A DNA stretch of 64,000 bases from an uncultured Ardenticatenaceae bacterium. GTDB taxonomy: Bacteria > Chloroflexota > Anaerolineae > Promineifilales > Promineifilaceae. Both the position numbers and the translations under genes were made by a program. Under the pieces are notes generated by a model. The model was not told the DNA's origin. It searched no databases and saw only the letters and a program-made list of their open reading frames with translations. Shown here piece after piece: positions 1 to 64,000 of this stretch (position 1 is the first letter of the stretch; the number at the start of each line of letters is the position of its first letter). Location: positions 6,428 to 70,427 of the forward strand of contig CAYLJW010000004.1 in NCBI GenBank assembly GCA_964384155.1, given 5' to 3'.

Positions 1-271
1 GGAAGCAGGGCAGACGGCCGTGGTCGTCGAGGATCTGGTGACATCGGGGGCCAGCATCTTGCAGGCCATCAGCGCACTCAAGGCCGCCGGTCTGCAGGTG
101 CAAGATGCGGTGGTGCTCATCGACCGTGAGCAGGGTGGACGTGAAGCGCTGGCGGAGACGGGTTACGGGCTACACGCGGTGCTCACCATCAGCCATATGC
201 TGGCTATCCTGGAGCGCCACGAGCGCATCAGCGCGCCGGAGCGCCTGGCGGTGTCGGCCGAGCTGAAGTAG
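1..271 (+). CDS. pyrE: orotate phosphoribosyltransferase, C-terminal fragment (5' end outside window)
   Basis: The frame is open from the window edge. VVVEDLVTSGASI is the PRPP-binding loop typical of type I phosphoribosyltransferases/PyrE. Other pyr genes lie nearby. Confidence 0.85.
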   Translation, partial: EAGQTAVVVEDLVTSGASILQAISALKAAGLQVQDAVVLIDREQGGREALAETGYGLHAVLTISHMLAILERHERISAPERLAVSAELK

Positions 272-277
272 CGCGAG

Positions 278-829
278 TCAGGCGTCTAGAATGGCCTGGG
301 CTACTTCGTGCATGGGGCGGCGGGCCTGGCGGGCCTGGCGCTGCATGGCCTGGTAGGCTTGCTCTTCACTCAGGCCGCCGGCCATCAGGCGGCCTTTGGC
401 GCGCTCGATGAGCTTGCGGTGCGCCAGTTCCTGCTCCACGGCCTGCAGCCGCTCGCGGCTCTGCGCCTGTTCGGCAAACCGTTTGTGGGCCACGGCGATG
501 GCCGCCAGGAGCTGCCCCGGCTGCACCGGCTTCACCAGGTAGCCCTGGATAGGTAAATCAGCGGCCTCTTCGACAAGGTCGCGTTCGCTAAAGGCGGTGA
601 GCAAGATTACCGGCAGCGGCGCGATGCGCGCCAGCGTGCGGGCGGCCTGCAAGCCATCGGTATGCGGCATCTTAATGTCCAGGATAGCCAAGTCGAACGG
701 CTGGCGTCGCGCCAGGCGCAAGGCCTCCTGCCCGTTGCGCGCCGCGGTCACCTGGTGGCCCATCTCTTGCAGCATCGCTTTGAGACCCATGCGGATAATG
801 GGCTCGTCGTCGGCGATTAGAATCTCCAC
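278..829 (-). CDS. response regulator with receiver plus ANTAR RNA-binding output domain (PdtaR-like)
   Basis: N-terminal REC domain (ILIADDEP...DLAILDIKMP...YLVKP). C-terminal ANTAR-like helices (LIERAKGRLMAGGLSEEQAYQAMQRQARQARRPMHEVAQAIL). Begins 4 nt downstream of the kinase gene. Confidence 0.85.
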   Translation of the reverse strand: MEILIADDEPIIRMGLKAMLQEMGHQVTAARNGQEALRLARRQPFDLAILDIKMPHTDGLQAARTLARIAPLPVILLTAFSERDLVEEAADLPIQGYLVKPVQPGQLLAAIAVAHKRFAEQAQSRERLQAVEQELAHRKLIERAKGRLMAGGLSEEQAYQAMQRQARQARRPMHEVAQAILDA

Positions 830-832
830 GCG

Positions 833-2509
833 CTATTCCGCCCTTTCCTCAAGAGTTTCGCGCGGCAAGCGGATGGTTACTTGCGTGCCCATGTCTAATC
901 GTTCGTAATGCAACCGGCCGCGCAGCTCTTCCTGCACCAGGGTTTGCACCAATTCGGTGCCCAGGCCGGGGCGATAATCTGGCGGCAGGCCCAGGCCGTC
1001 GTCCGTCACCGTAACCACCAGCTCTTGCGGCGCGTAGCCCAGGCTCACCTGCACGTTGCCGCCAGGCTGCCCCACAAAGGCGTGCTCCAGGGCGTTCTGC
1101 AGCAGCTCGTTGACCACCAGAGCCAGGTTGGTGGCGGTTCTGCTGGGCAGGAGCACGGCTTCGCCCTGCACCGACAGCTCCAGGCCCTGCTGCGGCGCGG
1201 TGAGGTTGGCGGCGGTCATGGCGGCAATGCGCTGCAACACTTCTTGCACGTCGACCAGGTGCAAGCCGCGCTCGGACAACACTTCGTGCACGGCGGCGAT
1301 GGTATAGACGCGGTGCATGCTAGTCTGGAGCACCTGCCGGGCGTCGGGGCCAGACGTGGTGGCGCTGCGCGCTTCTGATAGCTGTAGCTGCATGAGCATG
1401 GCTACGGTCTGCAGGTTATTCTTGATACGGTGGTGCATTTCGCGCACCATGGCCGCATTGGTGGCCAGGCGGGCGTGTTCGATGGCCAGCGCCGTCTGGT
1501 TAGCCAGGGTGACAAAGAGCGCTTGCTGCTCGGCGGAAAAAGTGCGCTGGTCATCGCTATAGCAGTTAAAGACGCCGATCACTCGTTGGCGCACGCTGAG
1601 CGGCACAGAGAGCAGCGAAACCAACCCTTCTCGGCGGGCCAGCTCGCGCTCCAGATAGTCGGGCTCGAGGCGCACATCGGGGATGTAAGCAGGTCGGTTT
1701 TGGGCTGCGACGCGCCCGATAATGCCTGTGCCTAAGGGTAATGGCGGCCGCAGCCGGTACGCTGCGCCGGCGTGCTGCGCCGAGCGCAGCTCCAGGTGTG
1801 CGCCGCGCTCATCCAACAGGAAGATGGAACAGAGGGTCGCGTCCATCACCTTCGCCGCCATCTCGGTGACGATGTCGAGGATGTCGTCCAGATATTGGGG
1901 CGATGTGACAACTTCGCTGACCCGTGCCAGGGCTTGCAGCTCCTCGATTTGGCGCTTCTGGTTATCGTGCAGCCGCGCCTTGGCCAGGGCGCCTGCCGCC
2001 AGATCGCCGATGAGCGACAGGGTTTCGATCTCGCGGGGGGCATAGGCGTGCGGCGCGATGGTTTGTACGTTTAGGGCGCCCAGCACCTGGTTCTCGATGA
2101 GCAGGGGCACGGCAAGCAAGGAGTGGAAGGCGCCTTCGGCGGCGCCTGGCACAATCTTGAAGTGGGGGTTGTGCTGCGCTTCGCTGGCGTACACGGCGGC
2201 CTTGCGCGCCACGGCATGGCCCGTCATGCCTTCGCCCACCTGTAGGGTGGCAAGGCCCAGCACGCGCTGCGCCAGACCGGTCGTGGCGCGCAGGCGCAGA
2301 GTGAGGCCGTCGGGGTCGAGGAGATAAATGGAACAAGAGTCGACGCGCATCACCTCCGTGGTCTTACGAGCGATCAGGTCCAGGGTGGTGTCCAGGTCCC
2401 AGGCGGTGCTCAACACGCGGGCAATCTCGCGCAAGGCCGCCAGGGCCTGCGGGCGCCCGGCGGCCAGGGTCGAGTCGTCAAGTGGCGATGGCTCGCTCAT
2501 GGCGTCCAT
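833..2509 (-). CDS. sensor histidine kinase, tandem GAF domains plus HisKA_2/HWE-type kinase core (PdtaS-like)
   Basis: Two GAF-like segments (SCSIYLLD..., LCSIFLLD...). H-box HHRIKNNLQTV. HATPase motifs (NELLQNALEH, DDGLGLP). No transmembrane segment visible. Confidence 0.8.
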   Translation of the reverse strand: MDAMSEPSPLDDSTLAAGRPQALAALREIARVLSTAWDLDTTLDLIARKTTEVMRVDSCSIYLLDPDGLTLRLRATTGLAQRVLGLATLQVGEGMTGHAVARKAAVYASEAQHNPHFKIVPGAAEGAFHSLLAVPLLIENQVLGALNVQTIAPHAYAPREIETLSLIGDLAAGALAKARLHDNQKRQIEELQALARVSEVVTSPQYLDDILDIVTEMAAKVMDATLCSIFLLDERGAHLELRSAQHAGAAYRLRPPLPLGTGIIGRVAAQNRPAYIPDVRLEPDYLERELARREGLVSLLSVPLSVRQRVIGVFNCYSDDQRTFSAEQQALFVTLANQTALAIEHARLATNAAMVREMHHRIKNNLQTVAMLMQLQLSEARSATTSGPDARQVLQTSMHRVYTIAAVHEVLSERGLHLVDVQEVLQRIAAMTAANLTAPQQGLELSVQGEAVLLPSRTATNLALVVNELLQNALEHAFVGQPGGNVQVSLGYAPQELVVTVTDDGLGLPPDYRPGLGTELVQTLVQEELRGRLHYERLDMGTQVTIRLPRETLEERAE

Positions 2510-2609
2510 TATAACCGTAACGCTGCGCGACGGAACGGATTCGGCGCGGTTGCTGGACGACTAAAGCCGCGATACGGACGAGCCTGGGACCGCCGGCGTG
2601 CAGGCGGCA

Positions 2610-4106
2610 TCAGGCGTCGTAGTACAGCATGAACTCATAGGGATGCGGGCGCAGGCGCAGGGGGTCGACTTCGCGGCTGCGCTTGACGCGGATCCAGGTT
2701 TCGATGAGCTCTTGGCTAAAGACGCCGCCTTGCAGCAGGAAGTCGTGATCTGCCTGCAGCGCATCCAGGGCGGCTTCTAGCGAGCCGGGGACCTGAGGGA
2801 TGCCGGCCGCTTGCTCGGCAGATAGCTCGTACAGGTCAAAGTCGGCGGGCGCGCCAGGATGGATCTTGTTGTGGATGCCGTCCAGCCCGGCCATGAGTAT
2901 GGCGGCAAAGGCCAGATAAGGATTTGCCGTGGGGTCGGGGCAGCGGTACTCGATGCGTGTGGCGCTGGGACTGGCGGAATAACGCGGAATGCGGATGCCG
3001 GCCGAGCGATTGCGCGAGGAGTAGACCAGGTTCACGGGCGCCTCGTAGCCCGGCGTGAGGCGACGGTAGGAGTTGGTTGTGGGCGCGCAGAGGGCGAGCA
3101 GGGCGGGGGAGTGGCGCAGGATGCCGCCGATGTAATAGAGTGCGGTCTCGGAAAGCGCGGCATAGCCGGCCGCATCGTGGAATAACGATTGGCCCTCTTT
3201 CCACAGGCTGTTGTGCACGTGCATGCCTGAGCCGTTGTCGCCGAAGATGGGCTTAGGCATGAAGGTGGCGGTGTAGCCATGGCGCCGCGCCACGTTCTTG
3301 ATGATGTACTTGTACCACATTTGCCAGTCGCCCATGGCTGTGAGCGAGTTATAACGCAGGTCGATCTCCTGCTGGCCGCTGCCGACTTCGGTGTGGTGCA
3401 TCTCTACTTGCAGGCCGGCCTGAGCCAGGCGCAGGGTCATTTCCGAGCGCATATCCTGCAGGGTATCCACCGGCGGCGACTGGAAGTAGTGCTCTTTGTG
3501 GCGCGCGCGGTGCGCCAGGTTGGGCGCGCCGCCGTTGCGCCCGCTGTTCCACACCGCTTCGTCGGAGTCGAGGAAGTAGTAGGCTGCCTGCGGCGTATTA
3601 TCGAAGCGAACACTTTCAAAGACGAAGAATTCGGCTTCTGGCCCCCAGTAGCTCGTGTCGGCGATGCCCGTCGCAAGCAGGTAGCGCTCGGCGGCCTGAG
3701 CCACGCGCCGCGCATCGCGGTCGTAGGGCCGGCGCGTGAGCGGGTCGGCGACGCTGCAGATGAGGCTGAGCGTGGGCACAGCGAGTAATGGATCGCGCAC
3801 AGCCGTGCGCGGGTCGGGCAGCAGGATCAGGTCGCTTTCCTCAATGCCCTGAAAGCCGACGATGGATGAGCCGTCGTAGCCGATGCCTTCTTCAAAGCTG
3901 CCTTCGTCCAGGGCGCTCAGCGGAACGCTGACGTGCCGCCACAGCCCCAGGAAATCGACAAAGCGCAGATCGACAATGCTCAGCCCATGCTCGCGGGCAT
4001 AGGCCAGCACCTCCGCAGGAGTTGTCAGAGGCTCAGAGGGCGCGCCCTTTAAATCGAGCTTGCCATTCGTATGCAGATCATTGGCTTGTGAAATCTTTTC
4101 TAACAC
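2610..4106 (-). CDS. glnA: glutamine synthetase type I
   Basis: Full-length match to GSI hallmarks (DLRFVDFLG, GSGMHVHNSLW, NSYRRL, SRNRSAGIRIP). GTG start preceded by GGAGG. Confidence 0.95.
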   Translation of the reverse strand: MLEKISQANDLHTNGKLDLKGAPSEPLTTPAEVLAYAREHGLSIVDLRFVDFLGLWRHVSVPLSALDEGSFEEGIGYDGSSIVGFQGIEESDLILLPDPRTAVRDPLLAVPTLSLICSVADPLTRRPYDRDARRVAQAAERYLLATGIADTSYWGPEAEFFVFESVRFDNTPQAAYYFLDSDEAVWNSGRNGGAPNLAHRARHKEHYFQSPPVDTLQDMRSEMTLRLAQAGLQVEMHHTEVGSGQQEIDLRYNSLTAMGDWQMWYKYIIKNVARRHGYTATFMPKPIFGDNGSGMHVHNSLWKEGQSLFHDAAGYAALSETALYYIGGILRHSPALLALCAPTTNSYRRLTPGYEAPVNLVYSSRNRSAGIRIPRYSASPSATRIEYRCPDPTANPYLAFAAILMAGLDGIHNKIHPGAPADFDLYELSAEQAAGIPQVPGSLEAALDALQADHDFLLQGGVFSQELIETWIRVKRSREVDPLRLRPHPYEFMLYYDA

Positions 4107-4144
4107 CGGTAACCTCCATGGGTTTTATGTTGGTTTGTTGGGCC

Positions 4145-4195
4145 AAAACGAAAAACGCCTCCACACCGCGACCGGACTGGTCACGGCGGGAGGCG
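4145..4195 (-). terminator. intrinsic terminator-like hairpin plus TTTTTCGTTTT inside the glnA leader (candidate attenuator)
   Basis: Minus strand reads CGCCTCCCGCCGTGACC-AGTCC-GGTCGCGGTGTGGAGGCG followed by TTTTTCGTTTT. It lies about 40 nt upstream of the glnA GTG and downstream of a promoter-like site. Confidence 0.55.
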
Positions 4196-4275
4196 TCATG
4201 GCCTCAAACACACTATGCTATTTTGTGCAGGCGGCGAACCTTGAAAGAAGCGGCCGCCACGGGCGCACGACTTAG

Positions 4276-4304
4276 AGCTTACGGCAAGGGCCGCCGCTTG
4301 TCAA
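4276..4304 (-). promoter_or_regulatory. sigma70-like promoter for glnA (TTGACA-17 nt-TAAGCT)
   Basis: Minus-strand TTGACA at 4304-4299 and TAAGCT at 4281-4276 with an exact 17-nt spacer. Predicts a leader of about 160 nt. Confidence 0.4.
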
Positions 4305-4392
4305 TGGCGCAAAGTACCAAAAATGTGTGGCGACGGTGTTGGCAACTTTGTCTATAAATGCCCGACAAGTCAGATATGACCCAGGCAGAAGG

Positions 4393-5391
4393 TTATGCCC
4401 GCCCCAGGACGGCTGCCAGCAAGGCCATGCGCACGTACATGCCGTTCTGCGCCTGGCGGAAGTAGGCGGCTCGGGGATCGGCGTCTACGCCGTAGTGGAT
4501 CTCGCCGACGCGGGGCAGGGGGTGCATGACAACCATTTTTTCCTTGGCCTGCGCCATTAATTCCGGTGTGATCACGTAGAAATCGTTCACGGCTTCATAC
4601 TGCGCCAGATCGCTGAAGCGTTCTTTCTGCACGCGCGTGACATAGAGCACATCGGCGTTTTCGATGACGTCGCGCACGTCGTGGGTCTCGCGCACGTCCA
4701 CGCCGGCGTCGATCACCTCATTCATCAGTGTGAGCGGCAGGCGCAGGATCTCCGGTGAGACAAAGCGAAGGCTGATGTCGTAGTGCAGCAGCAGCTTGGT
4801 GAGCGAGTGCACCGTGCGCCCGTAACGCAGGTCGCCGACCATGGCAATCTTCAGACCATTCAGCGTGCCCAGCTCTTCACGAATGGTGAACAGGTCCAGC
4901 AAGGCCTGGGTGGGATGCTCGCCGGGCCCATCGCCAGCATTAATCACGGGCACCGAGGCATAATCGGCCGCCAGTTGGGCAGCGCCAATTTCGGGGTGGC
5001 GCAAGACAATCACATCGGAGTATTGCTCCAGCGTACGCACGGTATCGGCCAGCGTTTCACCCTTGCTCACCGAGCTAAACTGCACGCCCTGAGTGATGGG
5101 GATGACCGTGCCGCCCAGGCGCTTGGCGGCGGCAATGAATGAGGAGCTGGTGCGTGTGCTGGGTTCGTAGAAGAGGCAGGTGAGCACGGCGCCTTCTAAT
5201 AAATTGGCGGCGCCCACGGCTTCTACCATCTCGCGCATCTCCTTGGAGCGCGTAAAAATATAGTCCAGCCTTTGCGGCGTGAACTGATCCACGGACAGAA
5301 TATCCATGCCCGTAAATCCATTGCCGTGGTGACCGTTGTCGCTGGCCATCTTTTTCAAATCAAACAGAGGTTTTAACGTCATACTTTCCAT
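4393..5391 (-). CDS. pyrB: aspartate carbamoyltransferase catalytic subunit
   Basis: Carbamoyl-phosphate motif [21 protein letters not shown]. Follows pyrC by 12 nt. Confidence 0.95.
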
Positions 5392-5403
5392 CGCACATCT
5401 CCT

Positions 5404-6513
5404 TTATAACATTTCATTTGATAGCGGCTCATTGGCAGCTTGCGGCTCCTCCAGGCTGGGCAGCACGCGGCCTGCGCCCGGCTGCGCCAGCACGTGCCCC
5501 TCTTCAAACACGGTTTGGCCGCGCAAAACCACGCGCACGACACGGCCCAGGGCGGTCATGCCCGCAAATGGCGTCCAGGCGCACTTGCTGAACATGCCCT
5601 CGCTGCGAATGACATACGGCTGGCCCACCTGCGCTTCGACATACGTCTGCTCCTGCTGCGGCAGGTTGAAGATGCGGCGCGGGTTGCTGTTCATCAGCGC
5701 GACCAGGCGCTCCTGGGTGAGGCGGCCTTCGGCGACGGCCGTCAGCATCAACGGTAGGGAGGTCTCTAGGCCAGGCACACCTGGCGGCGGCGTGGCGGAA
5801 GCTTTTTCCGCCAGGGTGTGCGGCGCATGGTCCGTGGCGATACAGTCGATTGTGTCGTCGAGGTGTTCCCATAAAGCAGCCACGTCGCTGGCGCTACCCA
5901 ACACCGGGCGCATATCGCCCAGAGCGCCGAGGCGCGGCGCGTCGGCCTCACTTAAGAACAGGTGGTGCGGCGCAACTTCGCAGGTTACGGGCAGTCCCCG
6001 GCCTTTGGCCGCCGCAATCAGCTCGATCTCTTCGCGGCGGCTGATGTGGCAAAAGTGCACGGCGCGGTCGTAGGATGCTGCCAGGCCAATGCCCACAGCC
6101 ACGCTTTGTTTCTCGGCGTGCATGGCAATCAGCTTGTGGCGCGGCCACTTTTCGAAGCAGGCTATCAACGCGGGCACGTCGTCGACGCGCAGCGGGCCAA
6201 ATGTGTCGTTGAGGTAGATCTTCAGGGCCACAGTGAGCGGCGCAAGCTGCTCTAGCTGGTCGATGGCCGTGGCGCTGGCGCCGGCGAATAGACCCACATC
6301 GCAGCGCGCGGCGGCCTGCGCCCTGGCGCGCGCCGATGCCAGCGCGGCCACGTCGATCAGGGGTGGGTTGGTGTTGGGCATGGCCAGGACCATGGTCACG
6401 CCGCCGGCCAGCGCGGCTGCCGTGCCTGTGGCGAAATCTTCCTTGTGCTCGCCGCCGGGCACGCGCAAATGGGTATGCACATCTACCAGCCCAGGCAGGG
6501 TTAAGTGGGTCAC
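5404..6513 (-). CDS. pyrC: dihydroorotase
   Basis: Metal-binding DVHTHLR at the N-terminus and amidohydrolase fold motifs (HAE, ATDHAPH). AGGAGG lies 4 nt before the GTG start. Operon with pyrB. Confidence 0.85.
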   Translation of the reverse strand: MTHLTLPGLVDVHTHLRVPGGEHKEDFATGTAAALAGGVTMVLAMPNTNPPLIDVAALASARARAQAAARCDVGLFAGASATAIDQLEQLAPLTVALKIYLNDTFGPLRVDDVPALIACFEKWPRHKLIAMHAEKQSVAVGIGLAASYDRAVHFCHISRREEIELIAAAKGRGLPVTCEVAPHHLFLSEADAPRLGALGDMRPVLGSASDVAALWEHLDDTIDCIATDHAPHTLAEKASATPPPGVPGLETSLPLMLTAVAEGRLTQERLVALMNSNPRRIFNLPQQEQTYVEAQVGQPYVIRSEGMFSKCAWTPFAGMTALGRVVRVVLRGQTVFEEGHVLAQPGAGRVLPSLEEPQAANEPLSNEML

Positions 6514-6638
6514 ACCACCTCCTCATTCCGGGCGCCAGGCAAAAAAAAGCCCGATCCTGAAAGGATCGGGCTGATAAAATGCCTTCTTACAGCAGTTATA
6601 CAAATGATTTTAGCGGCCCAGCGCCAGAACGGATTCAT
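6510..6638 (-). CDS. candidate 42-aa pyr leader peptide that reads through the attenuator hairpin (MNPFWRWAAKIICITAVRRHFISPILSGSGFFLPGARNEEVV)
   Basis: ATG at 6638 preceded by GGAGA (5-nt spacing). The ORF spans the terminator hairpin and T8 tract, and its TGA overlaps the pyrC GTG (GTGA). No homology evidence is available. Confidence 0.35.
   Translation of the reverse strand: MNPFWRWAAKIICITAVRRHFISPILSGSGFFLPGARNEEVV
6541..6572 (-). terminator. intrinsic terminator-like hairpin plus T8, 28 nt upstream of the pyrC start (candidate pyr attenuator)
   Basis: Minus strand reads AGCCCGATCC-TTTCA-GGATCGGGCT followed by TTTTTTTT. Located between a promoter-like site and the pyrC RBS. Confidence 0.55.
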
Positions 6639-6676
6639 TCAATCTCCATACATGCCGTTCTACATACCGGGATGCT

Positions 6677-6705
6677 ATGATAGCATTTTGTGTTGGCCCG
6701 GGCAA
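6677..6705 (-). promoter_or_regulatory. sigma70-like promoter for the pyrC-pyrB leader (TTGCCC-17 nt-TATCAT)
   Basis: Minus-strand TTGCCC at 6705-6700 and TATCAT at 6682-6677 with a 17-nt spacer. Confidence 0.4.
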
Positions 6706-6731
6706 AAAGTGCAGATCGCGCCACCTACCGC

Positions 6732-7289
6732 TCAATTTGAGATGATTTGGCCGTCTTGCAGACGGTAGACCTCGATAGCAAGGGCGTGAGTCACTAGAAT
6801 CGTGGTCAGGCCGGACTGTTGGTTAATTTGCCGCAGCAGGGCCAGGACTTCGGCGGCGGTCGTTGAATCCACTTCGCCCGTCGGCTCATCGGCCAGCAGG
6901 CGCGGTTTGCTGGCCAGGGCCACGGCAATGGCCACGCGCTGCTGCCGCTTGGCCACCAGCAGCGCCGGATCGTTGGCCGGCGCGGCCAGCCTGGGCAGCC
7001 AGCGCGCCGCCAGGTTTTCCAGCGAAAGCGTGCGGCGCAGCGTCTGGCGGCAGCGGTTGACCAGGATGGCAATGAGCCATGTTTCGAAGGCAGAGTCGCC
7101 GCGAAAGCCGCCAATCTTCTGGAATACGGCCAGATAGGTGTCCTGTACTGCGTCCTTGGCCGCTTCGCGCTCGCCCAGGATGGTATAGGCCAGGTCGAAG
7201 AGCTGATCCTGGTAATGATCGAACAGCGCGGCAAAAGCGCGCAAATCGCCTTCCTGGCAGCGGGCGACCAGGCTGGGTACGTCGGGCAT
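6732..7289 (-). pseudogene. chimeric ORF: ECF sigma-70 region 2 fused to the C-terminal third of an ABC-transporter ATPase (probable rearrangement remnant)
   Basis: Residues 1-95 resemble sigma70_r2 (DAVQDTYLAVFQKIGGFRGDSAFETWLIAILVNRCR). Residues from about 110 carry an ABC signature remnant/Walker B/H-loop (QQRVAIAVALASKPRLLADEPTGEVDS...ILVTH). There is no Walker A and no sigma region 4. Confidence 0.5.
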
Positions 7290-7467
7290 GAGGCATCCAT
7301 GGTCTATTGGTCAACGTGAGCGGAGAAATGGGGCCACTCCGGCTCACTTACTATATTAGATGCGCTTGCGCGCAACTTCTAGGGATTGGTTTCGCCACGG
7401 GGCGCCTGTACGCACGGCGGGCCGGCTGTTACAATAAGACCGTACACAGCAGTTGACAAAAGGACAC

Positions 7468-8301
7468 ATGCGCGCGATGAGCTATCTGCAGAAGCTGGCG
7501 GCTGCCCAGAAGAAAAATAACTCTTGGCTTTGTATTGGCCTGGACCCCGACCCGGCGCGCCTGCCGCTGCCCGCGATGCAGTGGGATGAGCCCGTACTGC
7601 CCTTTAATAAGGCGATCATCGACGCCACGCGCGACCTGGTGTGCGCCTATAAGCCCAATCTTGGCTTCTACTTGCAGTGGGGCGCGGCGGGCCTGATCGC
7701 TCTGGAACGGACGATTGCTTACATTCCCAACGACATTGTCGTGGTGCTGGACTGCAAGACGGGGGACATCGGCCATACGCAGGCGGCCTGGGGCGTGGGG
7801 CTGTTTGAGGTGTGGGGTGTGGACGCAGTCACCGTGAACCCTTATGTGGGCGCCGAAGCGATCGTGCCTATGGTGGGCGAGCGCCAGGACCGCGCCGTTT
7901 ATGTGCTGGCGCGCACGTCGAACGCGGGCGCGGCCGAGCTGCAGGGTAATTTGCAGGAGGAGACCGGGTTGTCGGCCGCCGTGTTGCGCGCGCGCTGGGA
8001 TGTGCAGGGAACTGTGGGTTACGTGGTAGGCGCCACGTATCCCCAGGAGCTGGCCGTGGCGCGACGGCTGGCGCCGCAAGCGCCGTTTCTCATTCCGGGC
8101 ATTGGCGCGCAGGGCGGCGACCTGGAAGCGGCCGTGCGCAGCGGCCCTGATCAGGTGGCCGGGCCGCTTATCAGCGCCAGCCGCACGATTCTCTATGCGT
8201 CGTCCGGCGCCGATTTTGACGCCGCGGCGCGCGCCGCGGCGCAGGGGGTGCGCGATGAGATCAATCGGCAGCGCGAAAGATGCTTCGATTCCTCAGCATG
8301 A
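7468..8301 (+). CDS. pyrF: orotidine 5'-phosphate decarboxylase (type 2)
   Basis: LCIGLDPD motif, DCKTGDIG and the type-2 PyrF C-terminal PGIGAQGG. Start is ambiguous (TTG 7453, ATG 7468 or ATG 7477). Confidence 0.9.
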   Translation: MRAMSYLQKLAAAQKKNNSWLCIGLDPDPARLPLPAMQWDEPVLPFNKAIIDATRDLVCAYKPNLGFYLQWGAAGLIALERTIAYIPNDIVVVLDCKTGDIGHTQAAWGVGLFEVWGVDAVTVNPYVGAEAIVPMVGERQDRAVYVLARTSNAGAAELQGNLQEETGLSAAVLRARWDVQGTVGYVVGATYPQELAVARRLAPQAPFLIPGIGAQGGDLEAAVRSGPDQVAGPLISASRTILYASSGADFDAAARAAAQGVRDEINRQRERCFDSSA

Positions 8302-8314
8302 CGTTTGGGGAAGG

Positions 8315-9661
8315 TTAGGGCAGGCTGAAGCGGAATAGCTTGTTGGCGTTGCCCGTGGCGAGCATCTCGCCCTGGTTGTTAAAGGTGATGCCAAACACAA
8401 AGCCCTCGGTGTCTGTTACGCCCAGGTAGCTGCCGCTGTTGGCGAATGTGAGAATGCCGGGGAAGTCGCTGACATAGATGCGGCCCTGGCCGTCCACGGC
8501 AATAGCGCTGGGGCTGGTGAACTGGCCGGGTTCCCGGCCCGTGCTGCCAAAGCGCGAGAGATAACGGCCTTCGTTGCTGAACATAAATACCCCGTTTTGG
8601 CGCTTTCCCAGCACGTCCTGGTAGACGGCCAGCATATAAACGTTGCCCCGGCCGTCGACGGCCAGCCGGTCGGCGCTGTTGATCTCGGCGGCCTCTTCCA
8701 AATTGACCACATGCAAGACATTGCCCACGGCGTCGAAGCGCACATATTCGCCGAAGTGATTGAGGGCCACGATGTCGCCGTTGGGCGCAACAGCCACGTC
8801 GCGAAATGAAACCAGCGTGTTGCTCGTGTAAGTCAGCTCGCCTAAGGGCTCGCCGCTCTCGCGGCTGAAGCGCACCAGGTTGCCGGCCTGCACCGCCAGC
8901 AGCTCGCCCTGCGCGCCCACGGCGAGGGACTGGATAACCTGATCCTTATTCCATTGCCAGACGCCCTGGGAATTGCCCTCACCGTTGAAGCGCTGGACAC
9001 GGCCGTTGCTGTAGTCGGCGATGTAAACGACGCCATCTGGCGCCACGGCCATCGCGCGCGGATCGACGAACTGGCCGGGCGCAATGCCTTCGCTGCCAAA
9101 ACTATCGATCAGCGTAGCGTAACCCTGGGGCCCGGCCGGGGCCGGCGCCCGGGGCGTGATCATCTGCACTTCGCGAACGATCTGCGCCACTTCTGTAGCC
9201 ATAGGCTCTTGGGCAAAGAAGGACCAGACGGCTGCGCCGCCGGCGAGAAGGGGTACGACGACCGTGCCAACGACGACCAGCATCACCACCAGGCCGATAA
9301 TGCAGCCTAAGCGCCGGCCGGCGCCTGAGCCGCTGCCGGCCTGAATGCTCACGTGCTGCGTCGAAAGGCTCAGGCCGTCGGCCAGGCGGGCCACGGCCTC
9401 TTGCGCCTGCGTATGGTTCACGCCAAAGGTAGCAGCGAACAGCGTGGCCGCCTCGTCGCGCTGTCCGGCGTTGATCAGGCGCACGACCTCGTGCATTGTG
9501 CTCTGATGGCCGTAGAGATTAGAGACCGCCTGGGTGTTGCGCCGCAGCGACTGCGGAACGATGACCGTGCTGCCGCAATAGTCGCAGCGCACGGTGGCGT
9601 GATCGCCGCCGTCGTATTCCAGGCGCCCGCTGCAAGATGGACAACGAAAAACTTCTGCCAT
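8315..9661 (-). CDS. membrane-anchored NHL-repeat beta-propeller protein with N-terminal zinc ribbon
   Basis: CPSC...CDYC zinc ribbon, one transmembrane helix (IIGLVVMLVVVGTVVVPLLAGG) and repeated NHL-like units (GQFVDPRAMAVAPDGVVYIADYSNGRVQRF etc.). ATG at 9661 follows GGAGGG. Confidence 0.75.
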   Translation of the reverse strand: MAEVFRCPSCSGRLEYDGGDHATVRCDYCGSTVIVPQSLRRNTQAVSNLYGHQSTMHEVVRLINAGQRDEAATLFAATFGVNHTQAQEAVARLADGLSLSTQHVSIQAGSGSGAGRRLGCIIGLVVMLVVVGTVVVPLLAGGAAVWSFFAQEPMATEVAQIVREVQMITPRAPAPAGPQGYATLIDSFGSEGIAPGQFVDPRAMAVAPDGVVYIADYSNGRVQRFNGEGNSQGVWQWNKDQVIQSLAVGAQGELLAVQAGNLVRFSRESGEPLGELTYTSNTLVSFRDVAVAPNGDIVALNHFGEYVRFDAVGNVLHVVNLEEAAEINSADRLAVDGRGNVYMLAVYQDVLGKRQNGVFMFSNEGRYLSRFGSTGREPGQFTSPSAIAVDGQGRIYVSDFPGILTFANSGSYLGVTDTEGFVFGITFNNQGEMLATGNANKLFRFSLP

Positions 9662-9731
9662 GACCTTTCCCTCCAAACAAAAGCGTTGAGATGATTATGC
9701 GTTATAGTATTAACGGAAATCCTTTCATCTT

Positions 9732-10673
9732 TTGGAGATGCCGTTGCCAGCCCTTTTACGCGCCGTGCACTTTATGCGTCTGGGCCGTCCCCTTTTCTTA
9801 GCCGGAGGCGTCTCCCTCTACCTGCTGGGCGCGGCGATTGCCTTTTACGAAGGAGCCACTCTCAATTTAACGGCGTTGGTCGTGGGACAACTGGCAGTTA
9901 CGGCCACTCAGGTGATGACGCATTATAGCAATGATTATTTCGATCTGGCAGCCGATCGAGCCAATCTGACGCCGACGCGCTGGTCTGGGGGGAGCGGCAT
10001 TCTGCCGGCGGGGGCCATTGCGCCGCGCACGGCGCTGATTACAGCCGTGGCAGCCGGGCTGTTGGCCCTGCTTACTGCCGCCTGGCTGGCGCTGCAGTTA
10101 CGCCATGCGCCGCTGGTGTTGCCCCTGCTGCTGCTGGCCTTGTTTCTGGCGTGGAACTATAGCGGCCCGCCGCTGCGGCTGCACTCCAGCGGCGGCGGCG
10201 AGCTTGCCGCCGCCGTGCTCATTGCGGGGCTTACGCCGCTCACCGGCGCTTATCTGCAGACCGGCCGGCTCACGTGGCTGCCGCTACTGGCCGCGCTGCC
10301 GCTGGTCAGCTTGCAGCTCATCATGCTCATCCTGATCGAGTTTCCCGATGCGCAGGGCGACGCGGCCGTGGGCAAGGAGACGCTGGTGGTGCGCATGGGC
10401 GCGCCGCGCGCCGCGCGCCTGCTGCAGGCATTGATCGTGGGCCACGGGCTCTTGCTGCTGCTGGTTACCGTTGCCGGGCTGCCGCGCCTGGTGAGCGCGG
10501 CTGTGGCACTATTCAATGCGCCGGGGCTTTTATGGCTGCTGTGGCGTTTGCGCCAGGGGGTATGGGCGCAGCAGGTGTGGTGGAATTGGCTGGGCTTCAC
10601 CGGCGTGGCGCTGATTGTGGGAACGGCGCTGGTGCAGTGGGCCGCGTTTCTGGCGTTGTTCGCCGTGAAGTAG
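9732..10673 (+). CDS. UbiA-family aromatic prenyltransferase (MenA-like), polytopic membrane protein
   Basis: First Asp-rich motif NDYFDLAADR and second motif DAQGDAAVGKETLVV, with multiple hydrophobic helices. Confidence 0.8.
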   Translation: MEMPLPALLRAVHFMRLGRPLFLAGGVSLYLLGAAIAFYEGATLNLTALVVGQLAVTATQVMTHYSNDYFDLAADRANLTPTRWSGGSGILPAGAIAPRTALITAVAAGLLALLTAAWLALQLRHAPLVLPLLLLALFLAWNYSGPPLRLHSSGGGELAAAVLIAGLTPLTGAYLQTGRLTWLPLLAALPLVSLQLIMLILIEFPDAQGDAAVGKETLVVRMGAPRAARLLQALIVGHGLLLLLVTVAGLPRLVSAAVALFNAPGLLWLLWRLRQGVWAQQVWWNWLGFTGVALIVGTALVQWAAFLALFAVK

Positions 10674-10694
10674 GGTCGCGGCGGCCCTTGCCCC

Positions 10695-11816
10695 TTAGTA
10701 ACCCAGGCCCCAGGTATATTCCAGGTTGCCGAAGGCGGGACTCATAGCGCGCACGTCGAGCGGCTTGCCGCCGATTCGTCCCGACAGGTCGGTGGCCTCG
10801 AAGACGAATTCATTGTAGTTGTACAGAGACCACCAGCGCTGCTGCAGCTTGGGCCGTTCCAGGACGACCTGGTTGTGGGTGTAGGGCAGCAGGCGAAAGG
10901 TGAGGAAATCGCCGTTGCTGGCCTGGCAATAAGCCGTGAACTGCGGGTAAGAGCCGTTGCCCGGCGTCACGCCCAGGCGCACTTGTTTGAAGCGCGTGGT
11001 CTCTAACGTGCCGGCGCGGCTGAAATAGCCCGATGGCACGATGGGCAGGGTCAGGTTTTCCAGCCACTTGGGGAAGAGGCGGTCGCCGCGGCGCAGGAGG
11101 TGAGGGCCGACGTAGGGAATAAAACAGGAGAAGATGCTGCCGTCGGCAAAGGCCAGCCAGATCCATTTCCAGGGGAAGGGCAGAATGTTGAGGCAGATGC
11201 GCTGGAAGTAGCCAATTCCGGCCAGAGACTGCTTGCCGGCGGGCGTTGTGAAATCGCCTTCGAACTGGATGTGGCGCCAGGCCAGGGTGTCGGCGCCGCC
11301 GAGCGGCGTCTCGATGGCGCTGTCGGTGGGGGAGGATATCTCTGAGGCTGGATCGCCCCAGGCGCGGAAGTCGCCGCCGCCCTGCCGGCCGCAGAAGCGA
11401 GCATCAACCTGGAAAGGGCGCCCGCTGCCCGGCGTGATTTCGCCGCCGTAGCCTTGCTCGTTCCAGGCGTGAAGCGACTGCCCACGCGCCAGGCGCAGAA
11501 CGACCATTTCGTCCAGCAGCTTGTCGTACATGTGCTGCCCGTCGTACATCCAGCCGAGCGCATAGCCGTCGATCGGCTGCTCGCGGTGGGCCGGGCGCGC
11601 GCCGGCGGGGTTGTGCAGGGGCAGGCCCCTGTTCAGCATGCCATTGACCTGCACCTCTTCGCCGGCAACCGAAACCAGCACAAACATGATCTGCTGCGGG
11701 CCATATCCGCCACCCGGCTGCTGTGGCTGCAGCAAAAAGAACCACCATAACGAAGAAAAAGGGTTTGTCTTTTCGGGGTACCAGTCCCAGATCCGTGAAT
11801 AGCTCTCTTTTGTCAT
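10695..11816 (-). CDS. hypothetical protein; weak resemblance to the tocopherol-cyclase family (unverified)
   Basis: 373-aa ORF from ATG 11816. Trp/Phe-rich N-terminal segment (NPFSSLWWFFLL) and FPWKWIWLAF are reminiscent of cyclase motifs. Convergent with the UbiA gene. The functional call is speculative. Confidence 0.55.
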   Translation of the reverse strand: MTKESYSRIWDWYPEKTNPFSSLWWFFLLQPQQPGGGYGPQQIMFVLVSVAGEEVQVNGMLNRGLPLHNPAGARPAHREQPIDGYALGWMYDGQHMYDKLLDEMVVLRLARGQSLHAWNEQGYGGEITPGSGRPFQVDARFCGRQGGGDFRAWGDPASEISSPTDSAIETPLGGADTLAWRHIQFEGDFTTPAGKQSLAGIGYFQRICLNILPFPWKWIWLAFADGSIFSCFIPYVGPHLLRRGDRLFPKWLENLTLPIVPSGYFSRAGTLETTRFKQVRLGVTPGNGSYPQFTAYCQASNGDFLTFRLLPYTHNQVVLERPKLQQRWWSLYNYNEFVFEATDLSGRIGGKPLDVRAMSPAFGNLEYTWGLGY

Positions 11817-11913
11817 GACCTTTGTCTTCTCGTTGTTCCGATTAGGATGGTTGCAGGCCAAGTGTACTGGGAACTGTGCGCCCTGGCCAAATTGTCTTGT
11901 GCTTTGCTCACCG

Positions 11914-11955
11914 AAAAAAAAGCGCCCGGCGCCGCTTGGGGGCAGGCCGGGCGCT
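11914..11955 (-). terminator. rho-independent terminator downstream of fhs
   Basis: Minus strand has AGCGCCCGGC...GCCGGGCGCT followed by T8, 33 nt after the fhs stop. Confidence 0.7.
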
Positions 11956-11987
11956 GCGAAGGGGGCCAGTGTGGTTAGAGCTTACGC

Positions 11988-13886
<1,899 letters not shown>

Positions 13887-14041
13887 ACGCTTCTTAACTC
13901 CTTCAAATTGATAAAATATGAGCGCGAGAAGAGACGGTTACGCCTCTACCGGCTGCTCAACCGGACAGTAATGATGCGCCGCGCTCTAACCTCGGCTAGA
14001 ATGAGCGATATTGTCTTGCGCCACCGCAGAAAGGGAAGTCT

Positions 14042-14899
14042 GTGTCACAAGAGGAATCGGTCGTCGTCGCTTTTCAAGGAGAGCGCGGAGCATACTCCGA
14101 GCAGGCTGTGCGCAGTCACTTTGGAACATCGGTAACGGCCCTTGCCTGTCACTCGTTTGTCGACATTTTCGAAGCGATTCATCGCGGGCAGGCACGGCAC
14201 GGTATGCTGCCCGTAGAGAATTCGCTTGCCGGAACAGTTGTGCCAGCCTACGATCAGCTCATGGATCATGACCTGCGCATACAGGCTGAAGTTGTTCTTA
14301 AGGTAGAGCACTGCCTCCTGGCTGCGCCGGGCACGCGGCTGGAGGAGATTAAGCGCGCCATCTCTCATCCGCAAGCGCTGGCCCAATGTGAAAGAACGTT
14401 ACGGCGGCTGGGCATTGAGCCGGTGGTGCATTACGACACGGCCGGCGCAGCACGAGATCTGGCCGCCACACCACAACCGCGCACGGCAGCCATCGCCAGC
14501 GCACTTGCCGCCGAGACCTACGGCCTGGAAGTCGTGGCGCGCAGCCTCGAAGACCTGCCCTTTAACTATACACGTTTCTTCGTATTGGGCCTATTTGACC
14601 CGCCACGAAACGATCCCAGCAAAAGCTCGATTGTTTTTACCACCGGGCACGAGCCCGGCTCGCTGCATGCTGTGCTGGGCGAGCTGGCGCAGCGCAGCAT
14701 CAACCTCACGAAGATCGAATCGCGCCCGCGGCGCAACCGGCCTTGGCACTACGTCTTCTACGTCGATTTTGAAGGGCACGCCGACGACGCCGCGGTGCAG
14801 GATGCGCTGATGGGTATTCTAAAACGAGCGTCACTCCTAAAGGTGCTCGGCTCTTATCCCGCGGCGCAGTCGATAGACCAGGCGTCGCCTGACTCGTGA
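14042..14899 (+). CDS. pheA: prephenate dehydratase
   Basis: PDT domain (VAFQGERGAYSEQA, NYTRFFVL) plus ACT domain with the ESRP motif (TKIESRPRRNRPWHYVFYVDFEGH). Confidence 0.9.
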   Translation: MSQEESVVVAFQGERGAYSEQAVRSHFGTSVTALACHSFVDIFEAIHRGQARHGMLPVENSLAGTVVPAYDQLMDHDLRIQAEVVLKVEHCLLAAPGTRLEEIKRAISHPQALAQCERTLRRLGIEPVVHYDTAGAARDLAATPQPRTAAIASALAAETYGLEVVARSLEDLPFNYTRFFVLGLFDPPRNDPSKSSIVFTTGHEPGSLHAVLGELAQRSINLTKIESRPRRNRPWHYVFYVDFEGHADDAAVQDALMGILKRASLLKVLGSYPAAQSIDQASPDS

Positions 14900-14981
14900 G
14901 GTACATGGGTGAGTATGATCTTTTCGCAGCGGCCTTCGCAGTGACACCTTGCCTTAATTTGTATGATGACTGTCATCTATT

Positions 14982-15506
14982 TTGTCGATTATATCGTGGA
15001 ATGCGGCGCGCGTGAGTAATGCGACGCCTGTTTCGCAAGCGCTCAGCGATCTGGGCGTGGCACACCGTGAATTTCGGCATCCGGGCCCGGTGAGCTCGCT
15101 GGAACAGGCAGCCGAGGAGCGCGGGCAGCGGCCGGAGCAGGTGGTGCGCAGCTTGCTTTTCCGCATTCGCGGTGGGCAGTTCGTGATGGTGCTGATTGCC
15201 GGCGCGCAGCAGGTGGATTGGCGCGCGCTGCGCAGCCAACTGAGCGAGTCGCGGCTCACGACCGCCAGCCGACAAGAGGTGCTGCGAGTGACCGGCTATG
15301 AGCTAGGCGCTGTGGCGCCCTTTGGCCTGCCGCAAGCGCTGCCCCTACTTGTCGACGAGAGCGTTTTGCAGCCGGAGGAGCTTTCTATTGGCTCTGGCGT
15401 GCGCGGCGTGGCCGTGATCCTCAAGCGTGACGCCCTGCTGCACGCCCTACAGGCCCTGGGCGACGCGCCCGTGGTGCGCGTGGGGCAGGAGACGATGGAA
15501 ACATAG
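14982..15506 (+). CDS. YbaK/EbsC-type aminoacyl-tRNA editing (deacylase) domain protein
   Basis: [12 protein letters not shown] and the overall length fit the YbaK/ProX family. The start codon is uncertain. Confidence 0.65.
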
Positions 15507-15538
15507 GGGCGCAACGCCAGATAGACTTGCAGGGGAAG

Positions 15539-17290
15539 CTAACGGTCGCCGTCGACGGGCAGGCTGAGCACAAATTGCAGCGAGCGGTCGGGGCTATGCA
15601 CATAGAAGAGCCAGGCAGGTTCAAGGCGCTGCCCGGGAAGATTTTCTCGGCGTTCTGTACGGTAGAGATAGCCGGGCGTGAGCCACTCAACGATGAGGAT
15701 GGTGGGCATGATATCACTGTATTGCAGGGCTGCCTGCCATTCGCCGGCGGGGGCGACGTTGTCGAAGGGCTGCTTTTCGACGGGGGCGGGGCTGATCAGG
15801 GCGATCCATGGCATAGGCGCTTCTTCTGCGGCGTAGGCAAAGGGGGCGCAGAGATAAGCAGGGACGTCGACGGGCGCATCTGGAGGGTACGCCAGCACGT
15901 AGGATTGGCCTTCTTCTGTGCGGAAGTGCAAGGATTCTCCCTGATGATTGAGCACGCCCTGCAAGCAGGACAGGGCAGCTTCAGGATCCAACGACCGCCA
16001 GTGGCTGACGGAGATGCGCTGCCAGCCACCGGGCAGTGGTTCGAGCAGGGTTGCGCTGACCTCGACAAATAGCTCATTCTCTATGCCGGTCAGGTTCTCA
16101 CCGGTCATGATGATGACGTCGGTTGCTTCGGGATGCTGGCGGAAGGTCAATAGGGGTTGCCCGTCGCCGGGCTGGTCGGGCGCCGGATGCAGTATCGCGA
16201 CGAGTCCGACGATGGTGACTGTTGTGCCCGGCTCTGCGGCTGAAAAGTCGGGGACGTAGGTGTGGGCCATGTTCTCAAGCTGCGTGGGACGGCGCGCGTC
16301 GACAGTCACCTGACTTGCAAGCAGCTGTTCAAAGGCGGCTGTCGCCGATGGCAGCTGGTCGGTCGCTTCGATGGGCGCGAAGCTTAGCGGTTGCAGATGC
16401 GCCTCGAGAACGCTGCCACCGGGGGCGACGACCACTTCGGAAGAGACGAAGTGGACGGGATTGCCGTTCAGCGTAGGAATAACTTCTACACGCCATAGAC
16501 CGTCGTCAGCGGTGGGTAGTTGCTGCCGCAGCACATATTCGTCTGGAAGCAGCGCGGCGTCTTGCAGAAACTGCACGGCGATTGAAGCGGCATCGGCAAA
16601 AGATGAGATCGTGTTCTCGCTTTGTATGGCAGTGGGATCGTTGTAGAAGAGAGGGAAGCGGACGTGGTTATTATTGACGACGAGTCGCCGACCGGCGTCA
16701 TCACGGGCGAACCAGCCTTCGAGCGAGCCTTGCCCCTCGAAAACGAGCGGGGCATCCATACCTAAAGCCAGGGCCATAGCGCGCACGTCCTGGACTGTTG
16801 CGAACAAAGGCGCGGCATCGACAACGTAACGGGTGAGCTCCTCTGCTTCTTCGCTGAGCGGCGCCGGCACGCGAAATTCGGTCCCGTTGAAGAGACCGGC
16901 GGTACCGCGCATGGTGACGACAGAGGGGCGTGTGGGGATGGCGTCCGGCGGCGGGCCGGCGGCGGGGCCGGCGAGAGGGTCGCGGAACAGGGTGGTGACA
17001 AAGAGGGCAAAGAGCAGGAAGGCTGCCAGAGCTACGCCGCCGGCGAGCAGGCGCGAAAGGGTGGGCCACAGGAACCAGGGACGACGGGCAGAAGCATGCT
17101 CGCTCTGCAGCTGCTGCAAAAGCTCGTTGATGAACGGCAGGCGCGGTTGCAGGTGGGGCGCTTGCTGCCAGGTCTGCAAGGCTTGCACCATCTGCTGTGC
17201 TTCTGGCGCCAGCTCGTGGTCTGTTGCGGCGCTGTTTTCCAGGTGGGATTCCAACGCCTGTGGATCCGTGATGCGTTTGTTTTTACTCAT
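15539..17290 (-). CDS. putative anti-sigma factor, single-pass membrane protein with large extracytoplasmic domain
   Basis: Overlaps the stop of the upstream ECF sigma gene by 8 nt. Short cytoplasmic N-terminus, then a transmembrane helix (LLAGGVALAAFLLFALFVTTLF). Confidence 0.55.
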   Translation of the reverse strand: MSKNKRITDPQALESHLENSAATDHELAPEAQQMVQALQTWQQAPHLQPRLPFINELLQQLQSEHASARRPWFLWPTLSRLLAGGVALAAFLLFALFVTTLFRDPLAGPAAGPPPDAIPTRPSVVTMRGTAGLFNGTEFRVPAPLSEEAEELTRYVVDAAPLFATVQDVRAMALALGMDAPLVFEGQGSLEGWFARDDAGRRLVVNNNHVRFPLFYNDPTAIQSENTISSFADAASIAVQFLQDAALLPDEYVLRQQLPTADDGLWRVEVIPTLNGNPVHFVSSEVVVAPGGSVLEAHLQPLSFAPIEATDQLPSATAAFEQLLASQVTVDARRPTQLENMAHTYVPDFSAAEPGTTVTIVGLVAILHPAPDQPGDGQPLLTFRQHPEATDVIIMTGENLTGIENELFVEVSATLLEPLPGGWQRISVSHWRSLDPEAALSCLQGVLNHQGESLHFRTEEGQSYVLAYPPDAPVDVPAYLCAPFAYAAEEAPMPWIALISPAPVEKQPFDNVAPAGEWQAALQYSDIMPTILIVEWLTPGYLYRTERRENLPGQRLEPAWLFYVHSPDRSLQFVLSLPVDGDR

Positions 17291-17924
17291 CCAGACACCT
17301 CTCTCGCAAATCGTCTAGGGCTCGTGAGAGGAGCGTGCGCACGGCACCCTTGCGGCGGCCCATCACGCGCGCCGTTTCGGCTGTGGTGAGCCCGGCAAGA
17401 AAGCGCAAGCGGAGCACTTCCTGGCGATCTTCGCTGAGCTGTGGCAGCACGCGCAAAACACAGTCCAGAACGGTGCGGTGGTAGACTTGTTGCTCGGGAG
17501 TTGCAGTGGCTTCATCGGCCATTTGTGCGGCGGCGGGCAACGGCGCCTGGGGATGGCGGTAGGCGTAGCGGTGGTAGCCTTTGCAGACGTTGGCGGCGAT
17601 GGCGAATAGCCACGCGGCAAACGATCCCTTGACGCGGTAGCGGGCGATACCTTCCATGGCGGCGAAAAAGACTTGCGCGGTTAGATCTTCGGCTGGTTGC
17701 GCCTGGTTGGTGCGCGTGTAGCAGTAGCGGTAGACGCGGTCCACATAGCGACGATAGAGCACCTCGAATGCCGCCCAATCGTTCTGCGCGGCTGTGGCGA
17801 GCGTTTCATCGTCTTCCGTGGCGTCTATGTGCGCAGTTGTGCTGACGTTCACCGTTGTCTCCTGGGTGCTGCTGCGAACCGTCGTTCTGGCCCTCTCACC
17901 CTGATTGTTACCGTTGCACGCCAA
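17283..17924 (-). CDS. ECF-type RNA polymerase sigma factor
   Basis: Region 2 (FEVLYRRYVDRVYRYCYTRT...AQVFFAA) and region 4 HTH (LAGLTTAETARVMGRRKGAVRTLLSRA). The true start is probably internal. Confidence 0.8.
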   Translation of the reverse strand: MACNGNNQGERARTTVRSSTQETTVNVSTTAHIDATEDDETLATAAQNDWAAFEVLYRRYVDRVYRYCYTRTNQAQPAEDLTAQVFFAAMEGIARYRVKGSFAAWLFAIAANVCKGYHRYAYRHPQAPLPAAAQMADEATATPEQQVYHRTVLDCVLRVLPQLSEDRQEVLRLRFLAGLTTAETARVMGRRKGAVRTLLSRALDDLRERCLDE

Positions 17925-17927
17925 TTG

Positions 17928-18686
17928 TTACAGGGAATCTGGCGAAACGCGACCCACGCGCAGGTGGAGGGGCCAGCGCACGAGGCGTTCTTGTTGGGGG
18001 TCGCCCCAGGCTTGTTGCAGGGGTTCTAGGATTTCGAGGAGAGGGTGGCGACCGCGATCTTCGAGGTAGTTGCGGGTGCCGGACCAGCTGGAGAGGAAGC
18101 CGAGCAGGTCGTCGAGGGTCCATTGGGCGCGGGCTTCGAAGGGCGGGGGTTCGATTTCGGGAAAGGTGAAGGGGAGGGTCTGGTAGCGGGCTTCGAGGTA
18201 GGCGATGCGCTCGGCCCAGAATCCGGCGAGGGTGTGGCGGTAGTAGTGTTCGATGTAGGCGTCTATGGCGGGGTCGATCTGAGTGAGGTGGTAGGTCCAC
18301 ACGGCGAGGATGGCGCGGGGCATGCTGACGCGGCGCACTTCGCGGTAAAAGGCGTCGAAGTCGAACCAGTGCACGGCGGTGCCCACGGTGGTGAGGGCCA
18401 CGGTTCCTGCGGCGAAGGATGTTTGCTCGGCGGGTTCGACGCGGTAGGTGACGCGTTCGTGAGCAAAGGCGCGGGCGATTTGCTCGGCGCTGGCGTCGGT
18501 GGCAATCACTTGCTCAAACTGTTCAGCCAGGGCCACAGCGGCCTGTCCGTTGCCTGTGGCGCAATCCCAGGCCAGGTCGCGCGCGGGCGCCAGCGCCGCC
18601 AGATATTGGAAAAGGGCCGGCGGGTAGCCCGGGCGATGCGCCGCGTAGGCCGCGGCCAATTTTGAGAAGTGATCTTCGAAGGTCAA
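17928..18686 (-). CDS. class I SAM-dependent methyltransferase
   Basis: SAM motif I (AWDCATGNGQAA) followed by VIATDAS. TTG start at 18686 preceded by AAGGAG at 6 nt. The longest ORF reaches 18806. Confidence 0.75.
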   Translation of the reverse strand: MTFEDHFSKLAAAYAAHRPGYPPALFQYLAALAPARDLAWDCATGNGQAAVALAEQFEQVIATDASAEQIARAFAHERVTYRVEPAEQTSFAAGTVALTTVGTAVHWFDFDAFYREVRRVSMPRAILAVWTYHLTQIDPAIDAYIEHYYRHTLAGFWAERIAYLEARYQTLPFTFPEIEPPPFEARAQWTLDDLLGFLSSWSGTRNYLEDRGRHPLLEILEPLQQAWGDPQQERLVRWPLHLRVGRVSPDSL

Positions 18687-18815
18687 ATCTGTCTCCTTCT
18701 TCACGATGTTATGGACGCATGGCTTGTTTGCACGATAATATCGACCCTCGTTCTCCGCCCGAGAGCCCCCGGTCGGGCGGCCAAAGAGCAAAAATACGGA
18801 TGGCAAGCTTTAACA

Positions 18816-19901
18816 ATGATACATTCTGACAACGTAATTTCCGAGCCGAGCCAGGTAGACGCCGCATGGCTAACACGGGCGCTCACGGCAGCCGGCGCCT
18901 TACGTGACGGCGCGGTTGCCGATGTCGCCATGCAAATCGAAGTGCGTTCGCTTTCTACCATCGCCCGTCTGCAGCTTGCCTATACAGCAGGCGCTCAAGG
19001 CGTGCGCCCGCAGCGGCTCTTTCTGAAAATATGCACCCCCGGTGCGGGCAATGAGCTGCTGGGCCCTTCTGAAGTGCATTATTACACACGCGATTATGCG
19101 GGTGTGCGCGGTGTGCCGTTGCTCACGTACTACGACGCCGCTTACTCGGCGGAGCAGGGCAGCTACCACCTGCTGCTGGACGATGTTTCGGCGACGCACG
19201 CCGAGAGCCACGGTCGCACGCCCACGCTGGCCTATGGCCTGGCGTTGGCCGAAGGGCTGGCGCGCATGCACGTGCATTGGTGGGGGCCGGGGCACCTTGA
19301 GGCGGGCGGCGAAGCGATCCCCGGCGCGGCCGAAATCGAACGTTACGTGGCAATGGCGCGCGCTGGTCTGGCGCCTATGCTGCAAGGCGTGCGCGGAGAA
19401 ATTACGACAACGTGGCGAGCAGCCCTGCACGACCTGTTCACCTATCACCCCGCCGAGATGATCGCGCGCACGGCGAATACGCACGGCTTTACGTTGGTGC
19501 ATGGCGACGTGAACCCCGGCAATATTCTGGCGCCGGTTCTGGGCGACGCGCCGGTTTATATCATCGACCGCCAGCCGTTCGACTGGAGCCTCACCACCTG
19601 GCTGGGCGTGAGCGACCTGGCCTACATGATGGTGCACTGGTGGGATAGCGACATACGGCGCGAATTGGAAACGCCTATCTTGCGCCATTATCACCAGCTT
19701 CTATGCGCGGCCGGCGTGCGCCACTATAGTTGGCAGCAGCTCCTGTTAGACTATCGGTTGTGTGTGGTGCAAAGCGTCTATGTCGCGACTGAATGGTGCC
19801 GCAACGAGGCCGATTGTGTAGACATGAAGTGGGCCTGGTTCCCCATGCTGCAGAAGGCGATGACGGCTTATTTTGATCACGATTGCGCCAGTCTATGGTA
19901 A
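18816..19901 (+). CDS. phosphotransferase-family (APH/choline-kinase-like) protein
   Basis: Brenner/catalytic motif LVHGDVNPGNIL followed by IIDRQ. ATG 18816 is chosen because the upstream extension overlaps the divergent methyltransferase gene. Confidence 0.75.
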   Translation: MIHSDNVISEPSQVDAAWLTRALTAAGALRDGAVADVAMQIEVRSLSTIARLQLAYTAGAQGVRPQRLFLKICTPGAGNELLGPSEVHYYTRDYAGVRGVPLLTYYDAAYSAEQGSYHLLLDDVSATHAESHGRTPTLAYGLALAEGLARMHVHWWGPGHLEAGGEAIPGAAEIERYVAMARAGLAPMLQGVRGEITTTWRAALHDLFTYHPAEMIARTANTHGFTLVHGDVNPGNILAPVLGDAPVYIIDRQPFDWSLTTWLGVSDLAYMMVHWWDSDIRRELETPILRHYHQLLCAAGVRHYSWQQLLLDYRLCVVQSVYVATEWCRNEADCVDMKWAWFPMLQKAMTAYFDHDCASLW

Positions 19902-19970
19902 AACATCAGATGTACACAGCATTGACCTGGAGATCGAGGGTAGCGTTGATGCGGAGAGGCAAGTAAGCTC

Positions 19971-20240
19971 CTATGGGAATACACGATAAATGTCTTTGCG
20001 ATGCAAAAACCTAACGAAGACGACTTCTTTACCCATAACGTCAATGCCAAGCCGGTACTCCCCCAGTCGGATCCGATATATGGTGTCGTAACCTTGCAGC
20101 TTTTTGAGGTTCCGTACTTGACTTAACTCGTCAGCAGCTTTGACTTCTTCGATAATGCTCTGGATGCGCTATAAAAGCTGTTTGTCCTTAAGCCGCCGCA
20201 GATCTCGAGCAAAGCTGGGCTCGAATAAGACCTCCACCAC
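19971..20240 (-). pseudogene. RelE/ParE-family toxin gene interrupted by an in-frame TAG (codon 24)
   Basis: Minus-strand translation: VVEVLFEPSFARDLRRLKDKQLL*RIQSIIEEVKAADELSQVRNLKKLQGYDTIYRIRLGEYRLGIDVMGKEVVFVRFLHRKDIYRVFP. This is a typical RelE/ParE toxin signature (YRIRxGxYR, FxxxxHRKDIY). The stop codon lies at 20169-20171. The locus is AT-rich relative to its flanks. Confidence 0.7.
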
Positions 20241-20339
20241 TATCCCTCCAGGATCGTTTTGATTTCGTCTTCGGCAGCGATGACGCGCTTATACAAAGCG
20301 CACCAGGGAGCGTCGCACAGCGTTGTGCACAATTTACAG

Positions 20340-20368
20340 TGGACAAAGCATAGCCGCTTCGTTACACT
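20340..20368 (+). promoter_or_regulatory. candidate sigma70-like promoter of the ilv-leu leader (TGGACA-17 nt-TACACT)
   Basis: Hexamers at 20340-20345 and 20363-20368 with a 17-nt spacer. Confidence 0.3.
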
Positions 20369-20438
20369 GAAAAGCATCGCGCAAAGTGGCGCGGATCTTT
20401 TGGATGAAGAGAGAATCTTTTACAGACTTGTTGACCAG

Positions 20439-20534
20439 ATGATTTCTGCCAACATCCTTATCGTTGTCCTGCTTATCGGCCTGTTCCTTATTCTTATTGA
20501 GGAACCGAATACACCTGGACAGCCACGGATGTGA
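20439..20534 (+). CDS. candidate ilv-leu leader peptide MISANILIVVLLIGLFLILIEEPNTPGQPRM
   Basis: 31 codons, with 14 of codons 2-20 being Ile/Leu/Val. Located just upstream of a terminator and the BCAA operon. No strong SD is visible. Confidence 0.5.
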   Translation: MISANILIVVLLIGLFLILIEEPNTPGQPRM

Positions 20535-20566
20535 TGGTTTAGAAACCACCCAACACCAGAAAACGC

Positions 20567-20603
20567 AAAGGGCTGTCTACCAAGACAGCCCTTTTTGTTT
20601 TTT
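20567..20603 (+). terminator. intrinsic terminator / attenuator 31 nt upstream of ilvD
   Basis: AAAGGGCTGTCT-ACCA-AGACAGCCCTTT running into TTTTTGTTTTTT. No plus-strand gene ends nearby, so it is best read as a leader attenuator. Confidence 0.65.
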
Positions 20604-20634
20604 GGCCTAATGACAATGTGGAAAGAGGGAATCC

Positions 20635-22290
<1,656 letters not shown>

Positions 22291-22353
22291 GCAGGAACCG
22301 GTGATTGGAAGGCCGGCTGCTGGCGCTCGTGGCTTGCAGGCGGCAAGGAGACG

Positions 22354-24063
22354 ATGATGAAGAAAAGTGGCGCTGAAATCATGTGGGAGTGTCTGGTTCG
22401 CGAAGGCGTGGAGGTCGTCTTCGGGTATCCGGGCGGGGCGATTATGCCGGCATACGATGCCATGCTCGACTATCCCATCCACCATGTGCTGGTGCGCCAC
22501 GAACAGGGCGCGGCGCACATGGCCGACGGTTACGCGCGGGCCACAGGCAAAGTGGGCGTAGCGATGGCCACGTCGGGCCCCGGTGCGACCAACCTGGTCA
22601 CCGGTATTGTCACGGCGATGATGGACTCATCGCCCATTGTATGCATCACAGGGCAGGTGGCCTCGAACCTCATTGGCGGCGATGCTTTCCAGGAAACGGA
22701 TGTTACGGGCATTACGCTGCCCATCACCAAGCATAACTTCCTAGTGACGCGCGCGGACGAGATTGCGGAGGTGCTGCGCGAGGCGTTCTATATTGCGCGC
22801 AGCGGGCGGCCGGGTCCGGTGCTCATCGACATCTGCAAGAACGCGCAGGTGGAGCAGGCGGTGTTCGACTATCCGCAGCAGCCTAACATGCCGGGCTATA
22901 AGCCGCCGCAGCACGCGCCCGAAGCCGACCTACGCCATGCTGCGGCGCTCATTGCCGAGGCCGAACGACCGGTCATCCTGGCGGGACACGGCGTGCTCAA
23001 GTCTGGCGCGATGCAGGCGCTGCACGATTTTGCGGTGAAAACGCAAACGCCCGTAGCCATGACGCTGTTGGGCCTGGGCAGCCTGCCCGCTTCGCACCCG
23101 CTGAGCCTGGGCATGATGGGCATGCACGGCGAGGCCTACTGCAATAACGCCATCCAGCAGGCGGACCTGCTGCTGGCCTTTGGGATGCGTTTCGACGACC
23201 GCGTGACCGGCAACCTGCGTACCTATGCGCCGCGCGCGCGCAAAATTCACGTGGAAATCGATCCTTCCGAGGTGCATAAGAACGTGCGCGTGGATGTGCC
23301 CCTGGTGGGCGACCTGCGCACGGTGCTCCAGGATTTGCTGCCGCTCGTGGCGCCCGGCGACCATGAAGAATGGCTGGAACGAGTGGCCGAATGGAAGGGA
23401 GACACGGTGCAGCGGGATATCCTGGCCTGGCCCGAAGATGGGCTGCTCTACTCCTCACATGTCATTCGCGACATCTGGCAGCATACGGGCGGCGACTCGA
23501 TTGTGACCACCGACGTGGGCCAGCACCAGATGTGGACGGCGCAATATTACCACTTCGAGCAGCCTTACCGCCTCATTACATCGGGCGGCGCGGGCACCAT
23601 GGGCTTCGGTATGCCTGCGGCTATCGGCGCCTGGTTTGGCCACAAGGAGCGCGAGATCTGGGCCATTGTCGGAGACGGCGGCTTCCAGATGACACAAGCC
23701 GAGCTGGCGACCGCGGTGCAAGAGCAGGCCAACGTTAAAATTGCCATTTTGAACAACAGCTACCTGGGCATGGTGCGCCAGTGGCAGGAGTTCTTCTTCA
23801 AAAAACGGTATTCGGCTGTTTATATGAAGAACCCTGATTTCGTGAAACTGGCGGAGGCGCATGGCATTCCAGCGCGCAAGGTCACGAGCCGCGAAGAGGC
23901 CGGCGACGCGCTGCGCTTTGCCAGTGAGACGCCTGGCCCGGTGCTGCTCGAGTTTGTCGTGGAGATGGAAGAAGCCGTGTTCCCCATGGTGCCCGCAGGG
24001 GCCGACCTCGACGACATGATCCGCCGGCCGGTGCGGCGGGCGCAGGCAGAGGCAGCCGACTAG
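22354..24063 (+). CDS. ilvB: acetolactate synthase large subunit (biosynthetic)
   Basis: ThDP enzyme motifs (GYPGGAIMP, GPGATNLVTG, GDGGFQMTQAELAT...NN). Confidence 0.95.
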   Translation: MMKKSGAEIMWECLVREGVEVVFGYPGGAIMPAYDAMLDYPIHHVLVRHEQGAAHMADGYARATGKVGVAMATSGPGATNLVTGIVTAMMDSSPIVCITGQVASNLIGGDAFQETDVTGITLPITKHNFLVTRADEIAEVLREAFYIARSGRPGPVLIDICKNAQVEQAVFDYPQQPNMPGYKPPQHAPEADLRHAAALIAEAERPVILAGHGVLKSGAMQALHDFAVKTQTPVAMTLLGLGSLPASHPLSLGMMGMHGEAYCNNAIQQADLLLAFGMRFDDRVTGNLRTYAPRARKIHVEIDPSEVHKNVRVDVPLVGDLRTVLQDLLPLVAPGDHEEWLERVAEWKGDTVQRDILAWPEDGLLYSSHVIRDIWQHTGGDSIVTTDVGQHQMWTAQYYHFEQPYRLITSGGAGTMGFGMPAAIGAWFGHKEREIWAIVGDGGFQMTQAELATAVQEQANVKIAILNNSYLGMVRQWQEFFFKKRYSAVYMKNPDFVKLAEAHGIPARKVTSREEAGDALRFASETPGPVLLEFVVEMEEAVFPMVPAGADLDDMIRRPVRRAQAEAAD

Positions 24064-24105
24064 CGGGCGCCGCCGCCAAACGCCGTCTATGCAAAGGAGA
24101 GTATC

Positions 24106-25727
<1,622 letters not shown>

Positions 25728-25774
25728 GTAGCCGGGAAATCGTTTCAGGTAGAGCGTGTCTGCGCCAGCGGGCC

Positions 25775-27439
25775 ATGCTGCCGAAGGAGTTCATGATGAG
25801 CAACAACAGGGTAACGATCTTTGACACGACGCTGCGCGACGGCGAGCAATCGCCCGGTGCGACGCTGACCTCGGCCGAGAAGCTGGAGATTGCGCGCATG
25901 CTGGCGCGCCTGGGCGTGGACGTGATGGAAGCGGGCTTCCCGGCGGCCTCACCGGACGACCTGGAAGCCGTGCGCCAGATAGCCGACCAGGTGGGCAACA
26001 CGGAGCCGGCGCCCGGCCGCCTGCCGCCCGTTATCTGCGGCCTGGCGCGCGCCACACGCAGCGACATCGACCAGGCGTGGCAGGCGGTGCAGCACGCACA
26101 GCGTCCGCGCATCCACACTTTCCTGGCAACCTCGCCCATTCACATGAAGTACAAGCTGCGCATGGATCCGGAAGAAGTTGTGGATCAGGTGCGCGAAATG
26201 GTGGCCTACGCCCGCAGTTACTGCGACGACGTAGAGTTCTCGCCCGAAGACGCCGGGCGCAGCGACCCCGAATTCCTCTACCTGGTGTTGGGCGAAGCGA
26301 TTAAGGCCGGGGCCACCACGCTAAACATCCCCGACACCGTGGGCTACACGGTTCCCGACGAATTTGGCGCGCTGATCGCCGGCATCATGGCCAACACGCC
26401 GGGCATCGAAAACGCGGTCGTTTCCGTACACTGCCACAACGACCTGGGCCTGGCGACGGCTAACACGCTCGCCGGCGTGCAGGCCGGTGCGCGGCAGGTA
26501 GAAGTGACGATCAACGGCATTGGCGAGCGCGCCGGAAACACCTCGCTGGAAGAAGTGGTGATGAGCCTGCACACGCGGCGCGCGGCCTACAACCTGGAGA
26601 CGGGTATAGACACCACGCAGATCACGCGCGCCAGCCGCATGGTCTCCAACTATACCGGGCTGCCCGTGCAGCCCAACAAGGCCATCGTCGGCGCCAACGC
26701 CTTCGCCCACGAAGCCGGCATCCACCAGGACGGCATGCTAAAGCATGAGGAGACCTATGAGATCATGCGCCCGGAAACCGTGGGCCTGCAGCAGTCGGCC
26801 CTGGTGCTGGGCAAGCATTCGGGGCGGCACGCGCTCAAAGTGCGCCTGGCGGACTTGGGCTTTGAAATCGAAGATGCCGGCGAGCTGCAGCGCGTCTTCG
26901 CGCGCTTCAAAGAAGTGGCCGACAAGAAGAAGACGATTACCGACGCCGACCTGGAAGCCTTAATGGCCGATGAACGCTACCAGCCGCGTGAAATCTTTCG
27001 CCTGCAAGGGCTGCAGGTGGCCTGTGGCACGATGGGTATGGCCACGGCAACCTTGCGCCTGGAGGGGCCTGATGGCCTGACGCACACACAGGCGGCCGTG
27101 GGCAGCGGGCCGGTCGACGCCGCCTACAAGGCAATTGACGCCATCGTCTGCGCGCCCAACAAGCTGCTGGAGTTTGCCGTGCGATCCGTCACCGAGGGCA
27201 TCGACGCCATCGGTGAGGTGAGCGTGCGCCTGGAGGCGGATAACGGCGGCCGGCAGACGCGCACGTTGCCGCAAACTGGACGGGAGCAGGCGCGCACGTT
27301 CGGGGGGCATGGCGCGGACACGGACATTATCGTGGCCAGCGCCAACGCCTATCTCGCGGCCCTGAACAAATTGCTGGCGGCGACCGGCCGCTACGACGCG
27401 CAAGTAGATGCGCCCGCCATGCAGGCGGCTGTGGCTTAA
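25775..27439 (+). CDS. leuA: 2-isopropylmalate synthase
   Basis: [23 protein letters not shown], and a LeuA dimerisation/regulatory C-terminal domain. The start is probably ATG 25793 or 25796, after AAGGAG. Confidence 0.95.
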
Positions 27440-27468
27440 TTAGCCAAAAGAAAGAGGCGTAAACGCTT

Positions 27469-28875
27469 ATGACCCAACCTAAGACCCTCTTCGACAAAAT
27501 CTGGGATAGCCACGTGGTGCTCGACGAGGAAGGCGCGCCCACCGTGCTGTACATCGACCTGCACCTGGTGCACGAAGTGACCTCACCGCAGGCGTTTAGC
27601 GGGCTGCGACGGCGCGGGCTGAAAGTACGGCGACCCGACCTGACCTTAGCCACCATGGACCATTCCACGCCGACTACGGGCCTCGATTTGCCTATGCTCG
27701 ACGCACAGGCCGCGCAGCAACTGGCGCAACTGGCGCAAAACTGCCGCGCCTTTGGCGTACCACTTTTCGACATGCACAGCGCCGAGCGTGGCATTGTGCA
27801 CGTCATCGGGCCTGAGCAAGGCTTTACGCAGCCGGGCAAGACCATCGTCTGCGGCGACAGCCACACCTCGACGCACGGCGCTTTCGGCGCGTTGGCCTTT
27901 GGCATTGGCACCAGCGAAGTCGAGCACGTATTGGCCACGCAATGCCTTTTGCAATACCGGCCCAAGACCTTTCTGGTGAATTTCGACGGGCAGCTTGCGC
28001 CAGGCGTGACGGCTAAAGACATGATCCTGGCCCTGATCGCCAAAATCGGGGTCGGCGGCGGCACGGGCCACGTGCTGGAATATGCCGGTTCGGCTGTGCG
28101 CAGCCTGTCTATGGAAGCGCGCATGACGCTGTGTAACATGTCGATTGAAGGCGGCGCGCGCGCGGGCATGATCGCGCCCGACGAGACCACATTTGAGTAT
28201 GTCGCCGGGCGCCCGCAGGCGCCGCAGGGGGCTGCCTGGGATCGAGCCGTCGCCGCCTGGCGCGCCCTGCCCAGCGACGAAGGGGCGAACTATGATCGCA
28301 GCATCACCGTCGACGTGGACAGCCTGGAGCCGATGATTACGTATGGCACCAACCCCGGCATGGGCCTGCCAATTAGCCAGCCTGTGCCCGACCCCGCCAC
28401 GGCAGGCGACCCTGCCGGCCGCGCCTCGCTGGAAAAGGCGCTGCGCTACATGGACCTGCAGCCGGGCCGGCCGCTGCTGGGGCATAAGATAGACGTCGTC
28501 TTTCTCGGTAGCTGTACCAACGCGCGCCTCTCCGATTTGCGCGAAGCGGCGCGCCTGATGCGCGGCCGCAAGGTAGCGCCCGGCGTGCGCATGCTGGTGG
28601 TGCCGGGCTCTGAAAATGTGCGCCGCGAGGCGGAAGCCGAAGGCCTGCACCAGGTCTTTATAAAAGCCGGCGCCGAATGGCGCAATGCCGGATGCTCGAT
28701 GTGCATTGCCATGAACGGCGACCAGCTTGCGCCCGGACAGGTGGCCATCAGCACCAGCAACCGCAACTTTGAGGGCCGGCAAGGACCCGGCGGCCGCACA
28801 TTCCTCGCCAGCCCGCTCACAGCCGCCGCCAGCGCGGTTACCGGACAGGTTACCGACCCGCGGAGCTTACAATGA
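27469..28875 (+). CDS. leuC: 3-isopropylmalate dehydratase large subunit
   Basis: Aconitase-family Fe-S ligand motifs ([27 protein letters not shown]). Confidence 0.95.
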
Positions 28876-29465
28876 GAGCCTTCCAAACGCTAAGTTCGAC
28901 CGTCGTGACCGTGCCTTACGACAATATCGATACCGACCAGATCATTCCGGCCAGTTACCTGAAGGTGACGGATAAGGAAGGGCTGGCGCAGGGCCTCTTC
29001 GCGCGCTGGCGCTACGCGGCCGATGGGCAGCCGGTCCCCGACTTTCCGCTGAACCAGGCGCAGCGTCGCGGTGGGCAGGTGCTGCTCGCCGGCGACAACT
29101 TTGGCTGCGGCTCTTCGCGTGAGCACGCGCCGTGGGCCTTGCTTGGCTTCGGCTTTCGCGCCGTGATCAGCACCTCATTTGCCGATATCTTCCGCAACAA
29201 TGCGTTGAAGAACGGCCTGCTGCCGGTGGCCATCGCGCCGCAGGCGCACGCGCTCCTGCTGGCGCAGACGCAGGCCGACCCGCGGGCCGTGGTGACCATC
29301 GACCTGTCGTCGCAGACGGTAACCTTGCCCGATGGCCAGGCGGCGCACTTTGCCATCGATAGCTTTAGCAAGCGCTGCTTGCTGCAAGGCGTCGATCAGC
29401 TTGGCTATCTTCTCCATCAGTTGTCGCGCATCGAGGAGTATGAACGTAGCAGGGCAGCGGCATAG
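28872..29465 (+). CDS. leuD: 3-isopropylmalate dehydratase small subunit
   Basis: ATGA overlap with leu[18 protein letters not shown] swivel-domain motif. Confidence 0.95.
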
Positions 29466-29492
29466 CCGCTGAGCCCTTGCTCTGAAAGCGTA

Positions 29493-31106
29493 ATGGATAT
29501 AGAGGCCAACATGACCGGACCAGTCGCCATCTATGACACCACCCTGCGCGACGGCGCGCAGCGCGAAGGCATTTCGCTCTCCCTGGCGGACAAGCTGAAG
29601 ATTGCGCGCCGCCTGGACGAGTTCGGCGTGCACTATATCGAAGGCGGCTGGCCCGGCTCGAACCCAAAAGATGAGGAGTTTTTTCGCGCTGCGCGCGATG
29701 TCGACTGGCGTCGCGCGCGCATTACAGCCTTTGGCAGCACGCGCCGTAAACATTGCGCGCCGGCCGGCGACTCCAACATGCTCGCGCTGCTGCAGGCGCG
29801 GACGCCCGTCGTGACGCTGGTGGGCAAAAGCTGGGACCTGCATGTCTTCGAGGTGTTAGAAACAGACCTCGAAGAGAACCTGGCGATGATCGCAGACAGC
29901 GTAGCTTATCTGAAAGAACTGGGCAAAGAGGTGATTTACGATGCCGAACATTTCTTTGACGGTTACAAGGCCAACCCCGACTACGCCATACTTTGTGCGC
30001 GCGTGGCGGCTGAGGCGGGTGCAGATACGGTGGTGCTGTGCGACACCAACGGCGGCTCGCTGCCCTGGGAAGTAGAACGCATTGTGCGCCGCGTGGCGCA
30101 GAACGTGGACGCGCCGTTAGGTATCCATACGCACGACGACGGCGGCTGTGGAGTGGCCAACACCCTGGCCGCCGTGCAGGCCGGCGCTGTGCATGTGCAG
30201 GGCACCATCAACGGCTATGGCGAGCGCGTGGGCAACGCCAATTTGTGCATTATCGTGCCCGACCTGCAGCTAAAAATGGGCCGCACCTGTGTTGCGCCGG
30301 ACCAATTGCAGCGGCTCACTGAGCTGGCGCGCTACGTGGCTGAGGTGGCCAACCTGCCGCACGGCAGCCACCAGCCCTTCGTCGGCGACAGCGCTTTTGC
30401 GCATAAGGGCGGTATTCATGTGGCGGCCATGCGCAAAAATGAGCACAGCTACCAGCACATCGATCCGGCTCTGGTAGGTAACCGGCGGCGCACGGTGATT
30501 TCCGAGCTGTCGGGGCGCGGCAACGTACTGGATAAGGCCGACGAGTTTGGCATCGACGTGGACGGCGCTCAGGCGCGCGAAGTGGTGCAGCACATTAAGA
30601 GCCTGGAGGCCAGCGGCTTTGCCTTTGAAAGCGCCGAAGCGTCGCTCGATCTGATGCTGCGCCGCCTGCAGCCTGGCTACCGGCCGCCCTTCGAGCTGTT
30701 GGATTACACTGTGCTGGTGCGCCATGACAGCGATAGCGGGGCGCTCGCCGACGCCACGGTGAAGGTGCGCATCGGTGAGCGCGTGCTGCATACTGCCGCC
30801 GAAGGCAACGGGCCAGTGAATGCCCTGGACGGCGCGCTGCGTAAAGCGCTGCTCGACGCCTACCCGCAGTTGGCCGACGTGCGGCTGAGCGATTACAAAG
30901 TGCGTATCCTCGACGGCGACAGCGCTACGGCGGCCGTTGTGCGTGTGCTGATCGACACCGAAGATGGACGCCGCCGTTGGAGTACGGTGGGCGCCAGCGC
31001 CAATATTATCGAAGCCAGCTGGCGCGCGCTGACCGATAGTATGGAATTTGCCCTGCTGAACGGTCACGAGAACCTGGCGCCGCAGCAGGTAATGGTTAGC
31101 CGCTAG
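29493..31106 (+). CDS. cimA: (R)-citramalate synthase-type LeuA paralogue
   Basis: [48 protein letters not shown] is the N-terminal pattern of the CimA subfamily rather than LeuA. The start may be ATG 29511. Confidence 0.75.
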
Positions 31107-31119
31107 CCGTAGGAGACCT

Positions 31120-32214
31120 ATGAAAGCGCACATTGTGCTGTTACCCGGTGATGGCATTGGCCCTGAAGTCGTGGAGGCTGCCCTGCAGGTGCTGCATACG
31201 GTCGGCAGGCTGTTCCAGCACGCCTTCCAAACGGAGCAGCGGTTGCTGGGTGGCTGCGCCATCGAGGCCAGGGGTACGGCTCTGCCGGAAGACACGCTGC
31301 AGGCGTGCCGGCAGGCCGACGCTGTGCTGCTGGGGGCTGTGGGCGGCCCGCAGTGGGATGCTCCCAGCGCCGCCGTGCGCCCGGAACAAGGGCTTCTTGG
31401 GATCCGCCAGGCGTTGGGGCTTTATGCCAACCTGCGACCGGCCAGGCCACACCCCAGCCTCGCCGCCGCCTCGCCCCTGCGCCCGGAACGGCTGCAGGGC
31501 GTCGACTTGCTGGTGGTGCGCGAGCTGACCGGCGGCGTTTATTTTGGCCGGCCGCGTGAGCGGCGTTTTGAAAATGGTGAGTGGCTGGCCCTGGACACCA
31601 TGGTTTATAAAGAACATGAGATCCGCCGCGTGGCGCGCCTGGCCTTCGACATGGCGCGCCAGCGCCGCCACAAAGTGAGCTCGGTGGATAAAGCCAACGT
31701 GCTGGAAAGCTCGCGGCTGTGGCGGCAGACGGTGAGCGAGGTGGCCGCGGAATATCCGGATGTCGTCTGCGAGCATTTGTTGGTGGATGCGGCGACGATG
31801 TACCTGCTGAGCCGCCCTGCGAGCTTTGACGTGCTGGTCACAACCAATCTGTTTGGCGACATCCTCACCGACGAGGCGTCGATGCTCACCGGCTCGCTGG
31901 GCAACCTGCCTTCCGCTTCGTTGGGCGAAGCCCATAACCGGCATGGTTTGCGGCGCGGCCTGTACGAGCCTGTTCACGGTTCGGCCCCCGACATTGCAGG
32001 GCAGGGCGTAGCCAACCCCATTGGCGCCATTCTTTCAGTGGCCATGATGCTGCGGCACTCGTTTTGCCTGGAGCGCGAAGCCACAGCCGTCGAAGCGGCC
32101 GTGGAGCGCACGCTGCTGGCCGGGCGCCGCACCGCAGACCTGGCGCTGGATGGCGAAACGCCGCAAAGCACGGCGGAGATGACGGATCTTATCGTGGAGG
32201 CGCTGGGTGGCTAG
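31120..32214 (+). CDS. leuB: 3-isopropylmalate dehydrogenase
   Basis: [30 protein letters not shown] and overall IPMDH length. Confidence 0.95.
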
Positions 32215-32234
32215 CGCATAATGATGAATGAGGA

Positions 32235-33233
32235 GTGCGTAAGATGAGGCGAAACATCTATTCGACGGACGGGCGCGGCGCAGTTGATTTTGATCCCTAC
32301 CCCCTGCAAGCTCCGGCGCCGCAACGCGCTACGACGCCCTTGTTCTATGACTGTGTGTGGATCAACGGCGAGCTGGTACCAGCCGAAGATGCGCACGTTG
32401 GCGATGAGCCGGCCATTTGTGAGGAGATTCGCTGCTACGACACGGAACGCGGTCCGGCCATTTTCAGGCTGGAGAACCACCTGCAGCGCTTCCTGAAAGC
32501 AGCCCACACCATGGATGCGGGCGACCTGCGCTATAACATGCTGGAGCTGCGCCGCGCCGTGCACGTGACGGCGTATGTGAACAACCTCTCGTCGGGCACG
32601 GTGCGGCCGATTGTCTATGCCGACCGCCGGCGCGCCGCCGGCTCTTACCCCACCGTGGCTGTGGTGGCGGCGACGCAAGCCGCGCCGGACGCAGCCAGTG
32701 TAGCTCGCGACGGTGTGCGCTTGCAGACTGTGCCTGTCCAGCAGAAAAGCCCAGGCAACGTCCTTTCGCGCCAGACGCTTCAGCAGCGCACGGCCCGCGC
32801 CACACAGGCGCGGCTGGCGGCGCGGCGCGCGCAGTTCGACGAAGCCGTGCTGCTGGGACCCAACGGCATGGTGATCGATTGCACGGGCGGCAACTTGTTC
32901 CTGGTTCATGACGGTGTGGTGCATACGTCGCCTGCAGACGGCGACAATGACGTGGCCCGCGACACGGCGATTACGCTGCTGTACGATATGGGCTATGACG
33001 TCGTGGCACAGCCTACCAGCCGCAAGCTGCTCTTGCGCGCCGAGGAGCTATTCCTGTGGAGGGCCGGCGGCGAGCTGCTGACCGTGGCGCAGCTAGACGA
33101 TCGCCCCTTTGACCAGGCTTCAAGCGTGACGGTCACCAGCCGTCTGCAGCAGCTCTTTGCAGCGACCACACGTGGCCGCGCACGTCGCTCGCGCGGCTGG
33201 CTGGAATACGTGATGATGGAGCCGCTTTTCTAG
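32235..33233 (+). CDS. divergent class IV (branched-chain/D-amino-acid) aminotransferase-like protein
   Basis: Recognisable fold-type IV blocks (AIFRLENHLQRF, DEAVLLGPNGMVIDCTGGNLFLV, AEELFL), but several conserved segments are degenerate and an Arg/Ala-rich insert is present. Last gene of the ilv-leu operon. Confidence 0.55.
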   Translation: MRKMRRNIYSTDGRGAVDFDPYPLQAPAPQRATTPLFYDCVWINGELVPAEDAHVGDEPAICEEIRCYDTERGPAIFRLENHLQRFLKAAHTMDAGDLRYNMLELRRAVHVTAYVNNLSSGTVRPIVYADRRRAAGSYPTVAVVAATQAAPDAASVARDGVRLQTVPVQQKSPGNVLSRQTLQQRTARATQARLAARRAQFDEAVLLGPNGMVIDCTGGNLFLVHDGVVHTSPADGDNDVARDTAITLLYDMGYDVVAQPTSRKLLLRAEELFLWRAGGELLTVAQLDDRPFDQASSVTVTSRLQQLFAATTRGRARRSRGWLEYVMMEPLF

Positions 33234-33353
33234 CGACGGTCAGAATTAACGCAAACCCAACGTCCACCTGCGCTAATTTAGTTGAATGAAATAGAACATA
33301 TGTGCTAAAATTTGGTCCGTCAACCTTATCCTGTACCGTCCTTGCGATTGCTG

Positions 33354-33392
33354 GCCGGGATCCTTGTCATCAGACATTGATCCCGGCTTTTT
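33354..33392 (+). terminator. rho-independent terminator ending the ilv-leu operon
   Basis: GCCGGGATC...GATCCCGGC stem (with an inner TGTC/GACA extension) followed by TTTTT. Confidence 0.65.
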
Positions 33393-33501
33393 CGATTAGC
33401 GCGGGCGGTGCGGGCAGGTTGGCAATGGGCTTGAGACGTGAGCGGTTACGTTGTTGTCCTTTGTTCAGGGTCGTTCGTTCTAGTATGGAGGAACCAAAAC
33501 A

Positions 33502-33888
33502 ATGGAGAATCGTTCACCCCTGGCGCAAGCATGTGCGAACCCGCACTGCACGCGCCACAAGATTCATGCCGCTAACCGCTGCCAGGCCTGCTATTCGTTC
33601 TTGCGCCGGCATGGGCGCGATGCCACGCCCGCCGATATGGTCATGCGCAAGAAAGAGGAAGGTAACTGCTGCAATTGTGGCGCCGTGCTGGTCTATGCAC
33701 GCGCACGCTGTAAGCGATGCTATCAGTATCGGCTGCGCACCGGGCGCGAGCGGCTGGTGGAAAGGACAGTCGGCAAAGGCCTGTGCCTGAACTGTGGCGA
33801 GCGCCCTCGTTATCGCCGGGGGCGCTGCCGAAGCTGCTTTGGTTATCTGCGCCTTCACCGCCGCGACCGGCAGGAGGCGGCATCATGA
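33502..33888 (+). CDS. small basic protein with three tandem CxxC-x10-CxxC zinc-ribbon repeats
   Basis: Repeats are CANPHC..RCQACYSFLRRHGRD, CCNCG..RCKRCYQYRLRTGRER and CLNCG..RCRSCFGYLRLHRRDR. GGAGGA lies 9 nt before the ATG. No family could be assigned from memory. Confidence 0.6.
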   Translation: MENRSPLAQACANPHCTRHKIHAANRCQACYSFLRRHGRDATPADMVMRKKEEGNCCNCGAVLVYARARCKRCYQYRLRTGRERLVERTVGKGLCLNCGERPRYRRGRCRSCFGYLRLHRRDRQEAAS

Positions 33889-34289
33889 CCACGCCTTACT
33901 TCGTGATCCTAGACAATACGCTGGTGAATGAGCCGCTGGTCCCAGGGTTGCCTTATTGGATTTTTCCCGTCAGCCGGCTGCCGCACACGGCCACCGCGGG
34001 GCAATTTGTGGAAGATGTGCTGTACCATTCGGAGCTATGGGCCAACGCGGCTGCCAAAAAGGGCGACGACTGGATGACCCTTCGCCTGCTGGAATGTCGT
34101 AAGATGTGCCCGCGCTGCGGCCACCTGTTGGTGCGCATGGGGGACGCAGAATGGGATACGATTCATATTGTATGGTATATCGCGCACAACCCGCAGCCGC
34201 GGCTGATGACCCACGAAGTGGCCCTGCACCTGGGAGCGTGGCATTGTGAATACCTGAGCCATCGCTGCGAGCTCAATTTTTTCGCCTGA
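33885..34289 (+). CDS. hypothetical 134-aa protein, translationally coupled to the zinc-ribbon repeat gene
   Basis: ATGA start/stop overlap at 33885-33888, with AGGAGG 7 nt upstream. Contains CPRCGH and a later H/C cluster (WHCEYLSHRC). Confidence 0.55.
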   Translation: MTTPYFVILDNTLVNEPLVPGLPYWIFPVSRLPHTATAGQFVEDVLYHSELWANAAAKKGDDWMTLRLLECRKMCPRCGHLLVRMGDAEWDTIHIVWYIAHNPQPRLMTHEVALHLGAWHCEYLSHRCELNFFA

Positions 34290-34400
34290 TTGAGCGGGAA
34301 AATGCGCGTCTAATGAACCATTTAGGAACGAAGGTGTAGCCACTCAAATGCTTGCATTCTGATGGCCGATGACAGTATACTATTCATAGCTCCCCGCCCA

Positions 34401-34447
34401 GAGGTGGTACGGAACGCGCCCGCGTAACCGGCCACCTCATTTTTTTG
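34401..34447 (+). terminator. rho-independent terminator after the two-gene cassette
   Basis: GAGGTGG...CCACCTC stem followed by ATTTTTTTGTTT. Confidence 0.65.
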
Positions 34448-34493
34448 TTTCGACCCAGTTGGCCAGAAGATCCCAGCCTGACAACGGCTATCT

Positions 34494-36308
34494 TTAGAAC
34501 GTCACCATGCCTAGCAGGCGCCAGATCCAGATCACGCCGAAACTAAGCAGCAGGATGCCGAGAAGGTCGAGCACCGCACCACGCTTGAAGATGTCTTGCG
34601 CCTGGAAATAGCCGGTGGCGTAGGCCATCATCGTCGGCGGTGTGCCGACTACCAGCGCAAAGTCGATGGAGGAGGCGATGGCAATAATGACGACAAGGAG
34701 GCGTGGATCCATATGCAGGATCTGCGCCAACGGAATGGCCAGCGGGATGAGCATCGCGGCGCAGGCGGTGTTGGAGATGAAGGCGCCGAGCATCAGGGTA
34801 AGCGTGGCAACCATGAAGACGACGAATAGCGGCGGAAGCACCGCCAGGCCCGTGAGGTGCAGGGCGATCCAGTCTGACACACCGGTGACCACGAGCACTT
34901 TACCCAGCGCCAGGCCGCCGCCAAAGGTCAGCAGCGCGTTCCAGTTGATACGGTTCAAATCTTCCTTCTTCAGGGTTTCGGAGAGGAAGAGGATCAGCAC
35001 GCCGCCCAGGGCCACGATGCCGGTGTCGATGCCATGCCAGCGGTCGGTGAGCCACAGAACGACAATGGCGAAGAAGACGACAAACAAGAGGCGTTGGTCG
35101 CGATTGAGCGGACCCAACCCCTTTAATTCCTGTTCGTAGATAGAACGATTCAAATGGGCGCCGACCTGTCGCAACTTTACCCGAAAGGCCAACATAAGAT
35201 AGATCCAGGTTGCGGGGATCATTACGAGCACCACCGGCAGGCCGTAAGCAAACCAGTCGGCAAAGCCCAGTGTTGTGCCTGCCAGGTCGTTGAGAAAGGA
35301 CATGGCTAGGATGTTGGCCGGTGTACCGATAGCCGAACCGATGCCGCCTATGGTTGCCGAATAGGCAATGGCCAGGATCAGGGCGCGCCGGTAGCCACTA
35401 GGTTGGCCGCCGCTTGGGATTTTTTCTAGAACGGCCAGGGCGATGGGAATAACAATGGCGACACTTGCGGTGTTGGACATCCACATGGAAAGGAATGCGG
35501 TCAGCGCCATCATCGTAACCATCAGATAGGCCGGCCGCACGCTGGCGCGCCGCAGAATATTCAGAGCGATGACGCGGTCTACGCCCGTGTGGCGCATGCC
35601 TTCAGCCAGCAAGAAACCGGCAAAAAAGAGCACGACGATGGGATCAAAGAAGGGCTGCAGCACGGCGTCGGGCCCCGAAATGCCGGCTACGACCACGACG
35701 ACAGGAATCACCAGCGCGGCGACCGCCAGGGGCACAAGCTCGGTGACCCACAACATGGCCACGGCGAAAAGCAAGGCCAGGGCGATGCGCGCTCCGGAAG
35801 GGATACGCATATTGAAGGTAACCCATTCGCCGTCGCGCCCGGTTGGCGGCAGCTCCTGCTCATAGCCCATGCCTCTGACCTCGGAGCGCACACTTTCTGC
35901 GTTTACTTCCACCGGGCCACCGGCCGCATTGAGCACCCTGAAACGATAGCTAATGGCGTTGCCCGGACTGAGCACGTATTTGTCCGAGCCCAGCACTTCC
36001 ACCGTATACGCATCGATCTGCCGGCTTATCTGCAGCGTCTGGCCCCCCTCTGTCGCCAGGACAAACGGAAAATCCACCAGATGACTCTGGCCATCCAGGG
36101 TCACTGCCAGATGCGCCACATAGCTGCCTGGCGCCAGATCCGCAGGGCCGAGCCAGTAGCCCAGGGTGGCCAGCAGCAACACGACGAAGAAGCGGACGTA
36201 TTTGCCATGTGCGCTCACGCCGCGCCACAAGGCCCGCAGCCTCCAATGAAACGGACGATCAACCGCCTGGTGGGTAAACCCCTTCAATTCGTTCATGCCC
36301 TCATCCAT
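34494..36308 (-). CDS. SLC13/DASS-family anion:cation symporter with an N-terminal extension of about 170 aa
   Basis: Many transmembrane helices and the SNTA-type hairpin motifs (WMSNTASVAIVIPIA; FISNTACAAMLIPLA) typical of DASS/CitT-like permeases. Confidence 0.85.
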   Translation of the reverse strand: MDEGMNELKGFTHQAVDRPFHWRLRALWRGVSAHGKYVRFFVVLLLATLGYWLGPADLAPGSYVAHLAVTLDGQSHLVDFPFVLATEGGQTLQISRQIDAYTVEVLGSDKYVLSPGNAISYRFRVLNAAGGPVEVNAESVRSEVRGMGYEQELPPTGRDGEWVTFNMRIPSGARIALALLFAVAMLWVTELVPLAVAALVIPVVVVVAGISGPDAVLQPFFDPIVVLFFAGFLLAEGMRHTGVDRVIALNILRRASVRPAYLMVTMMALTAFLSMWMSNTASVAIVIPIALAVLEKIPSGGQPSGYRRALILAIAYSATIGGIGSAIGTPANILAMSFLNDLAGTTLGFADWFAYGLPVVLVMIPATWIYLMLAFRVKLRQVGAHLNRSIYEQELKGLGPLNRDQRLLFVVFFAIVVLWLTDRWHGIDTGIVALGGVLILFLSETLKKEDLNRINWNALLTFGGGLALGKVLVVTGVSDWIALHLTGLAVLPPLFVVFMVATLTLMLGAFISNTACAAMLIPLAIPLAQILHMDPRLLVVIIAIASSIDFALVVGTPPTMMAYATGYFQAQDIFKRGAVLDLLGILLLSFGVIWIWRLLGMVTF

Positions 36309-36510
36309 TCATGCATATTTGGTTGTTAGTAACACGGCATTCTCCCGGTCTCACCCGCCTTCGCCCGGTCGTTTGTCGGCCCCCCCGGCGCGCTATTTGT
36401 GACCCCTCGGCCTGACAGCGCCACCCGGGTTTGCCATTGCAGTGTAGAGAAGAGCCCTGCAAACAAACCAGTACCGAAATGCACGGTGACGGCATGATCT
36501 TTGTCAGATA

Positions 36511-36539
36511 TTGTAAAAGCAGGTGAGCCACTTTATACT
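36511..36539 (+). promoter_or_regulatory. sigma70-like promoter (TTGTAA-17 nt-TATACT) upstream of the REC-flavoprotein gene
   Basis: Hexamers at 36511-36516 and 36534-36539 with a 17-nt spacer, about 95 nt before the ATG at 36635. Confidence 0.4.
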
Positions 36540-36634
36540 TTAGGGCGCCGCGTGAAGAGGCCGCATGGCGGTTCTGTTGGCGGATGGTTGTGTCATGGTC
36601 GCTTGTTTGGCCGGTTGCGCGCCGGGGTGTTGAA

Positions 36635-38296
36635 ATGGCTAAGCCCGTTATTGTCATTGTGGACGACGAGCCACATGTTCTGAATAGTATTGAGCGCGAT
36701 TTGCGGCAGCATTATCGCGATGCTTACCGCCTGATTAAGGCCGGCGGGGGGCAGGAGGCGCTGGAGGCGACGCGGTCGCTGAAGCAGCGTAACGCGCAGA
36801 TTGCGCTGTTTTTGGTGGACCAGCGGATGCCGCGCATGAGCGGCACGGAGTTTTTGATTGAGGGGCGCAAGCTGTACCCGGATGCGGCGAAGGTGTTGCT
36901 GACGGCGTATGCCGATACGGAGGCGGCGATTACGAGTATTAATCAGGTGGAGCTGGACTTTTATCTGATGAAGCCGTGGGACCCGCCGGAGCAGAATCTG
37001 TACCCGGTGCTGGACGATTTGCTGGATGAGTGGAAGGAGCGGGCGGAGATTCCTTTTGACGGCATTCGGGTGGCGGGCGCGTTGTGGTCGGCGAAGAGCC
37101 ACGATGTGAAGGATTTCCTGGCGAGCAACCGGATACCTTATCAGTGGCTGGACATTGAGCGCAGCGCGGAGGCGCGGGTGTTGGTGGAGTCGGTGGACAA
37201 TCCGCGCAATTTGCTGCCGGTGGTCTTTTTTCCAGACGGGGAGATTTTGCTGGCGCCGGATAACCCGCTGCTGGCGCGGCAGTGTGGGCTGCGCACGGAG
37301 GCGAGCGCGAGCTATTATGACTTGATTATTATTGGGGCGGGGCCGGCGGGCCTGGGGGCGGCGGTGTATGGGGCGTCGGAGGGGTTGAAGACGCTGCTGA
37401 TTGATAAGCACGCGCCGGGCGGGCAGGCGGGCACGAGCTCGCGCATTGAGAATTATCTGGGCTTTCCGAAGGGGATAAGTGGCTCGGACCTGGCGGGGCG
37501 GGCGATTGCGCAGGCGCGGCGGCTGGGGGCGGAGATGCTGTCGGCGCAGGAGGCGGTGGGGGTGCGCACGGAGGAGCCTTACCATATTGTGCTGCTTTCT
37601 GACGGCACGGAGATTACGTGTAAGGCGCTGCTGCTGGCCAGCGGGGTGACGGTGCGGCGGCTGGATGCGCCGGGCGCGGAAGGGCTGACGGGCGCGGGGG
37701 TGTATTATGGCGCGGCGGTGACGGAGGCGGCGCATTATAAGGGGGAGCATATTTTTGTGGTGGGCGGGGCGAACTCGGCGGGGCAGGGGGCTATGTTTTT
37801 CTCGCGGTATGCGAGCAAGGTGACGATGCTGGTGCGCGGGCCGTCGCTGGCGCTGGAGATGTCGCAATATCTGATCAACCAGATTGAAGAGACGGAGAAT
37901 ATTGAGGTGTGCACACACACGGATGTGATCGAGCTGCACGGGGAGCAGCGGCTGGAGAAGCTGACGCTGCGCAATAATGAGACGGGGGAGACGGAGACGA
38001 CGCCGGCGGCGGCGCTGTTTATCTTCATCGGCGCTGTGCCGCACACAGAGATGGTGGGCAACCTGATCAAGCGTAACCAGGCGGGTTTTGTTCTGACGGG
38101 GCCGGATATTTTTGAGGGGAATGGCAAACGCTCGGGCTGGCCGCTGAAGCGGGATCCTTACTTATTGGAGACGAGCGTGCCGGGCATTTTCGCGGCCGGC
38201 GATGTGCGCCATGGCGCGGTGCGCCGCGTGGCGTCGGCGGTGGGGCAGGGGGCCATTGCGGTGACGCTGGTGCACCAGTACCTGAAGACGATCTGA
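36635..38296 (+). CDS. response-regulator receiver fused to a glutaredoxin-like domain and a thioredoxin-reductase-like FAD/NAD(P) flavoprotein
   Basis: REC domain (VIVIVDDEP, FLVDQRMP, YLMKPW). Middle Grx-fold segment. TrxR-like dinucleotide motifs (IIIGAGPAGLGAAVY, FVVGGANSAGQGA, GIFAAGDVR). Neither redox CxxC is present. Confidence 0.85.
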   Translation: MAKPVIVIVDDEPHVLNSIERDLRQHYRDAYRLIKAGGGQEALEATRSLKQRNAQIALFLVDQRMPRMSGTEFLIEGRKLYPDAAKVLLTAYADTEAAITSINQVELDFYLMKPWDPPEQNLYPVLDDLLDEWKERAEIPFDGIRVAGALWSAKSHDVKDFLASNRIPYQWLDIERSAEARVLVESVDNPRNLLPVVFFPDGEILLAPDNPLLARQCGLRTEASASYYDLIIIGAGPAGLGAAVYGASEGLKTLLIDKHAPGGQAGTSSRIENYLGFPKGISGSDLAGRAIAQARRLGAEMLSAQEAVGVRTEEPYHIVLLSDGTEITCKALLLASGVTVRRLDAPGAEGLTGAGVYYGAAVTEAAHYKGEHIFVVGGANSAGQGAMFFSRYASKVTMLVRGPSLALEMSQYLINQIEETENIEVCTHTDVIELHGEQRLEKLTLRNNETGETETTPAAALFIFIGAVPHTEMVGNLIKRNQAGFVLTGPDIFEGNGKRSGWPLKRDPYLLETSVPGIFAAGDVRHGAVRRVASAVGQGAIAVTLVHQYLKTI

Positions 38297-38298
38297 GC

Positions 38299-39678
38299 TT
38301 ATTCGGCAGGCAGAAAGACCTGGAAGCGCGTGTCGCCTGGCTGTGAGCTGAGGCGGATTTCGCCGTGGTGCTCCTGGGTGATGATGTGGTAGACGGTGTC
38401 GAGGCCCAGGCCGGTGCCCTGGCCGACGTCTTTGGTGGTGAAGAAAGGCTCGTAAATGCGGGGCTGGAGCTCTGGGGGGATGCCGGGGCCGTTGTCGGCG
38501 ATTTCGACGACGATCATGTCGTCTTCGCGCCAGGTGCGGATGGTGATCTTGCCCTGGCCATTCATGGCGTCGACAGCGTTATCGATGAGGTTGGTCCACA
38601 CCTGGTTGAGGCGGCTGCCGTGGGCCGTGATGTGCGGCAAATTTGGGGCGTAGTCGCGGTGCAGGGAGACGTCGCGAAGCTTGTAGCTCATGATGGTGAG
38701 GGTGCTTTCGAGGCCGTCGTGGACGTTCACATCTTGCACGGGGGAGCGGTCCATGTAGCTGTATTCTTTGACGGCGCCGACGAGCTGGCAGATGTGGGTG
38801 GTGCTGTGCTCGATAGTGCGCAACAGGGCGCGCACGGTGAGCATGCCTTCGAGCCAGGTGACGGCGTGTTCGAGGCGGTCTTGGCCCATGCGCTGGGCCA
38901 GGGCGGTTAGCTGGGCTTCGTCGACGGCGGCGCTGACGAGGGCGGGAGCCAGGCGCCAGCCTTCGTCGATGCCGGCTTCTTCGATCCAGGCGGCGAGGGC
39001 TTCTTCGCGGTCGCTGCGGGTGAGGGGGTCGAGAGTCTCTGGCGCGGCGGCTTGTTGCACGAGCCTGTCTTGCAGCTCGGTGAGGAAGGCGACATCTTCG
39101 GCGCTGAGGCCGAGCTCGTTGAGGCGGAAGACGAGCGATTGCAGGGTGAGCAGGGCGGAGGGCAGCTGCTGTGTGGCGCGCAGGTTGGCGGCGGACGGGT
39201 TGTTAAGCTCGTGGGCCAGGCCGGCGGCCATCTTGCCCAGCGATGACAGTTTTTCGTGCTGCTGGACGGTGGCCTCGGTGGCGCGTAGGCGTTGGGCCAT
39301 GGTGCGCAGAATGGCGCGCAGGATGGGGGAGGCGTCGAGGCTGTCGTCGAAGAGCTCTCGGGGGAAGAGCAGGACGCGACTGGGGGAGACGGCATGCACG
39401 GTGGCGGAGCTGGGCAGGTGCGTGAGCAGCGAAATCTCGCCGACGAAGGAGCCGGGGGCGATGAAGTCGAGTAAGGTGGCGCGGCCGGCGATCTCCTTGG
39501 ATACTTCTAGCTGGCCTTCGAGGAGCACGAAGAGGCCTTTGGAGCCTTCGCCTTCGCGCAATATCACCTGGCCGCTCTCAAGCTGTATCTCCTGGCCCAG
39601 TTTTAGCAGGGCCTGTACTTGGGCTTCGTCCATGCCATTGAAGAGGTCTGTGCGCCGCAGCGGTTCGTCGATACCCAT
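38299..39678 (-). CDS. cyclic-nucleotide-binding-domain histidine kinase
   Basis: N-terminal cNMP-binding fold (LFNGMD...FVGEISLL...SSATVHA), H-box AAGLAHELNNPSAA, N/G boxes (NLIDNAVDAM, DNGPGIP, GTGLGL). ATG 39678 follows GAGGAA. Confidence 0.85.
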   Translation of the reverse strand: MGIDEPLRRTDLFNGMDEAQVQALLKLGQEIQLESGQVILREGEGSKGLFVLLEGQLEVSKEIAGRATLLDFIAPGSFVGEISLLTHLPSSATVHAVSPSRVLLFPRELFDDSLDASPILRAILRTMAQRLRATEATVQQHEKLSSLGKMAAGLAHELNNPSAANLRATQQLPSALLTLQSLVFRLNELGLSAEDVAFLTELQDRLVQQAAAPETLDPLTRSDREEALAAWIEEAGIDEGWRLAPALVSAAVDEAQLTALAQRMGQDRLEHAVTWLEGMLTVRALLRTIEHSTTHICQLVGAVKEYSYMDRSPVQDVNVHDGLESTLTIMSYKLRDVSLHRDYAPNLPHITAHGSRLNQVWTNLIDNAVDAMNGQGKITIRTWREDDMIVVEIADNGPGIPPELQPRIYEPFFTTKDVGQGTGLGLDTVYHIITQEHHGEIRLSSQPGDTRFQVFLPAE

Positions 39679-39896
39679 ATTTCCTCGCCATTTTGCCCCA
39701 GGGCAGTGTCCAGGTTGTGTCTTTGCGCCGCGCCGCTCGGGGCGCGCGGGCTGGCCGGCGGCGTAGCGTCGAGGCGGCTGCGATGTTATCATCGAGGCCA
39801 GCGCCGCGCGGGCAGCGATTGAGTGCGTGGCAGGTGGCCGCCACTTTTGAATTATACACGAGACGGTGCAATGACAGTGGTGTAAGGAGCGGTTTG

Positions 39897-40166
39897 ATGA
39901 CGCAGAATCGTGAGAAAACAGCCTGGATGTGGCTATCGGGCGCGGACCTGCGCGGCCTGTCGCTGGATCTGCATGAGCGCAGCCTGACTTGGATCTGGCA
40001 GGCGGGCTGCCATTGCGCCGACGAGGACGCCATTGTGCAGAGCGTGGCGCAGTTCCGGCAAGAGGGGACGCCGGCGCTGATTGGGCCGTTGCCGGCGGAC
40101 GTGGCGGCAGAGCTGGATAGCGCGCTGGCCACAGGCGCGCAGGGTTCTGGCGCGGGGCGTGAGTAG
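39897..40166 (+). CDS. hypothetical 89-aa protein
   Basis: AAGGAG 8 nt upstream of the ATG. The 3' end overlaps the ROK gene start by 8 nt. No recognisable motif. Confidence 0.4.
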   Translation: MTQNREKTAWMWLSGADLRGLSLDLHERSLTWIWQAGCHCADEDAIVQSVAQFRQEGTPALIGPLPADVAAELDSALATGAQGSGAGRE

Positions 40167-41115
40167 GCTGCTGCTGGCGCTGGATTTTGGCGGGACGAAG
40201 CTGAGCGCCGCGCTGCTAGCAGATGGGGAGAGCTCGTGGCGCGCGCTGCGCCGCCGGCTGTCGCCGCCCGACGGCGGCGCGGATTATGACATCGGGACGA
40301 TGCTGGAGATGGCGCGGGAGCTGCTGCAGGGGGACCGGCCGGCGGCGGTGGGCGTGAGCTTTGGCGGGCCGGTGGAGCACGCGGCGGGCGTGGTGCGCCT
40401 TTCGCACCATGTGCCGGGCTGGGAGAATGTGCCTCTGGCGCGGATGCTAGAGGAGCAGCTTGGCGCGCCGGTGTCGGTGGATAATGACGCCAATGTGGCG
40501 GCGCTGGGGGAGCAGCGTTATGGTGCGGGCCGCGGCATGCAGCACCTGTTGTATGTGACGGTGAGCACGGGTGTGGGCGGCGGCTGGATCTTGAACGGGC
40601 AGCCGTGGCGCGGCGCGGAGGGAATGGCCGGCGAAATTGGGCACACGGTGGCGGATCCCGGCGGGCCGGACTGCCTTTGCGGCAGTAGGGGCTGCGTGGA
40701 GCGGCTGGCGTCGGGGCCTTATATGGCGCAGGATGCGCGCGAGCGGCTGGCGCAGCGGCCGGGCGAAGGGGAGATCTTGCGGCGGATGGCCGGGGGCGAC
40801 TTGCAGGCGATCTCTGGCGAGATGCTGAGTGCGGCGGCGGCGGCAGGCGATGCGCTGGCGCTGGAGCTGTTGGACCGCGGCGCGCGGGCGCTGGGCACGG
40901 GCATCGGCAACGCGGCTAACCTGGTTAATCCGCAGCGCGTGGTGTTGGGGGGAGGGGTGACGAAGGCGGGCGAGCGCTGGTGGCGCGTGGTGCGCGAGAC
41001 GGCGCGGGCGGTGGCCATGCCGGAAGTGCGTGTGGAGATCGTGCCGGCGCGCTTCGCCGACGACGCGCCGCTGTGGGGGGGGGTGGCGTTGGCGGAGGGC
41101 GTGTTGGGTTTGTGA
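40159..41115 (+). CDS. ROK-family sugar kinase (glucokinase-like)
   Basis: LALDFGGTKL ATP-binding start, GEIGH, and the ROK zinc motif CLCGSRGCVE. Confidence 0.85.
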   Translation: MSRLLLALDFGGTKLSAALLADGESSWRALRRRLSPPDGGADYDIGTMLEMARELLQGDRPAAVGVSFGGPVEHAAGVVRLSHHVPGWENVPLARMLEEQLGAPVSVDNDANVAALGEQRYGAGRGMQHLLYVTVSTGVGGGWILNGQPWRGAEGMAGEIGHTVADPGGPDCLCGSRGCVERLASGPYMAQDARERLAQRPGEGEILRRMAGGDLQAISGEMLSAAAAAGDALALELLDRGARALGTGIGNAANLVNPQRVVLGGGVTKAGERWWRVVRETARAVAMPEVRVEIVPARFADDAPLWGGVALAEGVLGL

Positions 41116-41144
41116 TGTAGGGGGAAGACGCGGGAAAAAATGTA

Positions 41145-41173
41145 TTGAATGCGAGGAAACATTGTTGTAATAT
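41145..41173 (+). promoter_or_regulatory. strong sigma70-like promoter (TTGAAT-17 nt-TAATAT) about 260 nt upstream of the aldehyde oxidoreductase gene
   Basis: Hexamers at 41145-41150 and 41168-41173 with an exact 17-nt spacer, in a short AT-rich stretch. Confidence 0.45.
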
Positions 41174-41435
41174 TGCCGCAACGCCTGGAATGGCCGCAGG
41201 ATTGGGCGCCGGGGTGGCCGGTAGCCCGGAGCGAATGCGGGCCAGGCGCGGGCGGAGCCTCACGGCTGTTTGAGGGGCGTTTCAACCAATCGAATAATCG
41301 ATGTATTTTTTGCATCGCCACGCCAGAAGTTGTGGGCTATGTTGGCGGCTGGCGCACTGGCGAGGTTTGTGGCCTTTTTATGAGGTCCGGCCTGCCGGCC
41401 ACTCAACAAAGAACGACTCGTTATGGAGGAGACTG

Positions 41436-44027
41436 ATGAACTTCTGGCTGAATGGGCAACCGAGACAGTATGAGGGCGACCCGGAGCTTCCGCTACTGAC
41501 TTATCTGCGCGAGCATGAAAATATCCGTTCGGCCAAGAATGGCTGCGCGCCACAGGCGGCCTGCGGCGCCTGCGTGGTAGACCTGAACGGCAAGGCGATC
41601 CTCTCTTGTGTGATTACGATGGCGCGCGTGGCCGACGGGCATGTGACGACCACGGAAGGCCTGGGCGATTACCGGCGGGAGGTGTTCGCTAACGCGTTTG
41701 TGGAAAAGGGCGGCGTGCAGTGTGGCTTCTGTATTCCGGGTATTGTGATGCAGGCCAACGCGCTGATTAATAGCAATCCGCAGGCAGCAGCCGCAGACGT
41801 GGAAAAGGCGCTCACGCCTAACCTGTGCCGCTGCACGGGCTATAAAAAGATTGTGGACTCGGTGCTCTATGCCGCGGAGGCCATCCGCAATGAGGAGCTG
41901 ATTGCGGCGCCGCAAAGCGACGGGCGCATCGGATCGCGCCAGCCGAAATATGCGGCGGGTAAGCTTGTGCTGGGCGACCATGAGTATGTGGACGATATGC
42001 GTATCGAGGGCATGGTCTATGGCGCGCTGAAGTTTAGCGAGCATCCGCGGGCGCGCGTGCTGCGCATCGAGACCGGCGCCGCCGCCGCATTACCCGGGGT
42101 TATTCGTGTCTTTACGGCGGCAGATGTGCCGGGCGAGCGTAATCATGGCCTCATTCGCCACGACTGGCCTTTGCTGGTGGCGGAAGGGGAGATCACGCGC
42201 TATGTGGGCGACGTCCTGGCGCTGGTGGTGGCCGAGAGCGACGACATTGCGCGCCGGGCGGTGGAGATGGTGCAGGTGGCGTATGAGCCGCTGGAGGCGG
42301 TGACGGACCCGCATAAAGCGCTGGAGCCCGATACGCCGCAGGTGCACGAGGGCGGCAATATACTTTCGCGTAGTGTGACGGGTCGCGGCAATGTGGAAGA
42401 AGCAATGGCGGCGTCGGCTTTTGTGGCACACGGCGTGTTTCAAACGCAGCGCATCGAGCATGGCTATATGGAGCCAGAAGCGGCTGTTGCCGTGCCCACG
42501 GAGGATGGCATCCATCTTCTGTCGCAGAGCCAGGGCATCTATGACGACCGCAACCAGATTGCTTCGCTGCTGGGCCTTTCTAAGGAGCAGGTGCGCGTGA
42601 CGCTGGTGCCCAACGGCGGCGGCTTTGGCGGCAAGGAAGACCTGAGTGTGCAGGGGCACGCGGCGCTGGCGGCTTATCTACTACAGGCGCCAGTGAAGGT
42701 GCGCCTGACGCGTGACGAATCGATCCGCATGAGCGCCAAGCGGCACCCGATCTGGATGGATTACACCATCGGCTGTGATGAGCAGGGCAAATTCACCTTT
42801 GTGAAGGTGAAGTTTGTGGGCGACACGGGCGCTTATGCCTCGGTGGGTATGAAGGTGCTGGAGCGCTCGGCGGGGCACGCGACGGGCGCTTACCATGTGC
42901 CGGTGACTGACGTGGAGGCTATCGCCGTCTATACCAACAATATCCCCTGCGGCGCAATGCGCGGTTTTGGCGTGAACCAGGCGATGTTTGGCCTGGAAAG
43001 CCTAGTGGATGAGCTGTGCGAAAAGGGCGGCTTCGACCGCTGGCAGTTCCGCTATGACAACGCGCTGGTGGACGGCTGCATGACGGCGACGGGGCAGGTG
43101 ATTCAGGGCGGCGCGGGTGTGCGCCAGACGCTGCTGGCGGTGAAGGAGCAGTTTTATAACGCGGCCTACGCAGGCATTGCCTGTGGCCTGAAGAACACGG
43201 GTATCGGCAACGGGATGCCTGACGAATCGTCGGCCAAAATCAGTATCGTGGCGCCCGACCGTTTGCGCATCGATCATGGCTGGACGGAAATGGGGCAGGG
43301 GGTCAATACCATCGCCTTGCAGGTTGTGTGCGAAGAGACGGGCCTGGATCCGTCGCTCTTTGAGGTGCGCGTGGATACGGTGGCGGAGCAGGTGTCGGGG
43401 ATGACCACTGCCTCGCGGGCCACGTCGCTGGTGGGCAATGCGCTGATTGATGCCTGCAAGCAGCTCAAGCACGACCTGCAGAAGCACGACCTGGCGGAGC
43501 TGGTAGGCCGGGAATATACGGGCAAATGGGTGGTGGATTGGACGAACAAGCCGGGCTCATTCTCGGAGAAGGTGTACACGCATTACTCGTACAGCTACGC
43601 CACGCAGGTGGTGATTCTGGACGAAGAAAAGGGTTTTGTGAAGAAGGTGATTGCGGCGCATGACGCGGGCAAGATCTTTAATCCCACGCTCTTCGAAGGC
43701 CAGCTTGAGGGCTCGATCCACATGGGTCTGGGCTACGCGCTGACGGAAGATATGCCCATGGAGAACGGCCTGCCGCTGAGCACGCGCCTGCGCGATTTGG
43801 GCATTATGCGTGCGAAGGAGATGCCGGAGCTGGAGGTGATTGGTGTGGAAGTGCCCGACCCGTACGGGCCATATGGCGCGAAGGGTGTGGGCGAAATTGG
43901 CCTGGTACCGACAGCGGGCGCTGTGGCCAACGCGCTGTACCAGTTTGATGGTGTGCGGCGCTATGAACTGCCAATGCGTATTCCGCGCCGTGGTTTGCAG
44001 AAGCGGAGCAACGGCAGCGCCCTCTAA
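41436..44027 (+). CDS. molybdopterin-dependent aldehyde oxidoreductase (Mop-type: 2x[2Fe-2S] fused to the xanthine-oxidase-family Mo-binding domains)
   Basis: N-terminal [2Fe-2S] motifs (CAPQAACGACVV; CGFCIPG...CRCTGY), then the aldehyde oxidase/xanthine dehydrogenase a/b hammerhead and Moco domains. ATG 41436 follows GGAGGA. Confidence 0.85.
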   Translation: MNFWLNGQPRQYEGDPELPLLTYLREHENIRSAKNGCAPQAACGACVVDLNGKAILSCVITMARVADGHVTTTEGLGDYRREVFANAFVEKGGVQCGFCIPGIVMQANALINSNPQAAAADVEKALTPNLCRCTGYKKIVDSVLYAAEAIRNEELIAAPQSDGRIGSRQPKYAAGKLVLGDHEYVDDMRIEGMVYGALKFSEHPRARVLRIETGAAAALPGVIRVFTAADVPGERNHGLIRHDWPLLVAEGEITRYVGDVLALVVAESDDIARRAVEMVQVAYEPLEAVTDPHKALEPDTPQVHEGGNILSRSVTGRGNVEEAMAASAFVAHGVFQTQRIEHGYMEPEAAVAVPTEDGIHLLSQSQGIYDDRNQIASLLGLSKEQVRVTLVPNGGGFGGKEDLSVQGHAALAAYLLQAPVKVRLTRDESIRMSAKRHPIWMDYTIGCDEQGKFTFVKVKFVGDTGAYASVGMKVLERSAGHATGAYHVPVTDVEAIAVYTNNIPCGAMRGFGVNQAMFGLESLVDELCEKGGFDRWQFRYDNALVDGCMTATGQVIQGGAGVRQTLLAVKEQFYNAAYAGIACGLKNTGIGNGMPDESSAKISIVAPDRLRIDHGWTEMGQGVNTIALQVVCEETGLDPSLFEVRVDTVAEQVSGMTTASRATSLVGNALIDACKQLKHDLQKHDLAELVGREYTGKWVVDWTNKPGSFSEKVYTHYSYSYATQVVILDEEKGFVKKVIAAHDAGKIFNPTLFEGQLEGSIHMGLGYALTEDMPMENGLPLSTRLRDLGIMRAKEMPELEVIGVEVPDPYGPYGAKGVGEIGLVPTAGAVANALYQFDGVRRYELPMRIPRRGLQKRSNGSAL

Positions 44028-44908
44028 GTGGCCTCCAGCACGCCGTGGCTAAAACGGATGCGCAGGACCTCACCGTTCCGCGTGACGAAGGGCGTCTGCA
44101 CGGCCTGCGGATCGTAGGCCAGCGCGCGGCGGAGGAGCCATTGGCGGCCGGCGTCGTGCAGCGTGTAGGGGTGGCCCCAGTCGGCCGTGCCGCGCATGAA
44201 GTTGAATGCGTGTCGGGCGGTCCAGCGGCGGTCCAGGTGAAAGGCTTCGGGGCCCGGCGTGCCCTGTTGGCTGCCCGGGCCGATTTGAGGGCGCGAGGGC
44301 AGGCGTCCCTCTGCCAGGCGGCGCAGGGCTTCGACAAATAGCAGCCCGCCTTGCTCGCCGGCGCGCTGCTCGATCTGACGTGGGCTCAGGCCATCGGCCA
44401 GGGCCACGCTGCTTTGCAGGGCGATGGGTCCGCTGTCGAGGCCTTCATCCATGGCGTGCACGGTGAGGCCAATTTCGTCCAGGCCATCACGAAGCTGCCA
44501 GAAGAGGGGATATGGCCCGCGGTAGTGGGGCAGGCGGGAGGGATGTAGATTGAGGAAGCCGTGCGTGGGAAGATGCAGCAAGCGCGGCGGCACGCGGTAA
44601 GGAAAACAGGAAACGAGGACCACATCGGGCGCCAGGCGCCGCAGGCCTTCTATGGTTTGCTCGGCGTTCAGATCGCCGCTTTCATAGAGGGGAATCTGAT
44701 GTTGCCAGCTTAGCTGCAAGATGGTGGGCGATGGTGTTGGGAGCGGCACGCTGCCTGCGGGGTGTGCGGGCGGCGGCAGCGGGCGCCAGGTTGCGCCGCG
44801 CCACGGCGCGGCCAGCAGCACGGCGCTAACGGAGTGCCCCGCCTGCAACAGTGTGGCCAGCGGCGCGGCCGAGAGCAGGCCGCTCATGCCCATGAAGATC
44901 AGGCGCAT
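44024..44908 (-). CDS. formyltransferase-family protein (Fmt-like)
   Basis: Formyl-transfer motif NLHPSRLPHYRGPYP and LDSGPI, with a C-terminal Fmt-like domain. Its stop overlaps the convergent oxidoreductase gene by 4 nt. Confidence 0.7.
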   Translation of the reverse strand: MRLIFMGMSGLLSAAPLATLLQAGHSVSAVLLAAPWRGATWRPLPPPAHPAGSVPLPTPSPTILQLSWQHQIPLYESGDLNAEQTIEGLRRLAPDVVLVSCFPYRVPPRLLHLPTHGFLNLHPSRLPHYRGPYPLFWQLRDGLDEIGLTVHAMDEGLDSGPIALQSSVALADGLSPRQIEQRAGEQGGLLFVEALRRLAEGRLPSRPQIGPGSQQGTPGPEAFHLDRRWTARHAFNFMRGTADWGHPYTLHDAGRQWLLRRALAYDPQAVQTPFVTRNGEVLRIRFSHGVLEAT

Positions 44909-45015
44909 GATGCCTTCTTTTGACGTGTCATGAGCAGACCTCTATCATACCTATCATGAACCCCGGCGCCGACCGCGCACCAGGGCGCTTCGACCTAAAG
45001 AGTGAGAGGTTAGTT

Positions 45016-45324
45016 ATGGCTCGTTATGAAAAGACGATCACCCTGGTGCAGTGCGCCAGATACAACGAAGAGCTGCCGGCGATGATGCGCAGGCCATTTC
45101 CCGGTGAGCTGGGCCAGCGCATCTACGACAACGTCTCGCAACTGGCCTGGAATTCATGGCAGCGGCAGTCGACAATCTTGATCAACCATTATGGCCTGAA
45201 CCTGGCCGATCCGCGCGCGCAGGAGTTCCTTATGGAGCAGATGGAAGAGTACTTCTTCGGCGGCGGCGGGCAGCAGGTGGACATGGACCCTGGTTCGGCT
45301 TTTGGCGGGCCGCGCAAGAAATAG
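45016..45324 (+). CDS. yggX: Fe(2+)-trafficking / oxidative-damage protection protein YggX
   Basis: PGELGQRIYDNVSQLAWNSWQRQSTILINHYGLNL aligns with E. coli YggX ([34 protein letters not shown]). GAGAGG RBS. Confidence 0.8.
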   Translation: MARYEKTITLVQCARYNEELPAMMRRPFPGELGQRIYDNVSQLAWNSWQRQSTILINHYGLNLADPRAQEFLMEQMEEYFFGGGGQQVDMDPGSAFGGPRKK

Positions 45325-45341
45325 CCGCTGCAGCGCGGTAA

Positions 45342-46619
45342 TTAGCGCGGCGCCTGGTCCACGGCCAGCAGCAGCACGGGGGCCACGTCGAAGTGCAGCT
45401 TCTCGTGCGCCTGGCGTAGGGCTTGTTCCACGGCCTGTGGCGTGGCGCCGCGGGCAAAGATAAAGCCCACATAGCTGTCACCCTCGGGCAGCGGCTGCAG
45501 CAGGTGGTTTAGGGGAGCTGTGATTTCAACCTCGTCGATGCCGGGCACGGCGCGGGCGGCTTGCACGCCCTTTACAGCCTTAAGCAATCCCTCGCCGGGC
45601 ACGGGAATCATCATCACGCCGCGCGCCTGCTCCTCGCGCCCCGGCTGTCCCAGGTCTAGGCCCACGGCCTGACGCAGGATAAGGGTCTCTAGCGAGGTAT
45701 CGACGCCGAAACGCAGCGTGCGCGCGCAGAGGCCGCCGATGGAGCGCCCGGCGATTTCCAGCAGCCAGGGGCCGTCTTCGTTCACGCGCAGCTCGGCATG
45801 CACGGGTCCCCAGCGCAGGCCGAGGGCGCGCGCTGCGGCTCCGGTTTCCTGGACAATGGCCTGCTGCGTCTCAGGCGGTAGGCGCGAGGGGGTCACGTAA
45901 ATGGTCTCTTCGAAAAAAGGCCCTTCCAGGGGATCTGGCTTGTCGAAGAGCGCCAGTACGTGCAGCGTGCCGGCGTCGAGGATGCCTTCCAGGGCCACTT
46001 CCACGCCGGGAATGTAATCTTCCACCAAGTAGGGCAGCGGCTGGCCGCGGCCATAGAGCCGCTGCAGCAGGCGGCCGAGGCGGTTGCTTGCGGCCACGAA
46101 CGCCGACGGATCGTCGGCGCGCATGACGCCCTGGCTGCCGGAGAGGCGCAGGGGCTTAAGCACGCAGGGGTAGGCCACCTGTGCGGCCGCCTGCCAGGGG
46201 TCGCCGGCGGTCGAGAATTGATGGAAGCGCGGCGCGCGAATGCCGGCCTGGGCCATGAGCGCGCGCATCTGGGCCTTGTCGCGCGCGGCCTCGGCCGCGG
46301 CGGGCGCATTGTGCGGCAAGCCCAGGGCAGCGCTTGCCTGCGCCGCCAGCAGGCTGCCGCTATCGTCGACAGCCAAGATGGCCTGCGCGCCGTGCTGCTG
46401 CACATCGGCGACGATCGTTTCCAGCGCCGCCTGCGCGTTGGCAAAATCGACGCCCAGGAAGCCATCGCCGCGGCGCGCCAGGGCCTGCGGCGTATCGACC
46501 ACGCGCACAACCTCGATGCCGAGCTGCTCGGCCGCCGCCAGAAAGTCGGGCGCACGGTAGGTATTGGCCTTCATCAGCAGCAAGACGCGGCCATGCGGTG
46601 TTTTAGCGGGCTCACTCAT
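45342..46619 (-). CDS. ATP-grasp domain enzyme (carboxylate-amine ligase type)
   Basis: Pre-ATP-grasp domain, then ATP-grasp blocks (DKAQMRALMAQAGIRAPRF, YPCVLKP, LVEDYIPGVEVALEG, VHAELRV). Confidence 0.7.
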   Translation of the reverse strand: MSEPAKTPHGRVLLLMKANTYRAPDFLAAAEQLGIEVVRVVDTPQALARRGDGFLGVDFANAQAALETIVADVQQHGAQAILAVDDSGSLLAAQASAALGLPHNAPAAAEAARDKAQMRALMAQAGIRAPRFHQFSTAGDPWQAAAQVAYPCVLKPLRLSGSQGVMRADDPSAFVAASNRLGRLLQRLYGRGQPLPYLVEDYIPGVEVALEGILDAGTLHVLALFDKPDPLEGPFFEETIYVTPSRLPPETQQAIVQETGAAARALGLRWGPVHAELRVNEDGPWLLEIAGRSIGGLCARTLRFGVDTSLETLILRQAVGLDLGQPGREEQARGVMMIPVPGEGLLKAVKGVQAARAVPGIDEVEITAPLNHLLQPLPEGDSYVGFIFARGATPQAVEQALRQAHEKLHFDVAPVLLLAVDQAPR

Positions 46620-46755
46620 GCGGCCTATTATAGCCTGGCGCCGCGGTTTGACATTGAGCGAGTCCGGGCCGGCGCAATGGGTGACATGCAGTATTTCATG
46701 CCGCTCCGTGTTTTAATAAGTGAGAGCAGACGATTGGCCAATCAGAAGGAAAGGC

Positions 46756-47352
46756 ATGGCGGAAAACAGCTTCGACCCGGCACAGGAACAAATGCTCATT
46801 CGAAGGGTGCAGCAAGAGCAGGATGTGGCTGCCTTCCGTGCGCTGTACCGGCATTACTTCCCTAAGGTGTACGCCTACGTCGGCTACCGTGCGCCCACCA
46901 CGGAAGACGCCGAGGACCTCGTCGCCGAAACCTTTCTGCGGGTGCTTGAGCATATCGAGACGTTTCAATGGCAGGGTGAAGGCTCTTTTGCTGCCTGGCT
47001 CTTTCGTATCGCGCGCAATCTGCTTAGCAATTACTACCGCAGTCAGCCACAGGGTAGAGAGTTGGATCTCGACGCAATAGGCGAATTGGAAGGAGATGTA
47101 GTGCAACCAGCCGATGCTTTCGCCCAAAAACAGAAGATGTTGTTGTTACGGCGGCTTATCGACACCCTATCACCACGGCGGCAAGAGGTCATCAGGCTGA
47201 AATTCTTCGGTGGACTACGGAACAAGGAGATTGCGAGCCTGCTAGAGCTAGATGAACGGACCGTTGCCTCGCACCTCTCGCGCGGCTTAAAAGATTTACA
47301 TGAGCAGGTCGAGCGACAACGCGTCGTGACACCAGAAGGGAATTCTTCATGA
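46756..47352 (+). CDS. ECF-type RNA polymerase sigma factor
   Basis: Region 2 (FRALYRHYFPKVYAYVGYR...AEDLVAETF) and region 4 (LRNKEIASLLELDERTVASHLSRG). RBS AAGGAAAGG. Confidence 0.85.
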   Translation: MAENSFDPAQEQMLIRRVQQEQDVAAFRALYRHYFPKVYAYVGYRAPTTEDAEDLVAETFLRVLEHIETFQWQGEGSFAAWLFRIARNLLSNYYRSQPQGRELDLDAIGELEGDVVQPADAFAQKQKMLLLRRLIDTLSPRRQEVIRLKFFGGLRNKEIASLLELDERTVASHLSRGLKDLHEQVERQRVVTPEGNSS

Positions 47353-48236
47353 CCAATAACAAAGCGTTACACAAATTGGACAAGGAGCTGCTGGAGGCTG
47401 TCGAGGAAATCGTTGCCAGCCACGAGGGCGAGGAAAGCGACGTGAACGCCCTGTACAGCTTCAGCACGCTATTGGCCACAAGCCGTCCCGTCGCTGATGA
47501 GCCGTTCCGGCGGCAACTGGAAGAGCGGCTGGTTTCCAGCCTTATTAAGAAAGAAGAGGAGGTACAAATGATGAACGCCAAACCGACCCATCGAGATTCA
47601 CTTTTCTCGTTCTTTACTTTCCGTCCGGCCTGGCAAGTCGCTGTCAGTGGCCTCGTTCTCCTGGCGCTCGTGTTCGCCGGCCTGCTGGCATTTTCGCCGC
47701 CCGCCCGTGCTTTTGCCCAAGGGGTTGTCAACTGGGTGAGCGGACAAGTCACACAGTCGAAAGTGATGGTTTTCGAAGATGGCGTCCTGGTGCAGGAAGA
47801 AGCCGTTACCATAGTGGAGGGCGATGCGCAGACCCTGGAAGTCGCCCAGGCTCTGGTGGACTTTGATATCCGCGTTCCGGCTTATCTACCCGAGGGCTAC
47901 ACAGAGATGCGCTTTGATCCCTTTTTCGCGCCGCGGGCGGTGACCATTTCGGTTATCAGGCCTGGAGGCGGCACAGCCAACACGAAGGGCTTTGAGCTTC
48001 ACGAGAGCCTTGAACCGGGCATTTACGCCGGGGGAGAACCGTTTGGCGAGGCGACGATTAACGGCAATAACGCCGTGTGGGTTAAGAGCATCGCGATGAC
48101 CTACGATGAGGCCGAAAGCCCTTCGCCTCTCATTGCCCGCTCGCTCTACTGGGAGGACGATGGCCTATACTTCACGCTGCGCTCGTATGAGCTGACACAA
48201 GAAGAGATGATGCGCATCGCCGCATCAATCGAGTAG
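47349..48236 (+). CDS. putative anti-sigma factor with DUF4367-like extracytoplasmic domain
   Basis: ATGA overlap with the sigma gene. One transmembrane helix. C-terminal VPAYLPEGY...YWEDDGLYFTLRSYELTQEEMMRIAASIE pattern. Confidence 0.6.
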   Translation: MTNNKALHKLDKELLEAVEEIVASHEGEESDVNALYSFSTLLATSRPVADEPFRRQLEERLVSSLIKKEEEVQMMNAKPTHRDSLFSFFTFRPAWQVAVSGLVLLALVFAGLLAFSPPARAFAQGVVNWVSGQVTQSKVMVFEDGVLVQEEAVTIVEGDAQTLEVAQALVDFDIRVPAYLPEGYTEMRFDPFFAPRAVTISVIRPGGGTANTKGFELHESLEPGIYAGGEPFGEATINGNNAVWVKSIAMTYDEAESPSPLIARSLYWEDDGLYFTLRSYELTQEEMMRIAASIE

Positions 48237-48263
48237 GCGAACAGTTCCGCGACTTCCACGCCC

Positions 48264-48305
48264 GCCCCAGCCGGTTAACCTACCGGCCGGGGCTTTTTTT
48301 GTTTT
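48264..48305 (+). terminator. rho-independent terminator
   Basis: GCCCCAGCCGG...CCGGCCGGGGC followed by TTTTTTTGTTTT. Confidence 0.6.
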
Positions 48306-48384
48306 GGCGCACTTCGACCATAACCGAACCTCGCGACCCCTTTCTGGATAGTATAAGTAGAAGATCTAATAGAGAGAGCCTTTC

Positions 48385-48939
48385 ATGACTGAAGACGAAG
48401 CTATTCGTCGCCTTAAACAGCGAGACATCATGGGACTGGAACCACTGGTACGACGATACCAGACAGAGGCCATTCGCGCCGCTTTCCTTATTACACGAGA
48501 TGCAGCGCGCGCCGAAGATGTCGTTCAGGATGCCTTTCTGCGCGTATTTGAGCGAATTGAGCAGTTTGATGCTCACCGCCCCTTTGCCCCCTGGTTCTTC
48601 CGTATTGTAACGAACATAGCGCTGAAGGCGGTGCGTCGCTCGCCGCTACCGCTTTCACTGGAGCGGCGGCATGATGACCTTGAGCCACTGTTAGAGCTGT
48701 TGCCTGACGACGAAGCAGGACCTGAACGGCAGCTTTCCAGCCAGGAATTCCGAGAGCGTGTGTGGGTTGCTTTGGGAAGACTTACGCCCAAGCAGAGAGC
48801 GGTCATCGTCTTTCGTTACTATCTGGGGATGGACGAAGTGGCGATGGCGGAGGCACTGGATGTACCTAGCGGTACCGTGAAGTCACGACTTTATGCCGCA
48901 CGTGAACGGCTGCGGCAGCTATTATCACCAGTCTGGTGA
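48385..48939 (+). CDS. ECF-type RNA polymerase sigma factor (second copy)
   Basis: Regions 2 and 4 are recognisable (AEDVVQDAFLRVFERI; YYLGMDEVAMAEALDVPSGTVKSRLYAARERL). Confidence 0.85.
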   Translation: MTEDEAIRRLKQRDIMGLEPLVRRYQTEAIRAAFLITRDAARAEDVVQDAFLRVFERIEQFDAHRPFAPWFFRIVTNIALKAVRRSPLPLSLERRHDDLEPLLELLPDDEAGPERQLSSQEFRERVWVALGRLTPKQRAVIVFRYYLGMDEVAMAEALDVPSGTVKSRLYAARERLRQLLSPVW

Positions 48940-48951
48940 GGAGGTGCGAAG

Positions 48952-50061
48952 ATGAAAAGAGAAAGTACAGTTAAGGCAATGCGAGAAATCGCCAGGAGTG
49001 ATATTTCGCCAGAAACCGATTTGTGGCCACAGCTGGAACGCCGGTTAACGTCAAGGCAAGCCGCTCCGCCGCACTCGTTTGCGAGACTCGCGCCGCGTCT
49101 TGGCTGGGCAGCAGGCGTTGTGCTGCTATTCCTTTTCGGCGCGGTTGCTTATGCGACCAGTCCCGCCGGGCGTACGCTGCTGGGCCTGGATCCGGCGCTA
49201 GAAGAAGCCGATCTTGCCGGTTTGGGACGCGCGCTGGAGTTGAAACAGACAAAAATGGGTAGCACGGTCACCTTACACTGGGCCTATGCCGACGCGAATC
49301 GAATCGCTATTGCTTTCGAGATTGAGGGAGTCGATGGCAGGCGATACGATTTCCGCGACCTCACGTTGACGGATAGTGACGGCAACGCCTTCCGCGGAAT
49401 GGTCGGAATGGGCGTTCGTGGCGAATCGGATATCGTGGACGTTGTATTGCCGCCGGGAGTAAGCGGCTATATCTACTCCTTTGATGCGTCACCGGTCAGT
49501 GGGACACCCGAAACGCTGGACCTGCAACTCTCTCTTTCCCTTGAAGCGTTTGAGCTTCCTGAAGAGGCACAAGCAACGGTTACCGTGCGGGAAGGCGAGG
49601 ATGGGGACGTAACGATTGTCGAATTCGAGCCGGTGCAAGAAGGAGATCAGGAAGTTGTCGGTCCTTTCGTCTTCGACTTCACTGTGCCCTATGTGCGGGG
49701 ACGGGTAATTGAAGCACAAACGACCGTTGTGCTGGATGGAATACCTGTGACCTTAGAAAAGGTCGTCGTGGCTCCCTCTGAAATAGCCGCAGTGATTTGC
49801 ATCGATGGGCCGGACCAGGCAGAGTACGATGAGTGGCTGCCGATATCGGCGGTCGCCGTGGCCGGCGAACGACGAGAAGCAATGGCTGGTTCTCACACAT
49901 GGGTTGATGATCGCTGCACGCGGAGCCACTACTGGGATCCGTTGCCTCAGGACGCCAGCAGGTGGACGCTCACTGTCACAGAAGTCGTTGGTTTTCAGAG
50001 AAGCGGGCCGGGGCAGTTGCGGATAGAGGGACCATGGATCTTTGAGTTCGAGGCGCCATAG
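48952..50061 (+). CDS. putative anti-sigma factor / membrane protein
   Basis: Begins 13 nt after the sigma gene. Short N-terminal region, then a transmembrane helix (WAAGVVLLFLFGAVAYA) and an extracytoplasmic domain. Confidence 0.55.
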   Translation: MKRESTVKAMREIARSDISPETDLWPQLERRLTSRQAAPPHSFARLAPRLGWAAGVVLLFLFGAVAYATSPAGRTLLGLDPALEEADLAGLGRALELKQTKMGSTVTLHWAYADANRIAIAFEIEGVDGRRYDFRDLTLTDSDGNAFRGMVGMGVRGESDIVDVVLPPGVSGYIYSFDASPVSGTPETLDLQLSLSLEAFELPEEAQATVTVREGEDGDVTIVEFEPVQEGDQEVVGPFVFDFTVPYVRGRVIEAQTTVVLDGIPVTLEKVVVAPSEIAAVICIDGPDQAEYDEWLPISAVAVAGERREAMAGSHTWVDDRCTRSHYWDPLPQDASRWTLTVTEVVGFQRSGPGQLRIEGPWIFEFEAP

Positions 50062-50076
50062 TTTGTGAGTTGTCAC

Positions 50077-50118
50077 GCGCCCCGGCCGGCTGAGCTGCCG
50101 GCCGGGGCGCTTTGTTTT
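50077..50118 (+). terminator. rho-independent terminator
   Basis: 14-bp perfect stem GCGCCCCGGCCGGC / GCCGGCCGGGGCGC followed by TTTGTTTT. Confidence 0.7.
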
Positions 50119-50151
50119 GCGCTTGCGGTAAAGCTCTCGCCCGATGGGTGA

Positions 50152-50490
50152 TTAAGGCGCCGAATCGGGGGCAGGGTTTTCTACTTTCCGGAGGCGCATG
50201 GGCCGCTGGTGGGGCGCGCGCTCGATCAGCTCGCGGGCTTCGAGATCTAGCTGTACGGCTTTGGTGTACCAGCGCACCGAACCCGGTTTGGGGAATAGGG
50301 TCATGGGCACGTTGTTGGCGATGAGATAGTCGCGGACCTTTTCTTCGAGCTGCGGAAAGGTGATTCCGTCGGAGCCGTTGTTATGGGGCAGGGCGGCTAG
50401 AATGGCGTCGCGGATCACGGTGTACTTCTCTTCTTTCAGGTTTTCGCGATGGTCGGGGTGATTGACATTACGAGCCTGGATCGAGGACAT
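50152..50490 (-). CDS. hypothetical 112-aa protein
   Basis: ATG 50490 preceded by AAGGAGG. No motif recognised. Confidence 0.5.
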   Translation of the reverse strand: MSSIQARNVNHPDHRENLKEEKYTVIRDAILAALPHNNGSDGITFPQLEEKVRDYLIANNVPMTLFPKPGSVRWYTKAVQLDLEARELIERAPHQRPMRLRKVENPAPDSAP

Positions 50491-50580
50491 TAGAAACCTC
50501 CTTTTGGCAGTTAGGGCGGCGCGAATTGCCTGGTTCAAGCCGCAGGTTTGGCGCTGCCGGTTTGCTATCAATTGCCCCTA

Positions 50581-51501
50581 TTATAGGGCGTCACCGGCGC
50601 TGCGACTTGTCAAATCCTGCTGGTTTTCGCGCTGCGCCTGATAGCGGGCGGGTGATAGGCCGAATCTTCTGCTAAAGGCGTGTATGAATGAGCTGAGACT
50701 ACTGTAGCCGACGTGAAGGGCCGTTTCGGTGACGGAGGCTCCCGGCTGTTCCAGCAACCGCCGCGCCTCATCTAAGCGCAGGCGGATGACGTATTGGCGC
50801 ACGGTGAGGTCAAATGCGGCGCTGAACAGGCGCGCAAAGTGGAACTCGGAAAGGGCCACGTAAGCGGCGACGTCCTGAGTCTTGAACGGTTCTGTGTAGC
50901 GCGCCTCGACAAATTGGCGCGCCTGTAAGAGGCGCGGCAAAAGGTCGGCCACGGTGTTGCGCCTGTGATGAGCCAAGGCCAGAAGCGCCTGGTGGCGCAG
51001 GCGCATCAGGCGCAGCAGCTCGCCGGCTGCCTCCAGGAATAGCTCTTCGGCGATGGCCGGGGCGGCAGGATGTTGAACAGCGCCGGCCAGCTCGACTAGG
51101 ATCAGCGAGAGCTCGTCGCCCTGGAGCAGGGGGACGCCGTCTAAGAGCTGGCGGACGTCGTGGGGGATGCCCAGGAAGCGGGCCATATCGGCGACGAAGG
51201 GCGGGCTAAGCCACAGCGCGAGGAGTGCGGCGCCAGTGGCGCGGCGGGAAGCTGGCGACAGCAGCTCGACGCTGAGGGGGCCTTGCTCGGGGAACCGAGC
51301 GAGCAGCAGATAGCGGCCGGCTTCCACGGTGATAGAGGCGCAGGAGATGGTCGCGTTTGCCAGGGGGAAGAGCAGCAGCAGGTGACCGTATTGCGGCAGG
51401 AGAACGGGGCGTGACGGCGCGCCGAGCCAGGCGGCGTTTATGGGGGAAATGGGGCCGGCGGCCGTGCTGGCGGCGGGGATGGCGGCGGGTAGGATTAGCA
51501 C
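50581..51501 (-). CDS. AraC-family transcriptional regulator
   Basis: C-terminal double HTH (FHFARLFSAAFDLTVRQYVIRLRLDEARRLL...TETALHVGYSSLSSFIHAFSRRFGLSPARY). GTG start after GGAGG. Confidence 0.85.
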   Translation of the reverse strand: MLILPAAIPAASTAAGPISPINAAWLGAPSRPVLLPQYGHLLLLFPLANATISCASITVEAGRYLLLARFPEQGPLSVELLSPASRRATGAALLALWLSPPFVADMARFLGIPHDVRQLLDGVPLLQGDELSLILVELAGAVQHPAAPAIAEELFLEAAGELLRLMRLRHQALLALAHHRRNTVADLLPRLLQARQFVEARYTEPFKTQDVAAYVALSEFHFARLFSAAFDLTVRQYVIRLRLDEARRLLEQPGASVTETALHVGYSSLSSFIHAFSRRFGLSPARYQAQRENQQDLTSRSAGDAL

Positions 51502-51522
51502 GTTTTTCCTCCAGGTGCTGGA

Positions 51523-51644
51523 GAGATCCTTCGCTCCGCGGACTGCGCTCAGGATGACCGGTGGTCGAGATCCTTCGCTCCGCGGACTGCGCTCAGGATG
51601 ACCGGTGGTCGAGATCCTTCGCTCCGCGGACTGCGCTCAGGATG
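51523..51644. repeat. 44-bp direct tandem repeat, 2.8 copies (GAGATCCTTCGCTCCGCGGACTGCGCTCAGGATGACCGGTGGTC)
   Basis: Two identical copies at 51523-51566 and 51567-51610, and a third matching for 34 bp (51611-51644). Each unit contains the palindrome TCCGCGGA flanked by ATCCT...AGGAT. Confidence 0.9.
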
Positions 51645-51673
51645 GCTGGCGCAAAGTCTGGCTCAGCGGAGCG

Positions 51674-53023
51674 CTAGCCGATGGGCAGGCTGTTGATGTT
51701 CACGCCTGTGCGGATGTAGCCGGCGTTGACCCAGCCTTGCGCGCCGCCGGGTAGGGTGACGCGCACCCAGTTGCCGGCAGCGTTGCGACGTGTGAGCGTG
51801 ACCGGCGTGCCGTGGGCTATGACGGTCATGACGTTGTGCCCGATGCCGGGTCCGTTGCGCACGTTGAGAAAGGCCGTGTTTACCGTGCCGTTGCCCTGGG
51901 CGGTGTCGCCGCCAGTCTGCCCGGTCCAGACGGCCAGGCTGCTGACACGGACGCTGGTGCGCACGTAGCCGGCATGGATCCAGCCTTGCGCGCCACCGTG
52001 CAGGCTCACGAGCACCCATGTTCCAGCGGCGTCGCGGTAGCCCAGCAAGCTCAATACATCACCGCGCGCCACGCGGCCCACGACGTTGTGGCTGAGGCCC
52101 GGGCCACTGCGCACGTTCAGGAAGTAGGCGCCGGTTACGGTGGCCGTGGCTCCGCCGCCCACAGGCGGCGTGGTCAGCCGTTCCCAGCTCAGGTGCGCCT
52201 CGGCGAAGCCGGTGCGCTCGAAGTATTCCATGCGCAGGGCTACGGGCCCGCTACCCAGCTCAATCTCGCCGCTGTGCGACTGTACCGCCTGTGGGTACCA
52301 TTTATCGATAATCAGGTGGTCGTTGACCCACAAGCGCACGCCGTCGTCGACGCGGGCGATGAAACGGTAGCGGCCCGGCTGGAAGGTGAGGCTGCGCGTC
52401 CAGCGCACGGAGAAGTTGTCGTGGCTCACGCCGCCGACGGGGCTGCCTTCGCCCCAGTTGAAGCTGATATTGGCGTCGTCGCGCACGGCGACGGGATTGC
52501 CGCTGAGGGCGCCATTGTTGAAATATTCGCCGCGCCAGTTGTGAATGGTCACCGGCTGTATCGGGGCCCAAGAGAGGCGGGCAACGGCGAAGCCATGGCG
52601 GTCGTAGTATTCCATGCGGATGGCGATAGCGCCCGAGGGCAGGTTCACGTCGGCCGAATGCGTGGCGGCTTCCTGATCGCGCCACTGGTCGATCACCAGC
52701 GCGCCGTTGACCCATAGGCGCACGCCGTCGTCTGTGTGGGTGGTGAAGCGATAGCGGCCGGCGCTGAAGTTGACGCTGCGCGTCCAGCGCGCCGAGAAGT
52801 TGTCGCTGTTGACCACATTGGGCGCAGGCGAGCCGGTACCCCAGTTGAAGTCGATATTGGCCTCGCTGCGCAGCAGCACGGGCGAACCGGCCAGGTCGCG
52901 GTTGTTGAAGTAGCGAGCCTCCCACATCGTGTCGGCCGCAGAGGCCGGCGGCGCGCCCAAGGCCAGCAAAGCCAGCAGGAACAGACCCAAAACGGCGCTC
53001 AAGAAAAGTTTCCTGCGAGACAT
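51674..53023 (-). CDS. secreted protein with three PA14 domains and two SH3b domains
   Basis: Signal peptide. Three repeats of the YFNN..L.G.PV..R....I.F.WG.GSP......DNFS.RWTR...F..GRYRF....DDGVRLWVN pattern (PA14). Two copies of FLNVR.GPG..HNV... (SH3b). ATG 53023 follows GGAGGG. Confidence 0.8.
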   Translation of the reverse strand: MSRRKLFLSAVLGLFLLALLALGAPPASAADTMWEARYFNNRDLAGSPVLLRSEANIDFNWGTGSPAPNVVNSDNFSARWTRSVNFSAGRYRFTTHTDDGVRLWVNGALVIDQWRDQEAATHSADVNLPSGAIAIRMEYYDRHGFAVARLSWAPIQPVTIHNWRGEYFNNGALSGNPVAVRDDANISFNWGEGSPVGGVSHDNFSVRWTRSLTFQPGRYRFIARVDDGVRLWVNDHLIIDKWYPQAVQSHSGEIELGSGPVALRMEYFERTGFAEAHLSWERLTTPPVGGGATATVTGAYFLNVRSGPGLSHNVVGRVARGDVLSLLGYRDAAGTWVLVSLHGGAQGWIHAGYVRTSVRVSSLAVWTGQTGGDTAQGNGTVNTAFLNVRNGPGIGHNVMTVIAHGTPVTLTRRNAAGNWVRVTLPGGAQGWVNAGYIRTGVNINSLPIG

Positions 53024-53065
53024 ATTGCCCTCCTCTACCCAACTATGCGCCAATATGCGCCTTGC

Positions 53066-54883
53066 CTAAGGAAGTGGATAACAGTTGCCGCTGTTGGCCT
53101 GGACGCTGTGGTCGGGATTGGCCACCAGAATGCACATTTCCCCGGCGGCAGCCGGCCGGTCCAGCTCGCGGTAGCCTCTGAAGGGCCGCGGCCCGCCGTA
53201 TAAGATCCAGGGTCCGCCGCCTGGCACGCCAGCCTGCTCGGGCGGCACGGTGTCGAAGAAGAAGTGCACGTGCACGCCGGGCACCACTTCGGTGAACTCA
53301 AAGGTCTCATAATCTACGACGTAGACGCCGTTATCCAGGTCGATGCCGTTGATGCGCGCGTAGTTGATGCCGGGCGGCACGGTGGGCGTGGGCGTGAGGG
53401 TGGGGGTGGGCGTCTCTGTGGGCGTGGCCGCGGCCTGCGTTGCCGTGGCCCAGTAGTCGGCAGTGGCCGTCATCGCGGCATAAATGGCATCGGAAGTGGC
53501 CTGCGCGTCTACGGCGGCTGCGGCTGTAGCGGTGAGCGCGCTGCTTTCGGCGTCGCGGGTCGATTGCAGCGAAATTTGCTGCGCTTCGGCAGCGTCGGCC
53601 GTCTGCGCCGCTGTGGTCTGGACGATATTGCCTTCCTGCCCAACTTCTTGCGGATCGGGCGTGTCGTCGAGGCCCACCACGGGCGTTTCATCGCCGCCGC
53701 CGCCAAGCAGGCCGGAGTTGACCAGCGCGAAAATGCCGCTGATACAGAGGATCGCCAGCAAACCGACCCCGACGGCGGCGGCGATGAGGGTTGTGCGGCT
53801 GCGCCCGGCGAGGCCGGGCCTTGGGGGCGATGGGGATGCGCTGCTGCCGGCGCCCGTGTGCTCTGCACGGGGCCTCGTATGTGGCCGCGCGCCTTCTATG
53901 GCCGGGCCCTGGGCGCCGGTAGCGGCTAGAGGGCCGGCGCCGGCAGCGCTATAGCCCTGAGCCGGGGTCGGGTCGCGCGGCGACTCGACGACGGTGGCTT
54001 CACTTGAGATGGGCGCCGAAGCGCCGTGCGGCACCGTAGCTGCCAGACCCGGATGGCGCAAGGCGCGGGCAATCTCGCCGGCGCGCGCAAAGCGCTGGTC
54101 GCGATCTTTTGAGAGCGTGCGGTTGATGACGTTGGTCAGGCCCGGCGGCACATCGGGGCGCAGGCGGCGCAGGTCGGGCACGGGGTCGTTGACGTGCATC
54201 ATCATGATGGTCATCGCCGAATCGGCCTCAAACGGCGGACGGCCGCCGGCCATCTCGAAAAGGAGCACGCCCAGGGAGTAGATGTCGGTGCGCTCGTCGA
54301 TGCGCTCACCCTTAATCTGCTCTGGCGACATGTAGCGCGCGGTGCCCATGACGGCGCCGGTGGCGGTGTGCTGCGTGCCGCCCATAATCTTGACGATGCC
54401 GAAATCCATCAGCACCGGCTCGTTGTTCACGTTAAGCATTACATTGGCCGGTTTCACGTCACGGTGGATCAGGTTGCGGCTGTGCGCATAGTCGAGGGCG
54501 TCGGCCAGCCCGGCGCCGATGCTCACCGCCTGATCGATGTCCATATGGCGGTCGTTCTGGTGCAGACGCTTCAGGCGATCTTGCAAGGTCTCACCGGGCA
54601 CGAATTCAAAGACGATATAATAGACGTCGTCGTCGTGGTCGAAATCGTAGACCTGGATGATATTGGGGTGGCGCAGTTGGGCGACGGCGCGCGCTTCCTC
54701 TTCGAAGCGGCGCACGAATTCTGGGTCGGTGGAGAGGTGGGGGTGGATCAACTTTACGGCGACGACGCGATTCAGATTCTCGTCGAGGGCTTTATAGACC
54801 GCGGACATGCCGCCCTGGCCCAGAAGCTCTTGAATGAGGTAACGTCCGCCTAATTTTTTACCGATCCACGTCGGTCGCGTCAT
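53066..54883 (-). CDS. Hanks-type Ser/Thr protein kinase, single-pass membrane protein with extracytoplasmic C-terminal domain
   Basis: GQGGMSAVYKA, VAVKL, HRDVKPANV, DFG, SPEQ. Ala/Thr/Pro-rich linker, a transmembrane helix and a C-terminal domain. Confidence 0.9.
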   Translation of the reverse strand: MTRPTWIGKKLGGRYLIQELLGQGGMSAVYKALDENLNRVVAVKLIHPHLSTDPEFVRRFEEEARAVAQLRHPNIIQVYDFDHDDDVYYIVFEFVPGETLQDRLKRLHQNDRHMDIDQAVSIGAGLADALDYAHSRNLIHRDVKPANVMLNVNNEPVLMDFGIVKIMGGTQHTATGAVMGTARYMSPEQIKGERIDERTDIYSLGVLLFEMAGGRPPFEADSAMTIMMMHVNDPVPDLRRLRPDVPPGLTNVINRTLSKDRDQRFARAGEIARALRHPGLAATVPHGASAPISSEATVVESPRDPTPAQGYSAAGAGPLAATGAQGPAIEGARPHTRPRAEHTGAGSSASPSPPRPGLAGRSRTTLIAAAVGVGLLAILCISGIFALVNSGLLGGGGDETPVVGLDDTPDPQEVGQEGNIVQTTAAQTADAAEAQQISLQSTRDAESSALTATAAAAVDAQATSDAIYAAMTATADYWATATQAAATPTETPTPTLTPTPTVPPGINYARINGIDLDNGVYVVDYETFEFTEVVPGVHVHFFFDTVPPEQAGVPGGGPWILYGGPRPFRGYRELDRPAAAGEMCILVANPDHSVQANSGNCYPLP

Positions 54884-54895
54884 GATGAAACTCCG

Positions 54896-55789
54896 TTATT
54901 CAACCAACCAAAGAAATGAGTTGTTATAGGTGCATGTGGTGGTTCCCGATTCATTCAGACCCACAAAGGCCACAAAGCCGCGCTCGTAGGCGATCGAGGG
55001 TGTCACATTGCCTACATGTGTGCCATTGCTGAAAAAGGAGAAGGTGTTGCCACGCGCCACCACGGCCAGACGGTTGGTGGTGTCGTTTTGCCATTGGAAA
55101 CTGCGGTCGAGGCGATTGATATTAATGTCTGTGATCTCGTTTCTGATGACGCGGCCATCCTGCATGATGCTAAAGAAGAGCTCGCCCGAACCGCCGCGGA
55201 TGACCAGCGCGATATATTGGTCGTAGTTGCCTTCCTGATTACCGTCGGAGCGCAGCACAAAGCCACAGCCGGCGGTGCCGAAGCGCGTGTTCCAGGTGAT
55301 GTCGGAGGCCATGACAAAATCTTGCGCCACACTGGCGATATTCTGGTTGGCGTAGGTGTGGCTCATATAGCCGCTGGCCTGGATGGTGACCGGCGGGTGA
55401 ATCCAGGCCATGCGCCCGGCGTTGGGATCGACGCCGTAGAGGGGCAGCTCGGCCAGAAAAGGCGCGACGGCCTGGGCTGTGGCGGCAGCGCTGTCGGTGT
55501 CGCTGGTGGCGCGCGCCACAGCCGTGGCCGTGGCGTTGATGCTCTGCGCGGTGGCCGTGGCCTGTGCTGCCAGCACATTTTCGGCCACGGCGGGCGTGGC
55601 CGTGGCCTCCTGCTGCACGATGGTTTGCACCAGGGTAGCAGTGGGCTGCTCGGCGCTGCTTTCGGCGATGCGCGTATTAAAGGCGTCGATGGTGGCCGTG
55701 GCATCCGCGTCGCCGCCGCCGGGCAGGCCGCAGGCCAGTATGGGCCCCGCCAAGGCAACCAGGAACATAAGAGTGATCCTTTTTTTCAT
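54896..55789 (-). CDS. lipoprotein with Ala/Thr-rich linker and a jelly-roll (LamG/DUF1080-like) C-terminal domain
   Basis: Signal peptide with lipobox (LAGPILAC). The domain assignment is inferred from the beta-rich pattern only. Confidence 0.55.
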   Translation of the reverse strand: MKKRITLMFLVALAGPILACGLPGGGDADATATIDAFNTRIAESSAEQPTATLVQTIVQQEATATPAVAENVLAAQATATAQSINATATAVARATSDTDSAAATAQAVAPFLAELPLYGVDPNAGRMAWIHPPVTIQASGYMSHTYANQNIASVAQDFVMASDITWNTRFGTAGCGFVLRSDGNQEGNYDQYIALVIRGGSGELFFSIMQDGRVIRNEITDININRLDRSFQWQNDTTNRLAVVARGNTFSFFSNGTHVGNVTPSIAYERGFVAFVGLNESGTTTCTYNNSFLWLVE

Positions 55790-55845
55790 CTTTTCTCTTG
55801 ATTGCCCCGCCAGGCGTGGGCCATACGAGGCGTGGTTCAGTGACG

Positions 55846-58800
55846 TTAACTCAGGTCCTTGCGCTTCTGCAGTACCAGAATGCCCACGAACAGGATGCCA
55901 ATAATGACGCTCTGCGCGATCCAGGTGCGGAGCAGCGTGCCCCAGTAGGCGGTGGTATCGTTCTTATTAACGAAAGTCCAGCCAAAATCCCGGTCGAACT
56001 GGCGAATCATGCCTTCCGCCGGGACCACGGCCGATAGGCGCGCGGCTTCAAAGCTGGCTACTTCTGTTTGATAGTCAAATAGCGACTCCTGATAAGCAGA
56101 AAGCTCGGCCTGGTAGGCGTCTACGCTTTCCTGGTAGCCGCGCAGCGACTCCTGATAGGCGCTGACGCGGGCCTGATAGGCTTCTAGCTCGGCCTCAGCG
56201 ATCGCCGCCTGGGCGCGGTATTCGTCCAGCTCGGCGCGGTAGGCAGACTGAATGGTTTCCGTCTCGTTTTGCCACAGCTCGAGGGCGTCGAAGTAGTTGG
56301 CCATGGCGATCTGGTCAGCTTCGTTCTCCGGCCGCGTGGGCTGTGGGGGGATTACGGGCTCTTCCGGCTCCGGCCCCAGGCGCGCGGGCGGGTCGCCGGG
56401 CTCTGGGGGCGGAGCGCCGGGCTCCACGGGCGGCTCGCCGGGCGGCTGCGGCGCTTCGCGGGCTAGGGCATCGGTATAGAACTGGCCCACGCCAGGGAAG
56501 TTGCAGGAATTTTGGTCCAGCGTGTTACTGCCCATACAGTTGCAGTTTTCGTTCTTGAACTCCAGCGTGAGGTTAGAGCGCTGATCGGGCGGCAAATCCC
56601 AGCAGGTGTCGCGCGCCACATCGGAGCCGGCGCCGCTGATGGCCATGAAGGCCTCGAAGGCCCAACGGGTGGAGATGGGCGCGGTGACGACGCCGGGCAG
56701 GGGCACCAGCGCGCCGCCCAGCACAATCTGCGGCACCATGAGCAAAATGACGATGAGCGGGGCCGAGTTGGAGTTGGGCGCCAGCGCCGAGGCGAAGAGG
56801 CCGAGCATCATACCGGCCATGGTCGCCAGCAGCAGGGAGAAGTACATCAGCACCATTTCCACGATGCCGCCGGGCATGTCGAAGGCAATGTAGTGCACGA
56901 TGATGTAGCAGGCGGTCTGGTAGAGCGCCAGCAGGGCTGCCACCCAGATCTTGGACATGACGTAGGGCAAGATCTTGAGGTTCACCAGCCGCTCGCGGCG
57001 GTAGACGTCTTGCTCCTTTACAATCTCGCGCATCTGCGCCAGGCCGCCTACCATCACGGCATAGACCGTGGGTAGAAAGAGGATGATCAGCACGACGGGG
57101 AAGTTGCCTTCGGTGAAGTCGAAGGGGTTGGCGCCGACGACCAGGGCCAGCACCACTTGCAGCAGGGCCACGAGGGGGGCTGCGGCCAACATCAAGGCCA
57201 GGCTGAACCTATCGCGCGTCAGAATCTTGATGTTGCGCGAGGAGAGGATGGAGAACTGCCGCAGCGAGGAGACCTGGCGCTTTGGCTTGCTGACGGCGGG
57301 CGCCGCGGCCGCCGGCGCCGCGGCGTGGCCGTTGCCCGACAGGCGCTCGATAGCTTGCAGCGGCTGGGTGATGTATCTGTCGTAGGCCGGGTGGTTGCGG
57401 TAGCGCTCTTCCCACTCTTGCGGCGATCCGTTACGCGAATCTTCCAGAATGGCGTAAATCTCGTCGAACTCTATGTCGCGCGCGCGGCGGTCGCGCTCAG
57501 AGCGGTATTTGTCGAAATAAGCCAGCGCTTCATCGGGCGGGCCATACCATACGAGATAGCCGCCGCGCGCCAGGAAGGCCACTTTGTCCGCCAGCATCAC
57601 GTTTTTGGTGGCGTGCGTGATCAGGGCGATGGTGCGGCCCTGGTCGGCCAGCCGGCGCATCAACTGCATCAGGGAGGTTTCGGTGCCGGGGTCGAGGCCC
57701 GAAGTGGGCTCGTCGAGGAAAAAGAGGCCCGGCTTGGTGAGCAGCTCAACGCCAATGGAGACGCGCTTCTGCTGGCCACCGCTCAACTCGCTAATCTGCG
57801 TATCCTTGCGGTGCAGCAGGTCGAGGTCTTCCAACACCTCGGTAATACGCGCGTGCCGCTCTTCTTTGCTGGTGTCCGAAGGCATACGCAGCTGCGCCGC
57901 GTAGTCGAGGGCCTGGAATACGGTGAGCTCCATGTGGATGATGTCGCGCTGCGGCACGTAGCCAATGTCATTACGCACGACGTCGAAATTCTTATAGATG
58001 TCCACGTCGTTGACGTGTACTGTGCCATGCGTGGCCGGGCGATAGCCGGCGATGGCGTCGACGAGCGTCGACTTGCCGCCGCCGCTCTGGCCCACGACCA
58101 CGACAAACTCGCGCGGCTTAAACACCAGCGAGATGTTTTGCAGAATGTTGAGATCGCTGCGCACCCACTTGTTGAGGCCGGCGGCCTCCACCTGCAGCCC
58201 ACCGCTGTCGTCATACTGCGCCAGGGCTTCCTGACCCACCACGAAGCGATAGGACCCGATGCGCACCTGGTCGTTGGCTTGCAGCCAGACTTCATCTTCA
58301 ATACGCACGTCGTTGACGAAGGTGCCATTGGCGCTGCGCAGGTCGCGCACGCGGTAGCGCTGACCCACGCGCTCAATCTGCGCGTGGTAACGCGACACCG
58401 AGGGGTTATCGACCACAATGTCGTTGCTGGCATCGCGGCCCAGGGTGAGCACCGTCTTTTGTGAGAAGTCGACGGTGCGCGCATCGCCTACTGCGCGGGC
58501 TTCGGCCGGCGACAGATAGGTCATCGTGACCAGGGCGCCGGGGTCCAGGCCGCCGATACGGAACTTATCTTCGTGCAGCAGCTTGCGTCCGTCGCGCAGC
58601 GGTCGGCCTTCAAAGAGCAGCGGGTTGGTGGTGTCGGTCAGCGGCACCAGGCGGTAGCCGCCGTTGGCGCGCTCCAGATAAGCGTGCCGGCGCGATACGA
58701 TGGGCGAGGACAGAACGATGTCGTTTTCTTCGGAGCGACCGATCGTGATGCGCGGGCGGTCCAGGGGATAGGTTTGCTGCGGATTACCGGCGATCTGCAC

Positions 58801-59724
58801 GGCAAGGCGCGGCTGGGCCGCGCCGGGCGCGCCGGGGCTCACGGCCTGGCCGCGCTGTGTGGCGGCGCGCTGCAGCGCCTGCTCTGGCCCGGCCACTACG
58901 GTTTGCTCGCTTTGGGCGGGTTGGGGCCGCGCGGCAGCCTGGCGCGCGGTTTGCTGTGCGCCGGGCGCCTGCGCCGCCTGTGGCGCATCGTAGCGCAGGG
59001 TTACCTGAAAGGGGGAATCGTCCTGGCCGATGCGCAGCTCGTCGTTATGGCTGAGGGTGTGCGCCTGCTGCAGGGGCTGGCCGCGGTAGACCACGGCATT
59101 GCTGGCTTCGGGCAAGGGAAGCAGGCGATAGCCGGCGCCGCTGCGCTCCAGGCGCGCATGATGGCGCGACACGATGCGCGATGGCAGCACGATGTCGTTG
59201 TCGTCGGCGCGGCCCAGGGTGAGCGTCTCGCCGCGCAGCTCATGCGCGACGGGCGCCTGGCCCACTACCTGCACGATCAGCCGTGGCGGCGGGGCGGAGG
59301 GCAACTGTTCTTTTTGCATCTGCACCGTGGCCGGCACGTGCTCGTCTACCGAGTAGACGGTGGCCTGCAGAATGGTTCGCTCATCGGTATCTGTAAGCCC
59401 CGCGCCAGGTGAAGCTTCGGCGGCAACGGTGAAGCGCAGGCTGGTGGCCTGGCCCAGAGCGATGGTGTCTCCGTGCTGCAGCGCCGTTCGCTGGCTAATT
59501 GGACGGCCGTTTACGGCCGTGCCGTTGCTGCTGCCCAGATCTTCCACGTAGTATTGGCCGCCCTGTTGCACAATGCGCGCATGTCGGCGCGAAACCGACG
59601 GCGACTGGATGACGATGCCGGCGCGCTCGTCGCGCCCGATCACCATGTCCTGGGCCTGTAGAGCGAATTCCTGGCCGGCTGAGGGTCCCTTGACAATTTC
59701 AATCTTGCCGGAGTTAGCTGACAC
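55846..59724 (-). CDS. four FHA domains fused to an ABC-G-type exporter (NBD plus ABC-2 permease) with a large inserted extracytoplasmic coiled-coil loop
   Basis: Four copies of GR....DI........SR.HA......G.Y...D/L (FHA). Walker A GQSGGGKST, signature LSGGQQKRV, Walker B FFLDEPTSGLD. Several transmembrane helices. GTG start after GGGAGG. Confidence 0.9.
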   Translation of the reverse strand: MSANSGKIEIVKGPSAGQEFALQAQDMVIGRDERAGIVIQSPSVSRRHARIVQQGGQYYVEDLGSSNGTAVNGRPISQRTALQHGDTIALGQATSLRFTVAAEASPGAGLTDTDERTILQATVYSVDEHVPATVQMQKEQLPSAPPPRLIVQVVGQAPVAHELRGETLTLGRADDNDIVLPSRIVSRHHARLERSGAGYRLLPLPEASNAVVYRGQPLQQAHTLSHNDELRIGQDDSPFQVTLRYDAPQAAQAPGAQQTARQAAARPQPAQSEQTVVAGPEQALQRAATQRGQAVSPGAPGAAQPRLAVQIAGNPQQTYPLDRPRITIGRSEENDIVLSSPIVSRRHAYLERANGGYRLVPLTDTTNPLLFEGRPLRDGRKLLHEDKFRIGGLDPGALVTMTYLSPAEARAVGDARTVDFSQKTVLTLGRDASNDIVVDNPSVSRYHAQIERVGQRYRVRDLRSANGTFVNDVRIEDEVWLQANDQVRIGSYRFVVGQEALAQYDDSGGLQVEAAGLNKWVRSDLNILQNISLVFKPREFVVVVGQSGGGKSTLVDAIAGYRPATHGTVHVNDVDIYKNFDVVRNDIGYVPQRDIIHMELTVFQALDYAAQLRMPSDTSKEERHARITEVLEDLDLLHRKDTQISELSGGQQKRVSIGVELLTKPGLFFLDEPTSGLDPGTETSLMQLMRRLADQGRTIALITHATKNVMLADKVAFLARGGYLVWYGPPDEALAYFDKYRSERDRRARDIEFDEIYAILEDSRNGSPQEWEERYRNHPAYDRYITQPLQAIERLSGNGHAAAPAAAAPAVSKPKRQVSSLRQFSILSSRNIKILTRDRFSLALMLAAAPLVALLQVVLALVVGANPFDFTEGNFPVVLIILFLPTVYAVMVGGLAQMREIVKEQDVYRRERLVNLKILPYVMSKIWVAALLALYQTACYIIVHYIAFDMPGGIVEMVLMYFSLLLATMAGMMLGLFASALAPNSNSAPLIVILLMVPQIVLGGALVPLPGVVTAPISTRWAFEAFMAISGAGSDVARDTCWDLPPDQRSNLTLEFKNENCNCMGSNTLDQNSCNFPGVGQFYTDALAREAPQPPGEPPVEPGAPPPEPGDPPARLGPEPEEPVIPPQPTRPENEADQIAMANYFDALELWQNETETIQSAYRAELDEYRAQAAIAEAELEAYQARVSAYQESLRGYQESVDAYQAELSAYQESLFDYQTEVASFEAARLSAVVPAEGMIRQFDRDFGWTFVNKNDTTAYWGTLLRTWIAQSVIIGILFVGILVLQKRKDLS

Positions 59725-59770
59725 GACGAAGGCCTCCCAAAATCAGTTTTGGCGTACTGGATACTGGAAC

Positions 59771-59779
59771 AGTATAACA
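59771..59779 (-). promoter_or_regulatory. extended -10 promoter element (TGTTATACT) for the FHA-ABC operon
   Basis: Minus-strand TGnTATACT about 45 nt upstream of the GTG start, in an AT-rich divergent intergenic region. Confidence 0.3.
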
Positions 59780-60024
59780 AAGTTTATTCTTTTATGGTAT
59801 AAGTATGCAAGAGGTATGCCGGCCTTGGCGTTGAATGTTGCCTTATGACAAGTTAAAGCGCGCAGCGTGAAGAAGCCGGTTGAGTAAGCAGTAAGAGTGA
59901 GCTTGCCAGTTTAGCAAGGGCCAGCGCCTGGCCTGTCGCGGAATTACAGTGAGGATTGCGTTCAGCTCTTTGCCAGTTATTGGGCTGATCGCAAGGCGCG
60001 ACAGCGCCGGCCAGGAAATCGCAT

Positions 60025-63000
60025 ATGGAACTTCATGACCCCAATGGTGCAGCGTTCTATCATGCTACGCTTGTAGATCTGCTGCGTTACCGCGCCCAGA
60101 ACCAGCCAGAGCGAGACGCCTATTGCTTCTTGCAGGACGGGGAAGAAGACGAAGAGTGGATCAGTTATAGCGAGCTCGATCGCCGCGCCCGCGGCATTGG
60201 CGCCTGGTTGCAAGAGATGGGCGCCGCGGGGGAGCGCGCGCTGCTGCTTTATCCCGCGGGCCTCGATTTTATCGCCGCCTATTTTGGCTGCCTGTATGCC
60301 GGCGTCACGGCTGTGCCGGTCTACCCGCCGCGCCTCAACCGGCCCTCGCCGCGCATTCAGGGCATCGTGGTCGACGCGCAGGCGCGCTTTGCGCTGACCA
60401 CGGCGCCGATCCTGGAAAAGCTAGAGCGGCGCTTCGAGCATATGCCCGAGCTGGCGCCCCTGCGCTGGCTGAACAGTGACAATTTGCCGCAGGGCCTTGA
60501 AGCGAGCTGGCGCGATCCCGGCGCGAGGCCGGAAACGCTGGCCTTTCTACAATACACCTCCGGCTCCACCAGCACGCCCAAGGGGGTGATGGTGAGCCAC
60601 GGCAACCTGATGCACAACCTGGAGATGATCCGGCGCGGCTTTATGATTAACCATCGCGCTTATGGCGTGTTCTGGCTGCCCAGCTACCACGACATGGGCC
60701 TCATCGGCGGTATTCTGGAGCCGATGTATGTAAATGGTCCTTCGGTGTTGATGGAGCCGGCGGCCTTCTTGCAGCGGCCGGCGCGCTGGCTGTGGGCGCT
60801 GTCGCGCTTCAAAGGGACGATCAGCGGCGCGCCCAACTTCGCCTACCAGATGTGCGTGGACAAGGTTACGCCCGAACAGTGCAAGGGCCTGGATCTGAGC
60901 CAGTGGGAAATCGCCTTTTGTGGCGCGGAGCCGATCCAGTATGACACGCTGCGCGCCTTTGCCGAGCGCTTTGCAGCTTATGGCTTCTCGTCCCAGGCCT
61001 TTTATCCCTGTTATGGGCTGGCCGAAGGGACGCTGCTGGCTGCCGGCGGCGACGGCACGGGCGTGCCCAGGCCGCTGATCATCAGCGGCAGCGCTTTGTC
61101 GCAAAACAAGGCCATAGAGGCGGCTGCGGGCGCGCCCGACGCGCAGGTTCTGGTTAGCTCAGGACACGCGCTGCTCGATCAGCGCATTGTGATCGTAGAT
61201 CCGCAGACGCGCACGGTTTGTGGGCCGGACGAAGTGGGCGAAATCTGGCTGGCCGGCGACAGCGTGGCGCAGGGCTATTGGGGCCGGCCGCAGAGCACGC
61301 GCGAGTTGTTCCAGGCTTACACGGCGGACAGCGCAGAAGGGCCCTTTTTGCGCAGCGGCGATCTGGGCTTCTTGCGTGACGGCGAGCTGTACATCACCGG
61401 ACGGGCCAAGGATTTAATCATCATCCGCGGGCGCAACCATTACCCGCAAGATATTGAACAAACGGTGGGCCAGGCGCACGAGGCGTTCGAGGTTGGTATG
61501 GGCGCCGCGTTTCCGGTGATGGTCGACGGCGAGGAACGGCTGGTGGTGGCCAATGAGCTAAAGCGCAGCCACCGCCGCGCCGACATTCAAGAGGTGGCGC
61601 AGGCCGCGCGCAAGGCCATTGCCGCGCAGCATGGCTTGCAGTTGCAGGCCATCGTGCTGCTTAAGCCACTGAGTATTCCACGCACGTCCAGCGGCAAGAT
61701 CAAGCGCCATGCCTGCCGCCAGGGTTTCCTGGAGAGCACGCTGGAGGTGATTGGCGAGTGGCGCGCTGGCGCGGGGCTGCCTGAAAGCCGCGACGGCGCC
61801 GTGGCAGCGCAGGCGACGCCTGAGGCTGCCCGGCACAAGGCGGTAGACGGCGGCGACGCTGCGCCCGGCGCGGCGGCCATTGCCGGCTGGCTGGTGCAAC
61901 GCCTGGCGGCGCAACTGCGCCTGCCGCCAGGGCAGATCGGCCATGACCGGCCGTTTGTGGAGTTCGGCCTGGACTCGGTGCAGGCGGTCAGCCTGACCGG
62001 CGAGCTGGAAAGCTGGCTGGGCCGGGCGCTGCCTACGACGTTAGTCTGGGACTACCCCACCATCCGTGACCTGGCGGCCTATCTGGCTCCTGCCGAACCT
62101 GAGCCGGCACAGCAAGCGATCGCGGCGCAGGCGGCGGCCCATGGGCCGATCGCCGTGGTTGGCCTTAGCTGCCGCTTTCCCGGCGCGCCGACGCCCGAAG
62201 CCTTTTGGCAGCTTTTGAGCGGCGGCATTGACGCCATTACGGAAGTGCCCGCCGAGCGCTGGGACGCGAACCGTTATTACAGCCCCGGTGAGGATGGCCC
62301 GGCGCCGGGCAAAATGAGCACGCGCTGGGGCGGCTTTGTCGAGGGCGTGGAGCAGTTCGATCCGCACTTTTTCAACATTGCGCCGCGCGAGGCGGAGCGC
62401 ATGGACCCGCAGCAGCGGCTGCTGCTGGAGATCGCCTGGGAGGCGCTGGAGCGCGCCGGGCAGCGGCCCTCGCAGCTTGCGGGCAGCCGCACGGGGGTTT
62501 TTGTGGGCATCAGCAGCTATGATTATTCGCGGCTGCAAATGTCTGACCCCAGCTATCTAGACGCCTACGCTGGCACGGGCAACGCGCACAGCGTGGCCGC
62601 CAACCGGCTGTCTTACACCTTCGATTTGCGCGGCCCCAGCGTGGCCGTAGACACGGCCTGCTCTTCGTCGTTGGTCGCCGTGCACATGGCTTTGCAGAGC
62701 CTGCGCAGCGGCGAGTCGGACCTGGCGTTTGCCGCCGGGGTGAACCTGATGCTGCGGCCTGAGCTTTCAATCACCTTTTCGCAGGCGCGCATGATGGCCG
62801 CCGACGGGCGCTGCAAGACGTTTGACGCCGCGGCCGACGGCTATGTGCGCGGCGAAGGGGCAGGCCTGGTGCTGCTCAAACGGCTGGAGGACGCCAGGCG
62901 CGACGGCGACCCTGTGCTGGCCGTGATTTACGGCGCGGCTGTGAACCAGGATGGGCGCAGCAACGGGCTCACAGCGCCCAACGGGCTGGCGCAGCAGGCG

Positions 63001-64000
63001 GTCATCCGCCAGGCGCTGCAAGATGCGGGCATCAGCGCCGCCGAGCTTACTTATGTGGAAGCGCACGGCACGGGCACGCCGCTGGGCGACCCCATCGAGG
63101 TGCACTCGCTGCGCGCGGTGCTGGAAGAGAGCGAGCGCCGGCCAGAGCGCACCTACCTGGGCTCGGTGAAAACAAACATTGGCCACCTGGAAGCAGCCGC
63201 GGGCATTGCCGGGCTGATTAAAGTGGTGCTGGCGCTGCAGCATGGCCAGATTCCCGCGCACTTGCATTTCAGTGAGCTCAACCCCTATATTGCACTCGAC
63301 GGCTCGCCGCTGGCGATTGCGGCGCAGGCGCAGGCGTGGCCTGCGGAGGACGGCCCGCGCTTTGCCGGCGTCAGCTCTTTTGGTTTTGGCGGCACGAACG
63401 CGCACGTCATCGTCGGCGACCCCGTGGCGCAGACGGTGGAAGAGGACCGCAGCCTGGTGGTGCAAGGCCAGGCCGGACCGGCCATTCTGCCGCTCTCGGC
63501 CAAGACAGAAGCGGCCCTGGTGGAGCTTGCGCGGGGTTATGAGCGGCTGCTGGCAGAGCACACGGAGCTGCCGCTGGCAGCCATCTGCCGGGCTGCGGCC
63601 ACGGGTCGCGATCATTGGCCTTACCGCCGCGCGCTGGTGGCAGCGGATCGTGCAGGTCTGCAGCAGAAGCTGCAAGAGCTGCGGGCGCTGGCCGGCGGTG
63701 CAAAGACCATCGCCGCGCCTCCGTCAATTGCCTTCCTGTTCACGGGGCAAGGCTCGCAGTTTGCAGGCATGGCGCGCACGCTTTACGAGACGCAGCCTGT
63801 GTTCCGTGAGGTCCTGGACCGCTGCGCGGCGATTCTGGCCGGCGAGCTGCCAGAGCCTTTGCTGGACGTCATTTTTGGCTGTGAGCAAAATGACCCGGCG
63901 CAGGCCATTCATGAAACGGCCTATACGCAGCCTGCTCTGTTTGCCGTGGAAGTGGCGCTTGCCGAGCTGTGGCGCTCGTGGGGTATCCGGCCGGCGATGG
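60025..64000 (+). CDS. type I polyketide synthase, N-terminal part: fatty acyl-AMP ligase (FAAL) - ACP - KS - start of AT (3' end outside window)
   Basis: Open frame from ATG 60025 to the window edge. Adenylation motifs LQYTSGSTSTPKGVMVSH and GDLGFLRDGELYITGRAKD. ACP FGLDSV (Ser codon about 61975). KS motifs DTACSSS (Cys codon 62659-62661), EAHGTGT, KTNIGH. AT motif FLFTGQGSQ near 63730. Confidence 0.9.
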   Translation, partial: MELHDPNGAAFYHATLVDLLRYRAQNQPERDAYCFLQDGEEDEEWISYSELDRRARGIGAWLQEMGAAGERALLLYPAGLDFIAAYFGCLYAGVTAVPVYPPRLNRPSPRIQGIVVDAQARFALTTAPILEKLERRFEHMPELAPLRWLNSDNLPQGLEASWRDPGARPETLAFLQYTSGSTSTPKGVMVSHGNLMHNLEMIRRGFMINHRAYGVFWLPSYHDMGLIGGILEPMYVNGPSVLMEPAAFLQRPARWLWALSRFKGTISGAPNFAYQMCVDKVTPEQCKGLDLSQWEIAFCGAEPIQYDTLRAFAERFAAYGFSSQAFYPCYGLAEGTLLAAGGDGTGVPRPLIISGSALSQNKAIEAAAGAPDAQVLVSSGHALLDQRIVIVDPQTRTVCGPDEVGEIWLAGDSVAQGYWGRPQSTRELFQAYTADSAEGPFLRSGDLGFLRDGELYITGRAKDLIIIRGRNHYPQDIEQTVGQAHEAFEVGMGAAFPVMVDGEERLVVANELKRSHRRADIQEVAQAARKAIAAQHGLQLQAIVLLKPLSIPRTSSGKIKRHACRQGFLESTLEVIGEWRAGAGLPESRDGAVAAQATPEAARHKAVDGGDAAPGAAAIAGWLVQRLAAQLRLPPGQIGHDRPFVEFGLDSVQAVSLTGELESWLGRALPTTLVWDYPTIRDLAAYLAPAEPEPAQQAIAAQAAAHGPIAVVGLSCRFPGAPTPEAFWQLLSGGIDAITEVPAERWDANRYYSPGEDGPAPGKMSTRWGGFVEGVEQFDPHFFNIAPREAERMDPQQRLLLEIAWEALERAGQRPSQLAGSRTGVFVGISSYDYSRLQMSDPSYLDAYAGTGNAHSVAANRLSYTFDLRGPSVAVDTACSSSLVAVHMALQSLRSGESDLAFAAGVNLMLRPELSITFSQARMMAADGRCKTFDAAADGYVRGEGAGLVLLKRLEDARRDGDPVLAVIYGAAVNQDGRSNGLTAPNGLAQQAVIRQALQDAGISAAELTYVEAHGTGTPLGDPIEVHSLRAVLEESERRPERTYLGSVKTNIGHLEAAAGIAGLIKVVLALQHGQIPAHLHFSELNPYIALDGSPLAIAAQAQAWPAEDGPRFAGVSSFGFGGTNAHVIVGDPVAQTVEEDRSLVVQGQAGPAILPLSAKTEAALVELARGYERLLAEHTELPLAAICRAAATGRDHWPYRRALVAADRAGLQQKLQELRALAGGAKTIAAPPSIAFLFTGQGSQFAGMARTLYETQPVFREVLDRCAAILAGELPEPLLDVIFGCEQNDPAQAIHETAYTQPALFAVEVALAELWRSWGIRPAM

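Follow-up and report, generated by a model that had tools for sequence, protein, structure and literature searches.

The leader of the glutamine synthetase gene glnA in an uncultured Ardenticatenaceae bacterium raises the question of whether the terminator that stands before the gene is a regulated one and, if so, what regulates it. The window examined is a 64,000-nucleotide stretch of DNA from this organism (GCA_964384155.1, CAYLJW010000004.1:6428-70427), numbered from its first letter, and the locus lies on its minus strand (Table 1). An initial annotation of the window had proposed that an ANTAR-type antiterminator hairpin competes with the leader terminator under the control of a kinase/ANTAR pair encoded downstream. 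Pfam searches confirmed the gene content on which this proposal depends: a GAF-containing sensor histidine kinase and a REC-ANTAR response regulator, separated from one another by three nucleotides, directly follow glnA on the same strand. The proposal itself is supported by the conservation and covariation of the RNA, its association with a narrow set of genes, its linkage in cis to the regulator, a single copy each of element and ANTAR protein in the genome, and the retention of the residues that contact G4 of the RNA loop in a related protein. On these grounds of sequence and comparative analysis the glnA leader is probably a protein-dependent transcription attenuator whose hairpin is held by the operon's own REC-ANTAR regulator, a reading to which we assign a probability of roughly 0.7.

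Table 1. Features of the glnA leader and its surroundings, in order of transcription (positions in the window)
Feature	Position	Strand	Details
pyrB-like aspartate carbamoyltransferase	5391-4393	-	stop at 4393
Sigma-70-type promoter of the glnA leader	4276-4304	-	TTGACA 4304-4299, 17-nt spacer, TAAGCT 4281-4276, read from sequence
Extra 5′ hairpin, GGCGGC...GCCGCC	4230-4258	-	fold -14 kcal/mol, z = -2.2
A-rich block ACAAAAUAGCAUAG, then UUU, immediately 5′ of the hexaloop hairpin	4206-4226	-	hairpin-anchored profile of 41 leaders
Putative antiterminator hairpin GAGGC-CAUGAC-GCCUC, 5-bp stem and hexaloop, proposed ANTAR site	4190-4205	-	fold -6.9 kcal/mol alone
Intrinsic terminator, stem 4197-4154 and U-tract UUUUUCGUUUU ending at 4145	4145-4197	-	fold -37.1 kcal/mol, z = -7.9
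glnA, type I glutamine synthetase, 498 aa, GTG start	2610-4106	-	SD GGAGG 4117-4113; Pfam Gln-synt_N and Gln-synt_C; NCBIfam TIGR00653 GlnA 625 bits, above cut-off
Sensor histidine kinase, GAF-GAF-HisKA_2-HATPase_c	833-2509	-	Pfam
REC-ANTAR response regulator, proposed antiterminator	278-829	-	Pfam Response_reg 101.8 bits, ANTAR 57.7 bits

Read along the minus strand, the 286-nt spacer between pyrB and glnA contains in turn a promoter, a GC-rich hairpin, an A-rich stretch, the hexaloop hairpin, and the terminator, after which comes the GTG codon of glnA. The hexaloop hairpin and the long GC-rich terminator described in the initial annotation are both present. The terminator stem comprises 19 pairs with one bulged U, and its fold energy was matched by none of 200 shuffled sequences. 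From the end of the U-tract it is 38 nt to the glnA GTG codon (4106), close to the earlier estimate of about 40 nt, and 28 nt to the GGAGG ribosome-binding site. The base of the terminator 5′ arm is formed by the 3′ arm of the hairpin together with loop bases 4-6, and because positions 4197-4190 are therefore common to both structures, the two folds are mutually exclusive, as had been claimed; both helices also show compensatory changes across the family described below. The leader thus has the arrangement that characterizes a transcription attenuator, namely a terminator between a predicted promoter and the start codon together with a mutually exclusive alternative fold. The calculated energies of the two structures (Table 1) fit a default outcome of termination, with a stabilizing factor needed for the hairpin to persist.

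The near-consensus promoter TTGACA-17-TAAGCT was likewise found where it had been reported, and places the predicted transcription start of the leader near position 4269. A built-in promoter/terminator scan over 3900-4600 called neither this promoter nor the leader terminator; the promoter was overlooked because TAAGCT agrees with TATAAT at 3 of 6 positions only, and the terminator because a simple scan does not accommodate the bulge in its stem. Given these two features, the empty scan is not evidence of absence. Of 41 related leaders, 32 have a promoter of the form TTGACN-16/18-TAnnnT, agreeing at 9 or more of the 12 positions, on the 5′ side of the hairpin, and in these 32 the end of the −10 box is separated from the hairpin by 20-88 nt (median 33). 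The extra 5′ hairpin of the present copy is genus-specific and lies outside the conserved module; it is missing from most family members, in which the promoters are found about 30 nt before the conserved hairpin. For the A-rich block, a profile anchored on the hairpin gave frequencies across the 41 leaders of 56-80% for A at positions −17 to −8 and of 76-90% for U at −3 to −1. The block does not form a hexaloop hairpin, such hairpins being no commoner than chance in an explicit search of the same 41 leaders.

Alignment of glnA leaders from relatives, which had been put forward as a check, showed the hairpin/terminator module to be conserved across a family of the Anaerolineae, with the promoter, the A-rich block, the hairpin (mostly with the loop CAGGAC or CAAGAC), and the terminator shared among its members. 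A pattern scan of all species genomes with TTGAGGCCANGACGCCTCC returned 28 loci, of which the real matches belong to Chloroflexota/Anaerolineae and carry the NCBI labels Ardenticatenaceae, Thermoflexales, or "Anaerolineae bacterium." Scattered matches in proteobacteria and other groups were discounted, as their number is about that estimated by chance (roughly 17 for 18 fixed bases). A covariance model built from eight leaders, termed R1, finds exactly one site in the source genome, the glnA leader itself, at 82 bits. R1 matches were obtained in 121 of 151 genomes of the Anaerolineae family and in 34 of its 36 genera, counts that come from related, non-independent genomes and overstate the statistical weight. 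Most of these genomes have one site, and some have two or three. Outside the family the element is rare, being present in 5 of about 148 other genomes of the class, and 4 of these 5 matches span the whole element and keep the same loop.

The substitutions seen among relatives bear on both folds. In an alignment of 30 leader sequences (A3), 98% of the cells of the hairpin are paired and 3 of its 5 pairs show compensatory changes, the two-sided replacements being G-C to U-A or A-U, A-U to G-C, and G-C to A-U. In 500 shuffles the observed score was never reached, and sliding the hairpin into other registers lowers pairing to 37-64%. The terminator shows pairing in 93.6% of cells and compensatory changes at 15 of its 18 pairs, with 0 of 500 shuffles reaching the score, in an alignment that was fitted to the terminator structure and is biased towards it. 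By these patterns, both the hairpin and the terminator fold are under selection. The loop follows the consensus C-A-N-G-A-Y across the family: C1, G4, and A5 are invariant even when low-scoring R1 matches are included, A2 is nearly so, position 3 varies freely, and position 6 changes in concert with the base opposite it at the 3′ end of the terminator stem. The conservation of C1, A2, and G4, which have no partner in the terminator (G4 could form at most a terminal G-U pair in this copy), suggests that the hairpin state is recognized by something acting in trans.

In all 41 leaders examined, the first gene 3′ of it encodes AmtB (16 leaders), GSIII (14), or GSI (11), and its coding sequence starts 70-260 nt from the start of the hairpin. 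The commonest operon consists of the element, an optional amtB, glnA or glnN, the kinase, and the regulator, and family f11 has the order kinase, regulator, element, LysE-like gene, glnA. The synteny of glnA, kinase, and regulator at first seemed limited to one genus, an impression explained by the prevalence in the family of members that use GSIII or place amtB first. The gene upstream of the element, in contrast, differs from genome to genome.

This association with downstream genes, together with the conserved position of the promoter, places the terminator within the 5′ leaders of nitrogen-assimilation operons, and it is therefore not merely the end of pyrB. It had been conceded beforehand that the hairpin and U-tract might prove to be a plain pyrB terminator, with the glnA transcript starting downstream of it. 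Since no intrinsic terminator belonging to pyrB itself precedes the leader, read-through from this gene probably ends here, and the leader terminator may also serve to stop it. As a full account of the structure this is nevertheless highly improbable, since the 38 nt from the U-tract to the glnA start leave no room for a promoter, a promoter is instead conserved 20-88 nt upstream of the hairpin, the element tracks the nitrogen gene that follows it rather than the variable gene that precedes it, and the antiterminator arm covaries with the terminator arm.

The variable third base of the loop bears on another suggestion of the initial annotation, that an AUG in the loop (4199) opens a 24-codon leader peptide whose translation couples ribosome movement to termination. 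The open reading frame exists and spans the terminator, so that part of the suggestion stands, but translation as the basis of control does not: the AUG is found in 4 of 41 leaders, as expected where position 3 is the one variable base of the loop, the four peptides are unrelated, and one of them ends after 6 codons. In addition, the GAGG is a mere 2 nt from the AUG that follows it and is paired within the hairpin. The chance that a leader peptide operates here is close to negligible.

A search for known RNA families (cmscan against 4227 Rfam families, over positions 1-9000 and with laxer filters on 4080-4400) gave no match within the leader at E ≤ 10 other than three fragments at the level of chance. 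The covariance-model scans that had been recommended thus found no Rfam counterpart, and the leader is a conserved RNA element not listed in Rfam. A conserved element with invariant unpaired bases, situated before glutamine synthetase and ammonium transporter genes, might also be expected of a small metabolite-sensing riboswitch, for glutamine for example, that would work with no protein at all. We regard this as very unlikely because no Rfam family, glutamine riboswitches included, matches at the above threshold, because the conserved part besides the terminator amounts to a 16-nt hairpin and an unstructured A-rich stretch, which is too small for a known ligand pocket, and because no further conserved helices were found in the leaders.

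If the hairpin is an ANTAR site, it is not one of the classical kind. By the classical definition (Ramesh 2012, Mehta 2021), an ANTAR target has two hexaloop hairpins with a linker of 2-25 nt, and both loops carry A1 and G4 (PMC8164766). The present element shares with these the invariant G4 and the overlap of the terminator-proximal hairpin with the terminator 5′ arm, but it has a single hairpin, and the first loop base is C in every R1 match inspected. An upstream hexaloop hairpin of the type xxxGxx was found within 25 nt in 8 of 41 leaders, compared with 10.0 ± 2.7 in shuffled sequences, and when A1 was also required the figures were 3 of 41 leaders and 3.8 in shuffles. In many members the predicted transcript start lies just ~15-25 nt before the hairpin, which is too near for a second hairpin, and folding the sequences one by one revealed no common structure. 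Pairing of the A-rich block with the UUU that follows it was considered as a substitute for the first (P1) hairpin and rejected, as it is occasional only and gives loops of ~4 to 13 nt. The initial annotation had already cautioned that there is one convincing hexaloop hairpin and that its loop begins with C; this was right, and it is a fixed property of the family rather than a flaw of one copy. The minimal ANTAR site was redefined by Walshe et al. (2022) as a single hexaloop with G4 (PMC8934654), and the element agrees with such a site of at least 3 closing pairs and G4, having a 5-bp stem that is paired in 98% of alignment cells.

The candidate for the factor acting in trans is the REC-ANTAR regulator of the same operon. 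Both of its domains score above the Pfam cut-offs, and its closest solved relatives are PdtaR (1S8N, 1.4e-36) and EutV (6WSH, 2.8e-25). In the structure of EutV with RNA, the only base-specific contacts are those made to the flipped-out G4 by Arg142, Lys149, Glu160, and Tyr164 (PMC8934654). All four residues (EutV R142, K149, E160, and Y164) are conserved in the regulator and its family orthologs, as expected of a protein of the PdtaR/EutV type, and Met172 of EutV, the loop "plug," is replaced by Arg throughout the family. Orthologs called at E ≤ 1e-25 were found in 123 of the same 151 family genomes; element and regulator occur together in 105 genomes, the element alone in 11, the regulator alone in 18, and neither in 17. 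The genomes with one partner are compatible with expectation for metagenome assemblies that miss 5-10% of their sequence. Of the 105 genomes with both, 52 have the element on the contig and strand of the regulator and 3.2-14 kb upstream of it, and the reverse arrangement never occurs. Among assemblies of 10 contigs or fewer, 11 of 14 show this same-strand upstream linkage (tallied from the result tables). The source genome encodes one ANTAR protein, the sole PF03861 match, and contains one element.

Two observations sit less easily with an exclusive pairing of element and regulator. Four assemblies that are 90-97% complete (G098, G100, G107, and G108) carry the element with no ANTAR domain above the Pfam cut-off, and homologs of the regulator, at 42-51% identity, occur widely across the class, in which the element is rare, so that the regulator family must also have other targets. 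It could accordingly be argued that the leader is a real attenuator whose hairpin is held by some other factor, an RNA-binding protein or a small RNA, and that the kinase/ANTAR pair is cargo with targets elsewhere, the cis linkage merely reflecting the carriage of kinase and regulator in the operon. The departure of the C1 loop and the single-hairpin layout from the ANTAR consensus would agree with this, as would the conserved A-rich block beside the hairpin, which has no assigned partner. Set against these points, CsrA, CAT_RBD (BglG-type), and HutP proteins are all absent from the source genome; with one R1 site and one ANTAR protein in that genome, the regulator would be left with no other obvious target; the cis linkage recurs in several gene orders; and the invariant G4 fits the conserved G4-contact residues. 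We therefore consider control by another factor unlikely, although it deserves more weight than the readings dismissed above. CsrA had been considered individually since the loop CAGGAC contains GGA, but A and G are equally frequent at loop position 3 and the genome lacks a CsrA gene, so that it was rejected.

Attenuation by the operon's own regulator accommodates the alternative folds and their covariation, the position of the promoter, the exclusive link to ammonium assimilation, and the cis linkage with the ANTAR pair. In the mechanism proposed, transcription would begin at the TTGACA-17-TAAGCT promoter, and by default the 19-pair terminator would form, so that transcripts end 38 nt short of glnA. 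When nitrogen is scarce, which we infer to be the activating condition, the GAF-GAF histidine kinase would phosphorylate the REC-ANTAR regulator, and the activated regulator would bind the nascent hexaloop hairpin and recognize its flipped-out G4. With the hairpin held in this way, its 3′ arm and loop bases 4-6 would be unable to start the terminator stem, and RNA polymerase would read through into glnA and then into the kinase and regulator genes, giving positive feedback. A basal level of the two proteins might come from within the operon, where a TATAAT at 2513-2508, 7 nt before an in-frame ATG at 2500 in the kinase gene, suggests a leaderless internal promoter.

The nature of the nitrogen signal may be indicated by the sensor domains of the kinase. 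GAF1 (residues 23-208) is most similar to the GAF domain of PtsP/EI-Ntr (NF008283 at 1.2e-39; PDB 3CI6 and 3TRC), and GAF2 (residues 190-386) to that of NifA (TIGR01817 at 1.4e-21). These are followed by a HisKA_2 and HATPase_c core, and no PAS domain was detected with Pfam. The original description of the kinase as PdtaS-like fits the HisKA_2 core and also the partner regulator, for which PdtaR is the best solved relative, but not the sensor, which is GAF-GAF. The GAF domain of NifA binds 2-oxoglutarate. Binding of glutamine to EI-Ntr's GAF domain inhibits autophosphorylation of that protein in several bacteria (PMC4848567). The PtsP-type and NifA-type domains of the kinase would accordingly be candidates for sensing glutamine or 2-oxoglutarate.

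Searches of the source genome, which is 100% complete by marker genes, found no PII, sigma-54, or Amt. Among the 81 family genomes with a completeness of 90% or more, 3 have a canonical PII, and in at least two of those three it is encoded on the same contig just downstream of the element. These observations make it plausible that the kinase responds directly to glutamine or 2-oxoglutarate and acts as the main sensor of nitrogen. A broader claim, which is put forward tentatively and may well not hold, is that the GAF-GAF kinase and its ANTAR partner form a PII- and NtrBC-independent master nitrogen sensor of the family, reading glutamine through the PtsP-type GAF domain and 2-oxoglutarate through the NifA-type GAF domain, and switching amtB, GSI, GSIII, and the sensor pair itself through one CANGAY hairpin. 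If this were true, nearly all members of the family would have abandoned PII, a protein that is otherwise close to universal.

ANTAR antitermination of nitrogen genes is already established, and the principle is not new. What is new here is the single hairpin, the CANGAY loop, the PtsP/NifA-type GAF kinase, and the occurrence of the system in a lineage with little or no PII; within the collection of papers searched, none links ANTAR to Chloroflexi. With a covariance model and a strict gene association, the element could join annotation pipelines for Chloroflexota, and a kinase that is a candidate for direct sensing of glutamine or 2-oxoglutarate would be a convenient system in which to study nitrogen control that does not depend on PII. 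Since these Anaerolineae make up an abundant part of wastewater and sediment communities, knowing how they switch ammonium assimilation helps in the interpretation of metatranscriptomes. The many genomes that carry the element would also provide natural evidence that one hexaloop, with G4 and no A1, can serve as a co-transcriptional ANTAR antiterminator, a possibility that Walshe et al. (2022) raised and left open (PMC8934654).

Comparison with characterized systems places the element closest to those in which REC-ANTAR proteins act on leader terminators. The targets of EutV (eut of Enterococcus faecalis), NasR (nasF), and AmiR (amiE) likewise have a short-stem hexaloop with G4 over the terminator 5′ arm, a theme of nitrogen metabolism, and a REC-ANTAR regulator with the same G4-contact residues. 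They differ in having two hairpins and A1, whereas the glnA element has one hairpin, an invariant C1, and an A-rich single-stranded block in the place of P1. Predicted ANTAR targets have also been reported upstream of genes for glutamine synthase, PII, and ammonium transporters (Ramesh 2012; PMC3369931). PdtaS/PdtaR of Mycobacterium tuberculosis resembles the present pair in the HisKA_2 kinase core and in its cytoplasmic GAF-containing sensor, and PdtaR is the regulator's closest solved relative, but the sensor of PdtaS is GAF and PAS rather than the GAF-GAF (PtsP and NifA type) arrangement seen here. Mycobacterial ANTAR RNAs, moreover, exert their effect mainly on translation, at ribosome binding sites (PMC8164766); the glnA element is instead proposed to control an intrinsic terminator.

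The single-hairpin layout has a parallel in GnfK/GnfR, which is likewise a histidine kinase and REC-ANTAR regulator dedicated to nitrogen genes. GnfR of Geobacter sulfurreducens shows phosphorylation-dependent binding of a single site, CAGGCAANGGCGCC (Ueki and Lovley 2010; PMC2995071). This site, which can fold as GGC-AANGGC-GCC, overlaps the leader terminators of nifH, glnK, amtB, and other genes on their 5′ side (PMC2995071). A2, G4, and C6 of the loop and the GGC/GCC closing pairs are common to the GnfR site and the glnA element. The two part company in the loop, which is CANGAY (with C1 and A5) here and AANGGC in GnfR sites, and in their targets, which are glnA, glnN, and amtB as against nif genes. 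The promoter of the glnA element is of the sigma-70 type, with no sigma-54 or NtrC-like master above it, unlike the GnfK/GnfR system. The kinase described here has two GAF sensor domains and is usually encoded with its regulator inside the operon that the pair is proposed to control, whereas GnfK has no apparent sensor.

Upstream of the glnA leader, the interval 4305-4392 (minus strand), between pyrB (stop codon at 4393) and the glnA promoter, holds no intrinsic terminator, and the sole hairpin in this interval, at approximately 4347-4375, is weak and has no U-tract. Read-through from the pyr operon is therefore probably stopped by the glnA leader terminator. Further along the operon, the GAF-domain histidine kinase gene carries a TATAAT box close to an in-frame ATG at 2500, with no Shine-Dalgarno sequence, and a TAnAAT motif 6-8 nt ahead of the kinase ATG is repeated in several genera (loci L114, L116, L118, L119, and L123). 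A leaderless internal promoter of the kinase gene is thereby suggested. Such a predicted promoter would provide basal expression of the kinase and the ANTAR regulator that does not depend on read-through of the leader.

Coordinates of features in the window and in loci from related genomes
Feature	Location	Strand	Remark
A-rich block and UUU	4206-4226	minus	immediately 5' of the hairpin; conserved
TATAAT box	2513-2508 (region 2498-2513)	minus	7 nt ahead of the in-frame kinase ATG (2500)
amtB-to-glutamine synthetase ORF	L109:1902-2858		locus reverse-complemented
amtB-to-glutamine synthetase ORF	L118:1909-3018		representative used for domain search
amtB-to-glutamine synthetase ORF	L122:1937-2887

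In the controlled operon of three genomes, an uncharacterised ORF of 316-369 amino acids separates amtB from the glutamine synthetase gene; Pfam and NCBIfam searches with one representative of the three found nothing. The kinase-regulator pair is split apart in the near-complete genome of one relative (G016), where a kinase homologue lies approximately 1.2 kb downstream of glnA and its leader element (L063; contig C2, near 477-480 kb) and the ANTAR regulator is found at C2:1443881, 960 kb from that locus and with no adjoining kinase. A whole-genome search of the window's own genome (G000, 100% complete by markers) detected no PII (PF00543), sigma-54 (PF04552), or Amt transporter (PF00909). Canonical PII (>80 bits) was present in 3 of the 81 family genomes with completeness of at least 90%, the remaining matches being weak PII-like proteins (22-37 bits), and in at least 2 of these 3 it is encoded a short distance downstream of the element on the same contig.

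The 41 related leaders examined are likewise A-rich at -17 to -8 relative to the hairpin, with UUU at -3 to -1. No pairing partner or function for either stretch was found in these or in the window leader, and together they could serve the regulator dimer as a second point of contact. As for the loop itself, protein alignment places Arg in all family regulator orthologues at the position of Met172 of EutV, which acts there as a hydrophobic plug within the bound hexaloop. The RNA loop of the family has C1 and A5, whereas the usual ANTAR loop has A1 and G5, and these paired departures may reflect protein-RNA co-adaptation.

Follow-up and report, generated by a model that had tools for sequence, protein, structure and literature searches.

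A conserved leader upstream of pyrC–pyrB in uncultured Chloroflexota that probably acts as a pyrBI-like, ribosome-dependent attenuator

Introduction

Transcription of the pyrBI operon of Escherichia coli is controlled by an attenuator that operates through the ribosome, which blocks the terminator and is the only antiterminator of the system (PMC4824070, PMC5021804). Its leader ORF, pyrL, has a pronounced U-rich pause region (CCGUUUUUCUUCCCG), passes through a GC hairpin and ends at the start of the first pyr gene. More generally, a stop codon placed a few base pairs before an intrinsic terminator lowers termination efficiency from approximately 90% to less than 10% under coupled translation (PMC4824070, PMC5021804). 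A different form of control is found at E. coli pyrC, where a switch between transcription start sites is sensitive to CTP and GTP (PMC6524683). In pyrC and pyrD of E. coli and Salmonella, Cs followed by purines (CCGG in E. coli pyrC) stand 6–10 nt after the −10 hexamer, and the 5′ Cs find a partner further downstream with which they close a hairpin over the ribosome-binding region. At E. coli pyrC this hairpin hides the gene's own Shine–Dalgarno (SD) sequence, and the output is translational.

PyrR attenuation, used by Bacillus and other bacteria, places a terminator in the leaders of pyr biosynthetic genes. In the pyr operon of Thermus, a leader ORF lies over a terminator-like structure ahead of pyrR, and PyrR participates in the regulation. 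To our knowledge, detailed accounts of how the ribosome, without a repressor, mediates the sensing of nucleotide pools come almost exclusively from enteric bacteria.

The Anaerolineae are abundant in activated sludge and sediments and are almost entirely uncultured. Here we describe a leader from this class of the Chloroflexota that is probably a pyrBI-like, ribosome-dependent transcription attenuator of the pyrC–pyrB operon, with pyrimidine supply as its probable signal. Attenuation of the pyrBI type is already known; the Anaerolineae leader, with its start-site stem, is a new variant.

Anatomy of the leader

The window analysed here is a 64-kb stretch of a contig from an uncultured Ardenticatenaceae bacterium. 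The original prediction had placed a promoter, a hairpin holding an SD and start codon, a leader ORF, a terminator and a stop/start overlap ahead of pyrC–pyrB, and had read them as a pyrBI-style attenuator. All of these elements were found on the minus strand, each where it had been placed. The parts of the leader and the genes that follow it are:

6705–6700, minus strand: −35 element TTGCCC (TTG lies 16–18 nt upstream of the −10 element in 53 of 58 aligned leaders)
6677–6685, minus strand: TG-extended −10 element TGcTATCAT (TATCAT 6682–6677, TG 6685–6684)
6666–6671, minus strand: CCCGGU, exactly 5 nt past the −10 hexamer, where transcription is predicted to start; also the 5′ arm of stem P1
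6626–6661, minus strand: inner hairpin P2, AGAACGG (6661–6655) / CCGUUCU (6632–6626)
6647–6643, minus strand: leader SD GGAGA, in the P2 loop
6638–6636, minus strand: leader AUG, in the upper stem of P2, with 4 nt between SD and AUG
6510–6638, minus strand: leader ORF of 42 codons, MNPFWRWAAKIICITAVRRHFISPILSGSGFFLPGARNEEVV, passing through the terminator
6617–6622, minus strand: 3′ arm of P1, GCUGGG, from the MFE fold, within leader codons 6–8
6573–6581, minus strand: U-rich patch CAUUUUAUC, immediately 5′ of the terminator (UUUU 6579–6576)
6541–6572, minus strand: intrinsic terminator with an 11-bp stem, AGCCCGAUCCu / aGGAUCGGGCU, loop UUC and U8
6524–6518, minus strand: pyrC ribosome-binding site (RBS) GAGGAGG
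6513–6510, minus strand: GTGA start/stop overlap (leader TGA 6512–6510, pyrC GTG 6513–6511)
5404–6513, minus strand: pyrC, dihydroorotase, 369 aa (TIGR00857, 281.5 bits, cutoff 279.05)
4393–5391, minus strand: pyrB, aspartate carbamoyltransferase, 332 aa (TIGR00670, 356.8 bits)

The −35 and −10 elements are separated by 17 nt, and the terminator stem (6572–6548), with a computed energy of −19.5 kcal/mol, runs directly into the T8 tract (6548–6541). Around P2 lies an outer stem, P1 (CCCGGU 6671–6666 / GCUGGG 6622–6617), which the original prediction had overlooked.

In layout the leader closely follows E. coli pyrBI. Both have a sigma-70 promoter and a roughly 150-nt leader ORF with its own SD (44 codons in pyrL, 42 here); in both the ORF passes through the GC hairpin and ends at the start of the first pyr gene. 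The pyrL hairpin and U8, as read from the E. coli genome, lie 23 nt from pyrB, compared with 27 nt from the terminator to pyrC in the window. The sequences, however, are unrelated save for a GCC directly after the U-tract, and the resemblance is one of analogy, not homology. Furthermore, the first gene here is pyrC rather than pyrB, the counterpart of the pyrL pause region is weak, the AAUUUG start at which pyrBI undergoes reiterative transcription has no counterpart, and the leader AUG is enclosed by two conserved stems that are anchored at the predicted start site. Most leaders of the relatives also differ from pyrBI in stopping at the hairpin base or inside the hairpin, without read-through.

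Occurrence in related loci

Promoter-like and terminator-like sites occur at close to shuffle expectation in a 5-kb stretch of the window, and single leader elements, taken alone, could be chance occurrences. Their combination is not: approximately 65 of 77 related Chloroflexota loci keep it, in each case immediately upstream of pyrC–pyrB, while the upstream neighbours vary. This and the other counts are tallied locus by locus irrespective of kinship, although approximately 43 leaders share less than 70% identity in the 60 nt that precede the hairpin. The comparison covered 80 genome loci and 94 metagenome loci of the class Anaerolineae, and pyrB follows pyrC in most of the related loci. In metagenomes, leaders were also found ahead of pyrB alone or of a gene for an NMT1/THI5-type binding protein of a transporter. 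Its orientation is always that of pyrC or pyrB, and the leader lies 15–270 nt upstream of the gene. Judged by sequence comparison, this is one conserved, previously undescribed pyr leader common to many uncultured Chloroflexota.

The family shares a TG-extended −10 element, a P1 stem around the SD/AUG hairpin, a leader ORF of 20–45 codons and a strong terminator whose loop is rich in U and whose stem is followed by U8–9. A GC-rich subfamily (type B, approximately 17 leaders) has no SD–AUG at the usual place, and in all of its members one frame is open through the terminator.

Without a regulatory role, the hairpin would simply end transcription of the upstream ORF, or the leader would be a gene of its own for a small protein or sRNA. 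The hairpin does lie 160 nt past the upstream stop at 6732, and a promoter followed by approximately 130 nt and a terminator looks like an sRNA gene. The leader nevertheless stays with the pyr genes while the upstream genes change, keeps its orientation relative to pyrC or pyrB and encodes an unconserved peptide. The original prediction had named termination of the upstream ORF as one case that would overturn it; this is contradicted by the conserved promoter between that ORF and the hairpin, and by a hairpin that travels with pyrC, pyrB or the transporter gene. Of all the explanations considered, a non-regulatory one is the least credible.

The hairpin was also considered as a genome-wide repeat or generic terminator and rejected: each 9-kb locus has a single copy, as does the 64-kb window. 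Another 47 metagenome matches to the hairpin lie at sites without pyr genes; there the promoter motif is absent and the loops are ordinary.

The leader reading frame

The original prediction had proposed comparing the length and frame of the ORF across the hairpin in relatives. For this comparison the SD-preceded start codon was picked irrespective of ORF length. Up to the terminator, 44 of 46 genome loci lack a stop in the leader frame, compared with 9 and 12 that are open in the other two frames; the metagenome loci behave similarly (23 of 24, against 6 and 13 for the other two frames). An SD-preceded start codon was present in 46 of 61 leaders, and in 56 of 58 an ORF runs as far as the hairpin without a stop. 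Both the anatomy and this comparative frame test thus favour the pyrBI-style reading; the type B leaders, with no obvious SD–AUG in place, count against it.

Stop positions cluster at the hairpin: the leader stops at −3 relative to it in 16 loci and at +2, inside the 5′ arm, in 12, with further stops within the hairpin or beyond, and in the relatives the ORF never ends more than approximately 12 nt before it. Peptide sequences diverge from one subfamily to another, whereas the ORF holds to its length and frame. In L074, from the subclade of the window, deletions of two and one nucleotides jointly restore the frame. The NTGA stop/start overlap with pyrC is retained in four relatives (L095, L074, L037 and L057).

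The terminator and its possible antiterminators

The terminator stem carries the sequence GCCYGAUYC in approximately 60 loci, with different stems in the distant members L061 and L066. Loops of the pyr-leader hairpins are 57% U, compared with 25% for hairpins that share the stem pattern but are otherwise unrelated, and their U-tracts measure 8–9 nt. Enrichment of T before the hairpin is modest (0.39 at −10 to −6 among 43 non-redundant leaders), and the U-rich patch is weakly conserved.

Neither the folds nor the alignment of the leaders showed a conserved helix that would compete with the terminator. With no alternative antiterminator helix seen, the ribosome is the sole candidate for that role, as it is the sole antiterminator of pyrBI, although folding cannot prove the absence of another.

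The same comparison bears on a riboswitch, in which P1/P2 would form a small-molecule aptamer and the terminator its expression platform. A conserved 5′ structure followed by a terminator, upstream of metabolic genes, speaks for such a reading. The loops and junctions of P1/P2, however, are unconserved except for the SD and AUG, no helix was seen to compete with the terminator, and no Rfam family matched: searches of the leader region (E ≤ 10), the whole window and 16 related loci returned only terminator-driven noise. We regard a riboswitch as very improbable.

The terminator stem could instead be the target of a trans-acting RNA-binding protein, PyrR or an analogue, which might instead bind P1, the small ORF being incidental. 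This would account for a stem (GCCYGAUYC / GRAUYRGGC) conserved well beyond the need of a generic terminator. Furthermore, the P1 5′ arm UCCCAGAG of L069, L073 and L077 faintly recalls the PyrR box UCCAGAGAGG. The leader shares with PyrR attenuation a terminator ahead of pyr biosynthetic genes, but it has a leader ORF, predicted to be translated, and no PyrR loop, antiterminator/anti-antiterminator helices or neighbouring pyrR were found. The Rfam PyrR model (RF00515) gave no match at E ≤ 10 in 6400–6800 and none at the gathering score in the window or the 16 related loci. Similarly, tblastn with Bacillus subtilis PyrR, using an approximate query sequence, gave no match at E ≤ 0.01 in the window and 174 related loci (approximately 1 Mb). 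The original prediction had reported neither a canonical PyrR loop nor a pyrR gene in the window; neither was found here, in the window or in the related loci covered by the respective search. A binding protein would also leave the maintenance of the ORF frame unexplained, and the differing stems of L061 and L066 argue against it; we consider it unlikely. The Thermus leader remains a parallel from outside the Proteobacteria, with a leader ORF overlapping a terminator-like hairpin before pyr genes, but it precedes pyrR, whereas no pyrR is linked here.

The 5′ stem and start-site selection

The TG of the extended −10 element is present in 54 of 58 leaders, the TAnnAT columns are 88–97% conserved, and YCC(A/G)G stands exactly 5 nt after the −10 hexamer in 56 of 58, while all other spacings in the leader vary. 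The combined motif, TANNATN5YCCRGT, has a single copy in the 64-kb window (0.09 expected) and one in each related locus, in every case upstream of pyrC.

Across the family, YCC(A/G)G pairs with leader codons 5–7 to form P1, enclosing the SD/AUG hairpin. RNAalifold returned no structure for the 5′ module, because the MAFFT alignment left-aligned CCGG against CCUGG, and P1 pairing was judged from single-sequence folds and a rule-based comparison of the arms. When the 58 leaders were folded independently, both Cs at positions 7 and 8, counted from the −10 element, paired with G in 54. Position 9 forms G–C in 27 folds, A–U in 18 and G–U in 8, with a purine:pyrimidine association in P1 (Fisher P = 6e-5), and position 6 covaries as well (C–G 17, U–A 8). 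The P1 3′ arm lies at +13 to +18 from the AUG, inside the 30S footprint. In most relatives the SD and AUG are held by hairpins equivalent to P2 in position and different in sequence (for example, AGGCA/UGCCU or GCGG/CCGC).

These features, with CCGG or CCRG 6–10 nt after the −10 hexamer and 5′ Cs paired to CCGG or CUGG, resemble enteric pyrC and pyrD, and raise the possibility that the same hardware takes start-site selection as its main input. High CTP would then favour a start at a C 6–8 nt after the −10 element, P1 would shut the leader RBS, and the untranslated transcript would terminate; low CTP would move the start to the next purine, remove 2–3 G–C pairs from P1 and allow leader translation and read-through. 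The fixed spacing of YCC(A/G)G, the pairing and covariation in P1 and the position of its 3′ arm under the 30S subunit all fit this scheme, as does the CCGG...CCGG design of E. coli pyrC at an approximately equal distance from −10. Computed folds are consistent with it as well: without the start-zone Cs, the leader RBS becomes cheaper to open by a mean of 1.5 kcal/mol, and the saving exceeds 0.5 kcal/mol in 37 of 56 loci. This effect is small, however, and absent in the window (2.7 versus 3.5 kcal/mol, computed), and a 5′-end stem could instead provide mRNA stability or, as a pause hairpin, keep the ribosome in step with the polymerase. We view start-site selection as the main input as a real possibility that falls short of probable, and one that may coexist with UTP sensing. 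Whereas the E. coli pyrC hairpin acts on the SD of pyrC itself, the hairpin here encloses the start of the leader ORF, and the presumed output is termination.

Discussion

In the ribosome-dependent attenuation that we favour, transcription would start in or beside CCCGG (6671–6667) from the TG-extended −10 promoter, and a ribosome would load at GGAGA/AUG (6638) and translate the 42-codon leader. By default, the transcript would end at the hairpin and U8 (6572–6541), and read-through would occur only if the leading ribosome follows RNA polymerase closely enough to cover the hairpin's 5′ arm. Pyrimidine nucleotide supply is the probable signal, sensed via polymerase speed: at low UTP, polymerase would slow on the U-rich patch, the U-rich loop and U8, and the ribosome would catch up and permit read-through. 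We infer a coupling of transcription to translation in this leader and, by analogy with pyrBI, that UTP is sensed. The UTP-pause part of this reading leans mainly on loop and tract composition and on analogy, because the U-rich patch is weakly conserved. In the subclade of the window, the same ribosome may pass from the leader stop to the pyrC start at GTGA, a handover that is feasible because the leader stop overlaps the pyrC start.

If this reading is true, the strategy arose or persisted far beyond the Proteobacteria, and tight transcription–translation coupling is implied in Chloroflexota. Annotators would gain a marker of a pyr regulon comprising pyrC–pyrB, pyrB alone and the NMT1-like transporter protein. 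The combination of start-site hairpin, leader ORF and terminator would also be a compact natural design, and the variants that stop at the hairpin base would form a natural series for the effect of stop-to-terminator distance on termination.

A second input is suggested by the fixed CC(R)G of the start region, which parallels the start-site switching of enteric pyrC in response to CTP and GTP. More speculatively still, the leader might be a two-input nucleotide sensor made only of RNA polymerase and the ribosome, merging the enterobacterial pyrC and pyrBI mechanisms. A C or a purine start, reflecting CTP versus GTP/ATP, would set the closure of P1 over the leader start codon, and UTP-dependent polymerase speed over the U-rich loop and U-tract would set whether the leader ribosome blocks the terminator in time. 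In type B, a purine start would give a near-leaderless mRNA beginning at a conserved GUG. Leaderless translation from this GUG, which follows YCCRG, was rejected for type A leaders, in which its frame is closed and lies out of phase with the SD–AUG ORF; it is a possible candidate for type B leaders only.

Leader anatomy in the window

The original prediction placed a pyrBI-style translation-coupled attenuator ahead of pyrC-pyrB. Its element-by-element description is accurate: every element checks out when the coordinates are re-read on the minus strand, and the genes after the leader are identified by Pfam, and above cutoffs by TIGR00857 and TIGR00670, as dihydroorotase and then aspartate carbamoyltransferase. 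The leader comprises the following features.

6705-6700, minus: -35 element TTGCCC, 17 nt before the -10
6682-6677, minus: TG-extended -10 element TATCAT
6671-6666, minus: CCCGGU, five bases after the -10, 5' arm of an outer stem (P1)
6661-6655 / 6632-6626, minus: small hairpin AGAACGG/CCGUUCU (P2), enclosing GGAGA (6647-6643) and AUG (6638)
6638-6510, minus: leader ORF, 42 codons
6579-6576, minus: UUUU patch within the leader ORF
6572-6548, minus: terminator with an 11-bp GC-rich stem, followed by U8 to 6541 (-19.5 kcal/mol)
6513-6510, minus: GTGA, in which the stop TGA of the leader ORF and the GTG start of the following gene overlap

The outer stem, missed by the original prediction, appears in the minimum free energy fold, where CCCGGU (6671-6666) pairs with GCUGGG (6622-6617) around the small hairpin. 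Taken on its own, the window does not set the leader clearly above chance: shuffled sequence yields promoter-like and terminator-like sites at about the same frequency, and at 48% GC an ORF of 42 codons is nothing unusual.

In this clade (window 5404-6513; related genome loci L001-L080) dihydroorotase is short, with 369 aa. Against full-length models it starts near profile position 45, and it passes TIGR00857 narrowly (281.5 versus 279.05 bits).

Conservation among relatives

A PyrC protein search, restricted to one genome per species, yielded 80 loci, all from MAGs of Chloroflexota, most of them bearing the label Anaerolineae, Ardenticatenaceae or Promineifilaceae (65-77% protein identity). 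Among the 77 with sufficient DNA upstream of pyrC, 60 carry a hairpin of near-identical stem sequence (A/G-GCCYGAUYC, short loop, GRAUYRGGCU, U7-10) 25-270 nt 5' of the gene, and 5 further loci have a diverged version. The hairpin is present in a single copy in the 64-kb window and has no second copy in each 9-kb locus, and a second assembly, made independently from a different sequencing run, contains the identical leader (411/411). In most loci pyrB follows pyrC, while the upstream genes vary. That variation, together with the conserved promoter lying between them, rules out that the hairpin is merely the terminator of the upstream chimeric ORF, the alternative named in the original prediction. 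This ORF (6732-7289, minus) takes its front part from the N-terminus of an ECF sigma factor (region 2, residues 6-127) and its rear part from an ABC-transporter ATPase, of which it keeps the C-terminal third (residues 107-185). It is probably the remnant of a deletion or rearrangement.

A single scan of metagenomes by hairpin pattern gave 94 loci, of which 38 have pyrC after the hairpin (almost all with the promoter motif), 47 are unrelated and 9 are ended by a contig edge. Four promoter-bearing leaders precede other genes: three stand directly before aspartate carbamoyltransferase, without pyrC (L090, L132, L167), and in L129 promoter, leader and terminator lie ~170 nt upstream of a 398-aa ORF encoding an NMT1/THI5-like lipoprotein, which may be a transporter component related to pyrimidines. 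The leader element therefore accompanies pyrimidine genes and not pyrC in particular.

Several related loci depart from the common arrangement. In L040 (5197-5216) the conserved hairpin lies between pyrC and pyrB instead of 5' of pyrC. L005, L012, L018 and L020 carry a long inverted repeat (GAGATTGGACCAATTT ... AAATTGGTCCAATCT), and L002, L010, L017 and L022 other inserts of ~140 nt, in the interval that separates the leader terminator from the ribosome-binding site of pyrC. L065 has three tandem 33-nt repeats (1372-1456), each with the hairpin CCCGATTTGGAAAATCGGG, ~2.5 kb upstream of its pyr leader.

Promoter, start zone and 5' stems

Across 58 aligned leaders, the -10 element is TG-extended in 54, its TAnnAT columns are each 88-97% conserved, and TTG lies 16-18 nt upstream in 53. 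In 56 of the 58 the -10 hexamer is followed, after exactly 5 nt, by the motif YCC(A/G)G, while all other distances vary (start zone to hairpin, for example, from 67 to 140 nt). Such a fixed distance is what a transcript 5' end within the motif would give, and the 5' end is expected there. The combined pattern TANNATN5YCCRGT has one match in the window, where 0.09 would be expected, and a single match in each of 46 loci; every match is on the same strand as pyrC and just 5' of it.

With positions counted from the -10, individual folds of the same 58 leaders pair C7 and C8 with G in 54; position 9 forms G-C in 27, A-U in 18 and G-U in 8 and is unpaired in 5, and position 6 forms C-G in 17 and U-A in 8. 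A rule blind to the 5' arm, taking as the 3' arm of P1 whichever C[CT]GG comes first from 9 nt past the leader AUG onward, assigns CUGG to 12 leaders and CCGG to 1 where the 5' arm has A, and CUGG to 9 and CCGG to 25 where it has G (Fisher p = 6e-5, shared ancestry ignored). RNAalifold found no structure on a MAFFT alignment of the leaders, because MAFFT misaligned CCGG with CCUGG. The 3' arm of P1 falls at +13 to +18 from the leader AUG, inside the footprint of an initiating 30S subunit. The sequence of P2 varies (AGGCA/UGCCU, AGAACGG/CCGUUCU, GCGG/CCGC and others), with the Shine-Dalgarno (SD) sequence in its loop and the AUG in or beside its 3' arm. Pairing alone does not account for the ~85% conservation of GUG after YCCR, nor for the kept stem core CCYGAU.

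Leader ORF and terminator

Conservation of the leader frame in relatives, a comparison proposed with the original prediction, favours that prediction. With start codons chosen by position and an SD of at least 4 nt, disregarding ORF length, the chosen frame is free of stops before the hairpin in 44/46 loci, against 9/46 and 12/46 for the other frames (mean stops 0.04 versus 1.48 and 1.04). In 24 distinct metagenomic leaders it is open in 23, the others in 6 and 13. The leader stop lies at -3 relative to the hairpin in 16 loci (TAG in AUAGCC), at +2 in 12 (UGA within CCUGAUCC), a few nucleotides earlier in 4, inside the hairpin in 4 and beyond the U-tract in ~12, the window among them. The peptides are unlike between subfamilies (MPGITGKK..., MLNFTWNRQ..., MAWLTGKKH..., M[NR]PFWRW...), and the residues they share are those encoded at the P1 and P2 arms. 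Selection acts on translation up to the hairpin and not on the peptide product. Within the window's own subclade, L074 carries 2-nt and 1-nt deletions, 20 nt apart, that jointly preserve the frame, and the NTGA overlap with the pyrC start is kept in the window, L095 and L074.

Terminator stems measure 10-13 bp with 5-7 GC pairs and are followed mostly by 8-9 unbroken U. U makes up 57% of the loops in 47 distinct pyr-leader hairpins, compared with 25% in 37 unrelated metagenomic hairpins of the same stem pattern lacking the promoter motif or a pyr gene (Mann-Whitney p about 1e-5). The 25 nt 5' of the hairpin are G-poor and T-rich to a moderate degree only, and no conserved helix able to compete with the terminator was seen in the leaders. 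A GCC directly after the U-tract (UUUUUUUUGCC; window 6538-6540) is conserved in Chloroflexota leaders and also follows the E. coli pyrL terminator (UUUUUUUUGCCCAGG; E. coli locus L176, about 3418-3420).

About 17 GC-rich leaders form a subfamily, type B (L021, L057, L067 and the metagenomic L082, L084, L098, L101, L116, L126, L137, L142, L148, L149, L165, L166, L169 and L175). These have an 8-9 bp hairpin at the extreme 5' end (CCAGUGUG...CAUACUGG), two more GC hairpins and then the terminator, and lack an SD-AUG at the usual place. The frame from the conserved GUG after YCCR is open through the terminator in 17/17 (other frames 11/17 and 1-2/17), and most internal ATGs lie in it. As the leaders are GC-rich and related, this is weak evidence for translation from GUG; the GUG frame is not maintained in the main leader family.

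Relation to known systems and proposed mechanism

In its genome sequence, E. coli has a pyrL leader of the same plan as the one here, with 44 codons, a hairpin plus U8 and 23 nt to pyrB. The leader device belongs in kind with the pyrBI attenuator, but differs from it in lineage, in the gene controlled, and in having a start-site stem and a leader stop that usually falls at the base of the hairpin. E. coli pyrC has CCGG as far from its -10 as the start-zone motif is here, with a second CCGG overlapping its own SD. Rfam reported no family at gathering score in the window or 16 loci and, at E <= 10, terminator-driven matches only, none to the PyrR model; a tblastn query with B. subtilis PyrR had no match at E <= 0.01 in the window or ~1 Mb of related loci. 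Full-text literature searches returned nothing relevant on a Chloroflexi pyrimidine leader or attenuator, and Rfam holds no such family.

The simplest reading is the one originally proposed: transcripts end at the terminator by default, and the leader-translating ribosome acts as antiterminator. Termination falls from ~90% to <10% when a ribosome stands at a stop codon a few bp ahead of an intrinsic terminator; the effect requires translation, and the pyrBI attenuator relies on just this coupling (PMC4824070, PMC5021804). UTP supply is the inferred signal: polymerase would have to add several U in the hairpin loop once the 5' arm has emerged and then 8-9 U in the tract, so that low UTP would delay it at just the points where the ribosome behind it can cover the 5' arm.

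The fixed CC(R)G start zone suggests a second input. In E. coli pyrC, high CTP favours C starts, which complete a hairpin that blocks translation (PMC6524683); P1, as its counterpart, would block the leader ORF. Deleting the start-zone Cs lowers the computed opening cost of the leader ribosome-binding site by 1.5 kcal/mol on average, and by >0.5 kcal/mol in 37/56 loci, with no drop in the window. Given an effect of this average size that is nevertheless not seen in the window, we regard the extension of the attenuator model by a start-site switch as tentative and rather doubtful. The 5'-terminal stem could instead protect the mRNA, or could make polymerase pause and so bring it into step with the ribosome, as a hairpin of the trp leader does.

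Neighbouring features

The pyrB-glnA spacer (within 4107-4392, minus) contains a promoter-like site, TTGACA-17-TAAGCT, followed ~50 nt before glnA by a long hairpin (GACGCCUCC...GGAGGCGU plus UUUUUCGUUUU). Just downstream (278-2509) lie genes for a GAF histidine kinase and an ANTAR response regulator, and the spacer hairpin may be a glutamine synthetase leader terminator under ANTAR control.

Follow-up and report, generated by a model that had tools for sequence, protein, structure and literature searches.

The stretch of DNA analysed here (64 kb, referred to throughout as the window) carries a ten-gene operon that begins with ilvD and has all its genes on one strand, with spacers of at most 63 nt. 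Using NCBIfam, we found that the first nine genes score above the curated cut-offs, which bears out the identities ilvD-ilvBNC-leuA-leuCD-cimA-leuB assigned in an earlier note on this DNA; the tenth, a class-IV aminotransferase-like gene, scores under the ilvE cut-off. No strong terminator was found inside the operon. Directly upstream of ilvD lies a leader region containing a promoter, a short open reading frame (ORF), an intrinsic terminator and several further RNA elements (Table 1). All coordinates and sequences given for this region in the earlier note were rechecked and are correct in every detail.

Table 1. Features of the leader region and of the operon downstream of it, with positions counted in the window
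Feature	Positions	Strand	Sequence or composition	Identified by
Conserved block with partial dyad symmetry, overlapping the -35	20323-20346	+	TTGTGCA-N10-TGGACAA	
Promoter	20340-20368	+	-35 TGGACA (20340-20345), 17-nt spacer, -10 TACACT (20363-20368)	Consensus scan
Hairpin at the leader 5' end	20377-20394	+	UCGCGC-AAAGUG-GCGCGG	MFE fold and scan
Leader ORF	20439-20534	+	31 codons and TGA; peptide MISANILIVVLLIGLFLILIEEPNTPGQPRM	Direct sequence reading
Sensor run, codons 2-20	20442-20498	+	6 Ile, 6 Leu, 2 Val	Composition count
Region 1, predicted to pair with region 2 when the ribosome is absent (anti-antiterminator)	20463-20469	+	GUUGUCC	MFE folds
P1 hairpin within the ORF, nested between regions 1 and 2	20481-20507	+	CUGUUCCUUA/UGAGGAACCG	
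Region 2, putative antiterminator 5' strand, near copy of the terminator 3' arm	20516-20524	+	UGGACAGCC	
Small spacer hairpin between stop codon and terminator, in the loop of the 2:3 helix	20535-20548	+	UGGUU-UAGA-AACCA	MFE folds
Region 3, terminator 5' arm; 20571-20579 pairs alternatively with region 2	20567-20579	+	AAAGGGCUGUCU (20567-20578)	
Region 4, terminator 3' arm and U-tract	20583-20603	+	AGACAGCCCUUU (20583-20594), UUGUUUUUU (20595-20603)	
Operon	20635-33233	+	ilvD, ilvB, ilvN, ilvC, leuA, leuC, leuD, cimA, leuB, class-IV aminotransferase-like gene	

The promoter-like site with a 17-nt spacer that had been proposed for this leader was recovered by the consensus scan, and transcription is predicted to start at about position 20375. 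The small ORF runs from an ATG at 20439 to a TGA at 20532-20534, with start, stop and peptide as read before. Recounting its codons 2-20 again gave 14 Ile, Leu or Val (ILV) residues in 19 positions, a content with P = 2e-6 at the operon genes' own ILV frequency. Four of the six Leu codons in this sensor run are the rare CTT, which makes up 6% of the Leu codons of the operon genes. The ORF had also been described as AT-rich; its G+C content indeed drops to 0.40, against 0.63 for the window. Scanning both strands of the 64 kb, we found no second ILV-rich short ORF of this type.

The terminator hairpin (AAAGGGCTGTCT/AGACAGCCCTTT, 20567-20594) has 12 bp and a dG of -19.2 kcal/mol. It starts 32 nt past the leader stop codon, and its tail TTGTTTTTT ends at 20603, 31 nt short of the ilvD ATG at 20635, all of which agrees with the earlier description. 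Within positions 1-40000 of the window, only one other terminator-like site has a stem of at least 11 bp. Region 2, which ends 7 nt before the leader stop codon, is complementary to GGCUGUCUA (20571-20579) in the terminator 5' arm. The previously claimed pairing of 9 bp including one G-U was reproduced, with an RNAduplex energy of -16.1 kcal/mol.

To compare this region between genomes, we assembled 13 distinct relatives whose ilvD is 74-90% identical to that of the window, chosen by ilvD similarity only and not by their leaders. Most are labelled Chloroflexota, Anaerolineae or Promineifilaceae; one (L165) is labelled as belonging to an acidobacterial family, where mis-binning is possible. Among the matches listed in ilvD scans of genome and metagenome contigs, all with at most 78% identity, the leader was present at 2 of 162 loci, and closer relatives were obtained through a protein search and exact look-ups. 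The earlier note had proposed conservation of an ILV-rich short ORF plus terminator in orthologous leaders as a test of its reading. In all 13 relatives a promoter, an ILV-rich ORF, region 2 and a terminator lie directly upstream of ilvD, and the leader stays linked to ilvD while the upstream gene neighbours differ. Across about 1 Mb of ilvD loci read on the ilvD strand, ORFs of this kind occur only upstream of ilvD and are always followed by a terminator. A three-part motif and the covariance model R1 likewise match only these leaders in the same approximately 1 Mb (about 2.1 Mb on both strands); searched with R1, 171 loci and the rest of the window yielded no additional member.

The -35 and -10 hexamers and their spacing are kept among the relatives within divergent flanking sequence. 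The dyad block has the consensus TTTGGnCA-N7-ACAAT(A/G)GACAAA across the family (alignment A4) and in one relative (L166) forms a perfect repeat, GCTGTCA-N11-TGACAGC; from its sequence and position at the -35, the block could bind a regulator or serve as an UP-like element. Relatives also show a hairpin of other sequence, judged by eye, where the window has the 5'-end hairpin, which could conceivably protect the mRNA 5' end.

These comparisons bear on the simplest alternative, that an ordinary intergenic terminator, for example a two-way terminator of a former upstream gene, happens to lie beside an accidental AT-rich ORF. An A-run precedes the hairpin and a T-run follows it, so that it scores on both strands, and the upstream region contains decayed toxin-antitoxin genes, as this alternative would have it. 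An open antisense frame, an automatic by-product of the NTN codons, also fits it. Against it, no convergent gene ends at the leader site, the ILV content is far from the operon genes' expectation (P as above), the motif is unique in the approximately 2.1 Mb searched on both strands, and the full arrangement is kept in 13 lineages whose upstream neighbours differ. We consider such a coincidence exceedingly improbable, and the comparative sequence data effectively refute it.

The leader ORF is conserved as a reading frame. All 13 relatives have an ATG-started ORF of 31-40 codons, and the ATG is invariant among them. Its distance to the motif (A/C)TT(G/A)AG is 57, 60, 63, 66 or 72 nt, in every case divisible by 3, so that every indel between the ATG and the conserved in-ORF hairpin, marked by the ATTGAG motif, preserves the frame. 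The sensor runs of the relatives diverge in sequence, with 70% ILV (202 of 287 residues; L104, I68, V30) and no Met, Trp, Tyr or Cys. Between the window and one relative (L163), codons compared by hand across the ILV run differ by three synonymous changes and one Val-to-Ile change. Relative to region 2, the stop codon of every one of the 13 sequences lies at -4 to +17 nt, and the peptide tails vary (GQPRM, RGRPVM, VGS and VDS). None of the 13 sequences has a Shine-Dalgarno motif 5-12 nt before the leader ATG; ilvD, unlike the leader ORF, has one (AGAGGG, 20624-20629). A leaderless start of the ORF was dropped as an explanation, the conserved -10 sitting 35-70 nt upstream of the ATG. On the strength of its sequence conservation, the leader ORF is probably translated.

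Two longer frames at the same site were rejected. An 84/91-aa ORF (20259/20280-20534) has no family match, and among relatives the frame is open for anything from 4 to 162 codons before the ATG; the 84-91-aa 'hypothetical protein' of gene callers is an artefact of this frame, which is open ahead of the 31-codon leader. The minus-strand ORF at 20334-20549, which the earlier note had named as a possible real product of the locus, does exist, but it is not conserved, its stop-free length ranging from 44 to 141 codons among relatives, it matches no family, and it is open because of the NTN codons of the leader ORF.

Alternatively, the leader ORF could be an independent gene, ended by the hairpin as its own terminator, that encodes a small hydrophobic membrane peptide such as a type I toxin-like or another microprotein; transcription of the ilv operon would then be separate or occur by unregulated read-through. 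The peptide does resemble one transmembrane helix with a polar tail, and toxins of the Ibs, Ldr and TisB type are small and hydrophobic, with peptides of leader size known among them. Gene callers predict an ORF at this site, and a degraded ParE toxin gene adjoins it. The type I toxin-antitoxin systems would be expected at variable or mobile locations; the leader occupies a constant place before ilvD in all 13 genomes, strictly linked to it despite differing upstream neighbours. The ilvD ATG follows the U-tract after only 31 nt, in which no promoter-like site was found; nor was a minus-strand promoter-like site for an antisense RNA found in 19800-21000. The composition of the sensor runs is far from a transmembrane-like ILV frequency, assumed to be 0.45, and even at that frequency 14 of 19 ILV has a P of about 0.01. 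The polar tail is unconserved and changes frame, the peptide has no match in Pfam or NCBIfam, and the conserved complementarity between regions 2 and 3 would have no role. We therefore regard a microprotein gene as highly improbable.

Conservation extends to the RNA elements. Of the terminator's alignment cells 94% are paired, with compensatory changes from AU to GC or CG in its outer pairs. The GGRCRGCY of region 2 is kept in 12 of 13 sequences, despite standing in codon phase 0 in some and 2 in others, and a 2:3 duplex of -14 to -24 kcal/mol can form in all 13. The antiterminator alignment has 94% of cells paired, compared with 31-45% in slid controls. Changes in this helix, within the 12 sequences that conserve it, are mostly G-U wobbles, with both-sided change in only two cells, so that the alignment lends modest covariation support to the antiterminator. 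In the remaining case, a relative (L003) with another terminator stem (CACCUCCC/GGGAGGUG), region 2 differs correspondingly, a co-change at the level of the whole helix. The end of region 2 lies between 4 nt inside and 17 nt before the stop codon across the 13 sequences. In L166, L170 and L173, 16-17 nt lie between region 2 and the stop codon, a distance at which coverage of region 2 by a terminating ribosome would be marginal.

Region 1 and P1 are two conserved elements beyond those of the earlier note. P1 has both-sided changes at 5 of its 10 pairs, with 88% of cells paired, and is more stable than shuffled sequences in 11 of 13 cases; it may act as a pause or spacer hairpin. RNAalifold independently recovers P1 and the terminator. 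Taken jointly, the two have 91.6% of cells paired and 10 pairs changed on both sides, and 0 of 500 shuffles were as good, statistics that overstate independence because the 13 relatives are phylogenetically related. The 1:2 helix is extended by CAUCC (20453-20457) pairing with GGAUG (20527-20531), and in L166 and L170 a compensatory change pairs GGUCGUCC with GGACGGCC. Its per-sequence shuffle P values lie between 0.04 and 0.78 and fall short of significance in most of the sequences taken singly, and its register differs between sub-groups. At the position of the small spacer hairpin, relatives carry hairpins of other sequence, for example GCUAGC...GCUAGC in L168 and L083.

Covarying structures such as P1 and the terminator would also be expected if the ORF were incidental and a trans-acting factor (an RNA-binding protein, a tRNA or a small ligand) recognised the structured leader RNA and chose between terminator and antiterminator. 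Region 2 is kept at the RNA rather than the peptide level, the ORF has no Shine-Dalgarno, and T-boxes or ppGpp riboswitches serve BCAA operons elsewhere (PMC10272879). Searches with Rfam 15 at gathering thresholds nevertheless gave no match in the window or 12 relatives, that is, no riboswitch, T-box or protein-binding leader, and only noise at E of at most 10; the T-box covariance model gave no match in 20150-20700 even at E of at most 10. The exclusion of a T-box or other known leader class, which the earlier note had asked of Rfam, was thereby obtained. Except for P1, little conserved structure that could form an aptamer lies upstream of region 2. An incidental ORF would not hold its ATG invariant, nor would it occur in five lengths, each a multiple of three, stay at 70% ILV codons while its sequence diverges, or have its stop codon beside region 2 every time. 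We judge regulation of this kind very unlikely.

The elements themselves, their conservation, the kept reading frame, the complementarities and the co-variation were found by computation or comparison, and on them we base the conclusion that the leader is, with high probability, a ribosome-mediated (leader-peptide) transcription attenuator of the ilvD-ilvBNC-leuA-leuCD-cimA-leuB operon. The enterobacterial-type ilv/leu attenuation proposed in the earlier note is thus supported by frame conservation, by the antiterminator complementarity and by the helix-level co-change in L003.

Simulated ribosome positions gave a divided answer to the earlier proposal that folding should reveal two mutually exclusive structures. 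When the full leader was folded at equilibrium with ribosome masks, the terminator had a probability of at least 0.9 in every state and every sequence, and a purely thermodynamic switch was rejected. When the transcript was cut before the 3' arm, three states appeared: without a ribosome, the 1:2 helix and P1 form and region 3 is free; when the A site is placed at codon 8 or 12, region 2 pairs with region 3; when it is placed at the stop codon, region 2 is masked, leaving region 3 free. These classical states appear only with the cut transcript, and in four relatives they are blurred by the arbitrary 40-nt 5' flank. Since the terminator always wins at equilibrium, the switch must be kinetic, and antitermination would presumably arise from co-transcriptional kinetic competition.

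In the attenuation model, RNA polymerase would start at about 20375 from the TGGACA/TACACT promoter and a ribosome would translate the 31-codon leader behind it. When charged Ile-, Leu- or Val-tRNA is scarce, the ribosome would stall in the ILV run, at about codons 5-20, covering region 1 and leaving region 2 free. Free region 2 would pair with newly made region 3, so that the terminator could not nucleate and RNA polymerase would read into ilvD. When BCAA are plentiful, the ribosome would reach the stop codon 7 nt past region 2 and mask it or, having departed, would allow region 1 to re-pair with region 2. In either case region 3 would be free, the 12-bp terminator would form and transcription would end at the U-tract, at about 20597-20603. 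An untranslated leader, in which regions 1 and 2 would pair around the nested P1, is expected to terminate too. Both the stalling and a response to BCAA in vivo are what we infer from these elements. If the model is true, changing region 2 from GGACAGCC to GGAGUGCC predicts constitutive termination.

As a type, this regulator is well known; here it is a lineage-specific version listed in no database. The enterobacterial ilvGMEDA operon has a leader, ilvL, that encodes a 32-aa peptide rich in Ile, Leu and Val and works by multivalent attenuation. The leader described here resembles it in its peptide of about 32 codons mixing the three BCAA codons, in its intrinsic terminator, competing antiterminator and putative upstream protector pairing, and in the predicted control of an operon that contains ilvD. 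Unlike the ilvGMEDA leader, it precedes a fused ilv, leu and cimA operon that begins with ilvD and is served by this one leader, has no Shine-Dalgarno and a conserved P1 nested in the ORF, and comes from a Chloroflexota-like host. No sequence or model homology between the two was detectable: blastn against 5,426 E. coli genomes gave no match, Pfam and NCBIfam searches with eight leader peptides returned only noise at E of at most 10, and Rfam was negative as above. The enterobacterial leu operon leader (Rfam Leu_leader) contains a run of rare CUA Leu codons. Host-rare Leu codons and the terminator/antiterminator logic are shared with it, whereas here the sensor codons number 14, a much longer run in which Ile, Leu and Val are mixed, and Rfam gives no match.

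Attenuators with BCAA uORFs are known in several phyla, one of them without a ribosome-binding site (PMC10272879). The Corynebacterium ilvB-II uORF and the C. glutamicum ilvBNC leader likewise combine a BCAA-rich uORF with terminator and antiterminator stems before a BCAA operon, and according to PMC10272879, citing Morbach 2000, the C. glutamicum leader peptide is synthesised although its ORF has no ribosome-binding site, a parallel to the Shine-Dalgarno-less ORF here. The Corynebacterium leaders differ in phylum (Actinomycetota), in first gene (ilvB), in sequence and in structure, and have experimental support, whereas the ilvD leader is proposed from sequence comparison. The ilvB-OMG and Leptospira ilvB motifs, which PMC10272879 reinterprets as attenuators with uORFs rich in BCAA and Thr, are similarly comparative-genomics candidates upstream of BCAA genes in little-studied phyla, with support from conservation; they differ in preceding ilvB and in encoding peptides that are also Thr-rich, and neither the window nor its relatives matched any Rfam family at E of at most 10, beyond noise. 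In Staphylococcus aureus, according to PMC5794164, a leucine-rich attenuator peptide precedes a combined ilv-leu operon as here, but the system is that of a Firmicute, is Leu-specific and acts with CodY; no sequence relation is apparent.

In the literature searched, nothing contradicted the earlier note's view that leaders of this type lack characterisation in the group: none was found described in Chloroflexi, though an earlier description may exist. A bolder reading, to which we give limited credence, is that the leaders form an undescribed clade-specific attenuator RNA family of Anaerolineae/Promineifilales-type Chloroflexota that goes beyond the textbook design, with Shine-Dalgarno-independent leader initiation, an in-ORF hairpin as a possible programmed pause or second checkpoint, a dyad operator over the -35 and, in the closest relatives, a second terminator in tandem.

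Attenuation requires a ribosome close behind RNA polymerase, and a conserved attenuator predicts transcription-translation coupling in uncultured Chloroflexota, a phylum whose gene regulation is almost unstudied. A functional leader would be direct evidence that this coupling is tight. The arrangement also suggests a single switch for the whole Ile, Leu and Val pathway, the citramalate route to isoleucine included. Model R1 and the alignment of 13 sequences could serve as the seed of a new RNA family.

A second family of ilvD leaders was found at Acidobacteriota-type loci, with peptides ending ...TPAASG and the terminator GGCCATCATCC/GGRTGATGGCC. Like the leaders described above, these lie directly upstream of ilvD and combine a V/I-rich short ORF with a conserved terminator, but their peptide and stem sequences are unrelated, and R1 scores them at 17-21 bits (E 0.09 to 0.9). 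Their presence suggests that attenuators are far commoner in uncultured phyla than databases show.

Reading 20100-20800 directly and translating it bore out the short open reading frame (ORF) that the earlier note had placed ahead of ilvD, with 14 Ile, Leu or Val (ILV) residues (Ile 6, Leu 6, Val 2) in codons 2-20. Against the operon's own ILV frequency, 14 of 19 has P = 2e-6, and scanning both strands of the window revealed no second such short ORF; chance is excluded as the source of the ILV-rich ORF. G+C over the ORF is 0.40, versus 0.63 for the window. CTT, which accounts for 6% of Leu codons in the operon genes, supplies four of the six Leu codons here, a pattern reminiscent of the enterobacterial leu leader and its use of rare codons. 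The leader ATG is without a Shine-Dalgarno sequence in all 13 family members examined, for which C. glutamicum offers a precedent (PMC10272879).

In two Logan contigs matching the window (L081, L082), gene callers place an ORF of 84 or 91 aa in the leader frame (20259/20280-20534, +). Both this ORF and a 71-aa antisense ORF (20334-20549, -), which the earlier note had raised as the possible real product, were rejected; neither is kept in relatives and both are apparently annotation artefacts. Searches of Pfam and NCBIfam assigned no family to any of eight leader peptides, nor to the extended 84-aa ORF or the minus-strand ORF.

Features of the ilvD leader region, and leader peptides of ilvD loci (L numbers) from other genomes or contigs
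Feature	Position	Strand	Details
Dyad block TTGTGCA-N10-TGGACAA	window 20323-20346		also at this site in 11 relatives (A4 alignment)
Promoter-like site TGGACA-17-TACACT	20340-20368	+	consensus scan; hexamers kept in family
Leader ORF	ATG 20439, TGA 20532-20534	+	read directly and translated; peptide MISANILIVVLLIGLFLILIEEPNTPGQPRM
Region 2 UGGACAGCC	20516-20524	+	9-bp pairing (one G-U) with GGCUGUCUA (20571-20579)
Terminator hairpin, 12 bp	20567-20594	+	begins 32 nt past leader stop; dG -19.2 kcal/mol
Terminator tail TTGTTTTTT	ends 20603	+	31 nt ahead of ilvD ATG (20635)
Tenth operon gene, class-IV aminotransferase-like	32235-33233	+	ilvE models E = 1e-43, 149 bits against a cut-off of 279
ParE-family toxin ORF	20240-19971	-	Pfam ParE_toxin E = 3e-8; in-frame TAG 20171-20169
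Leader peptide, L163			MISANILIIVLLIGLFLILIKELNMHGQPRM
Leader peptide, L166			MLLSNLVVLVLGGLFLILLLEEQNARGRPVMCSD
Leader peptide, L168			MLLPNTSLLLVLISLLSILVLILEIENQRLLVGS
Leader peptide, L083			MFDSLLISQLILVLILSVLVLIIEYRRYSVDS
Leader peptide, L003			MSIVSFLIISLVIISELLVLIEGGKRKLVEAV

On sequence grounds, relatives supply the decisive evidence for the proposed attenuator. Among the matches listed by two collection scans with ilvD (162 loci, all ≤78% identity), two had a similar ILV-rich ORF and terminator: L083 and L003 (Chloroflexota MAG). A protein search found ilvD relatives at 77-90% identity, labelled Chloroflexota, Anaerolineae SG8_19 or Promineifilaceae, with one acidobacterial family. 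Eleven further relatives were picked on ilvD identity and contig size alone, and the ten that gave DNA, together with L083, L003 and the window, formed a comparison set of 13 distinct sequences. The short ILV-rich ORF and terminator, whose conservation the earlier note had suggested examining, lie directly upstream of ilvD in 13/13, while the genes upstream of the leader vary (cytochrome c, prephenate dehydratase, metallo-beta-lactamase, LysM protein and others).

Across this set the leader ATG is invariant, and the distance from it to an (A/C)TT(G/A)AG motif is 57, 60, 63, 66 or 72 nt, all multiples of three. I/L/V make up 70% of the hydrophobic runs (L104, I68 and V30 of 287 residues), from which Met, Trp, Tyr and Cys are absent. 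Comparison of the window with L163 by hand counted four changes in the run, of which three are synonymous and the other is Val-to-Ile, and four non-synonymous changes in the tail. The leader ORF thus appears to behave as a translated sensor; were it incidental to an RNA sensed by a factor, its conserved reading frame and codons would be unexpected, and they contradict that explanation. A three-part motif and R1, a covariance model of the leader, matched these leaders only in ~1 Mb searched.

The 3' part of the leader, by comparison, appears to behave as RNA rather than peptide. A hairpin scan and duplex energies upheld the terminator, its tail and the 9-bp alternative pairing proposed in the earlier note; the hairpin is one of just two terminator-like sites with stems of at least 11 bp in 1-40000. 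RNAduplex placed the best partner of the terminator 5' arm at the ORF 3' end in 13/13 sequences (-14 to -24 kcal/mol), ending from 4 nt inside to 17 nt before the stop. In L003, where the terminator stem is quite different (CACCUCCC/GGGAGGUG), region 2 is changed to match (UGGUUGAGGCGGUG, -13.9 kcal/mol), a co-change at the level of the helix. GGRCRGCY is kept in 12/13 sequences and is read in phase 0 or 2, because the motif-to-region 2 distance varies (21, 23, 24 or 27 nt); the peptide tails are unlike one another (GQPRM, RGRPVM, VGS, VDS). On leader alignment A3, pairing in the antiterminator is 94%, whereas slid controls reach 31-45%; its variation is mainly by G-U wobble, with UA-to-CG in two sequences. 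The terminator together with P1, a hairpin inside the ORF (20481-20507), is 91.6% paired, with 10 pairs changed on both sides and 0/500 shuffles as good, and RNAalifold predicted both independently. This conserved complementarity between region 2 and the terminator 5' arm (region 3) contradicts the idea of a free-standing hydrophobic microprotein or type I toxin, as do the unconserved, frame-shifting tail, the fixed linkage to ilvD and the 31-nt gap without a promoter.

In the minimum-free-energy fold of the window, region 2 pairs with region 1 (GUUGUCC, 20463-20469, within the ILV run) around nested P1, and the terminator is formed. With the full terminator present, it wins in every simulated ribosome state; therefore the choice must be kinetic, as is the terminator/antiterminator choice in the trp paradigm. 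Ribosome states were folded on a transcript ending just before the terminator 3' arm. Without a ribosome, the fold contains the 1:2 pairing and P1 and leaves region 3 free, so that the terminator could form. Placing the ribosomal A site at codon 8 or 12 yields the 9-bp 2:3 helix, and for ribosomes at codons 5-16 P(arm paired) is ~1.0; a ribosome held in the ILV run would thus leave the terminator 5' arm engaged in this helix. A ribosome on the stop codon masks region 2, and region 3 stays free (P ~0.4), which would again release the arm. We infer that these modelled states correspond to the classical three-state attenuation logic. The 1:2 helix is individually not significant; in three relatives the stop follows region 2 by 16-17 nt, and their 1:2 duplexes rank among the strongest, which may compensate for the distant stop.

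Rfam 15 gave no match in the window at gathering thresholds, noise alone at E ≤10 over 20150-20700, and likewise nothing in twelve relatives; the search thus detected neither a T-box (RF00230) nor the other known leader classes suggested for checking. A blastn search of 5,426 E. coli genomes found no match. The window's leader would work like the enterobacterial ilvGMEDA leader: in both, a peptide of ~32 codons mixes all three ILV codon types, for multivalent sensing. It also resembles uORF attenuators of branched-chain amino acid (BCAA) genes in Corynebacterium, in Leptospira and at the ilvB-OMG motif (PMC10272879), and the BCAA attenuator of S. aureus (PMC5794164), yet shares no sequence or model membership with any of these systems. 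No description of such leaders for Chloroflexi came up in the literature searched. With frame and codon conservation, conserved 2:3 pairing and the folded ribosome states supporting ribosome-mediated attenuation, as first proposed, this is a real, conserved, clade-specific new example of a well-known regulator type.

Downstream, ilvD, ilvB, ilvN, ilvC, leuA, leuC, leuD, cimA and leuB score above curated NCBIfam cut-offs, all operon genes lie on one strand and spacers are ≤63 nt. Nine genes of the proposed ten-gene operon are therefore confirmed; the tenth is aminotransferase-like, and its assignment as a BCAA transaminase is uncertain because its ilvE score falls well below curated cut-offs. 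Upstream, the promoter-like site noted earlier was recovered, with family-wide hexamers T[A/G]GACA (-35) and TA[C/A]A[C/G]T (-10). They are preceded by a conserved block, TTTGGnCA-N7-ACAAT, whose partial dyad symmetry overlaps the -35; hexamers and block support a transcription start near 20375. The dyad block (GCTGTCA-N11-TGACAGC in L166) is a candidate operator and hints that a protein regulator may act on top of attenuation.

In the three closest relatives the first terminator lies ~190 nt from ilvD, and the stretch from the ILV attenuator to ilvD contains a further terminator-like hairpin (L163 ~1433-1475, L164 ~1421-1465, L165 ~1413-1455). It reads ACAGCCG(C/T)TTGTC-loop-GACAA(G/A)CGGCTGT plus a T-run, is absent from the window and could represent a second regulatory element in tandem; the sequence ahead of it showed no peptide conservation and no Rfam match. 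L165 (GCA_035464315.1, contig DATHSI010000336.1) is labelled Candidatus Sulfomarinibacteraceae (Acidobacteriota), but its leader is typical of the Chloroflexota type and its ilvD shares 84% identity with that of the window, which suggests mis-binning or lateral transfer.

An unrelated leader family lies ~30-150 nt upstream of ilvD in loci labelled Vicinamibacterales or Acidobacteriota and in related metagenome contigs (L040, L046, L087, L089, L105, L114, L120, L129 and others). Its V/I-rich short ORFs end ...(V/I)(I/T)TPAASG, its conserved terminator is GGCCATCATCC-loop-GGRTGATGGCC plus Ts, and R1 scores it at 17-21 bits only. Finally, between a kinase-like gene (18669-19901) and the ilv promoter, the ParE locus resembles a type II toxin-antitoxin module in decay, the antitoxin expected upstream (20240-20380, -) being apparently degraded into short frame-shifted ORFs.
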